A stretch of DNA of 63,929 nucleotides, filler included, from Octopus bimaculoides (taxonomy: Eukaryota): NCBI RefSeq assembly GCF_001194135.2. It is 7 parts of 6 records of this genome, joined end to end, with 100 filler letters (N's around TTAATTAATTAA, not from the genome) between each part and the next. Parts side by side here need not be neighbours in the genome. Positions count along the whole stretch, not along the records: positions 1 to 11,548 come from NC_068992.1; positions 11,649 to 31,513 come from NC_069004.1; positions 31,614 to 43,667 come from NC_068984.1; positions 43,768 to 48,389 come from NC_068991.1; positions 48,490 to 55,822 come from NC_068982.1; positions 55,923 to 62,576 come from NC_068985.1; 1 more part is not named here. One strand, given 5' to 3'. This document shows, one piece after another, positions 1-63,929 of the stretch (its first letter is position 1; each line of letters starts with the position of its first letter). The position numbers were made by a program, and so were the translations under genes. The notes beneath the pieces were generated by a model. That model worked only from the letters and a program-made list of their open reading frames with translations. It was not told where the DNA came from and searched no databases.

Positions 1-8
1 GTGTGTAT

Positions 9-46
<38 letters not shown>

Positions 47-542
47 CGTAGTGGAAGGAATTAGTAGCAGGAATAGTTAGTGGATGCTTATGGACAATGT
101 TAAGTGGAAGGTCAGCTGGCGGTTTTTGAGTATGTGTGTGTTCGTGTGTGTGTTTGTGTGGGGTTGTAGGTGTTGAGCACGTGTACGTGTGTGTGTGTCT
201 GTATTTTGTATGTGCGCGTGTGTGTATGTGTATGTTTTTGTGCGTGCGTGTGTGTTTGTGTGTATGTGTATGTTGTGTATATGTGCGTTGCTGTGTACGT
301 GTGTGTGCGTGCGTTTGCTATTGTATGTGCGTGTGTTGTTTATGCCCATGTGTGTGTGATTATATGCGTGTCTGTGTGAGTGTGTACTGTCTGTGAGAAG
401 TGTGTGTGCGTGTGTGTGTATGTGGGTGTGTGCGTGTGTGTGNNNNNNNNNNNNNNNNNNNNNNNNNNNNNNNNNNNNNNNNNNNNNNNNNNNNNNNNNN
501 NNNNNNNNNNNNNNNNNNNNNNNNNNNNNNNNNNNNNNNNNN

Positions 543-990
543 GTAACGTCAGTGTGCACACACGACAGAGTGTAACCGCCCTGAGAGAAATGTTAAATAT
601 AAGAAGCATCGGATGTGGCGTGCAGGAGAGACGTTTGTGTTGGTATGGTGATGTACTGCGAATGGACGAGGAGAGCTGTGTGAAGAAGTGCCACTTCTAA
701 ACAGTTGAAGGAATCTGAGGTAGAGGTAGACCCAGAAGGAAATGGGGTGAGGTGGTGGAGCCTGACCTTCGAACGTTGGGCCTCACGGAGGCAATGACAA
801 AAGACCGAAACCTCTGGAGTTATGTTGTTACTGAGAAAACCCGGCAAATAAAGTGAGTTCACAGCTGTAACCACGTCAGCGCTGCATAACCAACCCACTC
901 CAAAGTACCTTGGATCGTAGAGCGACATGCCGTGTTTGATGGGTCCTATTGAGTCAAATACATCAACATCAACATCAATATCAAAATCAA
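543..990 (+). mobile_element. RTE-clade LINE 3' fragment (ORF C-terminus, 3' UTR, (CATCAA)n tail)
   Basis: Translates as RRLCWYGDVLRM...GRGRPRRKWGEVVEPDL with stops, matching the RTE C-terminal RLRWFGHV/GRPRKTW motifs. Confidence 0.8.
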
Positions 991-1019
991 ATCAAATTAC
1001 AACCAAATGGAAATTGTAG

Positions 1020-1616
1020 TTATGACCCCCGGTTATGCCCGGATGCAGTACCAGGCAGTGGTTCTCATGGCTTCTGATCTTAATTGATTGGAAGTGTTAT
1101 CATGTACATTGCTTTGTCTTGGTATAAAAGATGGGCTACAGCAAATATTCTGCTCAATACCACAGATTTGCTTGTCAGTTGTTTGACCTTAACCAGTTGA
1201 GCATGTCCCTTGGTGGCTGACGATATGTGCATCTCTGATCATAAGCAGAAGTAGTGGGGGAGCATCATAGCCATGTGTTGAGAGGGATTCTTTGGGGTTT
1301 GAATAATTCACTATTGGAAACATGGGTGTTTTGCTCAACATCCTTAAACAAACCTTATTCAGGGACCGTTTGAGCGGGATGGGCTACTCGACCTGAAAAA
1401 CATTCTAACTGGGTCCCACCTGCGAGGTCATGCGCTGTTTATATTGATATGAGATCACCATGTCGCGCACATATGGTTGTGATGCATGTGCCTGGTGTAC
1501 CCTTATCAGACGGGTAGTCATGATGGGTATATTGGGCTTCGTATATTTTACCCCAGTGTCACTTTGATGGCATGCCCTGCTCTCTCACTCAATAATAATA
1601 ATAATAATAATAATAA
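1020..1616 (+). mobile_element. Interspersed repeat, probable non-LTR retrotransposon 3' UTR ending in (AAT)n
   Basis: Complex non-coding sequence ending abruptly in an (AAT)n tail at ~1590-1616; family assignment is inference. Confidence 0.45.
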
Positions 1617-1660
1617 TGTATATAATATAGACCTCTAAAGGTGAATTCATATATAGTGTG

Positions 1661-1714
1661 CCTTGCTGATGAGAAAAAGATTTTGAACTAATCCAGAAGT
1701 TGATCAATTCAAGG
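1661..1714 (+). ncRNA. Hammerhead-like motif (variant or degenerate)
   Basis: CCTTG-CTGATGA(1666-1672)...GATT/AATC...CA-GAAG-TTGATCAA-TT-CAAGG; 5-bp stem I, palindromic stem III, A15.1 replaced by G. Confidence 0.55.
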
Positions 1715-1877
1715 CTAACTAATTTATGAATTTCTGCGAACCTACTCCCTCGATTTTAACACGTTGTATATTCTGTAACAGTGATACTTTTTAAGTGGTT
1801 TGGCGATTTGGCGTCTATTTTCAGCATAGCCATAGTCTCTTCTATGCCCTTAATTATAATTGTATTTTATACTATTA

Positions 1878-1972
<95 letters not shown>

Positions 1973-3679
1973 CTATGTATGTATATGTTTTGCCTGACTT
2001 CTCATTTTCTCCACGACAAAACCACAATGATCATAAAAAGGAAACAAAATACCGGACCATGCACATTGAAAAAAATGCACAGGCACACCAACAACACACA
2101 CTAAAATATTTAAATACAAACAATACATTTTCTGCGCAAAGTACAGCTAAATACTACAACAAACAACAACAATGAAGCCCCTGTTGTTCCATGTAAAATG
2201 AAAAATCACCTCCAAACACGCAGACACATAATACAAAACACCAGAGTATCACAGCATTCTAAAATAACTATGTCTAACGCTCGGGCTTCTCTTTAGCCCA
2301 CCCCAACTCCAAAACATTTTCAGAAATAGTTGCAGAATATATAGTCTGAAGCACTAATGCTTTGACTGGATTCACACAGTTCGCCTCCATTGTGAACAAT
2401 AATAGAATTTACAAAGTGACCTCAATGTAATGACCAGTTTTGCTAGATGTAACATCAGTTTGTCTTTTTCCCTCAATAGCGTCTCTAAAGATACGTATCT
2501 AAGAAAGCAGTATTTATTGTAACGTTATATATATTTGGTAGCAGTGGCTGGTACACTCAGTCAAGGTACAAATTTTGTATGCAGGAAGTGGTGAGAGAAC
2601 ATGTCAATATTGTCATAAAATATCCCATACGATATATATATTGAAGTGTGCAATACGGTGCTCGGTTAAGCGTGGGTATTATGTATCTCAAAAAGCAAAT
2701 CTTTTGATTGCATTTACCTGCCTAGCCAATTGTATTTTCATTCAGAGCAGACTTAGGGATACTGAACAACAATCTCAGCTCAACAGTTTAATTATCATTT
2801 TGAGCACAGCTTTGTGTATGGGAATTGTCTATTTAGTTTCATAAAAACATTTAAGGCGTGATAGATTGGCATAACGCATAACATTTTTTTAATTTCTTAT
2901 TGTCTATCTTTTTACCTTTAAATTTTCATAAAGAAATTGAGTATTGTATGGCATATATCGAAAAGTATAAATAAAAGATCCATATCAAGTGCCAAACTTA
3001 GTATAACATTTATCCTTCTCAGTGACATGTACTAAATATGTAGAAGAGAATGGATGACAGACTGAATTAAGATTACAAGTTTGCGTGGATCACTGCCTAA
3101 GTATTAAATGTCAATGCGTAGTTATCTTTTTGTATCACATAATTTCAGGTCAGCTGTAGTAACAGTTTCATTGTATTCGCAAAGATCATGTCAAATATAT
3201 TCTTGGAAAGGAGAGAAAACAAATTTCCAAACAAATTATCAAACAATTAATGAAAGTAGCGAAAACAAAATATCACAATAAGGTTACAAGCAAAAAATAA
3301 CTTAACAATGGCAGCTAGTTTAGTAAGTAAATGGCTACAGATATCATGGTACATTCTTTATTGTCATAGATTAAAATGAGCGTAGTGACATAGTAAAAGT
3401 GAAAAATGTACGAAATTGTTTTTTAGTATTGTATGACGTTATACTCGATTCCGTTGAGTTGAAATCTACTTTTGTCATAACAGGTTCCTTCATATCAGGT
3501 TCCATAAAATTTTTCCACAAATTAATTTGATTCAACTGAATCGATCAAACAAATTTTGGCCTTATGTCAAGTGCAAAGATATTAATACTTATTGACGCGT
3601 TGAATATTGCACATTTGAGGTAAGATTAAGTGTGTATACTTTCCGTTCTCTTGTCGATATTGCTAAGACCATAATACTG

Positions 3680-3905
3680 GTATCAGGGGAACAGCCTGCT
3701 CATAAATTAATGTGCAAGTAGCTGAGCATTTCACAGACACACATACCTTTAACAATTCTCTGGGAGAATCAGCCTGACACAGAATATAACAAGGCTGGCC
3801 CTTTGAAATACTGATGCTACTCATTTTTGACAGTTGGTCCTTTGAAATACAGGCACTACTCACTTTTGCGACCTTAGTGGACTGGAGCAACGTGAAATAC
3901 GCCAT
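3680..3905 (-). mobile_element. tRNA-derived SINE, body fragment
   Basis: Reverse complement of the SINE body at 3925-4225 and 26823-27187; internal ~39-bp tandem duplication. Confidence 0.7.
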
Positions 3906-3924
3906 GCGCCTTCACACAATCTGA

Positions 3925-4225
3925 AGACGCATGGCTTCGTGGTTAGGGTATTCGGCTTACGATCGTGAGGTCGTGGATTTGATTCCCGGTGGTGCATTGT
4001 ATCCTTTATTTCACGTTAGTCCCGTTCACTCAGCTGACGAAAATGATTTGTACCTGTATTTCAAAGAGTCAGCTTTCTGTAACACGCTGAATTTGCTTGA
4101 GAACTATATTAAAGGGGCACGTGTCTGTGGAGTGCTCAGCCACATGCACGTTAATTTCACAATCAAACAGTTCCATTGTTCGGATCAACTGAATCTTTCA
4201 TCGTCGTAACTGACAGAGTGCCAGT
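3925..4225 (+). mobile_element. tRNA-derived SINE
   Basis: A-box-like TGGCTTCGTGG and B-box-like GGATTTGATTCC; body shared with 26823-27187. Confidence 0.8.
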
Positions 4226-4519
4226 TTTTTTAAGAGCATAATAGGTGCCAAACAAATGGCAACATCCTAACCGGCCACAGTGAACGACTACAATGTGTAT
4301 GTGTGTGTGTATATATATATATATGCAAGATTTTAAATGTAGTTACAAAAATATGTCCTTCTGTTGAAATGAAATTTCAGTAAATTTCTATATCTTTGTG
4401 CAGCTGAGGATTGCTCTGAATTTTACATTTGATGTAATGTTCACATTCCTTAAATAAATGGAGTCGCATGAAATGATCGTACTGCATTAACTTTGGATAT
4501 CCTTGTTGCTTATTTTGAT

Positions 4520-4579
<60 letters not shown>

Positions 4580-4608
4580 TATACACGCAGACATATAAAC
4601 AAACATGT

Positions 4609-4649
<41 letters not shown>

Positions 4650-4721
4650 CAGACAATTTTCATGTATAATGTATATATATCTAGAAAGTGTCTTCTGCAG
4701 TGGGGCATTTACAGCAACATT

Positions 4722-4789
4722 CTGATGAGTTACAGATGGTAGATGAGATATGTCTGTCCGGAAACGATGAAACGATGAAACGATATGTC
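4722..4789 (+). ncRNA. Degenerate hammerhead-like motif
   Basis: CTGATGA 4722-4728, ACAGA/TCTGT stem II, GAAAC (GAAACGAT x3), GTC at 4787-4789; stem I not paired. Confidence 0.45.
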
Positions 4790-4989
4790 TGGGAAATATT
4801 GTGGAGAGACAGGTGTGATTATTTGATCAGGTAACAGACTAATTTTGCCGATGTATATCTGATTTCTGTTTTGACGTCAGCACGAAAACTGAGAAGAAAA
4901 TCTGAAAGGTATTCCAACTAGTTATTGCTGTAGTATACGTTAAGAGCGAATTTCAGCTGTCAGTGAAATCATTCGCCCAAGCAATTGGC

Positions 4990-6200
4990 CACGGGATGCT
5001 AGGCTGTAGCAGCGGTGTGGTACCCAAGGAGACGAGTGAGCCCAATGAACAGGTAAGACTCGAGCTCACATCCTCTGTCCATCGTGAATTGTTGCAGGTT
5101 ACCAAAATGTGATATCCAGAGTTGTACATAAATTTTGGCGATACATTCCGCTGAAAAGCTTAAGACCATCTGGAGAATCGGTTGGTGCAGGTTAGCATAT
5201 GAGTACAATTCTGAATAGGAGGTAAGTGGTTCCACAATGTCGATTTGGATATGTTGGAAATGTAGATCCGGTGTTGTGAAAGTGCCAAATAATAACTTAA
5301 CACTGTAGTGTATTTTAGCTTTTACATGCAGCGCAGCTCCTGATCCATTCTAGGATGTGCTTAATGATACCGGATCATACAGAAAGGGTCGATATCAGCT
5401 TCTGCGTAGAGCTGATAAATAGATGTGATGAACAGTGCTAAGCGGGGGAAAAAAACATCGATGCTTCTATGGTACATATGGGCGGTCATGACCGGTGGAG
5501 GTGTCACAACAAATATAACCTGCAGGAGAAGATAGGAAAACCAGAATTTCAAGGATGAATAATGCAGGAACGTTACAATCTCTTCGTTATTTTCCTGATC
5601 AGCTGCAATCTGTTAAAGGTCGATGACTGAAAAGTTGTGTAATGCATTCAGTTGTATGTGGAAGCGTGTCAACCACTGAGTTGGTTGAACCCTTGATGTG
5701 ACATATGTCCTTAGTATACTGAGATATAAGGGTGAATGGAGAAGTATTCCAAACGTGTTGAACGCATATACGAGTGATCTGTGATCTGTATAGACAGTGA
5801 AAACAGAAACTTTTAACACACGACGAAACTGTTTGACAACCTGAGATGCTGTCATTAATTCCCGTCCAAAATGCTGTATTTAGATTCGATAGGCTACAGT
5901 AGTTTTGAGGAGGACAAAGTGGATTTGTACGGATGAGTAGTTGCTTCAGGAATACTTCTTTAAATATTTCGTTCTGAAGTGTATTGTCTCCCCGAAGAGT
6001 TGTTTCATCCGTCGCAATATTTGTAATTGTTTTCGTTTTTCTTACCACCGATTTCTTCGACTTTTTGGATACGGTGAAGCCGTTTTGCTGTGAAACTGAG
6101 GTGCGTTTGATAAGTTCCGTCTGTAAAGTTCCGTCTGGTGAAAGCGACCTGATGTTATGTGTCATTCGAATCGCAACACTGACCATCCGGTTTTCAAGGA
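4990..6200 (-). mobile_element. Gypsy LTR retrotransposon pol remnant (RNase H and integrase)
   Basis: FTVYTDHRSL, ISQYTKDICHIKGSTNSVVDTL, FQHIQIDIVEPL, WISHFG...TMDRG; frameshifted. Confidence 0.85.
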
Positions 6201-6523
6201 ACTGCGCATCAATATTTAGGAAGGAAACTTAATTAGATCTTTCTTTCTTACCGTATCTATTTATAATTTTCCCTTCAACTGCGAGAGAAACACTACAATT
6301 CGACTAACACTAATATCCATTTCCTTCTCTATTTTAACTTAATATAAAATATTCATCTTATACACTTGTATTTAGAAAGGCCACGTCTTGAAACATCACT
6401 CTTCATCAACTGAACCTATTTCGTGTGAAAAACACACGTGGATTTGTAACAAGTTACATTTAGAGTGGTACCAAACATCACACATATACACACAGATATA
6501 CACGCATACATACACAGGAAGTC

Positions 6524-6556
<33 letters not shown>

Positions 6557-6557
6557 C

Positions 6558-6594
<37 letters not shown>

Positions 6595-7399
6595 CATACA
6601 TACATACATACATACATACATACATACATACATACATACATACATACATACATACATAATGAGAAGAGTAATAAATATCTCCTTTTATATACTTGTATGA
6701 GGTCTCCAAATATTCAAAGTCGCCACATTTACTTTTCAAGTATATTCCAAGTAAAGATTTTATCCCAAGGAAGTTTTCAGACGATTTCAGGTCACATTTG
6801 TAGATAATCGCAAGCTTTTTATCTACTGTTAGATGCACTGTTGCATGTGAAATTAATTTATTTGCCCAAAGCTACAACGAAAAAAGAGCAACACATACAA
6901 AATCAAAATCCAACAGCTCCTAGTTCTAAATTTTTAATTCCAATATTTCGCCTAAAAAATATTCACATGCGAAGTGGTATGTACTACTGTACTACACATA
7001 CACATATGTATGTATGTACGATTGTGTATATGTATATATATCTGTGTGTGTGTATGTATGTGTGTGTGTGTGTGTAAAATTCAACGTCACAAATTTTTGT
7101 TTGATTCAAGATATTTCCAGTTGTTTTAGAATATGTAAGTAATTGTGTGCATGTAAGGATCTTATGTTACTGTATTTCTATGTATATAATGTTTGTACGT
7201 GATTTTTGTACGTTTCGTTATTCTTTATGCATATATTAATACATATGCTTTTGCGCATTTGTTTATTCGAGGAAACTAAAATGAGGAATCCATAGAATGT
7301 TTTACAAATTTTCACTTAGTTACAAATGGATTGAATATGAAGGACCCAGTCAGTTTTCCGAGGTTTGGAACTCTATAGCATGGATATATTAGCTGTATA

Positions 7400-9700
7400 T
7401 TCTTCGATAGTAGACTATTCTTTTTCTCGTATTTTGGATACGACATTCACATCTGCCGGGTAGCCGAACACAACAAAACAATTTAGCTGCTGCTTTCGGT
7501 GTGCATGACCATCTAAAAAACCTTTCCTGTGAATTGCGTTGCAAAAGGTTTGTAGAAACAGCGTCGTATCTCATCTTGCAGACAGCTGCTAATGACATAG
7601 GTGATGTCTTCCTTAGTGCTATTGCGAATTGGCATTCTTTTGTCACAATGTGAATATTCGGAGGCATTGCTGTTTATACAACTGATCGGGTATTTAGTTG
7701 CTATCTAGTGGTCCTTTATATCGAACGAACATCCCAGGTGAGGTTTGATATATTTATCACAGGTCCAATAGATGTTCCTCTTTTCCGGCCAATATTACTG
7801 CTATCTTCTAACTTACGGGTTAGGAACCTATGTATAACTTTCTCCTAAGATGATGGGTGATTCCCTTTGAAGTTTCTGTTTAAGTTACGAGCATAGACTT
7901 TTTTTCTTTTTCCTTCCTATTGCCAGTTACCATATTGTTTCGCAGTGATTCTTCATAAATAACAACCTGTAAATTTATTCTTAGAATTTAAACATGCTAT
8001 GAGCCCCTATTTTCAGCTCATCTGTCTCCGAGTTCTTTTGTACAAGCGTTGCCTGTTAAACAGCTTAGTACACCGAGTCCGGCGTTTATTAGGATGGTGA
8101 GTGTTTCCTGTACTAATTATTAATAATCATATCTCTCCTCCAGTTTCACTTGCGATATGATAAGTTTCCAGAGGGAAGTTTGAACAGTACACACGCTCAT
8201 TTAACCAATTGTGCTGCTTATTTCCAAGAGAAATTACAGCTCAAAATTACTCTGACCATTCTCAGAAGGAGCCTTTACATTCTTGATCAATAAGTCGTTC
8301 GTGAGTTCATAGGTGCCTATAATAAACTTGTATTTATACAACTTCATACCTTTCTTTTGCATCTTTTAAGTTTTATTTTCAATGTAGGCTTTCCTATTTT
8401 TCTCCATAGAGCATCGTTAATTATCATCATATTGTGTCCAACTGTAGTCTCGTATTCACATTATGTATTTTTATGGAGACAAATTTTCTTTTTTGACAAT
8501 ACACTTTCTCGAATCTTTTTTTTTCGACATCTTTTGTTTCACTCAACAATGTGAATTCTTATGTCCGATTTTTCCACACCCATAGCATGGTTTGGGTCTT
8601 GACTATTGCTTTTATATTTTCTTGTCACGACACGTATATATATATTTGAATAATCTTTTTCAATTTTTTTCTGCGCCCTGTCGTAAATTTATAATCCTTT
8701 GGCATTCTTCAGCCACTGTCTGTAGATTTAGTTTCGAATCTTGTTCTAGTTTCGTCAGTATCCGAACCCGTATCTCTGCGTCGTTGCTTGCAGTTAATCC
8801 TAGCACAACTATTAGACATTTGAATATGCCCGGGGTTAATTCGTTTAGTTTAAATTGTTCATATTCCCTGTTTACGATTCCGGCATACGTGACGAAATAT
8901 TCAGTTTCTCTCGGGGTTTTTTGGGGGTTTTTTTCAAATTCAAACAATCCCAGCTAATATTAAATAGTAAACTGCTTTCAATGAATATTTTAGATGACAG
9001 GTTAATTGTTTCCTCGAAACAAATTTCGAATGGTTTTCTCGGCAGGATGTAATTTCATGCTCCGCAGGTGATAATTTTCTTTAAAAAAAGTCGTACCTTC
9101 GTCCATCCAGTTTCCACATTCTTCTTTGATGATTCCTTCATACCTTCTGAAGTATGCAGAAAACGTAATCTCTTCTTGTGAAGAGATATGTCTGTTACGT
9201 GTTTGTTACTGTTTGTAGTGGATTATAAGTAAATTCATCAATTGAATTAGCAGCCTTGTCTTCCGAAAACGAAACTGAAGTGATTTGGACTGCAACAATA
9301 ATTCCAACAACTGTTGATTTTGATGTTGTTGTAGTTGCTGCTATATTTGTTGTTGCTGTTCCTGCTGTTCTTGTTGCTGTTGTAGTTTCCGTTGCAATTG
9401 TACCACGGAAGTCAATAGGTCTTCCATGCTAAGAACGTCCACAGTGAGCTTCGAATATCTCGTCGCCACTCTCATATCCTTGAGTTTGGATACAGACTAC
9501 ACTGCAACAGTCTTGTAACACTACAAACAGTAACAAACACGTAACAGACATATCTCTTCACAAATCTGACTGCACACATCACACTGTATGTCGCACTGTC
9601 AGTGCGCATGCGCCTTTATAAGGTCTAGGACAGTTCACTTGCTATTCCACAGGGGTGTCAGGATTTCGCCACAACATATACATACCTATTACATTGTATG
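7400..9700 (-). mobile_element. Internally deleted Gypsy element: 5' LTR, PBS, gag, CCHC knuckle, protease, post-integrase tail
   Basis: Gag YFVTYAGIVNREYEQFKLNEL...LTKLEQD (8660-8947); KPCYGCGKIGHKNSHC; protease RLQLDT; PBS at 9459-9468; LTR-like region upstream with TATAAA and GCGCATGCGC. Confidence 0.8.
9459..9468 (-). promoter_or_regulatory. Primer-binding site TGGCGACGAG
   Basis: Complementary to the CUCGUCGCCA 3' end of tRNA-Ser(GCU); lies between LTR-like sequence and gag. Confidence 0.7.
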
Positions 9701-9747
9701 TCCTTTAATGTTACATATGTGGTTCTGTGTATGTTCATATATATATA

Positions 9748-11097
9748 TATATTATTCAAAGGAATTCCAAATCTGTCTGCTTTTATGTTTTATTTATATT
9801 CTTATAATATTAATGTAGGATATAGAATATATAATATATTCAGTAAAATTAAATGAAGGACTGATTGTCTTTTTGAATAAATGAAATATTGAATACTGAA
9901 TATTAAATATTAAGTATTGAATATTAAGGGACTAGTAAATTTTCTTGCATTTTAGCAGTCTTCAAGGTCCCACGCTGTGACAGGAGTGTTGACAACTATA
10001 GTTGCTTGGCTGTCTTTTCTCCTTTATATATATTCCTGTGGACAGCAGTGGTAGTTGTTAGCTATTTTTAGAGATGATGCCAAACCATTTTTCAATGTTT
10101 ATTTTTAGAGATGATGACAGCAGTACGTTTTAGAGATTTTTTTGCATTTTAGTTATAGGAATAAGATTTTTAAACCCCAAATAAGATTAATTTAACTTTT
10201 GTTTGTTGAGCTTGGGTTTAAATTTCTTAATGAAGTCTTTTTCCCTTTGTTTCCTCTCAATTTCATTCAGGTTGTAAAGTTTATGAAATGGAAATATCAT
10301 AAAAGTTTTTCGACCACATGTTGCCAGATGGTTACTCAGTAGTATTTGGCGGACTTCTGGATTTTTAATCTGTTGTCAATGCACACGCGAGCGTTCTGAT
10401 AGTGCATTACCTGTCTGGCCAACGTACACTTCTCCACAATTTGGGCATTTGATGCAGTAGATCAAATTTCTGCTTTTGTAGTTCCTGTTCGCGTTTGTGG
10501 ATATTTTCCCTGTTTTTGTGTTCATATATGGGCCGGTATGGATTGATACGGCCGGTATGGATTGCATTTGGACACAGTGAATTTTTGTTGCGAAGGTCAA
10601 ACCTTGCCTTTGTTAACAACTTTTTCAAGTGTTTAGGTTGTCTCTTAGTAAGGGTTATAGTTTGATCTGTGATGATATTACTCAATTCCTTAATTTGTGC
10701 GATGATTGGTAAGTTTGCTTTAGCGATATTGAAGATGTTCTGGTGGCATGGATTGTGTGTCACTCTAAATGGTATGATTTGCTCTTGTTTTTCTTTTCTT
10801 TGCGGTGTCCTCAGTTGTTGTATTGGTATTTTCAAAGCCCGCTAGATACCGTTTTCTATAAGTAGTGACGGGTATTTTTGTTTGAGCAGAAATTCTTTCA
10901 GTTCCGTCAGGCGCTGATTTCTGGTCTAAAGAAATATTCAATATTCAATATTCAATATTTCATTTATTCAATACGACAATCAATACTTCATTCCATTTTA
11001 CTGAATATATTATATATTCTATATCCTACATTAATATTATAAGAATATAAATAAAACATAAAAAGCAGACAGATTTGGAATTCCTTTGAATAATATA
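9748..11097 (-). mobile_element. Penelope-like element, 5'-truncated (RT linker and GIY-YIG endonuclease), with inverted terminal repeats
   Basis: NLIYCIKCPNCGEVYVGQTG (GIY-YIG); PFRVTHNP...KRQPKHLKKLLTKARF linker; ~165-bp inverted repeats at 9748-9925 and 10933-11097. Confidence 0.9.
9928..9971 (-). ncRNA. Hammerhead remnant in the PLE 3' pseudo-LTR
   Basis: Sense strand reads GGGAC-C-TTGAAGA-CTGC-TAAAAT-GCAA-GAAA-ATTT-ACTA-GTCCC; C3 replaced by U. Confidence 0.55.
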
Positions 11098-11128
11098 TTC
11101 CTCTATACACTATTATACAAACCCCTGA

Positions 11129-11535
11129 GTGTCTGTGTGGTAAGTAGCTTGCTTACCAACCACATGGTTCTGGGTTCATTCCCACTGCGTGGCACCTTGG
11201 GCAAGTGTCTTCTACTATAGTTTCGGTCCGACTAAAGCCTTGTGAGTGAATTTGGTAGATGGAAAACTGAAAGAAGCCCGTCGTATATATGTATATATAT
11301 GTGTGTGTATATGTTTCTGTGTCTGTGTTTGTCCCCCCAACATCGCTTGACAACCGATGATGGTGTGTTTACGTCCCCGTAACTTAGCGGTTCGGCAAAA
11401 GAGACCGATAGAATAAGTACTAGGCTTCCAAAGAATAAGTCCTGGAGTCGATTTGCTAGACTAAAGGCGGTGCTCCAGCATGGCCACAGTCAAATGACTG
11501 AAACAAGTAAAGGAGTAAAAAGAGAGTAAAGAGAA
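11129..11535 (+). mobile_element. Near full-length tRNA-derived SINE
   Basis: Head TGTGTGGTAAGTAGC...GGGTTCATTCCC; body and purine-rich tail shared with 34612-35016 and 31615-31840. Confidence 0.85.
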
Positions 11536-11548
11536 TATATGTATATAT

Positions 11549-11648
11549 NNNNNNNNNNNNNNNNNNNNNNNNNNNNNNNNNNNNNNNNNNNNTTAATTAA
11601 TTAANNNNNNNNNNNNNNNNNNNNNNNNNNNNNNNNNNNNNNNNNNNN
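11549..11648. other. Artificial 100-nt contig spacer N44-TTAATTAATTAA-N44
   Basis: Identical construct at 31514-31613, 43668-43767, 48390-48489, 55823-55922 and 62577-62676. Confidence 0.95.
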
Positions 11649-11725
<77 letters not shown>

Positions 11726-12437
11726 GTATATAAGTGTATGTATGTATGGAACACATGAAGTACTGTCAATAGAATGAATTTTAAAAAATACATTATCGTA
11801 TGTATGCAAAATACTTCCAAACCAAAAAAACAAAAACAAAAGATAAAATGCAGTGTAAATAAAAAAAAAGGCGGTGAATTAGTCTTCCATTCTGCTTTTG
11901 TCTTTCCGTGATTTTTTCTCTTGTTGTTGTTGTTCTTATTGTTGATGTTGTTGATTTGATTTGTTTTAAGTGGGTTACCAACCATCTGTGAATAGTTTGT
12001 GACGAACATTTTTTTTTCCTTACAAACATGGCAACGCAATGTGCTTGGCTATAGTTTTGATCATACGTGTGTACAAGAATGCGTATGTATATATACATAC
12101 ATACATATATATATATGTGTATGTGTATTTTTATATGTATATATATATATAAATATATACATATATATACACACATACGTATATATATGCATGCATATAT
12201 ATATATACATATATATATATATATTCATATATACATATTTATACATTTTTATAAACATATGTACATTATTATGCATATCTATCTATCTGTCTGTCTGTCT
12301 GTCTATAAGTATGAATGCTTGTATATATACGTGTATGTATATACACATGCTTAAATCTGTGTGACAGGTCTTCACTTCTTTTTGACTGTAACTATATCCA
12401 TATATATGTGTAAAAGCTTTAATGTACGCATATATAC

Positions 12438-12518
<81 letters not shown>

Positions 12519-52344: not shown

Positions 52345-52655
52345 GGGGATCATACACGTGTTGGAATGTCTCCGACCAAACCACTTATGACAAGCACCAA
52401 CCTCTTTGCTAACATCATAGCAAAAATTTTAAACTCTGTCTTTAGGAAGGTTACGAGCTGGAAATTTTCTGTAATAACCCTATTGTTGATGTTCTTTTTC
52501 ACCAGTGTTAACATACCCCGGCTCACAGAATTGAAAACTCTCTTTTGCTGCCAGTTGCAATAGATGTTTGACAAGAGATCACTGAACAAGTATAGCATAT
52601 AACCATGAAATTCATTGGACAAACCATCCAAAGCTGGTGATTTGTCGTTTACAAA
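52345..52655 (-). mobile_element. Tx1/L1-clade LINE RT N-terminal fragment
   Basis: KSPALDGLSNEF...VSRGMLTLVKK...NFQLVTFLKTEFKIFAMMLAKRL. Confidence 0.8.
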
Positions 52656-53023
52656 ACTGCTCTGTACTTTCTGTATCTCAAATAATAATTATATATTTTC
52701 AGATTTGGATGAAATATGAATGCATATCGACCGACTTAAGTTTCTTGAAAAGAAATGTGGAAAACAGAAAAATTATTTAAGTGAATAAATCTCACTAATT
52801 TTGCCGAACTGATTTTAATAGTTAACAACCTTTAATTCAGAATAACTTGTTTCTGAGATGTAAAGGGCCAATAATTGTGACGAAACAAGAAGCGGTTGAG
52901 TAAGTTTTGGTGAGGGTTAAATAAATACTTTTAACTAACTTGCAGGCCAAATCATCTGAGCCTTTCAATTTACTTTGTAAATAGTCTGCATTGTTTAATA
53001 TTAAAATGAAAAGAAAACCAAAC

Positions 53024-53114
<91 letters not shown>

Positions 53115-53298
53115 GTAGAAATGAATTACAAATGATTAGACCTGCTGCAATGAACATACACTAAATATGCATTGGTTTTAAGAAATGGATTTTAGTTTAG
53201 TGTATGCATATTTAATTATCACAACATAAAAAAAAATGCCTTTACTATTTTGCAATTCCTAATATAAATTTACATGTACGGGTCGTTGAGCGTCTTAG

Positions 53299-53410
53299 CC
53301 ATAGACATAGAATAGACATAGACATAGACATAGAATAGACATAGAATAGACATAGACATAGACATAGAATAGACATAGAATAGACATAGACATAGCCATC
53401 GACATAGAAT
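53299..53410. repeat. (ATAGAC)/(ATAGA) mixed tandem repeat
   Basis: Direct inspection. Confidence 0.85.
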
Positions 53411-53834
53411 CATTGTTGACGTGATACAAATCGTTTCCAATGTTTTAGTCATATGGAAACAGAGGTAAGGGGATGAAAGGCAGAAACGGGAATATGCTGG
53501 ATTGGAGAGCTTACAATATTCAATCTTAATTTGGGAGTTAAATTCCTGCTTGAGTCAACACTGCATTTCCTAGCCCTATCTGCCGTCAATCAACTACACA
53601 TCTCAGTGTAGCAGAAATTTAGATTTAATTGAATATACTAATGTGAGAAATGTGAGACATTTCTAACATTTGATCGTGAATTCAGTGGAAGGTGGTTATA
53701 TTTCACCCAGTATTTCAAAGAAAGACGAGATTGGAGGGCTTTGAAATCTGAATCAAAACTAAATATTGTAAGATATTTTTCTCCAAACACTCTTCTGTCA
53801 ATTGATATGAGAAAAATCAATGTTATAAGGAGAG

Positions 53835-54042
53835 ATAAGGCGGCAAAGCTGGCAGAATCTTTAGCATGCCAGGTGAAATGCTTAGCGGCGATTCGTCTAT
53901 CTTCCAAATTCTGCCGAGGTTGACTTTGCCATCCATCATTTCAAGGTTGATAAAATATGTACCAGTTGCATACTAGGGTCGATGTAATCAACTTACCCAC
54001 TGTCTCGAAACTATTGGCCCTGTGCCAAACTTTGAAATCAAT
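53835..54042 (+). mobile_element. SINE (GGCGAGCTGGCAGAA-type family)
   Basis: Homologous to 22868-23090. Confidence 0.75.
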
Positions 54043-55781
54043 ATTACAAAGAAAGATACAACTGACGAGTTTGATAGGTTTTTTTCAAACACCCAATCGT
54101 ATCCCAACACGGGCAGGTCCAAGTTGGTGGCTCAAACCAACTAATTTTATTTATGGGTCATAAATAAATGAAGATCACATTGCAAGATTCGGAGGAATTG
54201 TTTAATTTTTTTACAAATGCATTGGAAACCCTTTCCTAGACCTTCATGAATAACCATTCTCACTTCAGCTGTAAAAAACAAACTAACAAACAAATAACGA
54301 ATAACACATAACAAGGAAATTACTATATTATCTTTTCATGAGAAATAAAAGAATAAAGTTCTGTTTCTGTAGCTTAAGGACCAATAGATCTCAAGATAAG
54401 ACATTATCTCAGAAAAATTGCTCATCACTATTCTCCAGTTATATAAATCAAAGAACTAAACCTTAGGAAGATACGAAGCTCATAAACAACCAGTAATCCA
54501 GGACATAATCTACAGCATGAAAATTACAAAATTAAATAAATTATAACAAAAAAAAAACAAAAAACCTCAACTATTTTCTTCATGGATTTTCACACTAAGA
54601 GAATATTTGTGTTTTAGTATAATTTTTTCTTTGCACTGATAAATTTACCTTTGAATATTCTTGTTATATATTTGTAAAATCTTTCTATTTTGTTGATAAA
54701 ATACTAATTAAAAATGAAGAAATTATAATTGATGAAATATTAAAACTTACAAGAATTTGATAACTTATGGCAGTATTTTATTTTTGTGAATAAAATTTCT
54801 AATTACATTTTACATTTCTGTTTTCCCTTCAAATTTCACTGATTCATCAACGTATCTGAAAAGCGATTATTAATATTTCATAAATCTGTAAAAATTAATC
54901 TAAAATAATTTTTAAAACTGTCAAGGGCTATTTGTTCCAACATATAACCAGGCTATGTTACAATATTCAGTTCTGAAGCAAATTAGTGCAACATTTGGCT
55001 TTTACTGTTATCCATTTATTTCTAATAAAAGGTTTCACTTATTAATGGAAACAAACTGCTGAATACCACAGACTTGCAGGAAGTTTTGTAAACTGTTGCT
55101 CGATCACTTTTGTTTCTCTTCACCTTTCTACAAAACTGACAGTATTGCTATTGACACTTCAAGAGAGAGACAGAATGATAAAAAAAACTTGTACTCGTAG
55201 AAATTGTTCAAAATAACTCAGTAACCTGCTTTTTTCGGATGTTATTTTTCTTGGTATCCAATAATTGGCATCCTGTGACTGCTATTATTTAAACACTGCA
55301 GAATGAACATGTCGATTCGACACAAAATTCACTTATGTAGCATGAAGTGCGCAAAATATCGATAACCAATTACCTCCCCTTAGATTATTCTACTTGTTGA
55401 ATCATTCACTCATAAATTTCACACACAACACGAACCAAAAAATTTAAGATAATACGTATTTAAATAAATTTTCATGTCATGAATAGCAAAAGCGAAACCG
55501 GTCAACAAACACAACACAAGATATATTAAAACTATGTAAAGTGTGTGCATTTTCCTTCTTTAATTTCTTAATAATATTACAATTCACCATGGGGAGATAA
55601 TCAAAATACCTCCTTTTCTGTTACTATATGCACAAACACACACATATACACACGCACACACACACATATATATGCACACAAGTAGAGACACGTATATGCA
55701 TGAATATACATGTTTATATGCATACACACACATATGTATACACATATATACACATATCTATGTAATGTATATATATGTATG

Positions 55782-55822
<41 letters not shown>

Positions 55823-57270
55823 NNNNNNNNNNNNNNNNNNNNNNNNNNNNNNNNNNNNNNNNNNNNTTAATTAATTAANNNNNNNNNNNNNNNNNNNNNN
55901 NNNNNNNNNNNNNNNNNNNNNNGTGTGTGATTATATGCATATGTGTGTGTATACATGTGTATGTATGTATGTATACCTATGTATATATGTATGTATGTAT
56001 GTATCTATGTGTGTGTATTTATATATATATACATGCATGTATATATATGTATGTGTGTACGTGTACATATATATATTTGTATATATATACATATGTATAT
56101 ATATATATACATGTATATACATATAAAAATATATATAACACAATTATATGTTATATGTAATTATAATTATACATATATACATATAATTATACATGCACAC
56201 ATATATACGTATATACATATGCATATACATACACATATTTATATGTATGTGCGTGTATGCATGTATATGCATATATATATATATAGTATGTATAAAAGCA
56301 GTATGTATGTGTATAATGACTAGCGCAAACATTTCCACAATTCTCAACTGATTTTCACCAAACTTTACGCATACATTACTTATGTCCCGAGGATTGTCGT
56401 GCACTGTAACATTTTGCCCAGAGCTCCCACGTAAATGGGCGTAAATGGACATAGTCTTTCGTATGTAGGGTTTTCCATACATTTTCATCTTTTTATAAAA
56501 GTGAAAGGATTTTGTCTATTCATTTATTTCTACTATCCACCTATATAAATCACAGTATGTCAAAGAGTAGTACAACGGTTTTGCTATGGAATGGTGAAAC
56601 TATTTTTTCGTTTTCTTAAGACACTTTTGCATAATAGCAACGATATATGTAACAGAAGTTAACGTTAATCCGTTAACGTTAACCTTAATTGAAAAAAAAG
56701 GCATAACTACAGTTTAATATCCCACCAATTTTGTTGCCTCATAACTTCCAGAAAGAGGGATACATTTTAACGAAACTTTCACCAAATAATCGCTTATATC
56801 CTGTAGGTTGAGTGTATGTAAAAATTTGTTGTGAAATGCTGTCATTTTGAATTTGCTGCAGAAAGTGGTTTATGTTTGTGGAATGTGGCCCGGGTGCCAA
56901 GGGGGTAGCAGCCTTTAAAAGTTTGGGAACCACTGCACTAGAATAATAGGAAAGAGGAGAAAGGGAACTGCTCATGGGTTGAGGAAAGCAATAGAAAAAG
57001 CTTTTTACTGTTCATAGAGCAAGAGAAAGGAGCTAAGATGAAAACCAGAAGAAGGGAAGTGATTTGGCCACTGACGAATGTTAACGTGAGGATGTTACTG
57101 CTCGGGTCGAAACATCCTCTTGAACGTTGGACACCGTCCGACGATATCAACACCTTATCGTCAAAGCTACATTAATCAAAAATGAACGAAACGAGTACTA
57201 TCTTGTTTTAGACACACACACACACACATAGAAACACACATTCACATACACGCACAAACATACACACATA

Positions 57271-57307
<37 letters not shown>

Positions 57308-58854
57308 CAACACAAATCCTTTAACGGTGGAGAAACTCGCAGCCCATAATTTCATTGTTGAAAAGGGATAGGACATATAAAGAGAGGAAATTCAACCAAC
57401 ACTACCAGATGAAACGAGAAAAGTGGTACATTTGTCTGTGAACGTATAATCTGTGTATAGTAATTCTAGTTTCGGAAACCAATGGCTGTAATTCTCTTCT
57501 TTGTTGCTAACATGACATTTAGTATTACATCCAGCTAACATCTATAAAAGTACTTGTATTTTTCTAATAAATTGCCTATATAGTTGATATTTCTGTCATG
57601 AACCCCCCCCCCCCCACCTTAAATGAAGTATAGAGAAATCAATTAAAGCCAACAGACTTTAATGAAAATAAAGACTTCTCATAAGCCCCCTACCCCACCT
57701 CCCGAAAATATCGTGTTAGTATCGTACTATTACCTTTCTCGATGAATATAGAATTTCGGTGATGTAGAATTCCTCTTCCTCCTCCTCCTTGCACCCTTCT
57801 CTTTTACAAGAACTACCAGCCAAATAGTTTCTTATGGAAAGTGAATGTTATAAATTGTTAATGCAAATCCGTACTTAATGGCTTTATTAGTTTATATATC
57901 TTGTAAAAATTATTTATAGATGCTCGCAATATATTTTTTTAACTACACATACAGACATGCAGTCAAACAGACAGACAGACACACACACATACACACGCAC
58001 ACTCAGTACATATACATACACACAACGAATCGCTTCTTTGATTCTTGCCCAAGATTCGAAACTGAATCTACATTTTTCTACACGTTACTTTCGTATTGTT
58101 CTCGACTTTTGCACTTAGAAGTTTATGAAGGTTAACTGCCACAGTTGAGTTCTATTGTTTAAGTTAAAATTATTAGATTAAATACAGTTCGAGAGAGATA
58201 AACGCATCATTTTCCATTGTTCTCTGACCTACATCGAGCTTTTCAACATATATAGATACAGTAATCAAATTCAGTTCATCCTTCTTTCTTTTGGCCGATG
58301 GAGGAATCACTTTATGCGAGGAACTACACAACTCTTACCCTCTCTACTTGTCTAGACTTTCTCTCCTTATCCCATCAGTCCTCTAGCCGTCAACAAAAGA
58401 TGAATTTAACATACTATAGAATGGACATCAATATTGGAAATACTCATTGTTCTACAAACCGAAGAAGTTGTATCTAACACTGTAGCGATGAAAATAAAGG
58501 GCCATATCACCCAACTTATTAATCATTTTCTTCCTCTCATTTTAATTGCTACATACCATCGTTAAAGATGGTTGTATATCATTCTATCAATAAAAGAACA
58601 TACACTATCTTGACCTTATTTTTCTTATTAATTAGATATTACTTAAATAGTTCATCAATTAGTTTTTTTAAAAGTCTTTCGTCACACTACTGGGAACTTT
58701 TCACTGACTTCCTTTCATCGCACTAACTCTGTACTAGTACTGCTACTATAAAGTTTCTTTTCCTGTCTTAAATTTATTCGTGTTGTGCATGTAATTTGAT
58801 TTGGGCGATGGCAGTGTGTTTGTTTTTGTATCATATGGCACTGAGTGTCTATGT

Positions 58855-58924
<70 letters not shown>

Positions 58925-59130
58925 GAATGGATGTATGTGTGTATGTGCACGCGCGTGCTATACATAAATAACTCGCTCGCCAATAAACCAGACAGACATT
59001 AGCAATAATAAATGGCTGATGAGTGTAAAAATAAGACAGAAAACTAACCTCAAAGTACAAATAGCAGAACATAATGTAATGCTGTGTAATATTGCAGTAG
59101 AGTAGAACTGATTAACTAGCGACACACACG

Positions 59131-59182
<52 letters not shown>

Positions 59183-59365
59183 CTTCTGTTGTATGTATGT
59201 ATGTATTTGTATGTGCGTAAAGGCATATGTGCATGTGTGTATTTATTATTTTATTCATAATACAATGTGTGTTGAGCAATCTGAAATTTTCGATGTAGAA
59301 ATAGCTAGAATTCTTAAATATTAAGCGTCGCTGCGAAAACAAATGTAAACGGATATATATATATA

Positions 59366-60577
59366 CAGGGTGCATAAGGTATTTGAGGACATAATTTTCC
59401 TGGGTCATTGATGCATTTTTTGCTAACTCTGTATAATCTTTGTTTCAGAAAATAATAATAGCAGCCCCTCAGCTTACTCAAGAAATGAAGAGGCATGCTG
59501 TTATTGTGGTTATAAAGGCTGAGCATTGTGATTGAGAAATATCGCGAGTTTTAAAAGTTGCCAGATCTTTCGTCTACAAGGTTTGTAAGGAGCTAGAGAC
59601 TGAAGATGGAAACCTGTCACTCGTATCAAAGCATAAAAAGAATTCTAAACGTTCTGAAATCATCAGAACACCTGAATTTATCCAGCAAGTTCAACAGACC
59701 ATTGATTACAATCTCAGAAAGTCCATGAGATCAATTGCAAAAGATCTCCATGTGTCAGAAGGAACAGTTAGAAATGTTGTCCACGAAGACATCAGATATA
59801 AGTCTTATATGATGAGGAAAGGCCAATTTGTCAGAAAAAGCAAAAGAAAATCACTACATCAGATCTAAAAGCCTCTTAAACAAACTGAAAATTCCAACAG
59901 AAGGTTTGATTTGGTTTTTCTCAAACGAGAAAAACTTCTACCAAGATCAAAAAGTTAACAGAAGAAATGACAGATGGTTATGTGCAGACCCTTTTGAAGT
60001 TCCAAGTGTTATGGTTTTAGGGGTTGTCAGCAATGAAGGACATGTGATGCCTCCTTACTTCTTTCTACAAGGAGTTAACTCTGCCGCCTATATTGAAATA
60101 ATTGTTAAGCCCTGGATAGACAGTGTATGCAATGGAAGGCCATATGTGTTTCAGTAAAACTCTGCACTATTACTCATGGCTCTAGTAATACAGGAATGGA
60201 TGGCTGAAAATTTTCATCATCACATAATCCCTAACATTTGGTCTCCTAATTCCCCAGATCTCAATCCATTGGGCTATTACCTGTGGAGCGTTGTTGAGAG
60301 AGAGAGAGAGAGAGGGGTCATTGAACACACCCATAACACCAAAAATTCTATGAAAGCTGCCATAGTCAGAGTAATGTCCAAAATGAACCAGGACCACTTG
60401 ATTCGAGCATGTAGATGATTTAGATCTCATATAGAAGCAGTTGCTGAAGCTGAATGTGGCTTTATTGAATAACATTATGGAAAAGGTTTATTTTTATCCT
60501 CATGACATTTTTTGATAAATAAAGTTATCTGTTGTTTTATAAATATACATCTGTCCTCAAATATCTTACGCACCCTG
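59366..60577 (+). mobile_element. Near full-length DD37D (maT-like) Tc1/mariner transposon, inactive
   Basis: 26-bp TIRs at 59366-59391 and 60552-60577 (24/26 identical), TA on both sides; WFFSNEK, FQ*NSA, WSPNSPDLNPLGY. Confidence 0.92.
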
Positions 60578-60599
60578 TATATATATATATATATATATC

Positions 60600-60645
<46 letters not shown>

Positions 60646-61691
60646 ACGAACACGTGTTCTCTTAACGTAATTCTCAGGGAGATTCAGCGTGACACAGAGT
60701 GTGACATGGCTGGCCTTTTGAAATACAGGTACTCCTNNNNNNNNNNNNNNNNNNNNNNNNNNNNNNNNNNNNNNNNNNNNNNNNNNNNNNNNNNNNNNNN
60801 NNNNNNNNNNNNNNNNNNNNNNNNNNNNNNNNNNNNNNNNNNNNNNNNNNNNNNNNNNNNNNNNNNNNNNNNNNNNNNNNNNNNNNNNNNNNNNNNNNNN
60901 NNNNNNNNNNNNNNNNNNNNNNNNNNNNNNNNNNNNNNNNNNNNNNNNNNNNNNNNNNNNNNNNNNNNNNNNNNNNNNNNNNNNNNNNNNNNNNNNNNNN
61001 NNNNNNNNNNNNNNNNNNNNNNNNNNNNNNNNNNNNNNNNNNNNNNNNNNNNNNNNNNNNNNNNNNNNNNNNNNNNNNNNNNNNNNNNNNNNNNNNNNNN
61101 NNNNNNNNNNNNNNNNNNNNNNNNNNNNNNNNNNNNNNNNNNNNNNNNNNNNNNNNNNNNNNNNNNNNNNNNNNNNNNNNNNNNNNNNNNNNNNNNNNNN
61201 NNNNNNNNNNNNNNNNNNNNNNNNNNNNNNNNNNNNNNNNNNNNNNNNNNNNNNNNNNNNNNNNNNNNNNNNNNNNNNNNNNNNNNNNNNNNNNNNNNNN
61301 NNNNNNNNNNNNNNNNNNNNNNNNNNNNNNNNNNNNNNNNNNNNNNNNNNNNNNNNNNNNNNNNNNNNNNNNNNNNNNNNNNNNNNNNNNNNNNNNNNNN
61401 NNNNNNNNNNNNNNNNNNNNNNNNNNNNNNNNNNNNNNNNNNNNNNNNNNNNNNNNNNNNNNNNNNNNNNNNNNNNNNNNNNNNNNNNNNNNNNNNNNNN
61501 NNNNNNNNNNNNNNNNNNNNNNNNNNNNNNNNNNNNNNNNNNNNNNNNNNNNNNNNNNNNNNNNNNNNNNNNNNNNNNNNNNNNNNNNNNNNNNNNNNNN
61601 NNNNNNNNNNNNNNNNNNNNNNNNNNNNNNNNNNNNNNNNNNNNNNNNNNNNNNNNNNNNNNNNNNNNNNNNNNNNNNNNNTATATATATA

Positions 61692-62576
61692 TTGGGTCAT
61701 CCCATAAATAATGCATTTTTAATACTTTTATTTTTCAAAATTAAGATAAAGAAAGTTCTTTTTTATTCCAAAATATACTCTCCTTCATTTTCTACAATGC
61801 TCTTCCATCTATCTGGTAGACTTGCAAGACTCCTCTTCCAAAATTTACTTTTCCGTGACGAAAAGTACTGTTCTGACCTCGTCTACAGAATTCATATTTT
61901 TTCCGTCCAAATGATTTTGAAGATTGCGGAATGAATGATAATCAGATGGGGCAATGTCTGGAGAATATGGTGGATGGGGCATCGCTTCCCATTCAAACTG
62001 CTCCGGTGTTTGGAATGTCATCTCGCTGTATGTGGTCGAGTATTATCCTGATAGAGGAACACCTTTCGTCTTGAAACCAAAGATAGTCGTTTTTCTTCTA
62101 GTGCTGACATGAATGACAGTTTGAATGATCAAATCCAAGCCTCTCTGCTAGTTCCTCAACAGTTACGATGGGATTTTGTCCCATCAGGGTTTGCAGAACG
62201 TCCTCGGCAAGCTCTACAGATCTTCCAGGTCGAGGCTCGTGTTCTAGGCTGTAATTTCTGGCTCGGAATATCTGAAACCACCGTTGAAACTGGCTTACGC
62301 CTATTGTCCAATCCCCATATACTGCATTAATATTCCTCGCACTTTCCGTTGCGTTATTGCCTTCATTGAACTCAGAAAGCAAAATATGCTCCTTTGTCAC
62401 TTCCATTATAGCTTTGAAAAAATAACTGTTAAAATTGAACTGCACTCTTCAGAACTTGCACTAAGAATAAGGCCAAGGTAAAATTACTACCTGCTTTCAT
62501 AGCAAGTTGATGCAGGTAATTTATCTCGTCCCCCTCCGACTTTTAGTCCATGCAATTGAAAAAACTGCATTATTTA
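61692..62576 (-). mobile_element. Internally deleted mariner element
   Basis: HTH region NATESARNI...QRWFQIFR; HPPYSPDIAPSDYH; TIR TTGGGTCATCCCATAAATAATGC with partial partner cut by the spacer. Confidence 0.88.
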
Positions 62577-62754
62577 NNNNNNNNNNNNNNNNNNNNNNNN
62601 NNNNNNNNNNNNNNNNNNNNTTAATTAATTAANNNNNNNNNNNNNNNNNNNNNNNNNNNNNNNNNNNNNNNNNNNNGTACTTTTCATCTATAAAATAAAA
62701 TAAAAATAGAAAATTACATTGGATTTGATAAGTAATGAGCATATAATAATAACA

Positions 62755-62820
<66 letters not shown>

Positions 62821-62821
62821 G

Positions 62822-62886
<65 letters not shown>

Positions 62887-62888
<2 letters not shown>

Positions 62889-63089
62889 CACCAGGACTTA
62901 CAAATATATATAACATACAGAAAATTGCACTACTGGGCACTGCACACATGCAAAACACTTTCAATACAGTAACCATAAGAGCATCACAGCATACCACAGC
63001 ACATACCCAAGGCACACAGAGCTGCGCTCGGTAGTGAAGTGAAAGCACGCTATAAAAATAAAACTATTGAATAATAATAATGATAATAA
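62887..63089 (+). mobile_element. R4/Dong-clade element, extreme 3' end, within (TAA)n
   Basis: IYNIQKIALLGTAH C-terminal motif, short 3' UTR, (TAA)n on both sides. Confidence 0.75.
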
Positions 63090-63374
63090 CGGACTCTCCT
63101 GTCGAAGATGACGTATGAAAGTTAAGCTTTTGTTGAACGAGCTGCAAATTATTTGTTTATAGTGATCAAATGTTCGTGCTGCACATTAGCTCACCTTCCC
63201 CATCAAATTGACGTCTGAGCAGGTGCAGTGTGTGCCATACATCAGGTGTTGAAGTGATCACAGAACAACGTGATGCTTAAGAATACAATGCACCACCTGG
63301 TCTAGGAGTTGAAATCACAATCTAGTGACTGTGAGTGAAACACCCTAACCACTAGGCTATGCACCCTCTCATTA

Positions 63375-63725
63375 AGAATAATCCTTTCTGCTAAATCAGT
63401 AATTCCAAACTTTTTCACTACCAAGGACCCCTTTTATTTAAATGAGCTTTCCCATGGACCCCTAGTACTATCTTTGTAGACTACTAGGGGTCTGTTGACC
63501 ACAGGTTGAGAACCACTGTACTAAATGCACAAGGCCTGACATTTTGGGGGAGGGGACTTGTCGATTACATTGACCCAGTGTTTCACTGGTATCTAATTTA
63601 TTGAAGTCGAAAGGATAAAAGGCAAAGTCAACCTTGGCAGAATTTGAACTCAGAATGTAGCGATGGGTGAATTATCACTAAGGATTTCGTCCAGTGTGCT
63701 AATGATTCTGTCAGCTTGCCGCCTT
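63375..63725 (-). mobile_element. SINE interrupted by a hAT MITE
   Basis: Reverse complement of the GGCGAGCTGGCAGAA family; tail split at 63397-63518. Confidence 0.75.
63397..63518. mobile_element. hAT-type MITE
   Basis: CAGTAATTCCAAAC...GGTTGAGAACCACTG termini; 8-bp TSD TGCTAAAT/TACTAAAT (7/8). Confidence 0.75.
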
Positions 63726-63737
63726 AATAATAATAAG

Positions 63738-63830
<93 letters not shown>

Positions 63831-63833
<3 letters not shown>

Positions 63834-63929
63834 GCCATCCCCATTAGAAGAGGAATATTCCAGGGAGACACGCTCTCTCCACTCCTGTTCTGCCTGGCAC
63901 TCACACCTTTAACAGAATTGCTAAATAGA
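63831..63929 (+). mobile_element. 5'-truncated R4/Dong-like non-LTR element (RT domain), running off the window
   Basis: KAIPIRRGIFQGDTLSPLLFCLAL, directly after (TAA)n at 63724-63830. Confidence 0.8.

What the first reader, a model, noticed from the sequence alone, without database searches (positions are those of the whole stretch)
1661..59048. Dispersed hammerhead-like family with palindromic stem III and a recurring extra A before GAAA
Seen: about a dozen motifs on both strands and in several assembly segments (1661, 4722, 9928, 12853, 13399, 13878, 17221, 19408, 41118, 44200, 46816, 59014). Most have a self-complementary stem III (TTGATCAA, ACGT, ACGGCTGT, ACCATTGGT, ATATAT, ATTAAT). Six have an unpaired A between stem II and G12, and the two best copies have an opposing A after A9. 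Established: Penelope-like elements carry minimal hammerheads that can cleave as dimers through palindromic stem III. Inference: this genome holds an abundant PLE- or retrozyme-derived ribozyme population with a non-canonical core junction. I cannot tell whether this variant has been described.
Basis: partly seen in the sequence, partly recalled or inferred. Interest (0 to 1): 0.75.

Follow-up and report, generated by a model that had tools for sequence, protein, structure and literature searches.

The report
Penelope hammerheads with loose junction pair
Four of the twelve listed motifs are decayed copies of four different jumping-gene repeats that each carry a hammerhead RNA motif predicted to cut itself; the 'extra A' is one half of a loose base pair that related repeats fill with other letters and that is already tabulated for Penelope-type elements, and the other eight motifs are likely chance matches.

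Summary
Partly real, mostly known. The 12 motifs share no sequence. Four (1661, 9928, 41118, 46816) are decayed copies of four genome-wide repeat families whose majority sequence is a full type I hammerhead with palindromic stem III and an A before GAAA. 9928 lies 3' of a Penelope-like RT/GIY-YIG ORF; the others are short non-coding units with Penelope-type partial-tandem and inverted ends. Eight motifs lack stem I; five were single- or two-copy, and one lies in a mariner remnant. A young fifth family (4404) was missed. Genome-wide the pattern occurs 3,416 times against 33 in the control, with compensatory changes in all three stems. The A is not fixed: sister subfamilies show A·A, C·A, U-A, A-U, U·U, A·G and C-G at this spot. 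Craig 2021 File S2 lists U·U and C·A junctions as canonical; Cervera 2014 Fig. S3 has one AGAAA among 56. RNA-seq showed no ends at the cut site. The scan noted such elements before, in this genome and others.

The parts
1660..1715 (+). Type I hammerhead motif of family B: stem I GCCTTG/CAAGGC, core 1666-1672, junction A 1695, stem III TTGATCAA. Decayed: GAAG for GAAA, weakened stem II, U for C at 17
1620..1885 (+). Family B element in the window: short inverted piece of the family's 3' part (about 1620-1655), then the hammerhead-bearing part up to a microsatellite; family unit about 490 nt, no ORF found
9928..9971 (-). Hammerhead motif of family D: stem I GGGAC/GTCCC, one extra nucleotide and U at position 3, C (9958) opposite A (9945) at the junction, stem III with two changes against the family palindrome GTATAC
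9747..11098 (-). 5'-truncated Penelope-like element (family D): broken ORF end with GIY-YIG domain at about 10205-10465, 3' untranslated part with the hammerhead, inverted copy of the 3' end at 10933-11098
   Evidence: (L274, 34.3 bits, above cut-off)
41128..41208 (+). Hammerhead motif of family A: A (41139) opposite A (41192) at the foot of a 12-bp stem II, stem III CGGCTG (family CAGCTG); best preserved of the four
41091..41340 (+). Family A element with small inverted fragments of the motif at its 5' end (41091-41126); no ORF found
46816..46859 (-). Hammerhead motif of family C: stem I CTGTG/CACAG, A opposite A at the junction, 3-bp stem II decayed, stem III CCATTGG
46654..47172 (-). Family C insertion: one 356-nt non-coding unit plus a partial upstream unit (47000-47071 repeats 46654-46715) and an inverted 5' part (to 47172)
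4398..4487 (+).
13150..13690 (-). Mariner-type transposase remnant that contains the cited 13399 motif (chance match)

Best explanation
The real motifs are decayed genomic copies of type I hammerheads carried by several Penelope-like retroelement families, one with its own RT/GIY-YIG ORF and the others short non-coding units likely moved by such enzymes, and the 'extra A' is the 3' half of a loose, freely varying pair at the foot of stem II. Shown: the families, their stems and covariation, the junction letters, the ORF link for family D, the insertion layout. Inferred: an intact unit RNA would fold the core with the junction pair mismatched or looped out, would need a second copy to form stem III through the palindrome, and would then cut slowly after position 17, trimming multi-unit transcripts to unit length (possibly circles). 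Penelope RT and endonuclease would insert copies from the fixed 3' end into AT-rich or (TA)n sites, leaving 1.2-1.6 units with an inverted 5' piece. Most insertions come from RNA that was uncut or rejoined at this site. The window's copies carry changes and are likely inactive passengers. The other eight cited motifs are likely chance.
For: Five unrelated families found by BLAST, with no core filter, each give a complete core, stem I and palindromic stem III as majority. Genome counts: CTGATGA-N10-20-CAGAAA 6,307 vs 479 reversed control; fixed 25-nt layout 3,416 vs 33 with A and 2,438 vs 86 with C/G/T, the latter including a canonical family. In 1.05 Mb of evenly spaced genome, 11 strict hammerheads vs mean 1.0 in 8 shuffles. 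On 11 hand-picked subfamily rows, 12 of 14 pairs show two-sided change; stems are 92-98% paired but the junction pair 27%. Junction states: A·A, C·A, U-A, A-U, U·U, A·G in the C/E/F group; C·A, C-G, U·U in D and its relatives. D lies 3' of GIY-YIG (5e-07), with RT motifs in L052/L293. Partial tandems, inverted 5' pieces and 3' ends at (TA)n match the layout in Craig 2021. Self-cofolding gives the dimeric hammerhead for L334 (-32.7 vs -23.2 kcal/mol) and L314. The C unit folds at z = -4.0.
Against: No cleavage shown. Three RNA-seq runs (one study, about 6% of each read) cover families F and Y with no pile-up of ends at the cut site. Only 3 of 29 family C copies begin within 3 nt of the cut site, about what even truncation would give; 20 run across it. 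No autonomous parent was found for A, B, C, E, F, H or Y. Core, G10 and C11 are fixed by the pattern for pattern-found rows, and the 11 rows were chosen by me from 60. Family B fits a one-sided bulge as well as a G·A pair, and only 2 exact copies could be read. Cofolding did not give the dimer for the window's B, D and C copies or for L195.
Confidence: 0.8

Rival explanations
1. The A is a required insertion in the catalytic core, defining a new A-specific hammerhead variant.
For: A is near-fixed within families: 95 of 100 listed family A matches, 53 of 54 in D, all aligned B and C rows. A is the commonest letter in the 25-nt layout. G-C follows it in most families, and in B it may be unopposed.
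Against: Near-fixation within a family follows from common descent. Sister subfamilies that spread to many copies have U or G there, some Watson-Crick paired; relatives of D have C-G or U·U; family Y has U·U. Published tables show U, C and A at this place.
Confidence: 0.12
2. The fold is kept as a landmark for the Penelope protein or for RNA dimerisation, and cutting is negligible in vivo.
For: 20 of 29 family C copies run across the cut site; no RNA ends at the site; weak in vitro cleavage of Penelope minimal hammerheads (PMC4209133); 8 of 9 frog retrozyme dimers did not cleave (10.64898/2026.07.22.740005).
Against: All catalytic positions are kept in five unrelated families while position 7 varies. 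Rejoined circles would also give copies that cross the site. Fragmented RNA-seq of mostly decayed copies is a weak test.
Confidence: 0.25
3. All twelve motifs are chance arrangements in AT-rich DNA.
For: The loose motif is near chance (63 vs 51); A before GAAA in 6 of 12 has P = 0.25; eight motifs lack stem I and family support, and one is a mariner coding remnant.
Against: Full motifs 4 vs 0.4 in shuffles; four cited motifs belong to families whose majority is a better hammerhead than the window copy; about 100-fold genome enrichment.
Confidence: 0.03

Closest known systems
Hammerheads of Hydra-clade Penelope-like elements and of PLE-X1_cBra (Craig et al. 2021, PMC8557442, File S2; read: passages, section 11, supplement parts 2-3 of 59)
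   Same: Type I, short stems, 6-9-nt palindromic stem III, one nucleotide on each side at the foot of stem II: U·U in 14 of 26 Hydra rows, and C·A followed by G-C in PLE-X1_cBra. (TA)n targets, partial tandems, inverted 5' copy.
   Different: Here A dominates, in thousands of copies of mostly non-coding units. Family D has a linker and endonuclease of the Neptune type by motif (read by eye, no tree), not Hydra. The paper files these junctions as canonical and, in the parts read, does not discuss them.
Minimal hammerheads in pLTRs of metazoan Penelope-like elements (Cervera and de la Pena 2014, PMC4209133; read: parts 1-2 of 4, supplement parts 1-2 of 3)
   Same: Nucleotide between 9 and 10.1, palindromic stem III, U3 variants, single or opposite-strand copies, weak dimer cleavage. 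Fig. S3 has one AGAAA among 56 entries; by list order it is the Cotesia row, but the columns were not kept.
   Different: Their consensus has G10.1-C11.1 directly on G12 and almost no stem III. That form also exists here, as one very large family.
Metazoan non-LTR retrozymes (Cervera and de la Pena 2020, PMC7229834, part 2 of 6 and passages; Li, Clavereau and Pollet 2026, 10.64898/2026.07.22.740005, parts 1-3 of 5)
   Same: Non-coding units of about 350 nt with one type I hammerhead and a stable fold (C, E, F); proposed to derive from Penelope pLTRs.
   Different: Head-to-tail copies with two hammerhead positions were seen in 1 of 37 loci (L340); most insertions are 1.2-1.6 units with inverted ends. 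No circles or cleavage shown.

Membership tests
Penelope-associated type I hammerhead | Core C3-A9, G12-A14, A15.1-U16.1, H17 | tested here: met
   Majority state in families A, B, C, Y; D has U3 and one extra nucleotide, a U3 form also listed in PMC4209133 Fig. S3. The window's B copy has G at 15.1.
Penelope-associated type I hammerhead | Type I topology with stems I and II supported by covariation | tested here: met
   stem I 6 of 6 and stem II 2 of 3 pairs with two-sided change on 11 chosen rows; different stems in A-D.
Penelope-associated type I hammerhead | Palindromic stem III | tested here: met
   (97.7% of cells paired).
Penelope-associated type I hammerhead | Position 3' of an RT plus GIY-YIG ORF, in a pLTR | tested here: inconclusive
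   Met for D. No ORF found for A, B, C, E, F, H, Y in the loci held.
Penelope-associated type I hammerhead | Penelope insertion layout: partial tandem, inverted 5'-truncated copy, tail, (TA)n target | tested here: met
   against Craig 2021 Fig. 2 legend.
Penelope-associated type I hammerhead | Self-cleavage, as a dimer | not testable with these tools
   Cofold prediction only; RNA-seq gave no ends at the site.
Minimal hammerhead consensus of Cervera 2014 | G10.1-C11.1 directly next to G12, stem III absent or 1-2 bp | tested here: not met
   A nucleotide lies between C and G12, and stem III palindromes are 6-10 nt; not filed here.
Non-LTR retrozyme | Non-coding unit of 150-450 bp with one type I hammerhead | tested here: met
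   C 355-356 nt, E about 350, F about 350 from read ends; B about 490.
Non-LTR retrozyme | Head-to-tail arrays with two or more complete hammerheads | tested here: inconclusive
   1 of 37 loci shows two head-to-tail hammerhead positions, 75% alike; loci were only 3 kb and no array search was run.
Non-LTR retrozyme | Abundant unit-length circular RNA | not testable with these tools
   Reads are present on both mate orientations; circles cannot be told from tandem copies.
Non-LTR retrozyme | Loop 1-loop 2 tertiary contacts of canonical hammerheads | not tested
   No test made.
Hydra clade of Penelope-like elements | Endonuclease without CCHH, CxCX5C linker, RT clade | tested here: inconclusive
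   Hydra-like endonuclease copies (by motif, read by eye) carry a different hammerhead; no link to A, C, E, F; one junction with B (L030). No tree was built.

The most novel reading that the evidence does not exclude
The pair at the foot of stem II is a tuning site: subfamilies with the same scaffold set their cutting rate by choosing A·A, C·A, U·U, A·G or a Watson-Crick pair, so that enough RNA stays uncut for reverse transcription. This genome would then hold a natural mutational series, in thousands of copies, that standard searches discard and that makes the open question of what Penelope hammerheads do directly testable; family B would be a one-sided bulge not seen in the tables read.
Probability: 0.2. 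Interest if true: 0.6.

Novelty: new member of a known kind. Interest (0 to 1): 0.3.

Why it matters
Modestly. It shows that Penelope-type hammerheads tolerate a mismatch between stem II and G12 across at least eight subfamilies and over 3,000 copies. Perreault 2011 rejected hits with a mispair at 10.1-11.1 (PMC3088659, passages) and Rfam finds none here, so such motifs are likely undercounted. The set of natural junction states in one scaffold is a ready panel for testing whether and how fast these ribozymes cut. The window copies themselves are decayed repeats.

Tried and rejected
Rfam: nothing at gathering score; the E-value scan listed only microsatellite matches to miRNA models and one viral-UTR model among the 150 of 341 shown. 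One sequence family for the 12 motifs: rejected. 'A before GAAA' as evidence by itself: rejected, P = 0.25. A derived only from CpG decay of a G: unlikely, since family C' copies show CA and CG but no TG at the site (by eye) and A is near-fixed in A and D. 5' ends set by cleavage: no excess, 3 of 29. The look-up of sequencing runs: no RNA holder listed among indexed runs; three raw RNA runs laid on families F and Y gave no start or end pile-up at the cut site. Parents for the non-coding families: 30 GIY-YIG loci and 20 of 150 Hydra-like endonuclease hits gave none. Pfam did not recognise the short mariner pieces or the window's thumb-region ORF; PDB did recognise the mariner piece. Lunse et al. 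2017 (dimer cleavage of Penelope hammerheads) is not held and may describe this junction; supplements of the 2026 preprint were not seen. Literature searches found no paper that discusses this junction in its text; this is not proof of absence. No covariance model was built, because the genome search takes none from alignments and family loci were few.
Full report
Setting. The window is a pack of seven stretches from a 2.34-Gb, AT-rich, microsatellite-rich animal genome, likely an octopus (my inference from its repeats; not tested). No Rfam family reaches its gathering score.

Checking the observation. Against 200 local dinucleotide shuffles the loose motif is near chance (63 vs 51.4), motifs with a palindromic stem III are enriched (20 vs 8.7), and full motifs with stem I number 4 vs 0.4. 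A precedes 345 of 940 GAAA in the window, so 6 of 12 is unremarkable (P = 0.25). Genome searches split the list. 41118 (family A), 1661 (B), 46816 (C) and 9928 (D) each belong to a dispersed family. 4722, 17221, 44200 and 59014 found only themselves, 19408 one weak second place, and 13878 only hits that leave out its core. 12853 has neither CUGANGA nor GAAA and no listed hit covers it. 13399 lies in a repeat whose copies encode a mariner transposase piece (E 5e-14 to SETMAR and 3e-13 to Mos1). These searches miss old copies, so 17221, which resembles a decayed minimal hammerhead, stays open. A fifth real motif, at 4398-4487, was missed; it belongs to a young family with 96-98% identity.

What the families are. 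In alignments of 15 loci each for A and B and 14 each for C and D (best hits of 40 scored, self included), the majority sequence is a complete type I hammerhead, better than the window copy, with different stems in each family. The A before GAAA was present in all aligned rows, in 95 of 100 listed exact matches of A (of 152) and in 53 of 54 of D. Family D is the 3' end of a Penelope-like element: the motif lies about 190 nt after a GIY-YIG ORF (PF01541 at 5e-07 in L048; the window's own copy at 34.3 bits), RT motifs lie upstream in L052/L293, and the window copy has an inverted 3' piece at its 5' end. A, B and C show no ORF. B and C repeat a unit of about 490 and 355 nt in partial tandem, end at a fixed point beside (TA)n, and often carry an inverted 5' piece or a tail. 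That is the layout described for Penelope-like insertions (PMC8557442, passages). One C unit folds as a long rod with the hammerhead at its tip (z = -4.0).

Genome-wide. CTGATGA-N10-20-CAGAAA occurs 6,307 times against 479 for the reversed control. The canonical CGAAA junction occurs 16,152 times against 2,002, mostly in one minimal-hammerhead family, judged from the first 100 listed. In 120 evenly spaced 10-kb stretches (1.05 Mb without N) a strict descriptor found 11 hammerheads against a mean of 1.0 in 8 shuffles: 7 canonical, 2 with C, 1 with A and 1 with U before GAAA. Family A was found in 4 of the 120 stretches, B, C and D in none. So near-intact hammerheads number roughly ten per megabase, and the loose junction is a sizeable minority.

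The junction. A fixed 25-nt layout (core, H, G, ten letters, C, X, GAAA) occurs 3,416 times with X = A (control 33) and 2,438 times with X = C, G or T (control 86; this includes a canonical family). Of 60 loci parsed, 36 cluster by their downstream sequence into one group with families C, E and F. In that group the two junction letters are A·A, C·A, U-A, A-U, U·U or A·G, by subfamily. On 11 rows that I chose for a 6-nt stem III and subfamily spread, stems I, II and III are 92, 94 and 98% paired, 12 of 14 pairs change on both sides, and the junction pair is paired in 3 of 11 (core, G and C were fixed by the pattern). Among GIY-YIG loci, D has C·A, its relative L285 C-G and L269 U·U; family Y has U·U. 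The A is therefore the 3' half of a variable pair opposite the known nucleotide after A9. Whether the two stack as a mismatch or loop out, leaving G-C as the working 10.1-11.1 pair, cannot be told from sequence. Family B reads either as a G·A pair or as a one-sided A bulge.

How it likely works. Shown: fold, covariation, layout, ORF link for D. Inferred from Penelope biology (PMC4209133): stem III forms between two copies through the palindrome; self-cofolding gives this dimer for L334 and L314 but not for the window's B, C and D copies; cutting is slow and trims multi-unit transcripts; Penelope enzymes insert the RNA from its 3' end. Against strong cutting: of 29 family C copies chosen by a motif 3' of the hammerhead, 3 begin within 3 nt of the cut site, 6 begin 3' of it and 20 run across it. 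Three RNA-seq runs of one study gave 292-458 reads on family F and 127-181 on family Y with even depth across the site and no pile-up of ends there; these reads come mostly from decayed copies, so the test is weak.

Comparison with what is known. Cervera and de la Pena 2014 (parts 1-2 of 4 and supplement parts 1-2 of 3 read) report the nucleotide between 9 and 10.1, palindromic stem III and weak dimer cleavage; their Fig. S3 has one AGAAA among 56 entries. Craig 2021 File S2 lists, as canonical, U·U at this junction in 14 of 26 Hydra-clade rows and C·A followed by G-C in PLE-X1_cBra. Perreault 2011 (passages) rejected mispairs at 10.1-11.1. The 350-nt units work like non-LTR retrozymes (PMC7229834), which a 2026 preprint derives from Penelope pLTRs (parts 1-3 of 5 read), but arrays and circles are not shown, so I do not file them there. 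Lunse 2017 could not be read. Seven searches found no text discussing the junction. Earlier notes of this scan describe such elements in this genome and the extra A in another; they are leads, not support.

Verdict. Observation partly confirmed (4 of 12, plus one missed). New members of a known kind, with a junction that is tabulated but little discussed. Interest 0.3. The boldest reading left open, a tuning site with a natural series of states, has about one chance in five.

Noticed in passing
   Followed up: partly
G000; L083:3719, L151:5526: One canonical minimal-hammerhead family (stem II GGCTG/CAGCC, stem III CG) makes up most of the first 100 of 16,152 matches, often as inverted pairs 200-450 nt apart.
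   Followed up: no
L266, L268, L270, L271, L277, L281, L283: GIY-YIG families whose hammerhead has U3-A8 and one extra nucleotide before position 3, as family D has an extra nucleotide before U3.
   Followed up: no
L030:669-1217 and 1100-1850: A Hydra-like endonuclease fragment, present in both orientations, is joined directly to a family B partial tandem; single case, possible template switch or nested insertion.
   Followed up: partly
L345, L349, L352, L353, L357, L360: Hydra-like endonuclease copies (10,933 candidates) carry a hammerhead with a long stem II and an internal loop near its foot.
   Followed up: no
L234, L237, L246, L254, L261: Five of 29 family C copies begin 11-15 nt 5' of the cut site, at the foot of stem II; perhaps a reverse-transcriptase stop, but noticed after the fact and not significant.
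   Followed up: no
L150:6044 (-), L137:925 (+), L067:963 (+): Further well-formed hammerheads in the random sample, two with C before GAAA and one with a very long stem II.
   Followed up: no
window 32235-32954, 59536-60157, 62098-62448: ORF remnants that read like Tc1/mariner transposases (by eye).
   Followed up: no
window 19430-19470: Near-perfect local inverted repeat around the 19408 motif; one weak second place in the genome.
   Followed up: partly
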